Source: a virus (taxonomy: Duplodnaviria > Caudoviricetes). Taken from it: 41,307 nt of DNA. Under the pieces are notes generated by a model. That model saw nothing but the letters and a program-made list of their open reading frames with translations. It made no database searches and had not been told where the DNA came from. The stretch covers positions 1 to 41,307 of IMG/VR virus record IMGVR_UViG_3300010366_000007. One strand, 5' to 3'. The position numbers were made by a program, and so were the translations under genes. Numbering within the stretch: the stretch's first letter is position 1; every line of letters starts with the position of its first letter. Positions 1 through 41,307 of the stretch are shown here, piece after piece.

Positions 1-123
1 GACGACCTCGCGCGGTGCCTGCGGTATTACGAGTTGATCGGTGAGGGTGTTGGATCTGGATGGGTCATGGGCGGCACCGTCGCCACGGCCGCGAGCCAAG
101 CAATCTGGCTGACCGTCCCTTAC
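1..123. repeat. Terminal direct repeat, left copy (123 bp); circular-assembly overlap
   Basis: 1-123 is identical to 41185-41307, and the ORF at 40399 reads in frame through the join. Confidence 0.95.
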
Positions 124-315
124 AAAGCCCGAAAAGCTGTCGCCCCAACGGTCACGAAAAATGGCACGTGGCAAGTCGCGAATTGCGCGCAGCCGACGGT
201 TTGGCAGAGTAGCTCCAACGACACGATTCTGCTGGCGACTAGTTCTGCCGCGGGCGCGGCGAACTTTTATGCCAACGCTGCCGGCCAAAATCTGACTATC
301 GAGGCCAATCCATGA
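1..315 (+). CDS. C-terminal part of tail fibre/receptor-binding protein (starts at 40399 across the circular junction)
   Basis: Frame 1 reads DDLARCLRYYELIGEG...IEANP*, continuing the 40399 ORF; the joined protein is 366 aa. Confidence 0.8.
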   Translation, partial: DDLARCLRYYELIGEGVGSGWVMGGTVATAASQAIWLTVPYKARKAVAPTVTKNGTWQVANCAQPTVWQSSSNDTILLATSSAAGAANFYANAAGQNLTIEANP

Positions 316-674
316 GCGTGTACGTAACTGACTTTTCCATTTCTCCCTGGTCTGTGAACCACGATGATGCTCCCGGTGGCGCGCACGAGGGCACCGTCGA
401 TCCCGCGACCATCGTCCACACCACCAACATGGACGGCACCGAAAACCACGATTTTCTGATTGTCGTCTGCCCCGAGTGTCAGGCCACGAGCACCCACCCA
501 GTGGGCGGCGGCGCGCAGCCAGCGTCGGTGCAGCAGATGTTCGTGACCAAGTGTCAGACCGAGGGCTGCCCGTGCGGTCAGGTGCAGGCGACCGACCAGG
601 ACGCCCTGGGTGAGTCGCACGTCAGACTCCAGGTCAACCGCATGGACGGACCCGGACGCTGGCAATTGGAGTAG
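312..674 (+). CDS. Hypothetical protein with CPEC and CPC motifs, possibly tail-associated or Zn-binding
   Basis: 120 aa ORF with ATGA overlap to the fibre gene and GC3-rich codons. Confidence 0.7.
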   Translation: MSVYVTDFSISPWSVNHDDAPGGAHEGTVDPATIVHTTNMDGTENHDFLIVVCPECQATSTHPVGGGAQPASVQQMFVTKCQTEGCPCGQVQATDQDALGESHVRLQVNRMDGPGRWQLE

Positions 675-678
675 AGAG

Positions 679-891
679 ATGAGCGAACAACCCTTCCAGT
701 TTCAGGTGGTGTACGTCGACCCTGGCGATGGGCTGATCGTGGGCATGGAGCCGAGCGGCGGCGCCGTCGGCAGCGCCCACAAGGTCGCGGTGCTGTTCGA
801 CCAGACCGAGTACGACACGCTGATGCGCACCGATCCCGCGTACCTCTCGAGCGACAAGAATCACGTATTGGGGGCGCCTGACCACTCATGA
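679..891 (+). CDS. Small hypothetical protein (possible fibre assembly factor)
   Basis: ATG at 679 after GGAGTAGAGAG; MSEQPFQFQVVYVD...; ATGA overlap with the next gene. Confidence 0.7.
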   Translation: MSEQPFQFQVVYVDPGDGLIVGMEPSGGAVGSAHKVAVLFDQTEYDTLMRTDPAYLSSDKNHVLGAPDHS

Positions 892-1073
892 CCGACTTCG
901 TGGTGGGCCCCGGCGTGGCCCAGGCGATCTCTGACAACAACGACGAGGCGCGCTCGGACGAGCGCTACATCATCATGGACGAGGGCAACCGCGTCAGTCT
1001 GACCTTTGCCCGCGACGCCGAGTACGTCTGGTACGAAAGGGACAATGCCGTAAAACGGTGCCCCTTTCGGTGA
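888..1073 (+). CDS. 61-aa protein; probable N-terminal module of a frameshifted endolysin
   Basis: Ends TGC CCC TTT CGG TGA; the +1 frame is open from 1054 into the peptidase ORF. Confidence 0.7.
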   Translation: MTDFVVGPGVAQAISDNNDEARSDERYIIMDEGNRVSLTFARDAEYVWYERDNAVKRCPFR

Positions 1074-1557
1074 TGACGAGGCACCCGCAGGCCCGCCACT
1101 CTACGATCCGTGGACGAGCATGCCTGGCCAACTGTACGACTGGACGTGCTCGGCGTGCAGTCTGGAGTGGGTCAAGCGCGCTACCGGGCTGATCACCGCG
1201 AGCGACATCTACACCAGCCGTGAGTCGACGGTGTACGAGATCGGCTACCCGCAGAACATCAACCCGCAGTACGGACTGATGAACGCCGACGGGTCAGCGC
1301 TGCGCGCGGTCTTGCAGACGTACGGCGTCAGTACTGACCAGGGCTGGCTGGACTTCGACACGACCTACGCGCTGGCCCAGGACGGCACGGGCATGATGTC
1401 GGGCGCCGCCTGGTACCACTGGGTGTCGATCAGGGGGGTGCAGGGCAACACCTTGTGGGTGGCCAATAGCGCGCCGGGTTACAAGGGCATCTGGGACAAC
1501 GTCAGTCGTGATGACTTCGCCCGACTCGGCGGCTTCTCCGTCGTCTGGCTCGTCTGA
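1069..1557 (+). CDS. Papain-fold C39-like cysteine peptidase, putative endolysin catalytic domain (ATG at 1120, or reached by +1 frameshift)
   Basis: Q-x5-C (QLYDWTCSACS), WYHWVSIRG His, VANSAPG; lies between tail genes and a holin-like gene. Confidence 0.7.
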   Translation, partial: GDDEAPAGPPLYDPWTSMPGQLYDWTCSACSLEWVKRATGLITASDIYTSRESTVYEIGYPQNINPQYGLMNADGSALRAVLQTYGVSTDQGWLDFDTTYALAQDGTGMMSGAAWYHWVSIRGVQGNTLWVANSAPGYKGIWDNVSRDDFARLGGFSVVWLV

Positions 1558-1573
1558 CGAGCGGGACAGCAGC

Positions 1574-1750
1574 ATGACGGTGAACGTCACGCTCAGTGTC
1601 GGCTATAGCCGCAAGCGCCCGTCCACCACGGATCGTCTGGAGCAACGCATGGACGCGGCGGGGCTGTTCCTAGCTGGCGCAGCGGTGGTGGTCATCATCC
1701 TAGTCTGGCTCTTGCCCAAAGTGTTCGCCTGGGTCGCGAGCGTCATCTAG
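1574..1750 (+). CDS. Small membrane protein, possible holin
   Basis: Hydrophobic stretch AAGLFLAGAAVVVIILVWLLP; directly follows the lysin. Confidence 0.45.
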   Translation: MTVNVTLSVGYSRKRPSTTDRLEQRMDAAGLFLAGAAVVVIILVWLLPKVFAWVASVI

Positions 1751-1785
1751 GAGGAGCGCTTGTCCAACCTAGTAGTTCTTATTTG

Positions 1786-1947
1786 CTACCAAGATGACGG
1801 AAGCGGCTCGCGCCAGTCGCAGCGTTCACAGTAAGCCTCGTCCAGGTTGATCTTTATGAGATGGCCGAACGCCGGCCAGAGCCATTCCAGCCAGCCCAAG
1901 CCGCGCACTTTTACGATCCGGCAGCGCCAGTACTTTGGCAGATCCAT
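1786..1947 (-). CDS. 53-aa hypothetical protein with CERC motif (not in ORF track)
   Basis: MDLPKYWRCRIVKVRGLGWLEWLWPAFGHLIKINLDEAYCERCDWREPLPSSW*; TAATG coupling to the upstream gene. Confidence 0.6.
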   Translation of the reverse strand: MDLPKYWRCRIVKVRGLGWLEWLWPAFGHLIKINLDEAYCERCDWREPLPSSW

Positions 1948-2462
1948 TAGTTCTTATCTTTATCAAATGGCTCATAGGCATCCCAGAGCCGTTTGTACTC
2001 AGGCGAGCAGAGGATCGGGTCAATAGTGCCCATCACGTCTCCCACAGCCGCGACGAGTTCGGCGTGTGCCGCCCGCAGCCGCTCGTTCTCGGTGCGGAGG
2101 TCGGTGTTCTCCTGAGCAATCGGAGCTAGCTTCTTTGGGAACTCCAGCACCAGCCGCTCAACCTCGCGGTTCTGGATGGCGCGCTGTTCGGTGTTCCAGG
2201 CGACAGACTCGCGCAGCGCCTCGATCTCGACCCACAGATCGGCGACCTTCTTCTGCCACTGGTCGCACTCGGCTAGGAGTTCGTCGCGCTCAGCCTGATA
2301 CCTTTCGGCTGAGGCGTAGATCGTCCGTCCGTACTCTTGGGCTAGATCGCGTTCAGCCGTCAGCCGTTCAACCTCGGCGCGGAGTTCTGCAATAGCCTTG
2401 TCAGCCAACCGGAGTTGAAAGTCGGCAATCTGGCCGTACGTTAGTTCAGGTTTGTCAGACAT
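1947..2462 (-). CDS. Coiled-coil hypothetical protein
   Basis: 171 aa with repeated LRAEVERL / LRTENERL heptads. Confidence 0.7.
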   Translation of the reverse strand: MSDKPELTYGQIADFQLRLADKAIAELRAEVERLTAERDLAQEYGRTIYASAERYQAERDELLAECDQWQKKVADLWVEIEALRESVAWNTEQRAIQNREVERLVLEFPKKLAPIAQENTDLRTENERLRAAHAELVAAVGDVMGTIDPILCSPEYKRLWDAYEPFDKDKN

Positions 2463-2480
2463 AACGGCACATGTATCTAC

Positions 2481-2723
2481 CTAGTGGTGGATCGTGTTCC
2501 AGAGCAGCGTCACCAGGATGCCGTAGATCGGGATCGTGGTGCTGAAGATGAACACCCAGACGACCCAACTGGTCGGGATGTGATCGAGCTTGGCCTTGAT
2601 GGTGGCCAGGTCAGCTTGCAGCGTGGCGATGTCGGCCTTGGTCGCCATGCGTTCCTCGACGTGGGCCAGTCGGTCCTCGATGCCACGTAGTCGCATCTCT
2701 GTGGGTAGGTCAAAGGTAGCCAT
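2481..2723 (-). CDS. Coiled-coil plus C-terminal transmembrane protein
   Basis: MATKADIATLQADLATIKAKL coiled coil followed by hydrophobic WVVWVFIFSTTIPIYGILVTLLW. Confidence 0.7.
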   Translation of the reverse strand: MATFDLPTEMRLRGIEDRLAHVEERMATKADIATLQADLATIKAKLDHIPTSWVVWVFIFSTTIPIYGILVTLLWNTIHH

Positions 2724-2729
2724 TGCGGG

Positions 2730-2939
2730 TGTCGCTTACAGTAACCTGTGTTGCTTAGCTTTGTCGCTTACAGCAGCATAACAGGGACCATGGCTGACCC
2801 TGGCCGAGCCTCTGGGCAAACTTAGGGAGCCCCCTTGAGAAGGCCCGTCTTCTTCCCCTCGGGCAGAAGGGGATAGGCGTTTTCCAATTTCGAATCGGCG
2901 TGAGTTAAGCAACATTCTGGTCTGAATTGTCGCTTACAG
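2730..2939. other. Putative attP with arm-type integrase binding repeats (TGTYGCTTA)
   Basis: TGTCGCTTACAG at 2730, 2762 and 2928; TGTTGCTTA at 2749; inverted TAAGCAACA at 2906; sites flank a ~130-bp non-coding centre. Confidence 0.55.
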
Positions 2940-3114
2940 GGGACCTCCACCGACGCTCTGGGACCACGTACCACGGATGGCAGGGACAACCGCACTCCGT
3001 GACGTAGCCCTCGAAGCTGTAGCGGGTGCCCGCGCAGCGGTAATGCCTGTCGCACATGCAGTTGCTGCTGGCGGGCTCACCGTGCCAGATCTGCTTGCGC
3101 TTCGGGTGTGTCAT
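2905..3114 (-). CDS. Small Cys/His-rich hypothetical protein
   Basis: MTHPKRKQ...CMCDRH..C...CGCPCH; ATGA coupled. Confidence 0.6.
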   Translation of the reverse strand: MTHPKRKQIWHGEPASSNCMCDRHYRCAGTRYSFEGYVTECGCPCHPWYVVPERRWRSPVSDNSDQNVA

Positions 3115-3209
3115 CCGTGCAGGCACCCGGTGCGCTGGGCGATAGCCACGACCAGGGCCACGCCCAGAACGGCCAGCAGCACAAGCTCCGCCCAATCGGT
3201 GAAGGTCAT
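3111..3209 (-). CDS. 32-aa membrane peptide
   Basis: MTFTDWAELVLLAVLGVALVVAIAQRTGCLHG*; ATGA overlaps on both sides. Confidence 0.5.
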   Translation of the reverse strand: MTFTDWAELVLLAVLGVALVVAIAQRTGCLHG

Positions 3210-3556
3210 GGGGCTTTGCTCATGAGGCCCAGGACCCAGGCTGCCAGGCCCCAGGTCCAGAACACCACGATGGCGCCCGTGCAGGTTACAACTGCCCCGA
3301 CCCCGAGTAGCGTGATTCCTGTCAGCAGGGTGATGTAAGTCAGCGGCCCGTTCGCGCCATCAGGACTACGCAGGCCAGCTTCAGCGTGGTACCAGGCGAC
3401 CAGCACGGCCAGGGCGATCAAGGCGCCCAGCTTCCAGCACCATGCAACGCGGGTCTCGATGGGGGCAGGTCGCCCCCGGCGCGCCTTTGGTCCGCCGAGG
3501 CGGGTGGTGGCGCCCAGGCCACGGGTGGGTCTCCACCACGCACCGTACCACGTCAT
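3206..3556 (-). CDS. Membrane protein (2-3 TM)
   Basis: Start ATG at 3556 (MTWYGAWW...), hydrophobic segments, ATGA coupling. Confidence 0.6.
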   Translation of the reverse strand: MTWYGAWWRPTRGLGATTRLGGPKARRGRPAPIETRVAWCWKLGALIALAVLVAWYHAEAGLRSPDGANGPLTYITLLTGITLLGVGAVVTCTGAIVVFWTWGLAAWVLGLMSKAP

Positions 3557-3717
3557 CGGCGCCGCTCGTAGACCAGCCTCGCGATACTGACCCCACCGAT
3601 GAACCCCGCGCACACGCCGGCGACCACGGCGGTGGTGTACTGCCCGTAGCTGTAGCTGAACGCGGTAGTCACCAGCAGCATGGCCGTGGCGAACCATTCC
3701 ACCCAGCTGCCCGTCAT
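3553..3717 (-). CDS. 54-aa membrane protein
   Basis: MTGSWVEWFATAMLLVTTAFSYSYGQYTTAVVAGVCAGFIGGVSIARLVYERRR*; ATGA coupling both sides. Confidence 0.6.
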   Translation of the reverse strand: MTGSWVEWFATAMLLVTTAFSYSYGQYTTAVVAGVCAGFIGGVSIARLVYERRR

Positions 3718-4124
3718 AGTGGGTCTTTCCCCCAGTGGTTGTTCTTGGCCTTCTGCCGATAGCGCGTTTCGCTGAAGCTGGCGCGGGGCGTGTAGCCCAG
3801 AAATTGCCAGGTGAAGGAATCACAGAGGCTGGTGGGCGTTGTCAGGTAGCCCAGTATGGGATCGTTGACGAGACCGTGTACCTGTCTTTCGACAGGCTCA
3901 CCGAAATAGCTATTGTGGGTGGTTCGGTCCTGGACGATGGCCCACACCGCGACAGGCTCGCACCAGATGCGGCCATCCTCGGTGTCGATGAACACCGCGC
4001 CCCACGGCTCACCCGGTGTTGTCATCTGGACGATGCTCTCGGACTCCGTAGGGTGTTCATGCTTGCGCCGCTCGGCAGCAGCAGTAGCGGCCAGGTAATC
4101 AGCGATCTCGTCTGAAGCGCTCAT
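3714..4124 (-). CDS. Hypothetical protein
   Basis: MSASDEIADYL...; ATGA coupled to the upstream gene. Confidence 0.65.
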   Translation of the reverse strand: MSASDEIADYLAATAAAERRKHEHPTESESIVQMTTPGEPWGAVFIDTEDGRIWCEPVAVWAIVQDRTTHNSYFGEPVERQVHGLVNDPILGYLTTPTSLCDSFTWQFLGYTPRASFSETRYRQKAKNNHWGKDPL

Positions 4125-4438
4125 GGGTTCAGGTCCTCGACTGGCTTGTGTGTCCTGAACTGCCGGTGGATCAGGTCCACGCCGTAGTCGAGGCGCTTCT
4201 TGGGGATATTCGGGTACTTGCGCTGCATGGCGTCCACGGCGCGGCGCTTGAGGGCCCGCCAGTCCCTGGCCTGGACCAGGGCGTGGCACATGGCGCAGCT
4301 GGCCCAGTCGCCCCTGGAGCGACCCACAACGGTGCCGTCCAGCAGGGTGGCCTGGAAGCTCTCGCAGTTCTCCAGGAAGCGCGGCTCCACGTCGCTGCAA
4401 AAATCGCAGCAAGGAAACGGGCTTACTCGGACTTCCAT
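4121..4438 (-). CDS. Zn-finger-like hypothetical protein (CDFC ... CAMC)
   Basis: GGAGG SD before ATG at 4438; two CxxC pairs. Confidence 0.7.
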   Translation of the reverse strand: MEVRVSPFPCCDFCSDVEPRFLENCESFQATLLDGTVVGRSRGDWASCAMCHALVQARDWRALKRRAVDAMQRKYPNIPKKRLDYGVDLIHRQFRTHKPVEDLNP

Positions 4439-4815
4439 CGTGTCCTCCACAATGCACTGGTCCGATCCCCGCCAACCCCTACGCCGCGCTTGAGGTTCTG
4501 GCTGCGTGTCGCGGGCAGCAAATGCTCGGGACGAACGCACGCGCGGTTCCGACACAAATGGTCCAGGTCGATCTCTCGCGGGAGCGGAAAGAAGAACACT
4601 TCTTCCCAAAGCCAGCGGTGCGCTAGCAGGTCGCGCCGGTGATACTTGCCTCCATCCGTGTAGTGCCCGTAGCCGTTGGAATAAAGGGCGGCCGTCCAGT
4701 TCCAGCACCCGGTCTGCATGTCGCACACGACTTTGGACATGAAACGTTCGGGGGCTTCGCAGACCTCGTACGGCACGTCACAAACTGGATACTCAGCGAC
4801 GCGAACCTCAGGCAC
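4423..4815 (-). CDS. HNH homing endonuclease
   Basis: GCWNWT..GYG..AHR..DHLCRNRACVRPEHL..T.SQN HNH signature; likely GTG start at 4815. Confidence 0.85.
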   Translation of the reverse strand: MPEVRVAEYPVCDVPYEVCEAPERFMSKVVCDMQTGCWNWTAALYSNGYGHYTDGGKYHRRDLLAHRWLWEEVFFFPLPREIDLDHLCRNRACVRPEHLLPATRSQNLKRGVGVGGDRTSALWRTRWKSE

Positions 4816-5143
4816 TGGCTCGCCTCCTGGGTCGCCCCACCGGGCCCTTGACCACCGACACCCCCTGGCTGCGGATGTCCACCAGCTGGCAGTAGATCTT
4901 GATGGAGCCATCGGGCTCGTCTACGGCGGTGAAGCTGCGGCTGTAGCCAGCCTTCCTGAGCCGTTCGGCCATGCCGTTGCGCATGCGCTTGAATTCCTGC
5001 TGGTTGCTGGCCTTGATGACCAGCACCTTGCCCTGCTGGTGGGCTTCCATGACCTGGTCGGCCAGCCGCGTCCAGACACCCTGCGCGGCGTGGACCATCC
5101 CGTGCGGGATCTCGCTGGGGTCGACGCTTCCAACAACTTCCAT
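4808..5143 (-). CDS. Hypothetical DNA-binding protein with C-terminal AT-hook-like GRPRRR
   Basis: AAGGAGG SD, TGATG coupling, basic C-terminal tail. Confidence 0.7.
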   Translation of the reverse strand: MEVVGSVDPSEIPHGMVHAAQGVWTRLADQVMEAHQQGKVLVIKASNQQEFKRMRNGMAERLRKAGYSRSFTAVDEPDGSIKIYCQLVDIRSQGVSVVKGPVGRPRRRASA

Positions 5144-6135
5144 CAGGCCTCCTTGCCCAGGTGCTGCGGCGCGCGGTCGGAGTTGGTCGAGTAGCCGCTG
5201 CGCACACCCATGCGGTAGCCGCCTGCCAGCTGGGCGATGTTGGGCGCCCAGGCCGGCAGCAGTTCCTTCACCCGCTTGCCCCTGCGCCGCCAGGTGTCGT
5301 TGATCAGGTCAGCGATGGCCATGCCGTAGGTGTTGCTTCTCTTGCCCACGTCTGAGCGGCCCCAGATCGACGCCGCGCGGTCATGCCAGACGTTGAGACC
5401 AGCTGCCCCGAGCAGCTGCACCACCTCGGTCTCATCCACCAGCGCCGCGTAGCGTTGCCAGAAGCTGAACACACCCTCCAGCTGCATCTCGCCCAGGCTC
5501 TCGCGGTTGCCGCTGAAGGATCCCCAGAGCACCTTGAGCGTCCAGTCCAGCCCGTCAGGACCACCGCGCAGGTAGATCGAGTCCAGCCGCGCGATGGCCT
5601 GGATGCGACCGTCCTGGTAGCTGATGGCATTCACCTCCAGGCTGTTGTCGGTAGCGATCCTGACGATGGCGTTGGCCGCGTCATCGCCGGCGACCAGGCG
5701 CGACTGGAAGCGCGTCCAGGGCGTCTGCCCCAGGACCGTCCCCAGCTTGGTGTACAGGTCGGCCTCGCGTGCCCGGTCCATGCCGCTGAAGATCATTGCC
5801 GGCAGGGTGACGATGCCCTTGTCGAAGGCCACGTTGCGGCGGTGGTTGCCGTCGATGACGTACAGGTCGCCAGTGTCCCGCCTGGAGATGATCAGCGGCG
5901 AGCAGGCCATCGAGTCCCAGTCCCGCCGCAGGATCTTGAGGCGGTTGTCGTTCAAAGGTCTGGCGTACCCACTTCCGTTTGGGGGTGCGTAGTCCACCAG
6001 CAGCTGGGTGACGTTGACCCGCTTCAATTCGTAGCTGGGCATCCGCAGCGGCACTTGCCGCAGGATCTCCAGCGCTTCCTCCTCGGAGCCCTCGGGCGGT
6101 AGCTCCTCTTCCATACTCACCTGGCGTATGGCCAT
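5143..6135 (-). CDS. ParB/Srx-like N-terminal domain protein (DUF6551-like)
   Basis: YARPL...PLIISRR..GDLYVIDGNHR motif; strong SD AGGGAGG. Confidence 0.75.
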   Translation of the reverse strand: MAIRQVSMEEELPPEGSEEEALEILRQVPLRMPSYELKRVNVTQLLVDYAPPNGSGYARPLNDNRLKILRRDWDSMACSPLIISRRDTGDLYVIDGNHRRNVAFDKGIVTLPAMIFSGMDRAREADLYTKLGTVLGQTPWTRFQSRLVAGDDAANAIVRIATDNSLEVNAISYQDGRIQAIARLDSIYLRGGPDGLDWTLKVLWGSFSGNRESLGEMQLEGVFSFWQRYAALVDETEVVQLLGAAGLNVWHDRAASIWGRSDVGKRSNTYGMAIADLINDTWRRRGKRVKELLPAWAPNIAQLAGGYRMGVRSGYSTNSDRAPQHLGKEA

Positions 6136-6230
6136 CGTGTTCCTCCCTGAACACGCGAACGCGCCCTGGCTGAGAGCACAGGGCGCCTGAGGGTGGGGGC
6201 CAGCCGGCCCCCGTCGATGCTGAGGGAGGA
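6136..6230 (-). promoter_or_regulatory. Structured intergenic leader between int and the ParB-like gene, able to sequester the SD
   Basis: 6141-6148 complementary to 6223-6230; internal stems GCGCCCTG/CAGGGCGC and GGGGGCC/GGCCCCC; alternative stem CGTGTTC/GAACACG. Confidence 0.5.
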
Positions 6231-6234
6231 GAGA

Positions 6235-7578
6235 CTACCCAGAGGCAGCTTCACCCAGGGCCGTCCCCAGCAGGGCATCCACCGCATCGTCCACGCGGCT
6301 GTACAGGCGCGTCTCGTGGGCGCCAGTGATGTGCCCGTAGACGCTCTCGGTCACGTTGGTGCTGGAATGCCGCAGCACCTTGCTGACCTCCCAGAGGCTC
6401 ATGCCGGCCTCGATGCCCAGCGTGGCGTAGTCGTGGCGCAGCATGTGGAGGGTCTTGTCGGGCTGGCCCGCGCGGGCGGCGACCGACTTCCACCAGCGGT
6501 AGATCTCGTTGGGATCCATCGGCCCACCCGTGCGGGTCGGGAAGAGCCACGCCCAGGGCGACGTCGGCTCGGCGCCGGTCCACGTCCGCTGGTTGACCAG
6601 GGCGAAGGCAGCGGTGCGGGCCTTGTGCTCCTCCAGGAGCATCGCCCAGCGCTCCGGGTTCGAGAGCGGAATGGGCTTCTCCACGGAGTCATCCTGCATC
6701 TTGGAGCCCGAGCGCACCAGCACTCCCTGGCCCTTCAGTCGATTGGAGCGTCGGCGGATGTACAGCACGCCCTTGGCCAGATCGAAGTCTCCGAAGCGAA
6801 GCGCGGCGATCTCCTGGCGGCGCAGGCCCAGGCGGATGCCCAGGTGCATCACCAGTTCCAGCCGCTCGCCCTGGACGGCCGCGTACAGCGCCTGCACGCC
6901 CTCAGGCGTGGGCGCCTCCTTCTTCTCGGCGGTGGGCTTGCGCACGCGGTCGTCGTCCCCGAAGACGGTCACCGGGTTCATGCGCAGGGCGGTCACGTCG
7001 CGGCGCTTGATGGCGCGGGTGATGGCCCCGTTGAGCACCACGTAGGCCTTGTAGCGGCTGGGCATCCCGACGCCCGCGCGGGTCATGGCTTCCCACCAGA
7101 TCTCTACGTCGCCCACGGTCAGCTTGTCCAGGCGCTTGCCAGCGATGGCGCGCGAGAAGATGTGCCGGTCGCAGACCCAGCGGTAGTTCTCGTGGGTGGT
7201 AGGTTGCTTGCCGCCCTCACGCTCGCCCGCCGCGTTGTAGGTGGGCTTCACCTCGTGCTCGAGCCAGTACTCGATCCACTCGCCCACGGTCGGGTTGCTG
7301 GGCAGGGCGGCCAGCTGCTCGGCCACGCCTTCGGTGATGCGCCCCGAGGCCACGTCGCGCTTCCACTCTTCGAGCTTGTCCAGGGCTTCCTTCTGGGTCT
7401 TGCCGTAGACGGTCTTGGGGCTCTGACCAGGGCGCGGCCAGGTTGCGATGTACAGCTGGCGCTTGGCGTCGAAGCGGACCCCGCCCGTGCCCCGCTCGCG
7501 GCGGGGCTTCTTGGCGGAAGCCTGATCCAGAATCTCGGCGGCGACGATCTCGACTGAGCTAGTCTTGCGATTGGACAT
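6235..7578 (-). CDS. int: Tyrosine integrase
   Basis: N-terminal arm-binding domain (RRERGTGGV...VYGKTQKEA), SAM-like domain, catalytic GLRRQE, HMLRH, LRHSS, VYGH. Confidence 0.95.
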   Translation of the reverse strand: MSNRKTSSVEIVAAEILDQASAKKPRRERGTGGVRFDAKRQLYIATWPRPGQSPKTVYGKTQKEALDKLEEWKRDVASGRITEGVAEQLAALPSNPTVGEWIEYWLEHEVKPTYNAAGEREGGKQPTTHENYRWVCDRHIFSRAIAGKRLDKLTVGDVEIWWEAMTRAGVGMPSRYKAYVVLNGAITRAIKRRDVTALRMNPVTVFGDDDRVRKPTAEKKEAPTPEGVQALYAAVQGERLELVMHLGIRLGLRRQEIAALRFGDFDLAKGVLYIRRRSNRLKGQGVLVRSGSKMQDDSVEKPIPLSNPERWAMLLEEHKARTAAFALVNQRTWTGAEPTSPWAWLFPTRTGGPMDPNEIYRWWKSVAARAGQPDKTLHMLRHDYATLGIEAGMSLWEVSKVLRHSSTNVTESVYGHITGAHETRLYSRVDDAVDALLGTALGEAASG

Positions 7579-7605
7579 TCCGAAACCTCATCTTTCGGGT
7601 GTTCT

Positions 7606-7644
7606 GGCGTCCCGCGAGGTTCCAGTCTCGTGGGCGCCTTTTTT
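7606..7644 (+). terminator. Intrinsic terminator-like hairpin plus T6, antisense to int
   Basis: GGCGTCCCGCGAG...CTCGTGGGCGCC followed by TTTTTT. Confidence 0.55.
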
Positions 7645-7675
7645 GGTTGTACCGCGCAGGTGTGGCGGGGACAAG

Positions 7676-7704
7676 ACTGTAGCCAGCCTTACAGGCATGT
7701 GCAA
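7676..7704 (-). promoter_or_regulatory. Sigma70-type promoter for int
   Basis: Minus strand TTGCAC-17 bp-TACAGT. Confidence 0.55.
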
Positions 7705-7739
7705 CAAAAGAAGAGGGGGGCGGCGCGGGCGCCCCGTGC

Positions 7740-8174
7740 TCAGTCGGGCTCGACGGCGTTCAGGAGCAGCGGCAGCCCATCGAGGTGGGCGCGGGCTACG
7801 GCATACGCGGCCGACCAGGCATCTTCGGGAATGCTCTCCAGGATGCGCGTGTAGCGTCGCTTGAGCACGCGGATTTCCTGCTCATGCGGGTGAGACGGAT
7901 ACGTGGGGACCTCATCGACCAAGGGTAAGTACCCCGCCAGCCTGAACACCTCAACCGCGTCCAGGTCGAATACCTCAGCGATCTGAACGCAGGTCTGGGG
8001 CAGAGGAACAACACGCTTGCACTCAACCAGGGTCAGCCATCGGGACACGACCCCCAGCTTTACCCCGAGGATGTCCGCTAGCTGAGTGGACGACCAGTTA
8101 CGCGCGGTCATCGCCTCGCGAATTGTGACGTGCAGCTGCGACTGCACGCGCCGCTTCGACTCCGTACTACTCAC
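7740..8174 (-). CDS. XRE/CI-like repressor
   Basis: HTH (WSSTQLADILGVKLGVVSRWL...EVFRLAGYL); GGGGAGG SD before GTG at 8174; divergent from the early operon. Confidence 0.75.
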   Translation of the reverse strand: MSSTESKRRVQSQLHVTIREAMTARNWSSTQLADILGVKLGVVSRWLTLVECKRVVPLPQTCVQIAEVFDLDAVEVFRLAGYLPLVDEVPTYPSHPHEQEIRVLKRRYTRILESIPEDAWSAAYAVARAHLDGLPLLLNAVEPD

Positions 8175-8287
8175 GCAGGGCCTCCCCAAGGCTAACGACT
8201 TGAGGCCGACCTGTGAAGCGCCGAGCGTATCAACAACCCGTGAGAATGCCGCCGGCATTACGCCACTTGCACCCGTGTGCTACCCCC

Positions 8288-8345
8288 TTCACAGAATCGT
8301 AAGGTAGGTTTTACCATGCTGGACTTCCTGATGTGCAGGAGTCAA
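8288..8345. promoter_or_regulatory. Immunity control region with overlapping divergent promoter candidates and a palindrome
   Basis: Plus strand TTCACA-18-TACCAT (8288-8317); minus strand TTGACT-18-CAGCAT (8345-8316); imperfect palindrome GACTTCCTG..CAGGAGTC at 8322-8343. Confidence 0.4.
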
Positions 8346-8403
8346 CCACACTAGCAAGCGGCAGGTCAGAAATAGGCGAGTAGTGCCGGCAATCCTGACC
8401 TGA

Positions 8404-8967
8404 ATGGAGGGCACCGTGGTGGGTGATCAAGCGGCAGAGAACTGGTGGGGCAACCGCGCGGCGGCGATGGAATGGGCACGCGAAGCGCGGGCGCGGGCAG
8501 CTGCTCAACGTGCTGCGCTGCATGCCTCGCGTCACAATTTGGAAAACGTGGCCCCAGCGCCCCCTGCGGTCACGGATGAGCCCCCGCCTAGCCCGCCTGA
8601 TCCCCCATCGTCACCCATCGTCAATTCCCAGGTTGAGCCCTGCTTAACGACGCGGAAAGCTGGCGGACGCCATGCAAACGACAAGGCAAAGCAGGGCGGA
8701 ACGCAGCCCATGAGCGTCGCGGTGGAAAAGATGGCCCAGTCGCAACCCGACAAGCCCTTGCTGGACCCGGAGGAGGAAGCCGCCTACCTGGGTATCAGCC
8801 GCTCCACGTTGGACCGCTGGTCGAAGACGCCAGGCTTTCCGGTGCTCCGCTCCGGGCACGTGGTGAAGTTTCCCTGGAAGACGGTGGACGAGTTCCTGGA
8901 ACGCGCCTCGCGCGAGGGCATCGTGCTGTACTCCAGGTCCAGTACGCCCAGGAAGAGGCGCAAGTGA
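8404..8967 (+). CDS. Excisionase/HTH_17-like DNA-binding protein (true start may be 8710)
   Basis: LLDPEEEAAYLGISRSTLDRW....FP....G..VKF winged-helix pattern at the C-terminus. Confidence 0.7.
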   Translation: MEGTVVGDQAAENWWGNRAAAMEWAREARARAAAQRAALHASRHNLENVAPAPPAVTDEPPPSPPDPPSSPIVNSQVEPCLTTRKAGGRHANDKAKQGGTQPMSVAVEKMAQSQPDKPLLDPEEEAAYLGISRSTLDRWSKTPGFPVLRSGHVVKFPWKTVDEFLERASREGIVLYSRSSTPRKRRK

Positions 8968-9242
8968 TGGACTCCACCAACCAGCTGCTCACCGAGATCC
9001 TGGCGGTGCTGCGCCACGCGGCCAACGCGGAGAAGACCGGTGCGGTGTCCAGTGTGAAGGTCACGCTCCAGCGCGGCACAGTCGACATCGCGGTGCACGC
9101 CTACGTCGGCTCCGACATCCAGGAGGCCGAAGACGAGGCCCTGGCCAGCTACCGCCGCATCCTGACGAAGTTAAACCAGGACGGCGTGGACGACTTCGAG
9201 AAGGAGTTGCGCCGCCGCCAGCCGGAGAAGGCGCCCTTCTGA
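8964..9242 (+). CDS. Hypothetical protein
   Basis: 92 aa, coupled in operon, GC3-rich. Confidence 0.7.
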   Translation: MMDSTNQLLTEILAVLRHAANAEKTGAVSSVKVTLQRGTVDIAVHAYVGSDIQEAEDEALASYRRILTKLNQDGVDDFEKELRRRQPEKAPF

Positions 9243-9451
9243 TGACCAACGTGTACGACCCCACGCGCCGCGTGTACACGCCGGTGCTGAAGTGCCGCAG
9301 CTGCAACCAGCCGCTGTACTTCGGGCTCACGTCTGGTGCCAAGCGCGCACCGTTCGAGGTGGACGAGAAGGGCGAGCCGACGCGCACGCTCCACTTCATC
9401 AACTGCCCCGACGCACGCCGCTGGTCCAACCGCAGGGTGAAGCCCGCCTGA
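9242..9451 (+). CDS. Small Zn-binding phage protein
   Basis: CRSC...HFINCP; TGATG coupling. Confidence 0.7.
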   Translation: MTNVYDPTRRVYTPVLKCRSCNQPLYFGLTSGAKRAPFEVDEKGEPTRTLHFINCPDARRWSNRRVKPA

Positions 9452-9780
9452 TGGCGGCGGCCCTGGGCTTCCTGATGCTGCTCTCCTCCTGCACACCGGC
9501 CGACGAAGTTCCAGCGTCGACCTGGCCAGCTGGAGTGGAGGACGCACTCGGGCAGCGGATCTATTGCATTGAAGGCTACGAGTCCACGCACGGACTCCAC
9601 ATGTACAACCGCTCGTCTGGAGCGGCGGGGTATTTGCAATGGTTGCCATCAACCGCACGCCAATGGGGCGTGACCGTGGGCGACCGGACCTCCGAGTGGT
9701 CGGCCGCCGCGAGAATCGCCCAACTGGGCGAGAGATTCTTTCGGAGTCAATGGGTGCCGCTACAACGCGGCCTGTGCTAG
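9451..9780 (+). CDS. Lysozyme-fold (Rpf/SLT-like) transglycosylase with lipoprotein-like signal
   Basis: MAAALGFLMLLSSC signal/lipobox; IYCIEGYES...NRSSGAAGYLQWLPST motif. Confidence 0.65.
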   Translation: MAAALGFLMLLSSCTPADEVPASTWPAGVEDALGQRIYCIEGYESTHGLHMYNRSSGAAGYLQWLPSTARQWGVTVGDRTSEWSAAARIAQLGERFFRSQWVPLQRGLC

Positions 9781-9842
9781 TCACCTACGTTCTGCTTGCG
9801 CTGCTCTGCACCGCCATCGGGTTGTGGGGGTTGCGCCAATGA
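9774..9842 (+). CDS. Possible 22-aa membrane peptide
   Basis: GTG-started VLVTYVLLALLCTAIGLWGLRQ* fills the gap and has ATGA overlap to the next gene. Confidence 0.3.
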   Translation: MLVTYVLLALLCTAIGLWGLRQ

Positions 9843-10801
9843 GTGAACAATCACTCGCCATCCGCCAGGCCATCGGCGTGGAGCGGCTGGGCGAGATCAT
9901 GTGGAAGTCAGGGTACTGGCAGGATACGCGCAGCCAGGCCCAGGCCATCGTCAAGATCCTGGCGGGCGCCGAGCTAGACATCGGCCCCATCGCCAGCATG
10001 AACGGCATCTATGTCATCGAAGGCAGGACCAGCCTGTCGGCCACGCTGCTGGGCGCCACCATCCAGCGCTCGGAGCGCTACCGCTATCGGATTGTGGAGC
10101 ACGATGACACGCACTGCGTTATCGACTTCTTCGAGATCAGCGGCGGCAAGCGCGAGAAGGTCGGCACCTCCAGCTTCAGCCTGGAGGACGCCAAGAACGC
10201 GCAGCTGCTCGGCAAGCGCGGCCAGATGTGGGAAAAGTACCCGCGCAACATGGTGTTCTCCAGGGCGCTCTCCAACGGTGCGCGGTGGTACACCCCCGAC
10301 ATCTTCTCGGGACCGGTCTACACGCCGGACGAGTTGGGCGCCGAGGTGGACATCGACGGCAACGCCATGGACGTGGCGCCCTACACCCCCACCCGCGAGC
10401 AGGACGTGGTCGACGTCGCGCCATCCAAGCGCATGGTCACCGACGAGGATGACCGCGTCTGGAAGCGCTGGCTGGAAGTCCGCAGCGACGCACTGAAGTA
10501 CGGCATCGTCCCCCCAGGCCTGAGCCTGCCCATCGCCTACCAGCAGCTGGTGTCCAACGCGACGATGCTCAAGGCCCAGGTCGAAGACAAGCAAGAGCAG
10601 CTGGACAAAGAGGAGGCCGCGCGCAAGGCCGCCAGGGCCGAGGCAGAGACCGACTTTGGGGACGTGTGGGAATCGAACCGGGCGCTCATGGCCGAGGCGT
10701 ACGCGGCCGGCATCAAGATCCCCGACCTGCCCAACACCGCGACCCGCGAGGAGGTGCTGGAGCGCAACAAGCAACTGGCCGAGCAACTGGTCAGGGGATG
10801 A
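9839..10801 (+). CDS. RecT/Red-beta-like single-strand annealing protein
   Basis: AIVKILAGAELDIGPIASMNGIYVIEGR...WEKYPRNMVFSRALS..ARWYTPD..GPVYTPDEL. Confidence 0.75.
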   Translation: MSEQSLAIRQAIGVERLGEIMWKSGYWQDTRSQAQAIVKILAGAELDIGPIASMNGIYVIEGRTSLSATLLGATIQRSERYRYRIVEHDDTHCVIDFFEISGGKREKVGTSSFSLEDAKNAQLLGKRGQMWEKYPRNMVFSRALSNGARWYTPDIFSGPVYTPDELGAEVDIDGNAMDVAPYTPTREQDVVDVAPSKRMVTDEDDRVWKRWLEVRSDALKYGIVPPGLSLPIAYQQLVSNATMLKAQVEDKQEQLDKEEAARKAARAEAETDFGDVWESNRALMAEAYAAGIKIPDLPNTATREEVLERNKQLAEQLVRG

Positions 10802-11190
10802 GCGACTCGGACGATCCACGCGATACCTCGTGGATGCCGTCCGACCTGACCAGGGCGCAGCAGTTGGCGCTCTGGCAGGCCAGCGGGGACCGTATCGACG
10901 CGGCCTTCTGGGAGTTCCACCGCCAGAACCCGCTCGTCTACGAGCTACTGTGCGCCTACGCGCGCTCTGCGGTGCAGGCCGGTCGCGGCCACTTCGGCAT
11001 CCGCATGCTCTGGGAGCGCCTGCGGTGGTACGTGCTGGTGGAGACCGAGGACCCCACGGGCATCAAGCTCAACGACCACTTCCACTCGCGCTACGCGCGG
11101 CTGATCATGCTCCAGGAGGACGATCTGGCGCACCTCTTCGAGACGCGCCTGCTGAAGACTCACTCGCAATTGCCACGGGTGTTGGCCTGA
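10798..11190 (+). CDS. Conserved phage hypothetical protein
   Basis: FWEFHRQNPLVY...ERLRW...KLND....YARLIM...FETR pattern; ATG at 10798. Confidence 0.7.
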   Translation: MSDSDDPRDTSWMPSDLTRAQQLALWQASGDRIDAAFWEFHRQNPLVYELLCAYARSAVQAGRGHFGIRMLWERLRWYVLVETEDPTGIKLNDHFHSRYARLIMLQEDDLAHLFETRLLKTHSQLPRVLA

Positions 11191-11495
11191 TGCCAAAGCG
11201 AGCCGTGAGCAGCGAGCCCGCCCTGGCCGAGCGTCGCCGCCGGCGGAAGCACCTCCAGCTGGAGCGCGAGTCTGACCGCGAGTACGTGGAGTCTGGGCGG
11301 CGCATGTTCGCCATTCGTGAAGCGCTGGGCATGAACCAGCGCGACTTCGCCTACTACCTGCGGGTGTCCATCAACACCGTGAGCAATTGGGAGAACGGCA
11401 AGACCCTGCCGAGCGGCCTGGCCGAGCAGGCCATCCGCCAGGTAGCCGTCGACCACGGTGTCGATCTGCACACGCTGGGGCGATTCGATGGGTAG
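11190..11495 (+). CDS. XRE-family HTH regulator
   Basis: IREALGMNQRDFAYYLRVSINTVSNWENGKTLP. Confidence 0.8.
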   Translation: MPKRAVSSEPALAERRRRRKHLQLERESDREYVESGRRMFAIREALGMNQRDFAYYLRVSINTVSNWENGKTLPSGLAEQAIRQVAVDHGVDLHTLGRFDG

Positions 11496-11760
11496 TGACC
11501 GCCGCCCCTGGCTGATCATCAGTAAGCGCGAGGCGCAGGCCGTCCTGCCCATCCTGCGGGACTACATCGAGGCCGCGCCGCAGATGAAAGACCAGCGCTG
11601 GAGCCAGGACCTGCTGCGCGCCGAGCGGGTGATCACCGCGCAGCTGGACTACATCGAGCACGGCGCGGGCGCCGAGGAGGACATCACCTCGACGCTGCTG
11701 CGCGAGCATCGCGCGCCGCCCAAGCCCTACAAGGAGCGCGCGGAGGCGACGTGGCCCTGA
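11488..11760 (+). CDS. Hypothetical protein
   Basis: MGSDRRPWLII...; operon continuity. Confidence 0.6.
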   Translation: MGSDRRPWLIISKREAQAVLPILRDYIEAAPQMKDQRWSQDLLRAERVITAQLDYIEHGAGAEEDITSTLLREHRAPPKPYKERAEATWP

Positions 11761-12068
11761 CCCTCGCGCGGCAGATGCTGCTCCAGGGCGTGACCGAAAA
11801 GCACTTCCGCCAGGTGGTCAAGGAGTGGGCCGAGCAGCGTGGCTGGGAGGTGTACTTCACCTGGAATTCGATCCATAGCCCGGCGGGCTTCCCGGACCTG
11901 GTGCTGGTCCGGCCCCCGCGCATCGTGTTCGCAGAACTGAAGCGGCAGAACGGCAAGGCCACCCCGCGCCAGGACTTCTGGCTGGACTTGCTGCGGCATG
12001 TGCCGTGTACCGAGACGTACCTGTGGCGCCCGCTGGACGAGGCCCTGATTCTGGCGGTGCTGGCGTGA
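11751..12068 (+). CDS. VRR-NUC domain nuclease
   Basis: GFPDLVLVR...FAELKRQNGKATPRQ..W PD-(D/E)xK signature. Confidence 0.85.
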   Translation: MALTLARQMLLQGVTEKHFRQVVKEWAEQRGWEVYFTWNSIHSPAGFPDLVLVRPPRIVFAELKRQNGKATPRQDFWLDLLRHVPCTETYLWRPLDEALILAVLA

Positions 12069-12271
12069 ACCAAGACGAATTGATGACGGAGATTGCAGAA
12101 GCGGTGGTGTTGTTGAAGCGGCTGGATGATGCCAGCCTGCGTGCGCTGGGGCGCACGATCTGGCCAGGCCTGGCGCGGGGCGAGGCAGGCCAGTGGTCGG
12201 TGTTGTTGTTCGGCCTGATCGATCAGGAGTTAGATGCGCGCGGGACGTCGGCGTGTCGACGGTGGGGGTAG
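12065..12271 (+). CDS. Hypothetical protein
   Basis: GTGA-coupled MNQDELMTEIAEAVVLLKRL... Confidence 0.5.
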   Translation: MNQDELMTEIAEAVVLLKRLDDASLRALGRTIWPGLARGEAGQWSVLLFGLIDQELDARGTSACRRWG

Positions 12272-14391
12272 CCAGCACTCAGCGGTTCAGTCGCGAGGCG
12301 CCCTGCCCGGTGTGTGGCGGCTGGAACAACCAGCCGCGCGGCCAGGGCGTGCGCTGCTGGGGCTACTGGCTGGGCGATGGCGACGCGGTGGTGTGCATGC
12401 AACGCGAGAGCCCGCGCGCTGCCGCCGAGGGCTACGTCCACTTCCTGGAGGGTGACTGCCCCTGCGTCGGTGCCCACCAGCTGGCTCAGCGTCCCCGCAC
12501 AGACGTCTGGCAGGAGCAAGGGCGCTGGCAGATGCGCGAGTACACCAGTGGCCGTCTGGTAGCCGAGCATGTGCGCTACCTGAAACCAGACGGCGCCAAG
12601 ACCTATGTCTGGAGACGAGATGGCAGTAATGGCTTGAAGGGGCTGGACGAGACCAGCCTGCCGCTGTATGGCGGCTACGAGTGGCTCCAGGGCTCGGACG
12701 CCTACCGCAGCCTGGTGATCTTCTGCGAGGGCGAGAAGGCGACGGACGCCCTGCGACGGCTGGGTCTGCCGGCGGTGGGCATCCCGCTCGGGGCGCCCAA
12801 GCTGCCGCAGCTGAGCCGTTTCGAGCCCTTCTTCGGCGCGAGGCTGATGATGTGGCCCGACAACGATCCACCGGGCAGGAGCTTGCTGGATCGGCTGGGG
12901 CAGCTGTTCCAGGCGGTGCGCCGCACGCTCGAGGTGGTGTGCTGGCCCGAGGCGCCGCCCAAGGGTGACGCGGCCGACTTCGTCCAGCGCGGTGGATCCA
13001 GGGAGGCCGTACAGGCCCTGCTGGAGCACGCCCGCGCCTGGACGGCCGAGGAGCACGCCCAGACGGTCGAGGAGCGCTTCCGCCGCGTGGGCATGGACTA
13101 TCGCTTCGCCCCAGCTGAAGCGCCTGTAGTGCTGCTCTTCCAGCGCGTGCGCGACCGCAGTGATGAAGTCTCGGCCGAGGTGGTCGCGCGCACCGGCGAG
13201 CGGTCCATCACGCGCCACGTCAACCTGCTGGCCGGCACCACGCGCGGCGCGGTAGCCGACCTGGTCAAGGAGCTTCAGGAGTTGAGCCCGACCGAGGGCG
13301 ACACGTGGAAGAAGCTGCTGCGCGAGGGGTGCGAGGCCGTGGTCTCAGCGCATCGCCAGGGGCGCCCGTTCCTGACCAGCGCCGACATCCAGCAGCGGCC
13401 GGCGCCGCCCAGCTGGTTGTGCCAGGGCCTGCTGCTGAAGCACAAACCCAACTGCTGGCTGGGCGCGGCCAGCACCGGCAAGAGCACGCTGGCCAAGGCG
13501 ATGTGCGCCTACTACGCCACCGGCTTCCGCTTCTGCGGGCGCGAGATGGAGCGCGGCGTGCCGCTGTATCTGGACTGGGAGGACGATCACGACTCGTTTA
13601 TTCGTGTCGCCTGGGACGTGTGCCACAACCTGGGCGTGCCGTTGCCGCCTAACCTTCACTGGCGCGACATGCATGGCTACCGCCTGCGCGACCAGATCGA
13701 GTCGATAGGCGAGTACATCGACCGCCACCACGTCGGCCTGCTGGTGCTGGACGCCGTGGCAGCGGCGGGTGGTGGTGCGGGTGAGCACGTGGGCTGGGAA
13801 GACATCGCCCTGGAGATGGAGCGCTGCCTGGGGGCGCTGCCGCCGGTGACCCTGCTGGCGCTGGACCACGTCACCGGCGAGGAGTTGAAGTTGGGCCAGA
13901 AGGCGGCCATCCCGCGCAAGGCCAGGGGCGCGGTGCGCAAGTATGAGTACCTGCGCAACCAGTGGTCGCTCGTCACCGACGAGGTGGCCAGGCTCAGCGG
14001 CTCTCACGTGGTCAACTGGTACCAGACCAAGAACAACTCGGGCCCCCTGGAACAACCCGGCTTCGCGACCGAGATCGTGCATCGCGAGGACGAGATCTCG
14101 ATTGTGGTGCGTGCCCTGGAGGTGCCCGAGCAGATCCAGGACGAAGGCAAGACCGACCAGTTGCTGCGTGCCCTGGGCGACACGTGGCGTACAGCACGCG
14201 ACCTGGCCTTGCAGGTCGACGGAAAGGAGCCAACAGCGGCAAGGATCGAGAGCGTACGGACGCTGCTAAGACGAGCGGTCGAAAAGGGTCGAGCCGTACG
14301 CGACGAGGGTCCGCCGGTGCGCTACTCGACCAGACGCGCCGGCGAGCAAGGGGTGCTCATTTCTTTCCCTGGAGGTACCGAAGGTGCCTGA
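12193..14391 (+). CDS. Primase-helicase (Zn finger + TOPRIM + RecA-like/AAA_25 ATPase); start may be 12253 or 12262
   Basis: CPVCGG; FCEGEKATDAL, WPDND, KGDAADF (TOPRIM); Walker A GAASTGKS, LYLDWED, Walker B LLVLD. Confidence 0.85.
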   Translation: MVGVVVRPDRSGVRCARDVGVSTVGVASTQRFSREAPCPVCGGWNNQPRGQGVRCWGYWLGDGDAVVCMQRESPRAAAEGYVHFLEGDCPCVGAHQLAQRPRTDVWQEQGRWQMREYTSGRLVAEHVRYLKPDGAKTYVWRRDGSNGLKGLDETSLPLYGGYEWLQGSDAYRSLVIFCEGEKATDALRRLGLPAVGIPLGAPKLPQLSRFEPFFGARLMMWPDNDPPGRSLLDRLGQLFQAVRRTLEVVCWPEAPPKGDAADFVQRGGSREAVQALLEHARAWTAEEHAQTVEERFRRVGMDYRFAPAEAPVVLLFQRVRDRSDEVSAEVVARTGERSITRHVNLLAGTTRGAVADLVKELQELSPTEGDTWKKLLREGCEAVVSAHRQGRPFLTSADIQQRPAPPSWLCQGLLLKHKPNCWLGAASTGKSTLAKAMCAYYATGFRFCGREMERGVPLYLDWEDDHDSFIRVAWDVCHNLGVPLPPNLHWRDMHGYRLRDQIESIGEYIDRHHVGLLVLDAVAAAGGGAGEHVGWEDIALEMERCLGALPPVTLLALDHVTGEELKLGQKAAIPRKARGAVRKYEYLRNQWSLVTDEVARLSGSHVVNWYQTKNNSGPLEQPGFATEIVHREDEISIVVRALEVPEQIQDEGKTDQLLRALGDTWRTARDLALQVDGKEPTAARIESVRTLLRRAVEKGRAVRDEGPPVRYSTRRAGEQGVLISFPGGTEGA

Positions 14392-14399
14392 GCGGCAAA

Positions 14400-14515
14400 C
14401 CAGACTCCAGACACCCCTTAAAAGAAATACTGTCTGTCTGGAACACACCCTGTCTGCGTTGGGTGTTCCAGACCACCAGACAACTAGCTGTCTGGAATTG
14501 TCTGGGAATTCTGGG
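14400..14515. other. Putative replication origin (iteron cluster)
   Basis: Nine CAGAC/GTCTG copies in ~105 bp in both orientations, an AT tract at 14418-14429, and stem TCTGGAACAC/GTGTTCCAGA, immediately after the primase-helicase. Confidence 0.6.
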
Positions 14516-14530
14516 AAAAGAGGGTGATAC

Positions 14531-14890
14531 ATGCTGACTGCCGAGGCCGAGGAGTACTGCCCAGAGAACATCCGTGAGGTGCTTGAGCGCTGGCGTGAGT
14601 GGGAAGCTGGAGCCGAGGGCGGGACTGGTCCGAGCCTGGACGGCAAGGGTGGCAAAGGACGCAGCCGTCTGGACATCGCCGCCTATCTGGCCGACCTGGA
14701 GCGGGCAGCCGATCAGTTACCGCTGGAATGGCTCGCGACCTTGAAGGTGTACCGCGCCCAGGGGCGACGCCAGGCCTGGGCTGACCGCAGGAAGGTCAGC
14801 AGACTGCCCGTCAAGCTGAATGACTACTACACCGTGGATGACTGCCTGTGGCGCATGGCGCGCTTCCTGGGCTGGTCTGAGGGGGTGTAA
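14531..14890 (+). CDS. Hypothetical protein (position typical of a late-gene regulator)
   Basis: 119 aa, GAGGGTG SD, last gene of the rightward early operon. Confidence 0.65.
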   Translation: MLTAEAEEYCPENIREVLERWREWEAGAEGGTGPSLDGKGGKGRSRLDIAAYLADLERAADQLPLEWLATLKVYRAQGRRQAWADRRKVSRLPVKLNDYYTVDDCLWRMARFLGWSEGV

Positions 14891-14982
14891 GGCGGGGGCA
14901 GTCTGATCAGCTGACCGAGCGAGGCCAGGCACGGCAATTCCCTTGAGCCCCGCCCCCCGTCACGTGCCCCGTAGACGCAGAA

Positions 14983-15012
14983 CGACCCCGGTAGCTAGTC
15001 CTGCCGGGGTCG
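14983..15012. terminator. Hairpin between convergent operons
   Basis: CGACCCCGGTAG / CTGCCGGGGTCG stem. Confidence 0.55.
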
Positions 15013-15060
15013 CTTGCATCCTCGGGCCGGAAAGCCCGGGGCGAGTGTAGCTCCAGTCTG

Positions 15061-15216
15061 CTACTGCCGCTGGCGAGATTTGGTGATCGCGGCCCAGACG
15101 GCGGCGACCAGGAGGTAGGCGACCAGGGCGACGACCAGCGCCGTGGTGTTGGTGAAAAACAGATAGATGGCCAGCAGGGCGGCGGCAGCCATGGCCAGGG
15201 TGTACAGGTAGGTCAT
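15061..15216 (-). CDS. 51-aa two-TM membrane protein
   Basis: MTYLYTLAMAAAALLAIYLFFTNTTALVVALVAYLLVAAVWAAITKSRQRQ*; ATGA coupled. Confidence 0.6.
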   Translation of the reverse strand: MTYLYTLAMAAAALLAIYLFFTNTTALVVALVAYLLVAAVWAAITKSRQRQ

Positions 15217-15338
15217 GGCCGGCCCAGCCAGTTACCGAAGGCGCACAAGCGGTCCCATGTCCAGCCGATGAAGCCCAGCAGCAGGAAGAAGCCGATGATG
15301 AGGCCGATGATGTCGATGGCGAGGTAGTAGGGGTTCAT
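15213..15338 (-). CDS. 41-aa membrane peptide
   Basis: MNPYYLAIDIIGLIIGFFLLLGFIGWTWDRL...; ATGA coupled. Confidence 0.6.
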   Translation of the reverse strand: MNPYYLAIDIIGLIIGFFLLLGFIGWTWDRLCAFGNWLGRP

Positions 15339-15532
15339 GCGTGGGCCTTCTTGGGTTCCGCGTAGTCGAGGACGCGCCGGCATTCCCGGCGGGCGTGGTC
15401 CAGGCTGGCAAAGTGTTCGGCTTGGCCATCGATCCACGCGACCCATACGCCGTGTGCGAGATGGCGTATTTCGAGGTGGTAGCCACGGTAGGTGCCTTCG
15501 TATAGGTGCGGGCTCAGTTTGCGGAGTTTCAT
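15335..15532 (-). CDS. Small hypothetical protein
   Basis: GGAGACCCAC leader then MKLRKLSPHLYEG... Confidence 0.65.
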   Translation of the reverse strand: MKLRKLSPHLYEGTYRGYHLEIRHLAHGVWVAWIDGQAEHFASLDHARRECRRVLDYAEPKKAHA

Positions 15533-15762
15533 GCGTGGGTCTCCAATGGGGTGGACGTGGGTCCATTCTGTGACTGAGGTTCGGGGGTGATGCCCAGCAG
15601 CTGGTCTAGCCGCTCCAGGGCAAGCTTCAGGTACCAGGGCGGCTGACGGTGGGTGGCTTCCCAGCGTTTGATGGTGAGCACGGTGACACCTAGCAGGTCG
15701 GCCAGCTGCTGCTGAGTGAGTTTTCTTTCCGCGCGCCAGAACAGAACGTCTTCGCTGTTCAT
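15529..15762 (-). CDS. XRE-family HTH regulator
   Basis: WRAERKLTQQQLADLLGVTVLTIKRWE...PP.YLKLAL. Confidence 0.8.
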   Translation of the reverse strand: MNSEDVLFWRAERKLTQQQLADLLGVTVLTIKRWEATHRQPPWYLKLALERLDQLLGITPEPQSQNGPTSTPLETHA

Positions 15763-15962
15763 GACGTGCGTCCAGTCTGTGAGCCGGCGCGGCACTGGCC
15801 GGCGCCCGCGACGTGGCGTGAGGGTCCGTGGCCGCAGGCGCACAGAGCAGGGCCCCCGGTGCGCGGGACGCTCGGCCGGTAGGCGCGGCACGGACATGCC
15901 TCAAAATGCCCACCGGACGCGATTCTGTGGGGTTTGGGCGCCGGGGTGGCCTCAGACACCAT
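15759..15962 (-). CDS. Cys/His-rich small protein, possibly frameshifted at the 5' end
   Basis: CPC, CACGH..H..C; the strong SD leads instead into a 7-codon ORF at 15975. Confidence 0.45.
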   Translation of the reverse strand: MVSEATPAPKPHRIASGGHFEACPCRAYRPSVPRTGGPALCACGHGPSRHVAGAGQCRAGSQTGRTS

Positions 15963-16007
15963 CGGTGGTAGTCATGTGGGTCTCCTCTGTGAGTGAAAGG
16001 CGCCCGG

Positions 16008-16223
16008 TTAGGGGCGCGCGTACCAATTGGGGTTAGCTTCGGAGCGCGCGGTTAGCGCGTCATATAGGTTGCGGGCGTTGTCTTCTAGGTCGGTGTAATC
16101 GTTGAGCATCGGGCGGGCGTGGAAGCCCATACGTTGCAGGCGAGTAATGCACGCATACTCACCCCAATCGTGCGCCCAGACGTAGTAGGCCTCGCAGATA
16201 TCGAAGCGATCAAAGTAGGCCAT
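16008..16223 (-). CDS. Hypothetical phage protein
   Basis: MAYFDRFDICEAYY..AHDW; TAATG coupling. Confidence 0.7.
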   Translation of the reverse strand: MAYFDRFDICEAYYVWAHDWGEYACITRLQRMGFHARPMLNDYTDLEDNARNLYDALTARSEANPNWYARP

Positions 16224-16435
16224 TAGTCACGGCTCCAATAGCTGACAGACCCATCCGTGCCGGTAAGGCGAATGAGGTACTGGAAGGGATATGCCCAATG
16301 GGTGGACGAGACGACGTCCACCCTGCACGCGACCGGCCGGCCGTGGGTAGTCTCGTATTGGCGCATGACCCGGCGCATGGCGCGCGTGGCGCTAGCCTCC
16401 GTACGGTAGTGGAGAATTTCGTTCCGGCGCGTCAT
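16223..16435 (-). CDS. Hypothetical protein
   Basis: 70 aa, ATGA coupled. Confidence 0.6.
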   Translation of the reverse strand: MTRRNEILHYRTEASATRAMRRVMRQYETTHGRPVACRVDVVSSTHWAYPFQYLIRLTGTDGSVSYWSRD

Positions 16436-16629
16436 GACTGTGCTCCGGCGATGCGTGCCGCGTTATTCATAGCGTCGGTTTTTGTGGTGTAGGTACCCAG
16501 TACCACCGGGTGAGAGGCAAACGGTAGCGCCATGGCGTACCAAGCACGGGCGCCTTTCTGGACTCCGTAGAGTCCAGTGCCGCGCGAGCCGGTCCACATC
16601 TTTTGCGACCGGTTGTATGTCCAGTTCAC
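16432..16629 (-). CDS. Hypothetical protein
   Basis: 65 aa, GGAGG SD, GTGA coupled. Confidence 0.6.
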   Translation of the reverse strand: MNWTYNRSQKMWTGSRGTGLYGVQKGARAWYAMALPFASHPVVLGTYTTKTDAMNNAARIAGAQS

Positions 16630-16895
16630 GAGTTATCGTCCTCCGCGTACGCGGACTCGATACGTTCGCCATGATCGCAGTACAGGTGCGGGTCTTCCCA
16701 ATTGATGTTGCCGTCAACGATGAGTTCGTCTGAGTAGTTGCCCTCGGCATTGGCGTGCTCGGGGCACAGCACGGCGTTGGATTCGGTCAGATAGAAGAGC
16801 GGGTACCCGCCGGGCCAGGCGTAGGCGGGTAGTTGCCCATCGGTCATGTTGTCCGCGCCAACGTAGGCGATAACGGACGGGGCGATGCGTGTCAC
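16626..16895 (-). CDS. Conserved phage hypothetical protein (YAWPGGYP motif)
   Basis: AYAWPGGYPLFY...LC...INWED..LYCDH.ERIESAY; AGGAGACCCAC leader. Confidence 0.75.
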   Translation of the reverse strand: MTRIAPSVIAYVGADNMTDGQLPAYAWPGGYPLFYLTESNAVLCPEHANAEGNYSDELIVDGNINWEDPHLYCDHGERIESAYAEDDNS

Positions 16896-16948
16896 GGTGT
16901 GGGTCTCCTCGCTACTCGGAATGTAGGTGAGTGAGTAGCGTGGCAGGG

Positions 16949-16977
16949 ATAGTATCCAATGGATACCTAGGATGCAA
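16949..16977 (-). promoter_or_regulatory. Strong sigma70-type promoter with overlapping palindromic operator
   Basis: Minus strand TTGCAT-17 bp-TACTAT; palindrome GTATCCA-A-TGGATAC at 16952-16966. Confidence 0.75.
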
Positions 16978-17026
16978 GGGTTAAGGGCTACAAATCGTTG
17001 AGAAATCGCAACCAGAGGGGGAATTT

Positions 17027-17587
17027 GTGCCTATGCCCAGGGATCCAATGGAGACCAAGCACGCGGATACCCTGCTGGCAGTTAGGCAGGCACAACAGGC
17101 CAGGGCGGGGGAGAATCCAAGTCAAGAGCGGTCGGTAAGCGACAGTCCGCCAGTGCGCGTGAACAAGTCGGGAAGGTTTGCTCGTGTGCACGCCGTGCAG
17201 CTAAAGCGAGCGTTCCTGGAAGCGTACTCCAAGTACGGAAACATCGGTCACTGTGCTGACCTAGTTGGTATCGGCCGAAACCTGATCTATACGTGGCAGG
17301 AACAAGATCAGGAATTCTCCCTAGCCTTCCAGCAAGCTGAGAAGCGCGCGATTGAGACGCTAGAGCACGAGGCATGGCGCCGCGCAGTAGAGGGATCCCC
17401 CTACACGCGCACATCCTATTACCGGGGTGAGCCGGTGGGTACCGATCACAAGATTGAGTACTCAGACCAGCTGCTTACCCTGTTGCTCCGGGCCAAGGTG
17501 CCGGAGCGCTACCGTGACAGGGTTGACGTCAACGTGTCACAGGTAGTCAAGACGATAGCCGGGGTCGACCCCGCTAGCGTCCTGTAA
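17027..17587 (+). CDS. terS: Terminase small subunit
   Basis: HTH (FLEAY...NIGHCADLVGIGRNLIYTW), LEHEAWRRAVEG, YSDQLLTLLLRA..PERYR; upstream of terL. Confidence 0.8.
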   Translation: MPMPRDPMETKHADTLLAVRQAQQARAGENPSQERSVSDSPPVRVNKSGRFARVHAVQLKRAFLEAYSKYGNIGHCADLVGIGRNLIYTWQEQDQEFSLAFQQAEKRAIETLEHEAWRRAVEGSPYTRTSYYRGEPVGTDHKIEYSDQLLTLLLRAKVPERYRDRVDVNVSQVVKTIAGVDPASVL

Positions 17588-17815
17588 GCAACACCGTAGA
17601 GCAACACTGGTTGCTCCGGGGGCTTACCTCAATCTCACCAGACCCTATCTGCACGTCTTCTGCACGAGAAGAAGGGGTAGCCCGGGCCCTAGAAGGTAGC
17701 GCGCGCGAGGGAGAACGGCTGTTCTAGCCCTCGGCGGGGGTGGGGTGGCACGGGGACGTGCCCCCGCGCGAGTCGCCCGCCCGGTTTCCTCTAGGCCAGA
17801 TTCCAGAAATTCCAC

Positions 17816-18019
17816 ATGAGCGAAAACCAATTCCGGGAACCCCGCTGGTGCGGCCGGTGTCAGCAGTGGTACGCCGGCTCAATCTGTCGGAGGTGCGTGC
17901 TGCGCAACGAGCGGGCCAATGACCATGACCCCCGCCGTTTCGGGCGGGCTCGTAAGGCAGGAGACGGGGAGATTATGAATCGTTCTGATATAGAGGTCCA
18001 GGGCAAACAGGGCACTTGA
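17816..18019 (+). CDS. Small CxxC hypothetical protein
   Basis: CGRC..CRRC; 67 aa. Confidence 0.45.
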   Translation: MSENQFREPRWCGRCQQWYAGSICRRCVLRNERANDHDPRRFGRARKAGDGEIMNRSDIEVQGKQGT

Positions 18020-18033
18020 CATAGGAGTTATTG

Positions 18034-18210
18034 ATGACTGAGACCCACACTGAGATGCCGCGCCTGCTGCGGCCGGAGTTCTTGATCATGCTGCACGAGG
18101 CGGCGAGCGAAGCGCAGGACGAGCAGCACCCCTTGCTGCACCGCTGGGGACTGCACTTGATGGAAGACTGGCGATCTCTGGAGTTGTCTGCGGAGAAATT
18201 CCGCCAGTGA
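18034..18210 (+). CDS. 58-aa hypothetical protein (not in ORF track)
   Basis: AGGAG SD; MTETHTEMPRLLRPEFLIMLHEAASEAQDEQHPLLHRWGLHLMEDWRSLELSAEKFRQ*. Confidence 0.6.
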   Translation: MTETHTEMPRLLRPEFLIMLHEAASEAQDEQHPLLHRWGLHLMEDWRSLELSAEKFRQ

Positions 18211-18470
18211 AGCCCAACTATGAGCACCGCTGCTCGCAGTTCTGTACGGATCGGAAGGGCAAGCCCCGCACGGGGTCGCAGTGGATCCACGTTCAGGGTA
18301 GGACGCTCTGGGTGTGTGAGCCGTGTGCCCAGTCCATCGGGCGCCACTACGGTATCCCCACCAGGGCGCAGAGCCGACGGGTGTGGGCGCAGTTGATGCG
18401 GCGCGGCCAGCTGGGTCTGGACCTGACGGTCGGAGACCCACTCACAACCGCCAGGTCCAGCCAGGGATAA
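18207..18470 (+). CDS. Small Zn-finger-like protein
   Basis: CSQFC..CEPC; GTGA coupled. Confidence 0.55.
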   Translation: MKPNYEHRCSQFCTDRKGKPRTGSQWIHVQGRTLWVCEPCAQSIGRHYGIPTRAQSRRVWAQLMRRGQLGLDLTVGDPLTTARSSQG

Positions 18471-18472
18471 GT

Positions 18473-19792
18473 ATGCCGCAGCTGGCCAGGGTGGAGCCCG
18501 GGACGTCGGCCCAGCCGGCCGAGGCGCCCTACCAGCCGTTCGGGGCCGCCCTGGAGTTGTTCAAGTCGAGGCGGCGGGAGGTGCTGCTGGCGGGACCGGC
18601 GGGGACGGGTAAGAGCCGCGCGTGTTTGGAGAAGCTGAACCTGGTCGCCATGCAGCGGCCCATTCGGGGCGCCATCATCAGGAAGACGCGGAAGAGCATC
18701 ACCCAGTCGGCCATGATCACCTTCGAGACCAAGGTGCTGCCGACGCCCAATCAGGTCACCTTCCACACCGGCGACCAGGAGTATCGCTATCCCTCCGGGG
18801 CCACGATCATGGTCGCCGGGTTGGATGACGCGGACAAGATCGGCTCCACCGAGTTCGACGTGGTGTACGTCCAGGAAGCCACGGAGTTGGAGGAAGACGA
18901 TTGGGGCATGCTGTTGCGCGGCCTCCGCAATAACGTCCTGTCCTATCAGCAGATTATTGCGGATTGCAACCCCGGTCCTCCGGAGCACTGGCTGAAGCAG
19001 CGCTGTGATCGGGGCGACTGCCAGCTGCTGGAGTCGTCCCACCAGGACAACCCCACGCTGTACGCCCTGGGCGACTGGACCGAGTTCGGTCGGACGTATA
19101 TGCAGTCGCTGGATTCCCTGAGCGGTTACCTCCACCGCCGGCTCCGCCTCGGAGAGTGGTGCGCGGCTGAGGGCATGTACTTCACCGAGTGGGATCCCAG
19201 GGTGCATGTGGTGCCAGCCTTCGAGATCCCCGAGCACTGGCCCAAGTGGTTGTCGGTCGACTACGGCTACGCCGCGCCGTTCTGCTGCCTCTGGTTCGCC
19301 AGAGAACCGGAAACCAGGCGCATCTACATCTATCGGGAGGTCTACGGCGCCGGGCTGCGGGACGAGCAGCAGGCCCAGCGCATCGTGGACAAGACCGGCG
19401 ACGAGAAGGTCAACCTCAGGATCCTGGACCCCTCGATGTTCAATCTGAGGACCGAGCAGCAGCGGCCATCCATCGCCGCCGTCTATGCCGCCCACGGCGT
19501 GTACCCCGTCTTCCCTGGCATGAACAATCGGAAGCAGGGCTGGGCCATCACCAGGCGGGCCCTGGCGCATGACTCCGGGGCGGCGCGTCTTCAGGTGCTA
19601 GCTGGAGCCGCGCCTAACCTGGTCAGGACGCTGCCCACTATGGTGGTCGATCCGCTCGATCCCGAGGACGTGGCGGACGCCATCCGTGGAAGTAAGACCG
19701 AGGACCACGCCGTGGACGCCCTCAGATACGGACTGTGCGCCGAGGCGCAGCCGCCCCGGCCGCGCGAGGCCACCGCACTCAGGTTTGGATAG
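18473..19792 (+). CDS. terL: Terminase large subunit
   Basis: Walker A GPAGTGKS, Walker B VYVQEATE, DCNP, RNase H-like SVDYG and DHAVDALRY. Confidence 0.95.
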   Translation: MPQLARVEPGTSAQPAEAPYQPFGAALELFKSRRREVLLAGPAGTGKSRACLEKLNLVAMQRPIRGAIIRKTRKSITQSAMITFETKVLPTPNQVTFHTGDQEYRYPSGATIMVAGLDDADKIGSTEFDVVYVQEATELEEDDWGMLLRGLRNNVLSYQQIIADCNPGPPEHWLKQRCDRGDCQLLESSHQDNPTLYALGDWTEFGRTYMQSLDSLSGYLHRRLRLGEWCAAEGMYFTEWDPRVHVVPAFEIPEHWPKWLSVDYGYAAPFCCLWFAREPETRRIYIYREVYGAGLRDEQQAQRIVDKTGDEKVNLRILDPSMFNLRTEQQRPSIAAVYAAHGVYPVFPGMNNRKQGWAITRRALAHDSGAARLQVLAGAAPNLVRTLPTMVVDPLDPEDVADAIRGSKTEDHAVDALRYGLCAEAQPPRPREATALRFG

Positions 19793-19802
19793 GGAGGCAC
19801 GC

Positions 19803-20075
19803 ATGGCTTGGAAGCGACCGGACCAGATGAGCGACGCCGAGTTCAAGGGCGCCGTGATCTACCTGCTGCACCACCAGCAGGCCATCGAGATGCACCTGAC
19901 CGAGGTGGTGTGCCTGGTGCTGACGACTCTGGACGAGTGCGAGCCGCCCTCCGAGGCGGAGTACCGCTCCACCCTGGAGAGCCTGGTCGACTTCCTCAAG
20001 GAGACCACCAGCAAGCTCGAGCAGATCAATGACGCGACCGACCAGCTGCTGGCAGAGCAGCACTCCATGAACTGA
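19803..20075 (+). CDS. Hypothetical helical protein
   Basis: AGGGAGG SD, ATG at 19803, TGATG coupling to the portal. Confidence 0.65.
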   Translation: MAWKRPDQMSDAEFKGAVIYLLHHQQAIEMHLTEVVCLVLTTLDECEPPSEAEYRSTLESLVDFLKETTSKLEQINDATDQLLAEQHSMN

Positions 20076-22201
20076 TGGCGACCTTCTCTCAGTCCGCCCC
20101 CAAGGGCTGGGGGAAGTCTGCGTCGCAGGAAGAGACCATGGAGCGCCAGACGCTGGAGCTTGCCCAGCAGCTGCAACGCGACTTCCATGACCGCGACGCA
20201 CTGTACGCGGATATCGACGCCGCGCTGTTTTCCAATTTCCCGGTGGAAATACCGGATGCGTACAGGAAAACGGCCATCGAGGTGCGCGCTCCACTCGCAC
20301 TCCACATCGCCCAGAACGTGTCGGCGGCACTGTCCGTAAACCCCCCGTCAATCCAGTTCCGGCCCATTGGATTCGGTGATGTATATCAGGAGAATTCCAC
20401 CCGCCGCGAGCGGTTTTTCGAGGCCAGCTGGAGTCGGCAGGAACAGGAGGCCCGGCGGCAATTAGCGCGGTTGTTTATGTGGTCTCTCGCGGTCAAAGGC
20501 GAAGGTATCCTGAAAACACTGGAGCGCAGTGCGGCCGTCTGGAGCACATACGGGGATAAGGCGGACGAGTACCAGAAGCAGCTGGAATCGGACGGATTGG
20601 ACCAGCATGCGCAGGATATTGCGTACGACAAACACACCGAGAATCTGAAGCTCGCACTGCCCTATCCAATTGCCACAACCGACGTTCCTCCGGAGACGTT
20701 TTATTACACCCAGAATGAAAACGGAATGACGTCGGTGGTGGAAATAAAAGACGTGCCGTACCTGGAGGCGCTGGAGCGCTTCGGTGCCGGGCTGGACTCC
20801 AGCGGCAATGTGGTGGCACCCTCCACCTGGAGTGGCCACGATCCCCGCGCGGCTGGCCTGGCGCGACCGGAGTGGGCGCGGGTGATGAAGAGCGCGGGCT
20901 CCACCAACATCAAGTGCATCGAGGCCTGGGATGAAAACGTCCAGGTCATCTGCTTGCAGGGTCCGAATCAGCAGGCGCGCGGCACCGACAAGGCGACGTT
21001 GTGCAAGGTCACCAGGCATTCCTATGGGGATCCCTACCTGCACACCCTGCGCGGCCCGTACTTCCACGCCCTGGGCATCACCACCGCCTCCAGGTTGCCC
21101 GAGCACGCTGGCCTGAGCGTGCTCTTCGGCTACATCCAGCTGTTCAGGATGCTGGACTCGCTGCTGACCATCCAGGCCAACTCGGCGTACATCACCGGCT
21201 TCCCCGCGTATAAGGAGACCCAGAACCCCAACGCCATCCCGAATCTGCCGTGGGGCACCGACGGCAAGGAGCAGGCAGCCCAGCCCAAGATCGAGCCGGG
21301 CAAGCTGTACCCCTTCGACATCAGCCCCATCGACCAGCCCCAGGGCGGCGCCGATCTCAGCAAGGTCTTGCAGAACATCCAGGCCCTGGTGGAGCGCGCC
21401 ATGCCGGCCGCTTTCTCTGGCGCGGTGGGCGCCGACCAGAGCGGCTACGCCCTGAACCAGGCCGCCTACCTGGCCGGGCTCGCCTTCAACCCCATTGTGG
21501 CCAACGCCGAGGTTGCCCTGGCCGAAAGGACCGGCTTCGAAAGCTGGCTGATCGAGAACAGGATCTCGGAGAACGTGTACGCCTGGGGCGAGCAGGAGGG
21601 CAAAAAAGGCGGGCGCGGCGCGGGGCTGGTCAAGGGCAGCTGGCTCCAGATCGGTCCGGACGACCTGGACGGCGTGCACCGCTACACGGTCAAGCTCAGC
21701 CCCAGCACCCCCAGCAACGAGATCATCGAGATCAGGGCCATTGGCGAAAAGATGCAGTTGAAGTTGATCAGCTATGAGGATGCTGTCACCGACGCGGGTG
21801 GCAACCCGGACGAGGTGGAGCAAAGCTGGTTGCTGCACGACCTGAAGCAGTCGCCCGAGATCCAGCAGCAGCTGAAGGACGCGGTGTTCCAGAAGCTGGG
21901 CACGATCCAGGCCAAGCGCATGAATGCCCCCGGCAACCCGAGCATGGCGGAGCTTGCCGGGATGCCGCCGGGTGGGCCTCCAGCTGGCCCGCCCACCGGA
22001 GTACCGGGCACGCCGGGCACTCCCCCGAGCGGCAACCTGGGCGGTATGCCAGGTAATCCGGTGCCGAGTCCTGGGCAGGGTCTCCCGTTCGCCCCGCCCC
22101 CGCGCGGTCCGGCGCCAGGCCTGCCGCCCGGAGGCATTCCGGGCACGCCCGTGGTGCCTAGCCCGCCGCCCAATAGCTTGCCGATTGGACCAGGTCGCTG
22201 A
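20075..22201 (+). CDS. Portal protein with Pro/Gly-rich C-terminal tail
   Basis: 708 aa directly after terL, helical, portal-like SGYALNQ segment; assigned by position and size. Confidence 0.75.
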   Translation: MATFSQSAPKGWGKSASQEETMERQTLELAQQLQRDFHDRDALYADIDAALFSNFPVEIPDAYRKTAIEVRAPLALHIAQNVSAALSVNPPSIQFRPIGFGDVYQENSTRRERFFEASWSRQEQEARRQLARLFMWSLAVKGEGILKTLERSAAVWSTYGDKADEYQKQLESDGLDQHAQDIAYDKHTENLKLALPYPIATTDVPPETFYYTQNENGMTSVVEIKDVPYLEALERFGAGLDSSGNVVAPSTWSGHDPRAAGLARPEWARVMKSAGSTNIKCIEAWDENVQVICLQGPNQQARGTDKATLCKVTRHSYGDPYLHTLRGPYFHALGITTASRLPEHAGLSVLFGYIQLFRMLDSLLTIQANSAYITGFPAYKETQNPNAIPNLPWGTDGKEQAAQPKIEPGKLYPFDISPIDQPQGGADLSKVLQNIQALVERAMPAAFSGAVGADQSGYALNQAAYLAGLAFNPIVANAEVALAERTGFESWLIENRISENVYAWGEQEGKKGGRGAGLVKGSWLQIGPDDLDGVHRYTVKLSPSTPSNEIIEIRAIGEKMQLKLISYEDAVTDAGGNPDEVEQSWLLHDLKQSPEIQQQLKDAVFQKLGTIQAKRMNAPGNPSMAELAGMPPGGPPAGPPTGVPGTPGTPPSGNLGGMPGNPVPSPGQGLPFAPPPRGPAPGLPPGGIPGTPVVPSPPPNSLPIGPGR

Positions 22202-22629
22202 TGCCCTCCCAGAACATCCTCGACGCGGTGGCCACCGACCTGGCGGTGTGGCTGGATCAGGAGTCGACGCGCATCGCGGCAGCCATGGCGCCCCAGGGCA
22301 CCGCCCCGTTTGCGGCCAACCTCTCAGAAGAGCAGAAGCTCCAGTACTACCGTGCCCAGCTGTTCAATCCGGACGGCACCCCGAATACCGCTGGCAGGGC
22401 GCAGCAGATCCAGCGCCTGGGCCCGGAGGGCTTCACCCAGGTGTACAAGGCGGTGCTGAAGGCCTACCCGGACCTGAAGTTGCCCACTCCGCCAGGCATG
22501 GCCGGCGGGCCGATGACCCAGACCCCGCCGCCGCAAGCCCCTTCGCCGGTGCCCGTGCCGTTCCTGCCGCGCGGCGCGGCGACCGCGCCCATGCCCAACA
22601 TCACGCCCATCGTGCCGTCTGGAGGCTAA
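22201..22629 (+). CDS. Virion-associated hypothetical protein with Pro-rich tail
   Basis: 142 aa, TGATG coupled. Confidence 0.7.
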   Translation: MPSQNILDAVATDLAVWLDQESTRIAAAMAPQGTAPFAANLSEEQKLQYYRAQLFNPDGTPNTAGRAQQIQRLGPEGFTQVYKAVLKAYPDLKLPTPPGMAGGPMTQTPPPQAPSPVPVPFLPRGAATAPMPNITPIVPSGG

Positions 22630-22635
22630 TGCCTG

Positions 22636-24372
22636 ATGCCGATTGATCCCCAAAACACGCAGAACCTGATCACTGGCTGGGATCAGGCCGCGCAGCAGGC
22701 GTACTACAACGCCAAGCTCCAGGGTGATGCCGACTCGCTGGCGTACCAGAAGGCCTCTGCTGCCATGCAGCAGTACGGCAACATGATGCAGAACTTCGGC
22801 TGGGCGCCCGGCGGCAACATGACCGACTACAACAGCCTGGCCGCCAACGCGCCGCCGATGGGCACGCCCACGCTCCAGGCTGGCCAGGCGTTCGGCAGCA
22901 TCGGCTACATCCCCGGCTACACGGGTGTGGACGCCGGCCAGACGATGGGCCAGCTGGCGCAGTCCCAGAGCTTGGCCAGCAACGCGGCCGGCATCACCGG
23001 CATGTACGCCGCGCCGCGCCAGTCGGCGTACACGCCAGGCACATTCGTCAGGCTGGACCCCAGCACCTACGACTACGGCCAGTACGGGGACCAGGTCAGC
23101 TACGTCACCGGCTCCGGCCAGCTCCAGCGCGTCTCGCTGCCGCAGGCCAGGGCGATGGGCTGGAACGGCGACCTGGGCTCGATGGCCACCATCTCGGCCG
23201 AGCAGGCGATCAACCTGGAGCAAGCCGCGCCCCAGAACGCACCAACGCTCAGTCTCCAGGGCCTGTCGACGTACGCCAACCTGAATGCCTCGGCGCTCAA
23301 CCAGGCGCTCCAGCAGGCCGGTGCGACGGGTATGTACACCGCGCCGGGTCAGGTGTTGCCACCGGGCACCAACGCGGGTGGCGGCCGCTTTCAGGATCTG
23401 CCCGCCAACATCCAGCAGGCCTACTACACGGGCAACGGCGGCGACTGGAATGCGGCCATGAACAAGTGGGTTGCCGACTCGAACGCGGCGATCCAGCAGG
23501 CGTACGCCAACGCCGGCGGCCAGGGTCAGGCACCGGGCCTGGCCACACCCGGCACGCCGCAGGAGACGCTTGCGGCGCAGCAGCAGTACTTCACCCAGGC
23601 CTACAACCTGGCCAACCAGTACGGCCAGTACTACACCCCGAACACGCCCACCGGGACGTATCAGGCGGGGGTGAATGGACCGCAGCAGGGGCAACTGACG
23701 CTGGCGAATATCGCACAGCAGAACCAGATCGCCCAGAACTGGGCGCAGCAATACGGCTACGTACCGCAGTTCGATAGCAACGGCCAGCCCATCTTCCAGG
23801 CCGGTGCCAACGGGCAGCCGGCGACCACGCTGGCGGCGCAGGAGCAAGCCTACACCCAGTGGCTCCGTAGCCAGCAACAGGCCGACACGGAGTGGCAGCA
23901 GCAACAGACCGCCAGCCAGAACTACCTGACTCTGCTCTCCAACCTGCGGGGTCCAGCTGACTGGGCGCAGTACCAGAAGGTGCTCGGCGCCACGCCCCAG
24001 GGCACCCAGGATCTGGTGAGAGCCGCAGCGGGCCAGTACATCCCTGGAGGTGGAGCGACCACCGGCGTCCAGCCTCAGGCCGCCAACCTGAACACGCTGT
24101 ACGACCAGGCCACCGGCTCCAATACCAGCGGCCTGTATGGCGGCGGCAACACCGGCCAGCAGCAACTCCAGAACATGCAGAACACGCTGGTCGCGCCCAA
24201 TCAGATGGCGCCCCAGACCTGGAACGCGCTGGCCCCCAGCCAGCAACAGATGCTTCTCGGCGTCTGGGAGTCCCAGGGCTACAGCCAGGATGACGCGAAG
24301 GCACTCTTCCAGCAGAGCCTGCCGAAGTACGCCACGGGCGCCCCAGCTGGCGGATCCTTCCGCTTGCAGTAA
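22636..24372 (+). CDS. Q/N/G/Y-rich putative ejection (internal virion) protein
   Basis: 578 aa, very few charged residues, TLAAQ-like repeats. Confidence 0.6.
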   Translation: MPIDPQNTQNLITGWDQAAQQAYYNAKLQGDADSLAYQKASAAMQQYGNMMQNFGWAPGGNMTDYNSLAANAPPMGTPTLQAGQAFGSIGYIPGYTGVDAGQTMGQLAQSQSLASNAAGITGMYAAPRQSAYTPGTFVRLDPSTYDYGQYGDQVSYVTGSGQLQRVSLPQARAMGWNGDLGSMATISAEQAINLEQAAPQNAPTLSLQGLSTYANLNASALNQALQQAGATGMYTAPGQVLPPGTNAGGGRFQDLPANIQQAYYTGNGGDWNAAMNKWVADSNAAIQQAYANAGGQGQAPGLATPGTPQETLAAQQQYFTQAYNLANQYGQYYTPNTPTGTYQAGVNGPQQGQLTLANIAQQNQIAQNWAQQYGYVPQFDSNGQPIFQAGANGQPATTLAAQEQAYTQWLRSQQQADTEWQQQQTASQNYLTLLSNLRGPADWAQYQKVLGATPQGTQDLVRAAAGQYIPGGGATTGVQPQAANLNTLYDQATGSNTSGLYGGGNTGQQQLQNMQNTLVAPNQMAPQTWNALAPSQQQMLLGVWESQGYSQDDAKALFQQSLPKYATGAPAGGSFRLQ

Positions 24373-24375
24373 CCC

Positions 24376-27300
24376 ATGCCCGGACTTCCCGACGTCGACC
24401 AGACTAGCTGGGACGACTTCTCGGCTAATCGGTGGTTTCAGCAGACCTCCGATCAGATCAACAGCTTGAGCCAGATGCCGCTGGCGCCAGGGCTGGGGTT
24501 CCTTTCCAACTCGTCAGCGATGATCAATTCGCTGCAGATCCCGACCCCGCCGCCGATCCAGCCGCCGGCGATGCCGCAGATACCCCAGATCACGCTGCCG
24601 CCGCTGCCCACGCCCACGCCGGCCCCCGCGCCAGCGCCGCCGCAACCACCAGCACCGCAGCCAGCACCGGCGGCTCCCATGCTGCCACCCCTCGGGCTGC
24701 CTCCGTCGCCAGCACCGCTCCCTCCCGAGCAAGCCCCGGCGCCGGAGGCAGCACCCGCCGGCCCGGTGCCGATGGTGCCCACGGTTCCGACGTTGCCGAC
24801 CGTGCCCACGGTGCAGATTCCAGACCAGACCCAACCGTCGATCTTCGCCCCGACGCAGCCCAAGCCGCCGGCGCAGAGTCCGTTCGGCGGCGAGGCCAAC
24901 GGCCCGTTCGCGCCGACCACGCCGGCTATCACGCCTCCCGCGACACCTAACCTGTCGCAACCGGCGCCGGCCAATTTCGATCCCAACGCGCCGGCGATGC
25001 GGGCAGTGAATGCTGCCCCAGCTGGCGATCTCCAGAACTACGCGCGTCAGGCCGCCCAGCGCGCGGGCATCAATCCCGAGATCTTTGCGGCTCAGATCCA
25101 GCAGGAGTCGGGGTTCAACCCCAACGCTGGCTCGTCGGCGGGCGCCCAGGGCATCGCCCAGATCGTGCCCCAGTACCACCCTGGCGTGAATCCGCTGGAT
25201 CCCAGGGCCGCGCTGGATTACGCAGCGAACCTCGACCGCAAGCTGTTGGACCAGTACGGGGGCGATTGGCAAAAAGCGCTGATTGCCTACAACGGTGGTG
25301 GTGGCGCGGTAGCCGCGTGGGACCGTGGCGAGCCGTACGGCGAGTCGCAGACCTACGTCTCGCAGATTCTGGGTACGAGCCGCCCTAATCAGAATGCTGG
25401 CCAGTCGGCCCAACAAGCTCCGAGTGGACTGACCACCGGCCCAGCCGACGACGCGGGCCGCATCTTTCCACTCACGGTCAAGCCCACCAACGCACCGTCT
25501 GCCACGTATCACTCGCAGGGAGGCTCGGACCTGATGGCGCCGCGCGGCACGCCCGTGGCGGCGATGCAGAGCGGCAAGGTGGTGGAGGTTTTCCAGGACA
25601 AGGGTGATCACCAGTTCGGCGGCAATGCCGTGTTGATCCACGGCAACGACGGACTGGATTACTACTACGCCCACTTTGACCAGCCGACGTCCCTTCACAT
25701 TGGCGATCAGGTCCAGGCTGGTCAGCAGATTGGTCTGGTGGGCAACTCCGGCAATGCCTACAAGGACGGCAAGGGCGAAACCCACCTCCACATCGGTATT
25801 GGCCACGGCATCTCGGACGGTGTGGGCTCTGAGGGCGGCCTGGGACTCGACTACAACGCCCAGTCCCTGCTGGCCGATCTGGAGAAGGGCGTGGGCGAGC
25901 AACCTGCCAGAACCACAGCCACGGCAGGTGCCCCGTCCGCACCAGCGCCCACGATTGCGGACCTAGACAACACGCAACGGGCGTTGAGTAACGGGCTGAC
26001 GAGTCGGCCAGCTGGGTCTGCCATCCCGCCGACGGACCAGATCCCGCGCCAGGCGATGACGCAGTTCGGCGTCCAGCAACCCAGTGTCACGCCTAGCGAG
26101 GACCAGAATCCCTGGTCGGACCTGGGCAACGTCATCAGCGGCGCCATCCAGCGCGCGGTGAGTGGCATCACCGGCGGTATGGGACCCCCAGGCCCGCCAG
26201 GTGGACCTCCAGGCGACCGCCGGCGCGAGGAAGACCAGCAGCGGCAGGACCAGTTCTCACCCGATACGGGTGATATCGGCACCAGCGACTTCCGCAACCT
26301 GAGCGCCGACCAGATCGACGCCCTGTTCCGCAACCCGGTCACGGGCGAGCCCGGTGCCATCCAGCAGGCCACTGGCTTGTACACCACCCCGCCCAGGGAC
26401 CTGAAGGAAGCCGCCGACCGAGCGTTGGCAGACATCCAGCGGCGCGGGATCCCACTGCCTGGCCCGGGCGGCTCGATCAGCTTCCTCCAGCCAGGCCGTA
26501 GCCTGCGCGAATTGAACCCGCTCAGCAAGGGGTCCGAGCCCACCGTCCTGGAAGACATCCTGTCTGGCGTGCCCGGCGTGCTGGGTGGGATTGCCCGCGC
26601 CGACGAGCAGGGCGGCACCATCATCAACCCGCTCCGCTCCGCTGCTGCCGGTGCGGCCGAGGGGGCCATCGACACCGCGAGGCTGAGCGCCGAAAACCTC
26701 GCCAAAGGCCTCGAGCGCAACCGGATCATGCAGGCCTGGGACTGGTTCGTCCGCAACTATTCCGACCGCAACGTCGACCTGAACCACGTCGCGGAAGACT
26801 TCGCCAGACGCCTGGGCCGACCGCTGACCGATGACGAGAACGCGCAGGTGCTCGCGCGCGTCGACCCCACCCACCAGTCGAACGTGGCCATCGAAAACGC
26901 ATTGGGCAGTGCCATGCGCGACGTGCCCAACAAGCTCCAGCAGACGCTCCAGGATTACATCCGCGACGAGACCGACAACTCCATCGGGGAGGGGCTGGCT
27001 AGCCGCGCCGAGAGCGCGTTCATGGACCAGGGCATCGACAAGGGCACCCAGCGCGCCATGGACGAGGCCAACCAGATGCTCCAGGACGCGCAGCAGGCCC
27101 ACGCCCAGGCACTGGCCGACCAGCGCGCGGTGGACCTGGGTGTGCATCGTACCGCGCAGTCCCAGCAGCTAAACTTCGCTGGCCAGCGGGTGCGCAACGC
27201 CGAGCAGGCCGTCTCCGACGCGGAGGAAGTTGCCAGGGACGCGGCAGCCCGCCACGCCCGCGAGCGGACGCTGAACGGCCCCCAGGGCGAACTGGTGCGG

Positions 27301-30297
27301 CGCCCCGAGCAGCGCGACCTGATCATCGCCCAGTCCGACGCGAAGCGAGCCAACGCAGCCTACTCGCGCCTGTTCGCGCGGAGTGACCGCATCCCGATCC
27401 AGCCGACCGGCACCAGCAACGCCGTCCGTGCCCAGTACGAGCGGCAGCTGGCCAGCATGGCGCGCCAGGTGGGCTACGCCGAGGACCGGGTGAGCCGCCT
27501 CCAGCAGGCGCTGGGCGAAAACGTCGCTAGTCGCGGCGCGGCCGTGGAAGGCCGTGCGGCTCAGGCGGCTCGGGCCGCGCAGGAAGCCTCGCGCGTAGCT
27601 CCGACGCCCGAGCTAGCTGCTGCCAGGGTGCGCCTGCGCTACGAGCAGGCCAACCTGGATCGTCTCCAGGCAGCCAAGGCGCGCGGCCAGCAAGGCCTGG
27701 TGGACGACCTCGCCCGCGCGTTCCAGAAGGTGCAGAAGGCTCAGCGTGACGTCACCCAGGCCGAGGCCGACCTGCCTGCGGCCGCCAAAGCCCAGGGCTG
27801 GGCACTCAAGACCGGGCGCCTGTACGGCGGACGGACCTGGGACGAGGTGCAGGCCAGCATGCAGCGCATGCAGGACCAGTTCAAGAACGATCCCGAGACG
27901 TGGGGCAAGTTCCAGAACGTCAAGTCTGCGCTCCAGGACTTCCGCAAGCAGATGCTCCAGGAAGACGTCGACTCTGGCTTGATCCCGCAGGAAGCAGCCG
28001 ACGGGATGATGGACACCTTCGACATGTGGACCCCCAGCCGCCAGCTGAAGTACCTGGCAGAGGAGGGGCCGGGCGGCTTGCCGCGCGGCAACAAGCTCAA
28101 CGTCAACTCCAACGGCTACAAGTCCTATACCGCCGAGGGTTCGAGCGGCGAACTCCAGAACCCCATCGACGCCTTCATCCAGTACGCCCAGAGTCACTAT
28201 GACCGTGTCGCCAAAAACGACGCTTTCAACGCGGTGGTTGACGCCCAGGGCGGACCCGGTGGAGCGCTGCGGCGCATTGCCGACAACATGCAGGAGTACA
28301 TCGACGCCAAGGGCGGCCTGCTCCACCCGGACTACAAGCCCAGGATTGGAGACGGCGAGCGCAAGCTGACGGGCTTTATCGACGGCAAGAAGCAGGAGTA
28401 CATCACCGACAACCCGGCCCTCCACGCGGCCATCGAGAACGTCCAGGCTGGCGACCACCCGATCATCAAGGTGCTACGTCCGCTGGCCCACCTGACACGA
28501 GAGACGGCCGTATCTCGCAACCCGCTCTGGTTGGCAGCCAACTCCCTGAGTGATGCATTCGGCTATGGCATGCGCACCACGAAAGCGAGCCCCAGCCAGC
28601 TGCTCAACCTGGGCCCAGCGGCACTCACCGCAGCGATGACGGATCCCAACGACCCCGAGCGGGAGGACAAGATCAAGGCTGCGCTGGTTGCGGGTGTCGG
28701 CTCGCGCGCGCTGATCGGCAATCGCCTGGGCCTGGGTCCGAGTGCCACGCGCGAGTTCATGCTGGCCTACGGTGATGTGCTGCGGGGCTTGGGCAGCGGA
28801 CGTATGACGGGCGAGGGTGTCCAGGAGTTGTGGCGGCGCGGTGGTGGCATGCGCGGCGGCGGCTACGCCGGCTATGGACCAAAGGCCGCCGAGGAGTACC
28901 TCCAGCAGCTGACCAAGAACCGCGCGTACAGCGTGCGCAATCTGAAGGATCTGCGCGATCTGTTCAACGACGCCATCCTGTTTGGCTGGAACAAAGCCCT
29001 GGGCGACCGCTTCGAGCAGGCGCCGCGCGTGGCGATGATGCGCCTGCGGGACCAGCAGGGCTTCTCTCCGCTGCGTTCGATGATTGCCGCCCGCGATGCG
29101 TCGATTGACTTCGACCGGGGCGGCAACTTTGTCCGTGCGCTCAACTCCGCTATCCCGTTCCTCAATGCCAGCGCCCAGGGCGGCGCCCAGCTGGGGCGTC
29201 TGGTGCGAGATGCCGGACCGGCGCTTGCCTTCGCGGGCACCAGCCTGGTCGGCATTCCCACCGCGCTGGCGGACATCTACAACTACTCGGATCCGCAGCG
29301 GGAGGACGACTACAACAACGTCCCCGACTACATCAAACGCCAGGGCCCGGTGTTGATGCGCCCAGGCGAAGCGCCGCGTGACGCCAACGGCAACCGCGTG
29401 CCGCAGTACCTCCAATTCAACACCCGTGAGTTCTCACCGTTTGCCATCGCCGCCCACGAGGCGGTCAAGCGTGCGCTGGGCAAGGGCACGCCGCGCAACG
29501 CTGCGCAGATCATGCAGGACATCGCCCTCCAGGAGCTTCCCGGCGGCCTGATGGGCAGTCCATCCGAGACACTGAGTTCGGTGTTGCCAGCTGGTTTCGG
29601 CACGGCCTACCAGCTATCCCAGAACCGCGACCTGTACCGTGACGCCAGCATCGCCAACCAGTACAGCGACGAGTCGGCCTCCAATGTGGGCAAGGCCCTG
29701 GCACCGCTGCTGGAGAACATCATCACCCAGGTACCGGGCCAGTCGGCCGACCGCATCCGTCCCTCGCAGGTCGACTTCGCCATCAAGGACGCCTTCAACG
29801 GGCTGGGTCAGACCGGCCTCAACATCACCGACCAGCTGACTGGGCGCGCGGCGCGCGTGCCGGGAGCGGCCAGCAACATCCCGCTGGTCGGCGGCGCGGT
29901 CGGCCGCTTTGTACGCGGTACTGGTGGCCAGAACTGGCAGGACGTGCAGGCCCCGGAGGCGATGCTGGCGCCCGACATCCGCCGCAACCTGCGCTCGCTG
30001 GGTGGGTCCACGGCCTACTACGAGCCGTCAGCGGTGCCGTCCACCTACCAGCGCGTGCCGCTGCGCCAGGCCGAGCAGGTCCAGTACCAGCGCCTGACCA
30101 ACCAGTATCTCGATCAGTACATGCGGCGGATGATGACGCGCAGCGGCTGGGACCGCAGCGACACGGTGCGGGAGAAGTTGATCTCGGCGGCGATGGACGC
30201 CGCGCGGAAGAAGGCCGGCGGCGAAGTGATCCGTCAGATTCGCGCGAGTGGCAGCAACCTGCACGAGCGCATGAAGCAGCAGTCATCGGCGCTCTGA
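24376..30297 (+). CDS. Large internal virion/ejection protein with SLT transglycosylase, M23 peptidase and LPD38-like C-terminus
   Basis: QESGFNPNA.SSAGAQGIAQ..AYNGG (SLT); H...SDL..YYAH..HLHIG (M23); IDFDRGG..LNSAIPFLNASAQG and VPDYIKR (LPD38-like). Confidence 0.85.
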   Translation: MPGLPDVDQTSWDDFSANRWFQQTSDQINSLSQMPLAPGLGFLSNSSAMINSLQIPTPPPIQPPAMPQIPQITLPPLPTPTPAPAPAPPQPPAPQPAPAAPMLPPLGLPPSPAPLPPEQAPAPEAAPAGPVPMVPTVPTLPTVPTVQIPDQTQPSIFAPTQPKPPAQSPFGGEANGPFAPTTPAITPPATPNLSQPAPANFDPNAPAMRAVNAAPAGDLQNYARQAAQRAGINPEIFAAQIQQESGFNPNAGSSAGAQGIAQIVPQYHPGVNPLDPRAALDYAANLDRKLLDQYGGDWQKALIAYNGGGGAVAAWDRGEPYGESQTYVSQILGTSRPNQNAGQSAQQAPSGLTTGPADDAGRIFPLTVKPTNAPSATYHSQGGSDLMAPRGTPVAAMQSGKVVEVFQDKGDHQFGGNAVLIHGNDGLDYYYAHFDQPTSLHIGDQVQAGQQIGLVGNSGNAYKDGKGETHLHIGIGHGISDGVGSEGGLGLDYNAQSLLADLEKGVGEQPARTTATAGAPSAPAPTIADLDNTQRALSNGLTSRPAGSAIPPTDQIPRQAMTQFGVQQPSVTPSEDQNPWSDLGNVISGAIQRAVSGITGGMGPPGPPGGPPGDRRREEDQQRQDQFSPDTGDIGTSDFRNLSADQIDALFRNPVTGEPGAIQQATGLYTTPPRDLKEAADRALADIQRRGIPLPGPGGSISFLQPGRSLRELNPLSKGSEPTVLEDILSGVPGVLGGIARADEQGGTIINPLRSAAAGAAEGAIDTARLSAENLAKGLERNRIMQAWDWFVRNYSDRNVDLNHVAEDFARRLGRPLTDDENAQVLARVDPTHQSNVAIENALGSAMRDVPNKLQQTLQDYIRDETDNSIGEGLASRAESAFMDQGIDKGTQRAMDEANQMLQDAQQAHAQALADQRAVDLGVHRTAQSQQLNFAGQRVRNAEQAVSDAEEVARDAAARHARERTLNGPQGELVRRPEQRDLIIAQSDAKRANAAYSRLFARSDRIPIQPTGTSNAVRAQYERQLASMARQVGYAEDRVSRLQQALGENVASRGAAVEGRAAQAARAAQEASRVAPTPELAAARVRLRYEQANLDRLQAAKARGQQGLVDDLARAFQKVQKAQRDVTQAEADLPAAAKAQGWALKTGRLYGGRTWDEVQASMQRMQDQFKNDPETWGKFQNVKSALQDFRKQMLQEDVDSGLIPQEAADGMMDTFDMWTPSRQLKYLAEEGPGGLPRGNKLNVNSNGYKSYTAEGSSGELQNPIDAFIQYAQSHYDRVAKNDAFNAVVDAQGGPGGALRRIADNMQEYIDAKGGLLHPDYKPRIGDGERKLTGFIDGKKQEYITDNPALHAAIENVQAGDHPIIKVLRPLAHLTRETAVSRNPLWLAANSLSDAFGYGMRTTKASPSQLLNLGPAALTAAMTDPNDPEREDKIKAALVAGVGSRALIGNRLGLGPSATREFMLAYGDVLRGLGSGRMTGEGVQELWRRGGGMRGGGYAGYGPKAAEEYLQQLTKNRAYSVRNLKDLRDLFNDAILFGWNKALGDRFEQAPRVAMMRLRDQQGFSPLRSMIAARDASIDFDRGGNFVRALNSAIPFLNASAQGGAQLGRLVRDAGPALAFAGTSLVGIPTALADIYNYSDPQREDDYNNVPDYIKRQGPVLMRPGEAPRDANGNRVPQYLQFNTREFSPFAIAAHEAVKRALGKGTPRNAAQIMQDIALQELPGGLMGSPSETLSSVLPAGFGTAYQLSQNRDLYRDASIANQYSDESASNVGKALAPLLENIITQVPGQSADRIRPSQVDFAIKDAFNGLGQTGLNITDQLTGRAARVPGAASNIPLVGGAVGRFVRGTGGQNWQDVQAPEAMLAPDIRRNLRSLGGSTAYYEPSAVPSTYQRVPLRQAEQVQYQRLTNQYLDQYMRRMMTRSGWDRSDTVREKLISAAMDAARKKAGGEVIRQIRASGSNLHERMKQQSSAL

Positions 30298-30310
30298 GGA
30301 GGGAGTAGAC

Positions 30311-32839
30311 ATGGTCTCGATCAACAACGGTCAGGCGCCAACTGGCTATCACTGGGAGCAGCAGGGTACCCAGCGCATCCTGGTCAACGACCGCACCGGC
30401 AACGTTGCGCTCATCAACCCCAACACCAACCAGATCACGGGCGAGGTGCCGCGCAACCAGATGCCCTCCGGTCCTGGTTATCCCAACGCGCCTGTCGCCA
30501 CGCCCTCTCAGCCCGGTACCTACAACCCTGCCGGTGCTGGCGCCAATACCAGCGTCTCTAGCGGCCCGCCTTCTAGCCCGAGCGGTGGCGGGCCTCCGAA
30601 TGTGACACCGCGCGCCGCAGGTCAGCTCTCCGGCAACGTTCAGCCGCGCACGTCACCACCTGGTGCTCCTGCGGCGCAGCCGCAGACCAGCGGTTACGAC
30701 CATCCGGGCACGGACACCTACGACTGGTGGAAGATCAACGACGCCCTGCGCGCGGCGCAGATGCCGGTCGACGACGGCACCTGGCAGATAGCTGGCACCA
30801 ACCACACCCCCACAGCGCCGGGCAAGTACGTCAAGAACCCGGACTACGACGCGCAGACCAACAACGAGCAGGACGGTGTCCAGCCGTTCATCGTCCAGGG
30901 CGGCGATGACTACCAGATCGGTGTTGTGAACACCAAGACCGGGCAACTGGTCAAGTTGCACATGACCAAGTCCGCGCCGGGGGCGGACGGTCAATACAAC
31001 TACAACATCACCGGCCGCGACGTCGGCGGCAAGGTCGACAACGCCAACCCCGGCTACACCGGCGTCCAGCAACTGCCCTTTGCGGACGGCCACGTCGAGT
31101 TGTGGGGCACCAACTCCGGCACGGGCGCCTTCGAGAAGATGTCCGGCTCACCCGAGGGCCTCGGCAAGCTCCAGGGCTGGAACGACGTCAAGCAGATCCA
31201 GCAGGGCGGCAAGCTCGTCTGGGTCGGCACCAACCCCCAGGGGCAGCCGCTCCAGCCGATTCCTGGCGCGCCCGAGGTCCCGGTCGACCGCTACGTACCA
31301 GGCAGCGTCAAGCAGGTCCAAAAAGACGGCAAGCTCGTCTATGTCGGGCTGAATTCCCAGACCCAACAGCCGGAGGAGATCCCCGGCTACGGTTCTGAGC
31401 CGGTCCAGCAGAAGCCGACCACCATCGGCCACAACGTCTACGTCACGGACCCCAATGGCCAGCTGGTGCCCGCCACGGGCATCGCCCAGCCGAAAGAGGG
31501 TGACGTTCAGTGGGTCGACGCCAGCGGTGGCTACGCCAAGCAGCAGACCTTCCACAACGGCGACTGGCATGACGACGACATTCCGCAGAAGGCCGTCAAC
31601 CCCGCGACCCAGCGAGCGCTAGGAGCGCTGAAGCAGAAGGGCGAGAAGTACTGGCTGCCGCTGCCGGGTAGCGCGGACACGATGATCCAGGTGACCGCCG
31701 ATGGCAACGGTGGCTACACCTACGAGACTGGCCCGAATGGCGAGCCGCCAGCGGTTAAGAAGATCCCTGGTATCCGTGAGCCCGAGCCGGTCACAGGCGC
31801 CGGCACCGGCGAGTTCCTGCCCCAGCGTCGTGACCCGACCACCCAGCAGCTGCTGCCGCCCGAGCGGAATATCAACTGGCAGCCGACCAACATCAGCGAC
31901 CGCATCCGCCAGCTACAGGGCTATGCCACCCAGAAGCAGCAAGACCTCCACGGCCAGGTGGTCTCCGGGGTGCTCACCGAAGACCAGGCCAACCAGCAGT
32001 TCCAGGACTGGTGGAAGGACAACATCCAGCCGGCCAAGGACGAGATCAACCTGGCGCAGCAGTACAAGCAGGAGGATCAGGCCCGCCAGAACCTGACGGT
32101 GGCCCAGGATGCAGGCCGGGCGGCACTGACGGCAGCTGCTGGCGAGCACCGCGCGGGTCCCGGCTACGCCGATGCGCTGGCCAACATCCAGCAGTCCTTC
32201 GCCTCGGGCAAGTTCCCGCAGGCGATGAGCGCCGACCAGATCCGCAATGCCGTCGAGTACCAGGAGCCGAACTGGGGCGACATCTACGACCAGGCCACCG
32301 CGCGGGCGCTGGCGCACATCAGCCCCACGGCCGCGCAGAAGGTCACCGGCCAGCCGATCCCGACCGGTCTGGGTGCCGCCCAGAGCGCCAACATCGCGGA
32401 CCAGCTGGACATGACGCGCTATACGCAGGGCGGTATGCCGGCCGGGAGCATCAATCCAGTGAATCGTGATCCGGGCTTTACCCAGTTGCCGCCGGGTGGC
32501 ATTACTCCAGTCAATCGTGATCCAGGCTTTACCCAAGCCCCGGGCGGCATCACGCCGGTCAATCGCGATCCGTACTTCGACTACAGCGCGTGGCAGCAGC
32601 GCCAGGCGCAAGATGCCGCCGCCCAGGTGGCGCAGCGCAGCGTGCAGATGCCGAATGCGCCGCTGAACCCGCAGCCCTACTCGCCTGGTCTCTATACCAG
32701 CGCGTTCCAGGCCGCGAATCCGGCCCCGCCAGTGGGCTCGCCCGCCACGACGCTGGGCATGCCGCCGGCGCCAGCCCCGGCCCAGCCATTCACGCCGGTG
32801 CCCTGGTACATCCCGTCGCCCTACCAGTTCCAGTCCTAG
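30311..32839 (+). CDS. Putative internal virion/ejection protein with internal repeats
   Basis: 842 aa, GAGGAGGGAG SD, Pro/Gln-rich ends. Confidence 0.65.
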   Translation: MVSINNGQAPTGYHWEQQGTQRILVNDRTGNVALINPNTNQITGEVPRNQMPSGPGYPNAPVATPSQPGTYNPAGAGANTSVSSGPPSSPSGGGPPNVTPRAAGQLSGNVQPRTSPPGAPAAQPQTSGYDHPGTDTYDWWKINDALRAAQMPVDDGTWQIAGTNHTPTAPGKYVKNPDYDAQTNNEQDGVQPFIVQGGDDYQIGVVNTKTGQLVKLHMTKSAPGADGQYNYNITGRDVGGKVDNANPGYTGVQQLPFADGHVELWGTNSGTGAFEKMSGSPEGLGKLQGWNDVKQIQQGGKLVWVGTNPQGQPLQPIPGAPEVPVDRYVPGSVKQVQKDGKLVYVGLNSQTQQPEEIPGYGSEPVQQKPTTIGHNVYVTDPNGQLVPATGIAQPKEGDVQWVDASGGYAKQQTFHNGDWHDDDIPQKAVNPATQRALGALKQKGEKYWLPLPGSADTMIQVTADGNGGYTYETGPNGEPPAVKKIPGIREPEPVTGAGTGEFLPQRRDPTTQQLLPPERNINWQPTNISDRIRQLQGYATQKQQDLHGQVVSGVLTEDQANQQFQDWWKDNIQPAKDEINLAQQYKQEDQARQNLTVAQDAGRAALTAAAGEHRAGPGYADALANIQQSFASGKFPQAMSADQIRNAVEYQEPNWGDIYDQATARALAHISPTAAQKVTGQPIPTGLGAAQSANIADQLDMTRYTQGGMPAGSINPVNRDPGFTQLPPGGITPVNRDPGFTQAPGGITPVNRDPYFDYSAWQQRQAQDAAAQVAQRSVQMPNAPLNPQPYSPGLYTSAFQAANPAPPVGSPATTLGMPPAPAPAQPFTPVPWYIPSPYQFQS
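32444..32572 (+). repeat. Three tandem coding repeats G(G/S)I(T/N)PVNRDP(GFTQ)
   Basis: Visible at both DNA and protein level. Confidence 0.85.
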
Positions 32840-32854
32840 AAGGAATCCGTTACG

Positions 32855-33598
32855 ATGCAGCCTCAACAACCAGAAGCTCCTTCAGACGCGCAGGCCCCTG
32901 CGGATACCTCCTCGCAGCCAGCGGCTTCTGAGCGGAGCGAAGCTCCTTCGCAGAACACTTCCTGGCTCCAGCGCCTCTGGCGCGGCAGGCGAGCGGGCGA
33001 GGAGGAGCAGGACTCCAATCAGGAACCAGCAGCGACCGGGCAGGCGTCCCAGATCACCCTGAGCCAGGATGAGCTTGATAGGCGGGTCCAGGCCGAGACC
33101 GACCGGCGCGAGCAGAAGCGCCTCCAGCAAGCCAATGCTGAGCGGCGACGCAAGCTGCGCGACGAGGATCCCTGGGCGTACGCCGAAGAGGAACGCAACG
33201 CCGAGCAGCACGCCATGTCTGACCAGCAGGTCTCAGGCATGTTCGGCCAGATCGGCGCGACGCATGATCGGTACACCCTCGATCCGCTGGTGCAGTCTCT
33301 ACCGGAGGCCGAGCGCAACCGCATCCTGGCGATGCAGGGCGCGGGCGCCGGGCTGGATGGCCGCAAGCTGATCGTGACCGAGGGCCTCAAGGCTCTCGAA
33401 AAGCACTGGAAAGAGGAAGGCGCCAGAGACGCCGAGGCCAAGCTTCGGCGCAATCAAGCCTTCCGTAAGCAAGTCTTGAGTGAGTTCCGCAGGGGTGTTT
33501 CCGAGCCGGAGTTCTTCGGCGGCGGGGCACCGTCTGCGGGCGACCGAAGTGTCAGCGATCTGCTGCGGGGAAACATGCGTCAGCACCGCAGCGCATAG
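32855..33598 (+). CDS. Capsid scaffolding protein
   Basis: Acidic N-terminus, LSQDELDRRVQ coiled coil, C-terminal VSDLLRG; upstream of the capsid gene. Confidence 0.7.
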   Translation: MQPQQPEAPSDAQAPADTSSQPAASERSEAPSQNTSWLQRLWRGRRAGEEEQDSNQEPAATGQASQITLSQDELDRRVQAETDRREQKRLQQANAERRRKLRDEDPWAYAEEERNAEQHAMSDQQVSGMFGQIGATHDRYTLDPLVQSLPEAERNRILAMQGAGAGLDGRKLIVTEGLKALEKHWKEEGARDAEAKLRRNQAFRKQVLSEFRRGVSEPEFFGGGAPSAGDRSVSDLLRGNMRQHRSA

Positions 33599-34124
33599 GA
33601 GGGTTCAGACAATATCTCGATACGCAAGGCCGTTCCGTATTCGCCAAAGTACGTTGCGTGAGACACCAAGCTGGGTAGCGAACTGATGATCGTTGCCTGG
33701 GGGCGTGACTCGGACAAGGCGCACTTGATCTGCAGTCAGCTTGCGTTGTGTGAGTTTCAGCATGCGATTGCGCGATGCGGCATGGGCTTGATTCCGGGAA
33801 TGGGCGACCCATTCAAGATTGACGACTCGGTTGTCAGTCTTGTCGAGGTTGATGTGATTCACCTCGAATCGAGGGCCAGGTCTGCTTGGCAAGAACGCTT
33901 CAGCGACCAGCGCGTGGATGTACTTCCGCTGTTTGCGTCGAGGAATGTCGGCAAGTGTGATCTGCACATACCCCTTTCCGCCTCTGAAACCAACCAACAC
34001 CTTCTTCCGTCGGTAGCTGTAGACGTTGCCCGCGTCAGAAATGGCGTAGAAGCTCTCCCAGCCGACGATTGGTATCCATCTCTCCACAGTAAGGCATTGT
34101 ATGCCTGAAGCAAGTTAGGAGGGT
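33596..34124. mobile_element. HNH insertion bounded by 9-bp direct repeats TAGGAGGGT
   Basis: TAGGAGGGT at 33596-33604 and 34116-34124; lower-GC insert; the HNH stop abuts the left repeat. Confidence 0.7.
33605..34087 (-). CDS. NUMOD4-HNH homing endonuclease with C-terminal HTH, antisense to the late operon
   Basis: ERWIPIVGWE.FYAISDAGNVYS (NUMOD4); HALVAEAFL..EVNHINLDKTDNRVVNLEW (HNH). Confidence 0.9.
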   Translation of the reverse strand: MERWIPIVGWESFYAISDAGNVYSYRRKKVLVGFRGGKGYVQITLADIPRRKQRKYIHALVAEAFLPSRPGPRFEVNHINLDKTDNRVVNLEWVAHSRNQAHAASRNRMLKLTQRKLTADQVRLVRVTPPGNDHQFATQLGVSRNVLWRIRNGLAYRDIV

Positions 34125-34130
34125 AACTCT

Positions 34131-35141
34131 ACGCCCTATAATTCAGTTGCGGGCCGTGTCACCCCAGGCACGTCGCCGCTTATCCCCGAGGACGTCCAGA
34201 AGGAGATCGTCCAGTCCATCGTCGTCAAGAGTGCGGCCATGCAGCTGATGCCGCACGTGAACATGCGCCGCGCGCAGCAGCGCATCCCGGTCAACACCAC
34301 GCTGCCCACCGCCTACTGGCTCACTGGCGCCTCACTCGACGCCCGCGACCGGGGCATGAAGCAAACAACGTCAATGGCTTGGGACAACGTGTACTTAAAC
34401 GCAGAGGAGATCGCGGTGGTGCTGCCCATCGCCCAGGCCCTGCTCGATGACCTGGACTATGACTTCTGGACCCAGGTCAAGCCCAAGGTCACCGAGGCCT
34501 TCGGTCTCGCGTTGGACGACGCGATCTTCTTCGGCACCAACGCCCCGGCCAGCTTCCCCACGGCCATCGTCACCGCTGCCAACGCGGCAGGCAACCTCGT
34601 TGTCGCGGGCGCCTCGACGGTTGACTTCCTCGATGACGTCAACAACGCCATGGCCACCGTGGAAGCGGACGGTTTCGACGTCACCGGCTTCTGGGCCCGC
34701 CGCCAGGTCAAGGCCAAGCTGCGCGGCATGCGCGACACCACCAAGGGCTTCCTCATGTACGGCGACGACGTGGGGCCGCAAGACTCCGCCAACACTGGCA
34801 TGCTCTTCGGTGAGCCGATCATCTTCTCCAACGCGGGCTTTTCGAGCTTCGCCACGGGCGCGGCTGGCTACAGCATGATCGGCGGTCAGTGGGATCAGTC
34901 GATGCTCGCCATCCGCGAAGACATCTCGATGGACCTCTTTGACACTGGCGTGATCACCGATGCGGGCTCGCCGCCCGTGATCCAATTTAACTTGATGCAG
35001 CAGGACATGGTCGCCTTGCGGGTGATTGCCAGATTTGCCTGGGCGATTCCCAACCCGGTCAACCGCCAACAGCCCACGGCAGCCAGCAGATACCCCTTCT
35101 TTGTCGTCCAGCAGAAGGCAGCTACCGGCGGCGAGGGCTAA
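34131..35141 (+). CDS. HK97-fold major capsid protein; probable ACG start at 34131 (first ATG at 34239)
   Basis: Frame open from 34119; PYNS...PLIPEDVQKEIVQ N-terminus; AEEIAVVLPI..ALLDD, LDDAIFFGT, NLMQQDMVALRV capsid motifs. Confidence 0.88.
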   Translation, partial: TPYNSVAGRVTPGTSPLIPEDVQKEIVQSIVVKSAAMQLMPHVNMRRAQQRIPVNTTLPTAYWLTGASLDARDRGMKQTTSMAWDNVYLNAEEIAVVLPIAQALLDDLDYDFWTQVKPKVTEAFGLALDDAIFFGTNAPASFPTAIVTAANAAGNLVVAGASTVDFLDDVNNAMATVEADGFDVTGFWARRQVKAKLRGMRDTTKGFLMYGDDVGPQDSANTGMLFGEPIIFSNAGFSSFATGAAGYSMIGGQWDQSMLAIREDISMDLFDTGVITDAGSPPVIQFNLMQQDMVALRVIARFAWAIPNPVNRQQPTAASRYPFFVVQQKAATGGEG

Positions 35142-35146
35142 CCCTG

Positions 35147-35326
35147 ATGCCAGGGGGGCGCCCCTATAAGAAGCCCGTCAGCCGAGCGCAGGCCAGATTC
35201 TTCGGAGCCGCAGCTGGGGGTGGCGTCCCCGGCTTCGACCCCAAGGAGGCCCAGCAGAAGCTGAAGGGTGTCAAGGAGAGCAAGCTGCCCGCGCGCAAGT
35301 CGAAAGGAGGCAAGAAGAATGCCTGA
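35147..35326 (+). CDS. 59-aa basic protein, DUF3008-like (not in ORF track)
   Basis: MPGGRPYKKPVSRAQARFFGAAAGGGVPGFDPKEAQQKLKGVKESKLPARKSKGGKKNA*. Confidence 0.65.
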   Translation: MPGGRPYKKPVSRAQARFFGAAAGGGVPGFDPKEAQQKLKGVKESKLPARKSKGGKKNA

Positions 35327-35609
35327 AGTACGCGCGCTGGTTCCGCTGGATTACGAGGACAAGCACCTGGAAATCAACGACGTGCTCGACGTCAGCGTGG
35401 AGCAGGCCACCGAGTGGCGGGCAATGGGCAAGGTTACGCTGCTGACTACCGAGCAGACGCTGGCAGCAGCTGCCGCCGAGGGCCACTACTCGGATGTAGT
35501 CGGCCGCGAGGAAGTCGGCCAGGTGCAGCCCACGGCCACGCCCCCTGGTCCCCAGGCTGAGGACGACGAGGACGAGGACCAGCCCAAGACCAGGGCGAGG
35601 AGGCGCTGA
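35319..35609 (+). CDS. Small head-associated hypothetical protein
   Basis: AAAGGAGG SD, ATG at 35319 MPEVRALVPL... Confidence 0.7.
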   Translation: MPEVRALVPLDYEDKHLEINDVLDVSVEQATEWRAMGKVTLLTTEQTLAAAAAEGHYSDVVGREEVGQVQPTATPPGPQAEDDEDEDQPKTRARRR

Positions 35610-35830
35610 TGTCGCGAGTCCGTTTTCTGGCTGTTGCGTACGACCCGCGTCCAGGGCACGAGGGTGTGGTCTATGGCCCCAATCACGAGACTGACTTTGA
35701 CGAGACCGACTACGAGTACGTGCTCCAGCTGCGCATGCGTGGCTACGCGGAGATCACCGACCCGACTGGCTTGCCGGCGGGCGTCACCGAAGAGACGGCG
35801 CGCGAGCCGTTTGTCGCGCCAGCGGCATGA
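35609..35830 (+). CDS. Small virion hypothetical protein
   Basis: 73 aa, TGATG coupled. Confidence 0.65.
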   Translation: MSRVRFLAVAYDPRPGHEGVVYGPNHETDFDETDYEYVLQLRMRGYAEITDPTGLPAGVTEETAREPFVAPAA

Positions 35831-36243
35831 CCAACGTCATCTTTATGGCCGGTCCCGTCCAGGATTCGGTCACGCCCACCACGTTCTACGGTAAGGACCA
35901 CCAGGCCAACCTCACCGACGAAGCGTTCGTCCAGCAGCTGATCCTCACCGGCAAGGCGGTGCCGCTGGGGGCGCGCATCCGGGGCATCTACGTCGCGCCG
36001 ATTGCCACTACCACGGCCACGGTCAACTGGATCGTGGACCAGGCGTGCACCGCAATGGTGGTGAACTACGGCACGACCACGGCCTACGGTTCCAACCAGA
36101 ACGCGACGCCAGCTGCGGGCAGCGGTGCGATTGTGGCCAATCTCACCGCACTGACCACGGGCACGCTGTACCACTACCGCATCTCGGTCACGGTTGGTAG
36201 CTACGTGACCATGACCCAGGACCTGACCTTCCGCACGTCATGA
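35827..36243 (+). CDS. Fibronectin type III domain protein (decoration-like)
   Basis: TTATVNW...VNYGTTTAYG...LTALTTGTLYHYRISVT FN3 pattern. Confidence 0.75.
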   Translation: MTNVIFMAGPVQDSVTPTTFYGKDHQANLTDEAFVQQLILTGKAVPLGARIRGIYVAPIATTTATVNWIVDQACTAMVVNYGTTTAYGSNQNATPAAGSGAIVANLTALTTGTLYHYRISVTVGSYVTMTQDLTFRTS

Positions 36244-37148
36244 GCATCACGCTGGAGAAGCTGGAGCAGGAGGTTGCCCAGCGCGTGGGTCCGTATTGGC
36301 GCTTCTTCACAGACCGCCAGGTGCCCAACACCGCGCAGTTCACCTTCGCCAACTTCCCCGAGTTGCGCACGCAGATCGACTCGGACCTACCCACCAACCT
36401 GTGGATGCTGCGGCGCGGTGAGACGGTCGACGGCACGCCCGTCAGCATGGACGTGGTCGACAAGCAGCGCACGGTCGACGTGTACGACCCCGAGCAGGGG
36501 CGGGTGTTCCCCGACCGCCCCTGGGGCGTACCGCCGTCACCAGGCGAGTGGATCGAGTTCCACCACCTGAATCCTGACCAGCAGCTGCTGCCAGCGGTAC
36601 GGGCCGGCCTGGCGCGGTGTTTTCTCCCAGACACCGTCCAGGCCCAACCCACGGCTCCGTACGGGGGCATCGACCTGACCGTCCAATTCCCCTGGCTGAC
36701 CGATCCCTGGCAGGTCGCGCGGGTGCGCTACGGCTGGATTGGTCCCTACCAGGACGCGCCCTTCGACACGTACACGCGCCAGGGTCACCTGATCCTGAGC
36801 GGCACCCACGGCATGGCCCTGCCGATGGCGGTCTGGGTCGACACCTGGCGACCGGCCTGGTCGCTGGTCAACGGCGTCGACTCCGATGGCCCGACCGAGG
36901 ACGACGACGTGCTTGAGGTTCCCCTCAGCTACGCGGCGGCAGCCGCGCACATTGAGGCCTGGCACCTGTTCCCAGACTGGATGCAGGAGGCAGCTGCCGG
37001 CAACCTCCAGCCTACGCGCGACCAGGCCGCGCAGGAGTTCTCGCGGCTGGCCCAGATCTACGGTCCGACGCGCCCGCGCGAGATCGGCTTCAACACCGTG
37101 GTACGTGTCGGCGTGGCAGGCGGCGGCTGGGTGAATAGCCCGTGGTGA
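36240..37148 (+). CDS. Putative head-tail adaptor
   Basis: [17 protein letters not shown] start, 302 aa, position between head and tail genes. Confidence 0.55.
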
Positions 37149-37417
37149 CGCGCGCCGAGCCCGTGGTCAATCGCAACCTGCTGGCTGGCACGCCCGGTCC
37201 GACCAGCTGGAACCAGGGACCACCGGGTCCTCCAGGTCCACAAGGTTTACCAGGTCCCCAGGGCATTCCTGGACCTGTTGGGCAGCAAGGAAGTCCGGGG
37301 CTACGAGGGAGCATGTGGTGGCAAGCGCAAGGTCCGCCGAGCGGGTCGCTTGCGGATGCGCTTCCACAAGACCTTTATCTCGATACGTTGACGGGAAACG
37401 TGTATGTCTTCAGCTGA
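37142..37417 (+). CDS. Short collagen-like protein
   Basis: Gly-X-Y run then GSMWW...[15 protein letters not shown]. Confidence 0.7.
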
Positions 37418-37625
37418 TAACAACAGCCGAGGCGAGCAATTCACGTACCCGTTGCGCTTGTTCAGTTGTGACGGCCCAGCGACGTATCACGCCAGTCTTG
37501 CTAGCGATTGGAAGACGTGTTGGGCGAAAGCCTGCCGCCGTCCAAATACTCCAGCGATCAGGATGATCCGCAGACATAGTCAGTTCTTCGGCCAAATCCC
37601 TCAACAAGACCCATTCACTGGTCAT
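37410..37625 (-). CDS. 71-aa antisense gene, possible HTH DNA-binding protein
   Basis: TTAGGAGGG SD 6 nt before ATG at 37625; [18 protein letters not shown]...; lower GC. Confidence 0.65.
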
Positions 37626-37640
37626 AGGAAGCCCTCCTAA

Positions 37641-38258
37641 ATGCCGTGGACTCAGATCAGCAACATCAAAGGTACGCCGGGAGCAACCGGTACTCAAGGG
37701 CCAAAGGGAGATCCGGGCGCTGCTGGTCTTCAGGGGCCACAGGGTAATCCGGGCGCGCCGGGTCCGCAGGGATTACCGGGTCCGCAGGGCGCACAGGGTG
37801 CCCAGGGGGCTACAGGTCCGCAGGGGGCTGCGGGGGCAACAGGCTCTCCGGGAGCGACAGGTGCTACTGGTAGTACGGGACCGCAAGGCATTCCTGGGTC
37901 AAAGTGGTACACAGGGAGTGGTGCTCCGCTCGGCGCCACCGGTCTTGTCGGTGACTGGTATCTTGACTCAGTTGTGGGCGACTACTACGAGAAGACCGGC
38001 CCGAGTGTCTGGACGTTGCGTGGGAACCTGCGCGGGGTGCAGGGCCCCCAGGGTGCCGCAGGCCCACAGGGTGCGCAGGGACCAACTGGCGCTGCTGGAG
38101 TTCAGGGACCCCAAGGCCCACAGGGTCCAGCCTGGACGCCAACCAAGTTCACCCTCACCGGCCGCAAGCACGCCATCCGCAGCCTGCCCTATGTGCTGGA
38201 CCAGCTGATCACGGGTCTGGCAAATCAGGGCTTCCTGACCGACAACACCACCACCTGA
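37641..38258 (+). CDS. Collagen-like fibre protein
   Basis: Long Gly-X-Y repeats interrupted by GSKWYTGSGAP..GDWYLD..GDYYEK..WTLRGNLRG. Confidence 0.85.
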   Translation: MPWTQISNIKGTPGATGTQGPKGDPGAAGLQGPQGNPGAPGPQGLPGPQGAQGAQGATGPQGAAGATGSPGATGATGSTGPQGIPGSKWYTGSGAPLGATGLVGDWYLDSVVGDYYEKTGPSVWTLRGNLRGVQGPQGAAGPQGAQGPTGAAGVQGPQGPQGPAWTPTKFTLTGRKHAIRSLPYVLDQLITGLANQGFLTDNTTT

Positions 38259-40390
38259 TGCCGACCAGTAGTAGCCGCAGACGTCCGTATCCCTGGGATA
38301 TGCGACTGTCGCTCCAGCAGACGCCGCAGGTCATTACGAACATCGGCACGTCCAGGGGTCACACCATCGGCTCACTGCGCCCAACGAATATTGGCAACCT
38401 GCGCTCGGTCAAGATCGCCAACATCTTCCGCAACGGGCTGATGCTGGTGGCCAGCGATACCACCGGCCTGCTGGTCGGCAAGAAGCAGCACAACCTCGGA
38501 GAAAACCTGCCGCCCCAGGCCGCGTACGACTCGGCGCCCATCTATCGCGAGCACACGTTCGAGTTCCGTCCCACCGGCGGCTTCGGCGAGAGCGTGCAGT
38601 CCAGCCGGACGGACCACCGCTACCACTTCGCGATCAACTGCTGGGTGACCGGCGGCCTGTTCGGTCTCGGTCCGGCCAGCCACAAGATCATGCCCACCAC
38701 TAGCGGCTCGATCCGCATGTTTGCTGAGGCGCTGAACGGTGGCGCGCTGGCACTGTTCATCCTGGCGGGTGCCAACGTGCTGCGCCGCGCCGATGACACT
38801 CCTGCCGGCCAGGTGGTGAGTCGCACGCGAGCGGGCCACATCGCGACTGACGCGGTGCGCTTTACGGGCGCCTACAGCGGCGCGGTGGACGCGCTGTACG
38901 TGGCCTGGGACGACGGTGTGCTGGAAGAGTTCAACGGCAGCGTCTGGACTCCCTGCGCGCTACCAGCTGGCTTCCTGCCCAACTTCCTGTGCCGCCTCGG
39001 GGACGAACTGTGGGCGGCGGATGGCAACGCCTGCATGCTGCGCAAGGTGACCAACGATCCCAAGGTAGCCGGCAGCTGGTCGGGGCCGATCCTGGTCGGC
39101 ACGCCCAGCATCAAGATCACTGCGCTACGCCAGACGACCAATCGCCTGGTGATCTTCAAGGCCGATGGTGATGTGTTCACCATCAACGGGGACGGCAGCG
39201 ACAACGATATGTACCCCGGCCTGGAGAACACGGTCGATCCCACCAATGGCCGCACGGCAGCTGCCTGGCAGGGCAGCCTGTGGTTCCGGGCGGGGCGCGC
39301 GTTCTGGAAGCTGGACGTCCAGGGCGGCATGGTGCTCAGCCCCGAGGGACCAGGGCGCCAGCTGCAAAACCTCAGCGAGGTGCGCGGGCCGGTGCAGGCC
39401 TTCGCGGGTTGGAATAGCCAGATGGCCTTCGGGGCGATCTACAACGAGGGCAACGGCAACAGCTACCTGCTGACGTACGGCAACTGGATCCCCGCCCAGG
39501 GCGAGCAGGGCACCCAGTTCGCGTTCAGCAACCAGTGGGACGGGGCGCTGGTCAGATACACGGGGCGACGTGTCACCGCTCTGTGGGTCTCCAGCGTTCC
39601 TACTGACGCGCGGCTGTACGTTGGCTTCGAGGATGGCAGCTACGACTGGATCAAGCTGGTCTCCTTCCCGCTCGTGCCGGGCAATGGGGCCGAATACACC
39701 AGTGACGCCAGCTACATCGTCATGCCGCTGCATACGGATATGTTCCAGGCCGACACCAAGCAGACCCTCGGCTGGTCCGTGTTCGGTCCGTACTTCCCGA
39801 CCAGCGCGCGGGTGACGATCAGCTACCGCCAGCGCGGGGGCTGGGCCGGGCCGTCCGTGGCCGATCCCTCGGGCGACTTCATCAGCCTGCCTAACCCGTT
39901 CACCTACAACGGCCAGCGCCAGGACGCGCCGAGCCCCATCGCGGGCGTGGCGCTGGAGTGCATGATCGGTCTCCAGGGCACGCCCACCGACTCGCCCATC
40001 CTGGAAGGCGTCGGGCTCCACGAGCGGCTGGTGCCCGCCTTCCGCCGCGACTTCACCTTCACCGTGGACTGCCGCGACATGATCAGCCGCCGAGACGGCG
40101 CGGTGGTGCGCAAGCCTGGGCGGTTCTATCGCGACCTGCTCATCCAGGCAGCTGCCGCGCCGGCGACCACCGCACTGGAGTTCCCGGACGAGACGATCTC
40201 TGACGTGGCCATCTTCGACTACACCGAGCGCATGGTCTCTCACACCGTGCGCGGCGGTCAGGGCTGGGCCGTCGACGTCCAGGCCACACAGTTCGGCCTG
40301 ATTGGCATTTACGGGACCATCGGCCGCACGCGCGGCACCAACATCGGCTCCACACGCGGGTTCGCCATCAGCGACATGCGGCATTTCTAG
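38258..40390 (+). CDS. Putative tail nozzle/tubular protein (beta-rich)
   Basis: 710 aa with beta-propeller-like strands (LYVAWDDG, LWAADG, LWFRAG, LYVGFEDG); podovirus-like position. Confidence 0.55.
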   Translation: MPTSSSRRRPYPWDMRLSLQQTPQVITNIGTSRGHTIGSLRPTNIGNLRSVKIANIFRNGLMLVASDTTGLLVGKKQHNLGENLPPQAAYDSAPIYREHTFEFRPTGGFGESVQSSRTDHRYHFAINCWVTGGLFGLGPASHKIMPTTSGSIRMFAEALNGGALALFILAGANVLRRADDTPAGQVVSRTRAGHIATDAVRFTGAYSGAVDALYVAWDDGVLEEFNGSVWTPCALPAGFLPNFLCRLGDELWAADGNACMLRKVTNDPKVAGSWSGPILVGTPSIKITALRQTTNRLVIFKADGDVFTINGDGSDNDMYPGLENTVDPTNGRTAAAWQGSLWFRAGRAFWKLDVQGGMVLSPEGPGRQLQNLSEVRGPVQAFAGWNSQMAFGAIYNEGNGNSYLLTYGNWIPAQGEQGTQFAFSNQWDGALVRYTGRRVTALWVSSVPTDARLYVGFEDGSYDWIKLVSFPLVPGNGAEYTSDASYIVMPLHTDMFQADTKQTLGWSVFGPYFPTSARVTISYRQRGGWAGPSVADPSGDFISLPNPFTYNGQRQDAPSPIAGVALECMIGLQGTPTDSPILEGVGLHERLVPAFRRDFTFTVDCRDMISRRDGAVVRKPGRFYRDLLIQAAAAPATTALEFPDETISDVAIFDYTERMVSHTVRGGQGWAVDVQATQFGLIGIYGTIGRTRGTNIGSTRGFAISDMRHF

Positions 40391-40398
40391 GAGGTGCC

Positions 40399-41307
40399 AT
40401 GAGCGGTAGTACGACAGAACTGAACCTGAGCACGGCGGTCGACGCGGACGACAACGCCGACTACTTGACGATCAATCTGGCCAACAGCCTGCGCACGCTG
40501 GACGGGCTCTTCAACAACGTCACCGGGCACACCCACGGCGGGGCGCACCAGGGCGGCCCGGTCTCGCCAGCAGCGGGCAGCATCCCGGGTACGGCGATTA
40601 CGGACGGCACCGTCACCAACGCCAAACTTGCGAGCGACGTCGGGCGGGCCTCGTTACTAACGAACGGGGGCTTCGAGATCTGGCAGCGCGGCAATGGACC
40701 GTTCACGGGAGCCGTTGCAGGAGCCTGGACGGCTGACCGTTGGAATGCCGTAACCGTTGGCACTGATGCGCTTTCAGTCAGTCGCGATACGACGAATGTC
40801 GATAATAGCCTGGCATGCGCGGCTTGCACATTCACGCTCGGGACCGGTGGCGGCAATACCAGCCTGGTCCAGGCGTTTGCGCGAGCAGGGGAGGGACTGG
40901 AGCAACTCAAGAATAAGACTGTCAGTGTGTCGGTTCGGGTGCGGACCTCGACGGCAAACGCTGTCAAAGTGGTGCTGTTTGGTACTGGCGGGTCGTCGCA
41001 AAGTAGCACGAACCATAGCGGCAGCGGCACGTATGAAACATTGACTGCAACCCTGGCAGTTGGCGCCTCAGCGACGGACGTTCGCGTGGGAATCTATTTC
41101 GCGGCATCCTGTACCGCCTACGTCGACAACGCCAATCTGGTGGTCGGCTCGCAGCCAGCCGATTACGTGCCGCTGCACCCGGCGGACGACCTCGCGCGGT
41201 GCCTGCGGTATTACGAGTTGATCGGTGAGGGTGTTGGATCTGGATGGGTCATGGGCGGCACCGTCGCCACGGCCGCGAGCCAAGCAATCTGGCTGACCGT
41301 CCCTTAC
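40399..41307 (+). CDS. Tail fibre/receptor-binding protein, N-terminal part (continues at 1-315)
   Basis: AGGAGGT SD, ATG at 40399; GHTHGG, LLTNGGFEIWQRG..ADRW carbohydrate-binding-like domain, DLARCLRYY; no stop before the window end. Confidence 0.8.
   Translation, partial: MSGSTTELNLSTAVDADDNADYLTINLANSLRTLDGLFNNVTGHTHGGAHQGGPVSPAAGSIPGTAITDGTVTNAKLASDVGRASLLTNGGFEIWQRGNGPFTGAVAGAWTADRWNAVTVGTDALSVSRDTTNVDNSLACAACTFTLGTGGGNTSLVQAFARAGEGLEQLKNKTVSVSVRVRTSTANAVKVVLFGTGGSSQSSTNHSGSGTYETLTATLAVGASATDVRVGIYFAASCTAYVDNANLVVGSQPADYVPLHPADDLARCLRYYELIGEGVGSGWVMGGTVATAASQAIWLTVPY
41185..41307. repeat. Terminal direct repeat, right copy
   Basis: Identical to 1-123. Confidence 0.95.

Follow-up and report, generated by a model that had tools for sequence, protein, structure and literature searches.

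Can one phage gene supply both a free small domain and an enzyme that carries this same domain, when the two coding regions lie in different reading frames? The question is raised by a locus in the window, the stretch of 41,307 nucleotides analyzed here, which represents a complete 41.3-kb genome of a soil phage with direct terminal repeats at its ends. A short open reading frame (ORF A) terminates there inside a second, overlapping frame that leads into a peptidase-like domain (domain B). We propose, with a probability of roughly 0.78 for the explanation as a whole, that this is an endolysin gene from which two proteins would be made by a programmed +1 shift of the ribosome. The features concerned are listed in Table 1.

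Table 1. Features of the putative frameshifted endolysin locus (positions in the window)
Feature	Positions	Strand	Remarks
ORF A, small-domain short product, 61 aa	888..1073	+	Helix and 4-strand sheet, model pLDDT 94.7
Shift cassette CCC TTT CGG TGA	1062..1073	+	Core TTT-C at 1065-1068; CGG in A site; stop one codon on
Acidic/Pro linker	1069..1101	+	Read in the +1 frame past the predicted shift
Domain B, predicted papain/C39-fold cysteine peptidase	1102..1557	+	Conserved part from Tyr 1102, upstream of ATG 1120
Domain B residues Gln, Cys, His, Asn	1129, 1147, 1417, 1465	+	Invariant Q, C, H, N in 40 sequences
In-domain ATG, start chosen by gene callers	1120..1122	+	Improbable as main start
Candidate holin-like ORF, 58 aa, with a single hydrophobic stretch	1574..1750	+	Holin-like by hydrophobicity

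The preliminary description of this DNA had reported that ORF A ends in CCC TTT CGG TGA and that the +1 frame runs open through an acidic, proline-containing linker into a C39-like peptidase. Both statements are borne out: the +1 frame opens after a TAA at 1051-1053 and is free of stops from 1054 to 1557, and the modeled peptidase has a papain/C39 fold. A shift at Phe60 gives a computed product of 222 amino acids, in which domain B, counted from Tyr 1102, occupies 152. Calculated masses are 7.1 kDa for the short form, 24.7 kDa for the fusion and 16.0 kDa for a protein begun at ATG 1120. The ATG of ORF A overlaps the stop of the upstream ORF (ATGA, 888-891), and its Shine-Dalgarno (SD) pairing in the window is weak (-2.5 kcal/mol), as is that before the ATG at 1120 (-3.0 kcal/mol), which sits three codons 5' of Gln 1129. 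The locus closes the structural operon, a short way past a tail fibre gene. Another 20 late-region ORFs of the window were examined, and none carries TTT-Y within its last four codons.

Relatives were gathered by scans with B, with A and with an alignment of A, two of which contributed the best 80 of 102 and the best 80 of 184 matches, giving 211 loci in total. After two copies of the window had been dropped and the window itself added, 210 sequences were classified: 155 have B in the +1 frame relative to A and 29 in the -1 frame, 17 have A and B fused in frame, 4 have A without B, 3 are truncated, and 2 have B without A. When sequences sharing 95% DNA identity were merged, 127 representatives carrying A remained (92 +1, 21 -1, 9 fused, 3 without B and 2 truncated). 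A later scan of 80 loci added 12 new representatives, all of which fit the pattern described below (7 +1 loci with TTT-Y, 4 -1 loci with T-TTY, and one amidase locus of the -1 type with T-TTC). No relatives were found among 50,697 phage records. In a quick tree of 112 of the 122 classified representatives (10 with a short B were dropped), the -1 loci are scattered among the +1 loci and the fused class needs at least three origins; the A and B halves may recombine, and the 8-11 changes that the tree gives for the -1 class are therefore not counts of origins. Some scanned loci stand apart. L039 and L040 have peptidase B without A, the former behind only a short Pro-rich leader and the latter with a different N-terminal segment joined to B in frame. 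L125 carries an A-like ORF that ends without Pro-Phe or a slip site, and none of the frames downstream of it encodes a partner.

The comparison of these loci carries most of the argument. In all 99 distinct +1 loci (92 representatives and 7 later ones), the same phenylalanine is written TTT and followed by a pyrimidine (TTT-Y), and a T precedes this TTT in only one of the 92 representatives. In all 25 distinct -1 loci (21 representatives and 4 later ones), the element is placed one base differently, as T-TTY. The nine fused representatives likewise have T-TTY and are joined in frame at the same junction. The register of the motif follows the phase of the two frames in 127 of 127 split loci, so that the register of TTTY, judged from sequence, predicts the direction of the frame break. 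A conserved site placed in accordance with the way the frame is broken suggests that the ribosome probably slips there on purpose.

The choice of codon is a property of the junction itself. TTT accounts for 99 of 567 other Phe codons of the same genes and for 24 of 75 at another Phe of A, against 92 of 92 at the junction, which indicates a synonymous constraint local to this point. Near-copy redundancy is not the reason for the conservation, since the +1 loci have a median amino acid identity of 61% over the last 31 residues of A. The Pro codon before the site is CCC in 85 of 88 +1 loci (218 of 856 elsewhere) and CCT in 15 of 15 -1 loci (126 of 856 elsewhere). Seven +1 loci without CCC still keep TTTY, from which we infer that tRNA-Phe is the slipping tRNA. 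The A-site codon in the 92 +1 loci is UGA in 48, CGG in 26, CGA in 7 and another codon starting with C in 11, and a stop follows the site by 1-4 codons in all 113 split loci. The slip signal had been described beforehand as UUU-CGN; a shift at UUU-C is supported, and the signal common to the family is wider, namely UUU-Y, with UUU-UGA in 48 of the 92 +1 loci. The analogy to influenza PA-X and the amalgaviruses drawn on that occasion can be dispensed with, as UUU-Y is already known as a +1-prone tetramer in bacteria, according to sections of PMC5009743.

The geometry of the loci is equally regular. The B frame is already open 5' of the Phe in 103 of 103 loci scored, and the distance from this Phe to the catalytic Cys is 22-33 codons across the 113 split loci. 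The natural fusions join A and B at the very residue predicted from the shift, with Pro-Phe-Gly-Asp at the junction point in L003 and L008, the same junction as that put forward in the preliminary description. Overlapping ORFs in a conserved phase, together with a site that permits re-pairing and is under synonymous constraint, are what characterizes programmed frameshifting, and programmed +1 frameshifting at UUU-C is on this basis very probable. The preliminary description had looked to homologues for a conserved site and phase or for in-frame fused versions, and both were found, with the -1 loci in addition. It had also named random phase or an indel in the reads as observations that would speak against a shift. 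The tracking of phase by register shows the former is not the case, and a contig from sequencing run X1 covers 957-1811 with 0 gaps; this run may be the source sample and hence is not independent, so that the comparative data carry the weight. An assembly or sequencing indel was rejected for the further reason that 155 of 210 sequences share the +1 phase, with locus L132 having the same junction. Among the sequencing runs listed as containing the sequence, none was of RNA.

According to the proposed mechanism, most ribosomes would terminate at 1071, and the small domain of 61 aa that they set free would be the more abundant product. A minority would pause with tRNA-Phe on UUU in front of a slowly decoded codon, CGG here and UGA in about half of the relatives. 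The tRNA would then re-pair from UUU to UUC (1065-1068), and reading would go on into the linker and the cysteine peptidase, giving the 222-aa protein composed of a binding domain and a peptidase. The CCC on the 5' side may assist or permit a tandem slip; the junction would be identical either way. No conserved internal SD stimulator was found, the SD-like pairing upstream being modest (median -3.45 kcal/mol), and no downstream hairpin was found in any class (median z of 0.44 for +1 and -0.27 for -1 loci, against mononucleotide shuffles). Since no stimulator was detected, shift efficiency may be low. A bare site with a slow codon or a stop is plausible, and its efficiency is probably modest.

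The frame might also be restored in some mRNAs by slippage of RNA polymerase on the C/T run, and most loci, whether +1, -1 or fused, do contain a CCCTTTY run. This is very improbable, because the runs contain only 3-5 T, the same run would have to be shortened in one class but lengthened in another, and which of the two is required depends on the codon register, which RNA polymerase should not be able to see.

A different possibility is that the locus consists of two separate genes, with the peptidase re-initiating at its own start and the junction conserved for some other reason. The window's ATG at 1120 does recur at the same position in 63 of 113 split loci, and separate initiation at this weak-SD codon is possible in part. 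Gln occupies that position in 48 of the 113 and Cys in 2, and the median SD pairing there is -3.0 kcal/mol, compared with -6.8 kcal/mol at the starts of A. Residues upstream of the Met position are also conserved (an aromatic residue in 111 of 113 and D/N in 109 of 113), and in 32 of 113 loci no ATG, GTG or TTG occurs in the B frame anywhere between a point ten codons 5' of the Phe and the catalytic Cys. These 32 loci and the fusions at the junction indicate that the downstream frame in general lacks independent initiation, and B would mostly be unable to start on its own; the ATG at 1120 had already been judged inadequate in the preliminary description. A coupled pair of genes is not without parallel, as a small LGFP-like ORF and an amidase are linked by a plain stop/start overlap in L214. 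As an account of the present family, two separate genes are hardly credible, given that the motif register tracks phase and that natural fusions exist.

The catalytic half can be assigned with some detail. The model of B (pLDDT 95.8) matches 36 chains at E<=0.001 in a fold search, with a best TM of about 0.66-0.68; among them are PeiR, a pseudomurein endoisopeptidase, and the C39 domains of both PCAT1 and ComA (E 2e-6 to 1e-4). This fold, combined with the Gln, the Cys, the His and a third polar residue, identifies the modeled B as a papain-like/C39-like cysteine peptidase, and its fold relatives include non-wall peptidases. None of 40 B members matches the Pfam Peptidase_C39, C39_2 or C70 HMMs, B has no Pfam or PHROG family match, and a PDB sequence search returned nothing meaningful.

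The small domain A is best understood through the company it keeps. A likeness to the LGFP repeat had been supposed ahead of the fold search. The LGFP-repeat domain of mycoloyltransferase A has a wall-binding role. In a wide fold search of 48,161 chains, the top two matches of A were 6swz and 6sx4, both Corynebacterium glutamicum mycoloyltransferase A, with middling Z scores of 6.5 and 5.6, the next, unrelated chain having Z 5.1; 55 of 60 residues of A align with the LGFP repeat at an rmsd of 2.3. The LGFP HMM (PF08310) matched A in 0 of 40 and 0 of 16 sequences, with 0 matches in the window's own genome. Foldseek with A found no significant match in PDB or BFVD, Atlas matches of A were under 0.9, and searches of Pfam, PHROG and PDB sequences with A gave nothing meaningful. 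The function of A is better shown by its domain partners than by the fold match. Longer homologues pair A with SLT, GH25, NlpC/P60, glucosaminidase and amidase domains, and in three loci (L048 3177-3707, L120 2168-2698 and L259 1671-2180) A leads into an Amidase_2 domain through the same C CCT TTC -1 site. L048 and L120 are two of the three representatives without B, L125 being the third. BLAST detects no similarity between the amidases of L259 and L048, so two types are represented. DNA loci for the GH25-type, SLT-type and C-terminal-A proteins were not found in the scans. A is thus an as yet unnamed module common to at least five kinds of wall hydrolase and a likely cell-wall-binding module, as far as its partners tell. 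One protein, P0052, was noticed to have two tandem copies of A, C-terminal to an unnamed domain. In the L214 locus mentioned above, the small ORF stands by itself at 1178-1408, encodes 76 aa behind a strong SD and matches LGFP weakly (Pfam E 0.011, below the cut-off), its only PDB match being 6swz (E 2). Its end shares a TGATG overlap with the start of the gene for an amidase, which is 62% identical to the one that L048 links by frameshift. When the profiles of A and this ORF were compared, no similarity emerged, and L214 is possibly a two-gene version of the layout of a small unit plus an enzyme.

The same partners bear on the role of the gene. A short hydrophobic ORF follows B in 74 of 101 loci, against 0 of 103 at the upstream position, which is a weak control as it lies inside genes; the 58-aa ORF of the window has no PHROG match. 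The amidase and other hydrolase partners, along with the hydrophobic ORF after B, point to a lysis cassette. The gene has the makeup of an endolysin, namely a modular hydrolase beside a gene that is holin-like by hydrophobicity, with a module common to known peptidoglycan hydrolases. It is quite probably the endolysin of this phage, a role that it had been given from the outset. The position behind the other structural genes, shortly past a tail fibre gene, would also suit a pair of virion proteins, consisting of an abundant surface module and a rarer, peptidase-extended copy in the style of Ig-like extensions, which use +1, -1 or in-frame decoding according to sections of PMC5009743. We regard this as improbable, because the partners of A are typical endolysin catalytic domains, the holin-like ORF comes next, and SLT and M23 domains are already present in the 1973-aa virion protein of this genome.

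The small domain would likely be wanted both free and fused. The shift may be real and serve only to keep the output of lysin low, the 61-aa protein being a harmless by-product that forms no complex. The lack of a detected stimulator fits this, as do the in-frame fused versions in nine representatives with at least three origins, and in two-isoform lysins the products need not associate, according to sections of PMC9430671. Against a by-product, the short product is the exact whole domain, and a weak start codon should be a cheaper throttle. Proteins with an internal or C-terminal A add to this: a Met lies within the 7 residues before the first conserved position of the domain in 17 of 32, compared with 69 of 847 background windows, and Met or Val in 29 of 32, counts made at the protein level only and on 32 proteins that are partly related. 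A Met in front of an internal or C-terminal A is the pattern of the internal starts treated in parts of PMC9430671. The fused loci also count against it. In all nine fused representatives C CCT TTY is retained and the -1 frame meets a stop 1-2 codons past it, whereas the +1 frame stays open for 30-177 codons, and these loci may produce the short form by a -1 shift. Two fused lineages keep the junction unchanged although about 44% of their conserved columns show synonymous variation and just 7 of 46 and 8 of 44 T-ending columns are uniform. The fused-locus pattern would arise equally well if a single base were lost on the 5' side of the site, and there are few origins. The free-standing small ORF of L214, coupled to an amidase, is a further indirect line of this kind, although it has no detectable similarity to A. 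With these points considered, a mere restriction of output appears unlikely, and the free small subunit is, on balance, probably useful.

By analogy with known two-polypeptide lysins, free copies of A may assemble with the fusion, and a putative multimer of short and long forms can be suggested tentatively. The preliminary description had proposed such a multimer, with a stoichiometry governed by recoding; the internal Met ahead of A in other lysins is an indirect point in its favor. A broader reading, also somewhat doubtful, is that of a widespread soil-phage lysin family whose multivalent enzyme would combine many free LGFP-like units with one catalytic fusion. Four interchanged decoding routes would lead to the same two products, one UUUY tetramer would serve both directions with the neighboring stop as sole stimulator, and the catalytic domain would be freely swapped. 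The routes, no firmer than the family picture itself, would reach the long form by a shift of either +1 or -1, the short form by a -1 shift where the gene is 'fused', and the free unit by starting internally where A is C-terminal.

Several known systems can be compared with the proposed one. Sections of PMC5009743 describe UUU_Ynn as +1-prone in bacteria, with the E. coli argI error and YopN-TyeA as examples. As at these sites and at CUU_UGA/UUU_U in prfB (PMC5009743), P-site tRNA-Phe would move from UUU to UUY, here with the A site occupied by a stop codon in 48 of 92 loci; unlike them, the present family showed no conserved internal SD, and the same tetramer also occurs in the -1 register within one family. 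The lambda gpG/gpGT pair and the capsid and tail shifts of Listeria phages PSA, A118 and A500 likewise give a short protein by default and a C-terminal extension by a shift near the stop. Those cases concern assembly chaperones and virion proteins and use CCC_U or -1 heptamers, whereas here the extension is a predicted cell-wall hydrolase and UUUY is invariant even in the 7 +1 loci without CCC. Ig-like extensions are, in the same sections, indifferent to the manner of decoding (PMC5009743). The resemblance of A to the mycoloyltransferase A repeats is tentative, with a middling Z of 6.5 for the fold of one repeat, and A differs from them in lacking an HMM match and in being a single unit rather than a tandem.

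The lysins CTP1L/CD27L, Lys170, LysIME-EF1 and LysP7951 also resemble the present case, since one gene likely gives the full lysin and a free non-catalytic domain, there through an internal in-frame start (sections of PMC9430671). The distant relatives with a C-terminal A show an internal Met in the same manner. In the window, the small domain is N-terminal and the short form ends at a stop, so an internal start cannot free A, and a frameshift with an adjacent stop would do so instead. The catalytic form would then be the recoded one, and association is putative; even in the known two-polypeptide lysins, the short and long forms do not always associate (PMC9430671). The main text of that source does not contain the words 'frameshift' and 'LGFP'.

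Literature searches on lysins and frameshifting, on two-polypeptide lysins and on LGFP showed no characterized endolysin built by a frameshift. A precedent is possible, as a passage of PMC10885494 names lysins among genes 'known to contain a frameshift' and cites a 1994 Lactococcus lysin paper (Shearman et al., PMC201772). Relevant passages of PMC3931495 report frameshifts for tail genes only, PMC8433972 touches on the subject only in the title of a reference, and gp1-lysA coupling appears as a speculative remark in a passage of PMC3111421. With this locus, the programmed frameshifting of tailed phages would reach beyond assembly and virion proteins into lysis, and a second route to two-polypeptide endolysins beside internal starts is suggested. 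More than 120 natural shift sites with one four-base motif, predicted to act in either direction by codon register, form a test set for slippage of P-site tRNA-Phe. Gene callers split such genes and truncate the peptidase, with the effect that lysins may be missed or cloned in clipped form.

The remainder of the genome gives some context. A tyrosine integrase with repressor-like and excisionase-like genes (window 6235-8967) indicates a temperate lifestyle, and no tRNA genes were found in the window. The best matches of terminase and integrase lean towards actinobacterial sequences, with an identity of only 26-42%; a single genome-collection match, a 39.7-kb contig in a metagenome bin, was considered as a clue to the host and rejected as host evidence. 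The 1973-aa virion-type protein (window 24376-30297) has SLT, M23 peptidase and LPD38 domains and, taken with the 842- and 708-aa ORFs of the same operon, suggests a short-tailed phage with ejection proteins. The tail fibre gene continues across the two ends of the sequence as a single frame of 407 codons (window 40399-41307 plus 1-315). Between it and the lysin lie two small ORFs of no assigned family, at 312-674 and 679-891, the first of which has a Cys-x2-Cys motif plus further Cys residues; sequence related to both is present in 4 of 4 sequencing runs examined.

Follow-up and report, generated by a model that had tools for sequence, protein, structure and literature searches.

The window, a 41,307-nt stretch of DNA from a soil virus of the Caudoviricetes (IMG/VR record IMGVR_UViG_3300010366_000007), carries the following features at and around its scaffold and capsid genes (SD, Shine-Dalgarno sequence, with predicted pairing energies).

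32855..33598, + strand: gene for a putative head scaffolding protein of 247 aa, directly 5' of the capsid region (family profile matches)
33596..33604, + strand: SD-like 9-mer overlapping the scaffold stop, an exact direct repeat of 34116-34124 (sequence)
33605..34087, - strand: free-standing NUMOD4-HNH endonuclease gene (PF07463, PF13392, phrog_59)
33612..33686, + strand: frame of 24 codons, ATA being the first, preceded by the SD-like 9-mer (-11.9 kcal/mol)
33686..34108, + strand: open frame of 140 codons on the strand opposite the HNH gene, with 22 nt between its end and the ACG (no Pfam match)
34101..34118, + strand: in-frame mini-ORF of 5 codons, ATG to TAG, its stop forming part of the capsid SD
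34115..34123, + strand: SD of the capsid gene, TTAGGAGGG, read in the sequence (-10.7 kcal/mol)
34124..34126, + strand: TAA at -7..-5, containing the conserved A(-6) at 34125 (TAG/TAA in 10 of 11 loci of the same site class)
34131..34133, + strand: ACG, the codon at which the major capsid gene probably starts (sequence, family comparison)
34131..35141, + strand: major capsid protein gene, HK97 fold, 336 codons (profile and structure matches)
34239..34241, + strand: first in-frame ATG, start of a 300-aa database call (P0002; SD -2.5 kcal/mol)
37410..37625, - strand: 71-codon ORF behind a second TTAGGAGGG at 37632-37640 (no Pfam match)

The capsid protein was matched by profile to PF05065 (residues 17-307, E 1.9e-28) and phrog_10 (residues 8-334, E 5.5e-41), and by Foldseek to 8EDU (E 6e-26). 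Its closest solved relative is the capsid of Arthrobacter phage Bridgette (PDB 8ECI; E 1.8e-63, 39% identity), against which structure comparison gave Z 20.1 and rmsd 6.2 over 273 aligned residues. Residues 2-323 align with the solved Bridgette capsid, Pro-Tyr-Asn (PYN) and LIPE included, which agrees with the earlier proposal that the region upstream of the first ATG is an HK97-type N-terminus; a helix is predicted at residues 20-33. Among family members, 8 of 25 scaffolds match the head scaffolding protein family phrog_2303 (best E 2.8e-4). The window's own copy has no phrog_2303 match, the named ESM Atlas cluster closest to it is that of a scaffolding protein (0.89, a lead only), and no homology to the Bridgette scaffold was found (probability 0.6%).

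The SD TTAGGAGGG ends 7 nt before the ACG at 34131 and is predicted to pair with -10.7 kcal/mol, vs -2.5 kcal/mol at ATG 34239, which lies 36 codons 3' in the same frame; the energies were computed against the anti-SD motif. No in-frame ATG, GTG or TTG was found between the TAG at 34116 and 34239. The sequence-only reading, which had described a strong SD before the ACG, no canonical start before 34239 and no proper SD at that ATG, is thus confirmed on each count. It had also pointed to the same SD before an ATG at 37625: this second copy is present with a 6-nt spacer, but both it and the ATG are on the minus strand. The Met encoded at 34239 is replaced by Leu in many relatives and is likely internal, and a start there would remove the conserved capsid N-terminus. 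Among 28 non-canonical loci, codons 2-36 contain 0 stops, share 80-86% amino-acid identity and show more synonymous than non-synonymous differences, and on this comparison they are under purifying selection. Comparative support for initiation at the ACG is strong, and capsid translation very likely begins at 34131.

The HNH gene, whose stop adjoins the first repeat, has the marks of a homing endonuclease (NUMOD4 and HNH_3 domains, an intergenic position and a patchy distribution in relatives), with cleavage and homing putative; HNH genes occupy the scaffold-capsid gap in 13 of 88 family loci. The 9-mer at 33596..33604 probably served as the capsid ribosome-binding site before the HNH gene inserted, and such an old site is retained upstream of the cassette in relatives L085, L101, L159, L178 and L192. 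In L101 and L187 a plus-strand HNH gene has taken the old start site for itself, and the capsid now starts 4 nt past the HNH stop, again with ACG/ATT; overall, the new sites created by insertion are non-canonical in 6 of 13. The TGA of the 24-codon frame overlaps ATG 33686, and the two frames are a possible ribosome relay, with the longer one possibly a filler carrying ribosomes across the cassette. In other cassettes similar open frames end 4-41 nt before the capsid start region or run into it. Codons that would place a stop on the antisense strand are depleted in the 13 cassettes (8 observed vs 44.9 expected; 48 vs 74.7 for window genes), with a ratio differing from that outside the gap at p about 0.003, the cassettes not being independent. 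HNH-like frames that lie elsewhere show such depletion too (36 vs 82.9, a mixed set), so that avoidance of polarity also accounts for the open frames. A search near the cassette found no sigma-70 promoter.

Start codons across the capsid family

A first census found that the codon aligned with the ACG was ATG or a one-base variant of it in 55/55 capsid genes, vs 1, 7 and 3 of 55 at control codons -1, -2 and -3, so its spectrum is more than chance. An enlarged census comprised 88 distinct capsid genes of the family, window included, and the codon before the conserved PYN was again ATG or a one-base variant in all 88: GTG 26, ATT 20, ACG 19, ATG 12, TTG 7, ATC 3 and CTG 1. Non-canonical codons (ACG, ATT, ATC or CTG) thus occur in 43 genes and canonical ones in 45; besides the window, ACG is found in 18 distinct sequences and ATT, ATC or CTG in 24. 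No in-frame canonical start was found upstream in 42 of the 43 non-canonical loci. Neighbouring control genes (n=419) start with ATG (342), GTG (72) or TTG (1), with 4 having no canonical start. Since 415 of the 419 start canonically, the non-canonical start is specific to the capsid gene, and genome-wide relaxed initiation was rejected.

On a capsid tree of 85 rows, built with a quick method, the start codon changes 39 times and switches between canonical and non-canonical 20 times, at least 11 of these flips being forced by well-supported branches; the frequent switching may reflect recombination. The four rows nearest the window have TTG, TTG, ATG and GTG. As to whether the non-AUG start is conserved in relatives, it recurs in nearly half of the family, but the state is interleaved with canonical codons on the tree. 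Beyond the family, a clear non-canonical capsid start was seen in only 5 of 68 distant metagenomic loci, and all seven other cultured relatives examined have an ordinary SD and ATG.

The sites themselves are well formed. An SD stands at fixed spacing in 39 of the 43 non-canonical sites and A(-6), a known positive determinant (PMC6847099), in 42 of 43, vs 16 of 45 canonical capsids and 112 of 415 control-gene starts; over 11 independent pairs the A(-6) difference ran in the same direction in 6.2 on average and the opposite direction in none (median p 0.03). One common site class contains non-canonical codons only (30 of 43 vs 0 of 45 canonical sites). The SD is stronger than at canonical starts in the window, in the Bridgette group and in four distant loci, the latter two having extended SDs of -12 to -16 kcal/mol, but not in the main clade, where the median is -6.3 for non-canonical and canonical sites alike (p 0.43). 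A stronger SD as general compensation for the weak codon was accordingly discarded.

Predicted RNA structure at the scaffold-capsid junction

Folding analyses covered 61 relatives with a short scaffold-capsid gap, the effect of a ribosome being modelled by blocking the scaffold stop region. Three segments are involved: the scaffold stop region (segment 1) pairs with segment 2 in helix 1:2, and segment 2 is also the 5' arm of a hairpin that has the SD in its 3' arm (segment 3). Helix 1:2 covaries; in a test on 31 loci, 94.8% of cells were paired with 16 two-sided changes, 0 of 500 shuffles scored as high and slid controls reached 21-63%. The covariation is taken from this test; the statistic for positions 6 to 9 is biased by the choice of helices of at least 6 pairs. 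The helix was found in 37 of the 61 loci, always starting at -4 to +9 from the stop of the full-length scaffold gene, so no leader peptide is involved, and the anchored helix is absent from 24. Helix 2:3 did not covary above shuffles (137/500) in a pooled alignment of mixed registers; of 36 loci analysed, 32 have an SD hairpin that outdoes the mean of the shuffles.

Blocking the scaffold stop region raised the predicted cost of opening the SD by more than 1 kcal/mol in 41 of 61 loci and lowered it in 10; the effect beats 29 of 30 shuffles in only 24 of 61, and a local hairpin tends in any case to gain stability once its competitor is blocked. The median cost when blocked was 11.6 for non-canonical, 17.2 for GTG and 18.0 for TTG loci. 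Five short-gap ATG loci had weak structure (median 8.8) and no switch; because of these, and because 12 of the 88 genes use ATG, the brake appears dispensable in some lineages. Rfam 15, at the gathering score, gave no match to the scaffold-capsid element in the window, L015, L030 or L014 (5 sources scanned), and for L044 only a group I intron. A DNA-pattern scan for the hairpin motif returned 50 matches, 25 of which precede a family capsid (13 ACG, 12 ATT), the other 25 being cassette-displaced copies or unrelated.

These features suggest a mechanism in which the weak start codon would keep free initiation at the capsid gene low. In short-gap relatives with an unoccupied scaffold stop, helix 1:2 is predicted to leave the SD free; a ribosome at the stop would release segment 2, and helix 2:3 would bury the SD, so that capsid would be made mainly from messages with an idle scaffold gene. 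In GTG relatives the hairpin would be stiffer and take in the start codon, and ACG/ATT relatives would combine a less stable hairpin with a weak codon; these are likely two ways to reach an equally tight off state. The window would have lost the switch to the HNH insertion but not its ACG, at which initiation may be aided by A(-6) and the strong SD, and possibly by ribosomes that finish 12-22 nt upstream as well. The purpose would be to set the scaffold-to-capsid ratio.

Explanations for the weak codon

A start elsewhere, at ATG 34239, by read-through of the TAG from ATG 34101, or by C-to-U editing of the ACG, is very unlikely. Gene callers pick 34239 (P0002), 47 of the best 120 database matches to the capsid are N-terminally short, and an in-frame ATG exists at 34101, but codons 2-36 are under purifying selection and contain the predicted helix, the short calls start at many different residues, and ATG 34101 has an SD of -2.7, with ATG and mini-ORF not conserved in L159 and L178; by the code, no single editing rule turns ATT, ATC and CTG into ATG. 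That the ACG is an error of sequencing or assembly, or an inactivating mutation private to this genome, is more improbable still. ATG in close relatives had been named as its sign, and the nearest rows are indeed canonical, yet 42 other sequences are non-canonical, 18 of them with ACG, and in two of these 18 (L159 and L178) the ACG follows a related HNH cassette. A complete genome record has the gene intact, and X1, the only public run holding the stretch, has a contig identical over 33400-34221 at depth 12.5, which is possibly the source of the record and not independent. The account to which the evidence points more, a cis-acting brake by which the weak codon makes capsid synthesis depend on ribosomes translating the scaffold region upstream, we regard as evenly balanced in full: the window itself is without the switch and has canonical nearest rows, and ACG is in a group read at 0.1-1% of AUG in E. 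coli (bioRxiv 10.1101/063800), which is difficult to reconcile with the most plentiful protein of the virion if the host is no more permissive. In S. aureus, AUU/AUA are reported at about 10-30% (PMC13009471).

Three other accounts are each improbable. Were capsid synthesis gated by low IF3 activity, or by a late phage factor relaxing start-codon checking, a site with SD and A(-6) retained and the codon alone weakened would be expected, as is seen here, IF3 being reported to accept AUG, GUG and UUG and repress others (PMC5499595); the solely non-canonical site class also speaks for it. Against such gating, the 45 canonical relatives carry IF3-accepted codons, other late genes are without the trait, and no initiation-factor-like family was found among 65 ORFs (Pfam) or 39 (PHROGs), a point of little weight as most ORFs are unannotated; a search for a phage tRNA in the window also found none, and the link to IF3 or a phage factor suggested earlier gains no direct support. 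Positive coupling, by which ribosomes ending the scaffold, HNH or filler frame would re-initiate at the capsid so that no capsid is made without scaffold, is an outside chance of about the same order. Re-initiation would tolerate a weak codon, and it would suit the plus-strand frames ending near or entering the start in HNH loci, the depleted antisense stops, the stop at -7..-5 in the window's site class and the 10 loci in which blocking opens the SD; but in 41 loci folding predicts closure of the SD by a ribosome at the stop, polarity avoidance also accounts for the open frames, and re-initiation cannot yield more than one capsid per scaffold, whereas an excess of capsid is needed (PMC9894550). 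Tolerated drift, in which a good SD and abundant late mRNA let the codon wander with no regulatory role, is improbable too. Seven codons, 39 tree changes and viable ATG relatives speak for it, as does the finding that, in extracts where mRNAs competed, one with AUU attained roughly half the level of AUG (PMC5499595). Neighbouring genes should then drift too, but only 4 of 419 lack a canonical start; ATG is found in 12 of 88 capsids vs 342 of 419 controls; ACG, ATT and CTG are mutually two steps apart, yet ATG never occurs in their common context; and sites newly created by HNH insertion are non-canonical again in 6 of 13.

Cultured relatives and known systems

In Bridgette and four other cultured FA phages, ATT precedes PYN, with an SD of -12.7 at the ATT vs -1.9 at the annotated ATG, and folding predicts a long hairpin that buries SD and ATT, with an alternative upstream helix. 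The 8ECI entry lists 327 residues with PYN at 13, of which 315 are modelled, up to residue 327; the solved capsid is thus without exactly the 12 annotated residues that an ATT start would omit, although these could be disordered or internal. The term "start codon" is absent from the available text of the Bridgette capsid paper (10.1101/2022.09.09.507160). Bridgette shares with the window the PYN N-terminus and a near-cognate codon before it, and with relatives a predicted SD-burying hairpin, but the capsids of Bridgette and the window are 39% identical and Bridgette is annotated with an upstream ATG. Because this cultured phage with a solved capsid has the same anatomy, start, hairpin and IF3 dependence are testable in a harmless soil host.

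Few non-canonical starts have been confirmed in bacteria, most of them restraining low-copy genes, and a capsid gene with such starts in half of a large family is contrary to expectation. The gene for IF3, infC, starts with AUU/AUC and E. coli pcnB with AUU (10.1101/063800, PMC5499595); the likeness is a near-cognate start led by an SD and recurrent across a gene family. As in infC, a non-canonical codon led by an SD stands at the true 5' end, by comparative evidence; unlike infC, which keeps one codon type with feedback on its own product, the capsid family has seven codon forms with ACG common, the non-canonical state does not extend throughout it, the product is a high-copy structural protein, and a link to IF3 is hypothetical. 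S. aureus cvfC1, ccpN and citZ have non-canonical starts with extended SDs (PMC13009471), resembling Bridgette-type and the four distant loci in that a strong site rescues a weak codon. Those are low-copy host genes, whereas the main-clade capsid SD is no stronger than canonical and sits in a hairpin.

In the ermC and cat translational attenuators, a leader peptide, an inducer and mutually exclusive helices expose or hide the SD. The predicted capsid switch is similar in that a ribosome on an upstream segment selects between mutually exclusive helices over the SD, but it has no leader peptide or inducer, its proposed sensor is a stop codon that ends an entire gene upstream, and its three segments give the opposite predicted sign, ribosome present being off. 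In MS2 coat-to-replicase coupling, upstream translation opens a site with a canonical start (PMC9894550), and T4 late genes and homing endonucleases have SD-hiding hairpins (PMC2988022). Common to all is phage mRNA structure that hides a start site and is altered by the passage of ribosomes or by the context of the transcript; in those systems a canonical start is opened, through upstream translation or a late promoter, whereas the capsid site has a weak codon and is predicted to be closed. Autoregulation of the P22 scaffolding protein was reportedly described by Wyckoff and Casjens in 1985. It is translational, and too little scaffold gives aberrant coat shells (10.1101/2022.12.13.520362). 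Both phages would control the scaffold-to-coat balance post-transcriptionally, P22 on the scaffold gene through a protein and the proposed brake on the capsid start. How P22 obtains the right scaffold-to-coat ratio from one late message is described as unresolved (PMC9894550), and the predicted switch in relatives is a concrete, mutable candidate for such control.

A search of the literature, mostly outside subscription journals, did not find non-canonical starts of phage capsid genes. We tentatively suggest, as a possibility that we still doubt, an undescribed inverse-coupling device in which a three-segment RNA switch reads scaffold-stop occupancy and, with a start rejected by IF3, sets the scaffold-to-capsid ratio. 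If real, it would span uncultured soil phages to cultured Arthrobacter phages, and ACG, ATT, ATC or CTG would be the start codons of the most plentiful protein in the virion. A GTDB scan for the host gave distant matches only; one window protein match is labelled Chloroflexota, on a 3.6-kb contig, which is too little for host assignment. Gene callers truncate family capsids, as in the short matches above, and that of Bridgette is likely over-extended.

Capsid gene start in the window

The sequence-only reading had the major capsid gene begin at a non-canonical ACG, and the site reads as described: the Shine-Dalgarno (SD) sequence TTAGGAGGG at 34115-34123 is followed by a 7-base spacer and ACG at 34131, TAG at 34116 closes the frame upstream, and there is no in-frame ATG, GTG or TTG before 34239. 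The frame from 34131 is open for 336 codons, to 35141, and its product is an HK97-fold major capsid protein by profile and structure matches. The alignment to its closest solved relative, the capsid of Arthrobacter phage Bridgette (8ECI), begins at residue 2, and the 36 extra codons therefore belong to the normal protein. The record is a complete virus of 41.3 kb, found in a single run, a soil metagenome. Capsid initiation at ACG 34131 is judged very probable from sequence. Two minus-strand features enter the discussion:

33605-34087, minus strand, NUMOD4-HNH gene between the scaffold (putative head scaffolding protein) and capsid genes
37410-37625, minus strand, 71-codon ORF

The second TTAGGAGGG, also noted earlier, is indeed an SD before an ATG at 37625, although it lies on the minus strand and serves the 71-codon ORF. 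Back to back with this ORF, starts 15 nt apart, is a plus-strand collagen-like tail gene at 37641, whose SD appears by eye to pair with the complement of the minus-strand SD in a small hairpin. Elsewhere, 24376-30297 encodes a protein of 1973 aa whose PHROG matches are endolysin-like and metallopeptidase-like; it is likely an internal virion protein that is ejected.

Start codons and their context among relatives

Viral and metagenome collections were scanned, yielding 161 loci with >60% identity and a mappable N-terminus (24 further loci, fragments or missed by the N-terminal motif, fall outside the census), which were merged by their first 200 coding bases into 88 distinct capsid sequences, window included. 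The start position holds GTG (26), ATT (20), ACG (19), ATG (12), TTG (7), ATC (3) or CTG (1), always ATG or a one-base variant (88/88); adjoining codons are not so restricted (first 55 sequences). An upstream in-frame canonical start (ATG, GTG or TTG) is absent in 42 of 43 non-canonical loci, and in 28 of these loci codons 2-36 contain no stop, match the rest of the gene in conservation and show more synonymous than non-synonymous differences. Across eleven further genes of these loci, starts are canonical in 415 of 419 cases (ATG in 342), and the trait is therefore specific to the capsid. Databases reflect it with N-terminally short entries, 47 of the 120 best protein matches being truncated at varying residues. 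These comparisons indicate a real, family-wide trait and not an error. Two of these control genes lack a nearby canonical start: that of window gene 36240 in locus L096, with ATC behind an SD-like stretch at the expected place, and that of gene 40399 in L026, with CTG there.

A quick tree (85 rows; three intron-bearing rows excluded) has 39 codon changes and 20 flips between canonical and non-canonical, at least 11 forced by well-supported branches; recombination may inflate the number of changes. The window's four nearest rows are all canonical. A group I intron within the capsid gene, near codons 16-23, is indicated in three loci, all with non-canonical starts: L044 (Rfam RF00028, L044:2744-2993), L014 (similar insertion, about 2750-2990, below threshold) and L207 (early stop near capsid codon 23).

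Non-canonical capsid starts come with GG at -10/-9 and with A at -6 (42/43), compared with A(-6) in 16/45 canonical capsids and 112/415 control starts, and the link between A(-6) and codon persists across independent pairs on the tree (median p 0.03). A(-6) is reported to favour initiation in E. coli (PMC6847099). With this context kept, the non-canonical sites therefore look designed for reading, the codon alone weakened.

SD pairing energies are calculated against the anti-SD motif. In five Arthrobacter FA phages (Bridgette, ChuckDuck, Peas, Constance and PeggyLeg03, of nine named at at least 95%), ATT immediately precedes Pro-Tyr-Asn, and the SD ahead of it is an extended one (-12.7 kcal/mol). 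The ATG of the annotation, 11 codons upstream, has an SD of only -1.9 kcal/mol and falls within the 5' arm of a long predicted hairpin burying SD and ATT. The annotated start is likely 11 codons too early (L273:865-900, Bridgette, MH834603.1 gene 6; L274, L275, L283, L284). In 8ECI the chain has 327 listed residues, and the Pro of Pro-Tyr-Asn is residue 13; 315 are modelled, extending to residue 327, as an ATT start with Met removal would give if the missing residues are the N-terminal ones. The remaining cultured relatives examined have an ordinary ATG (7/7), and distant metagenomic loci have a clear ATT, ATC or ACG start in 5/68, 9 loci yielding no motif.

A predicted RNA switch and possible control of capsid yield

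Scaffold stop and capsid start are 27-75 nt apart in most relatives. There a hairpin (2:3) holds the SD in its 3' arm and is stronger than the mean of its shuffles in 32 of the 36 loci run; its 5' arm (segment 2) can alternatively pair with the scaffold stop region (helix 1:2). Across 31 aligned loci 94.8% of helix 1:2 is paired, and 16 two-sided changes follow stop-codon identity; 0/500 shuffles were as high and slid controls gave 21-63%, the first four pairs having doubled as selection criteria. It is present in 37 of 61 short-gap loci, always starting -4 to +9 from the stop and shifting past the stop wherever that has shifted. Against a switch, the anchored helix is absent from 24/61, hairpin 2:3 has no covariation in the pooled alignment, and neither brake is present at any of the five tested ATG loci. 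When folding was run with the stop region blocked, the SD and start became costlier to open in 41/61 loci and less costly in 10/61. Off states are stiffer at GTG and TTG loci (medians 17.2 and 18.0 vs 11.6 kcal/mol for non-canonical), where the start codon is often within the stem. Many longer-gap loci (including L015, L029, L032, L030, L009 and L114) have within the helix 1:2 loop an optional hairpin of 15-16 nt that bears a bulged U and is a possible protein-binding site.

Codon position, spectrum, specificity and context, like helix 1:2 covariation, come from sequence comparison. Folding predicts two competing folds that would respond to the ribosome. A brake that ties capsid output to upstream translation, and so balances scaffold and capsid, is given about an even chance. 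P22 reportedly forms aberrant shells when scaffold is missing, and autoregulates scaffold translation (10.1101/2022.12.13.520362); control of the scaffold-to-coat ratio is described as unresolved in PMC9894550. Yield is the main difficulty for an ACG-started capsid: ACG is placed in a 0.1-1% group in E. coli (10.1101/063800), although AUU/AUA come to 10-30% in S. aureus (PMC13009471). Gating of the start by IF3, as proposed earlier, is possible in that IF3 is reported to accept AUG, GUG and UUG only (PMC5499595), but the present analysis found nothing in its direct support.

Precedents exist separately for non-canonical starts, for hairpins that hide an SD, for refolding driven by ribosomes, as in ermC/cat attenuation, and for free-standing HNH genes. 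A literature search, mostly outside subscription journals, found no paper on non-canonical phage capsid starts or such a switch. The capsid start trait would be a novel form of translational control of a known type, for which Bridgette provides a cultured model.

HNH insertions between scaffold and capsid genes

In the window the HNH cassette separates scaffold and capsid genes, and there is thus no switch; initiation would depend on the strength of the SD, on A(-6) and possibly on re-initiation. The HNH gene is flanked by a 9-base direct repeat, the SD itself. HNH genes occupy this gap in 13 of 88 loci, with non-canonical capsid starts in 6 of the 13, and in several the former start site is stranded upstream while a new one serves the capsid gene. 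The HNH gene of L101 and that of L187, both plus-strand, occupy the former site (ATT and GTG, respectively), with their stops 4 nt ahead of the new start, ACG or ATT. In L243, L244, L245 and L252 what comes after the switch motif is not capsid sequence: there, as in L178 and L192, an HNH cassette has left the old site stranded on its upstream side.

The plus-strand frame over 13 minus-strand cassettes is unusually open: codons that would read as antisense stops number 8 against 44.9 expected, compared with 48/74.7 in other window genes and 36/82.9 in HNH-like frames elsewhere. Such openness fits ribosome delivery or plain polarity avoidance. In the window, successive frames lead from the leftover SD (ATA 33612) via 33686-34108 and a 5-codon ORF up to a point 12 nt before the ACG. 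Further minus-strand HNH-like genes, at 4426-4911 in the window and some 1.4-1.6 kb past the capsid start in L006, L007, L010, L028, L034 and L067, make up a second hot spot for insertions, in the late region.
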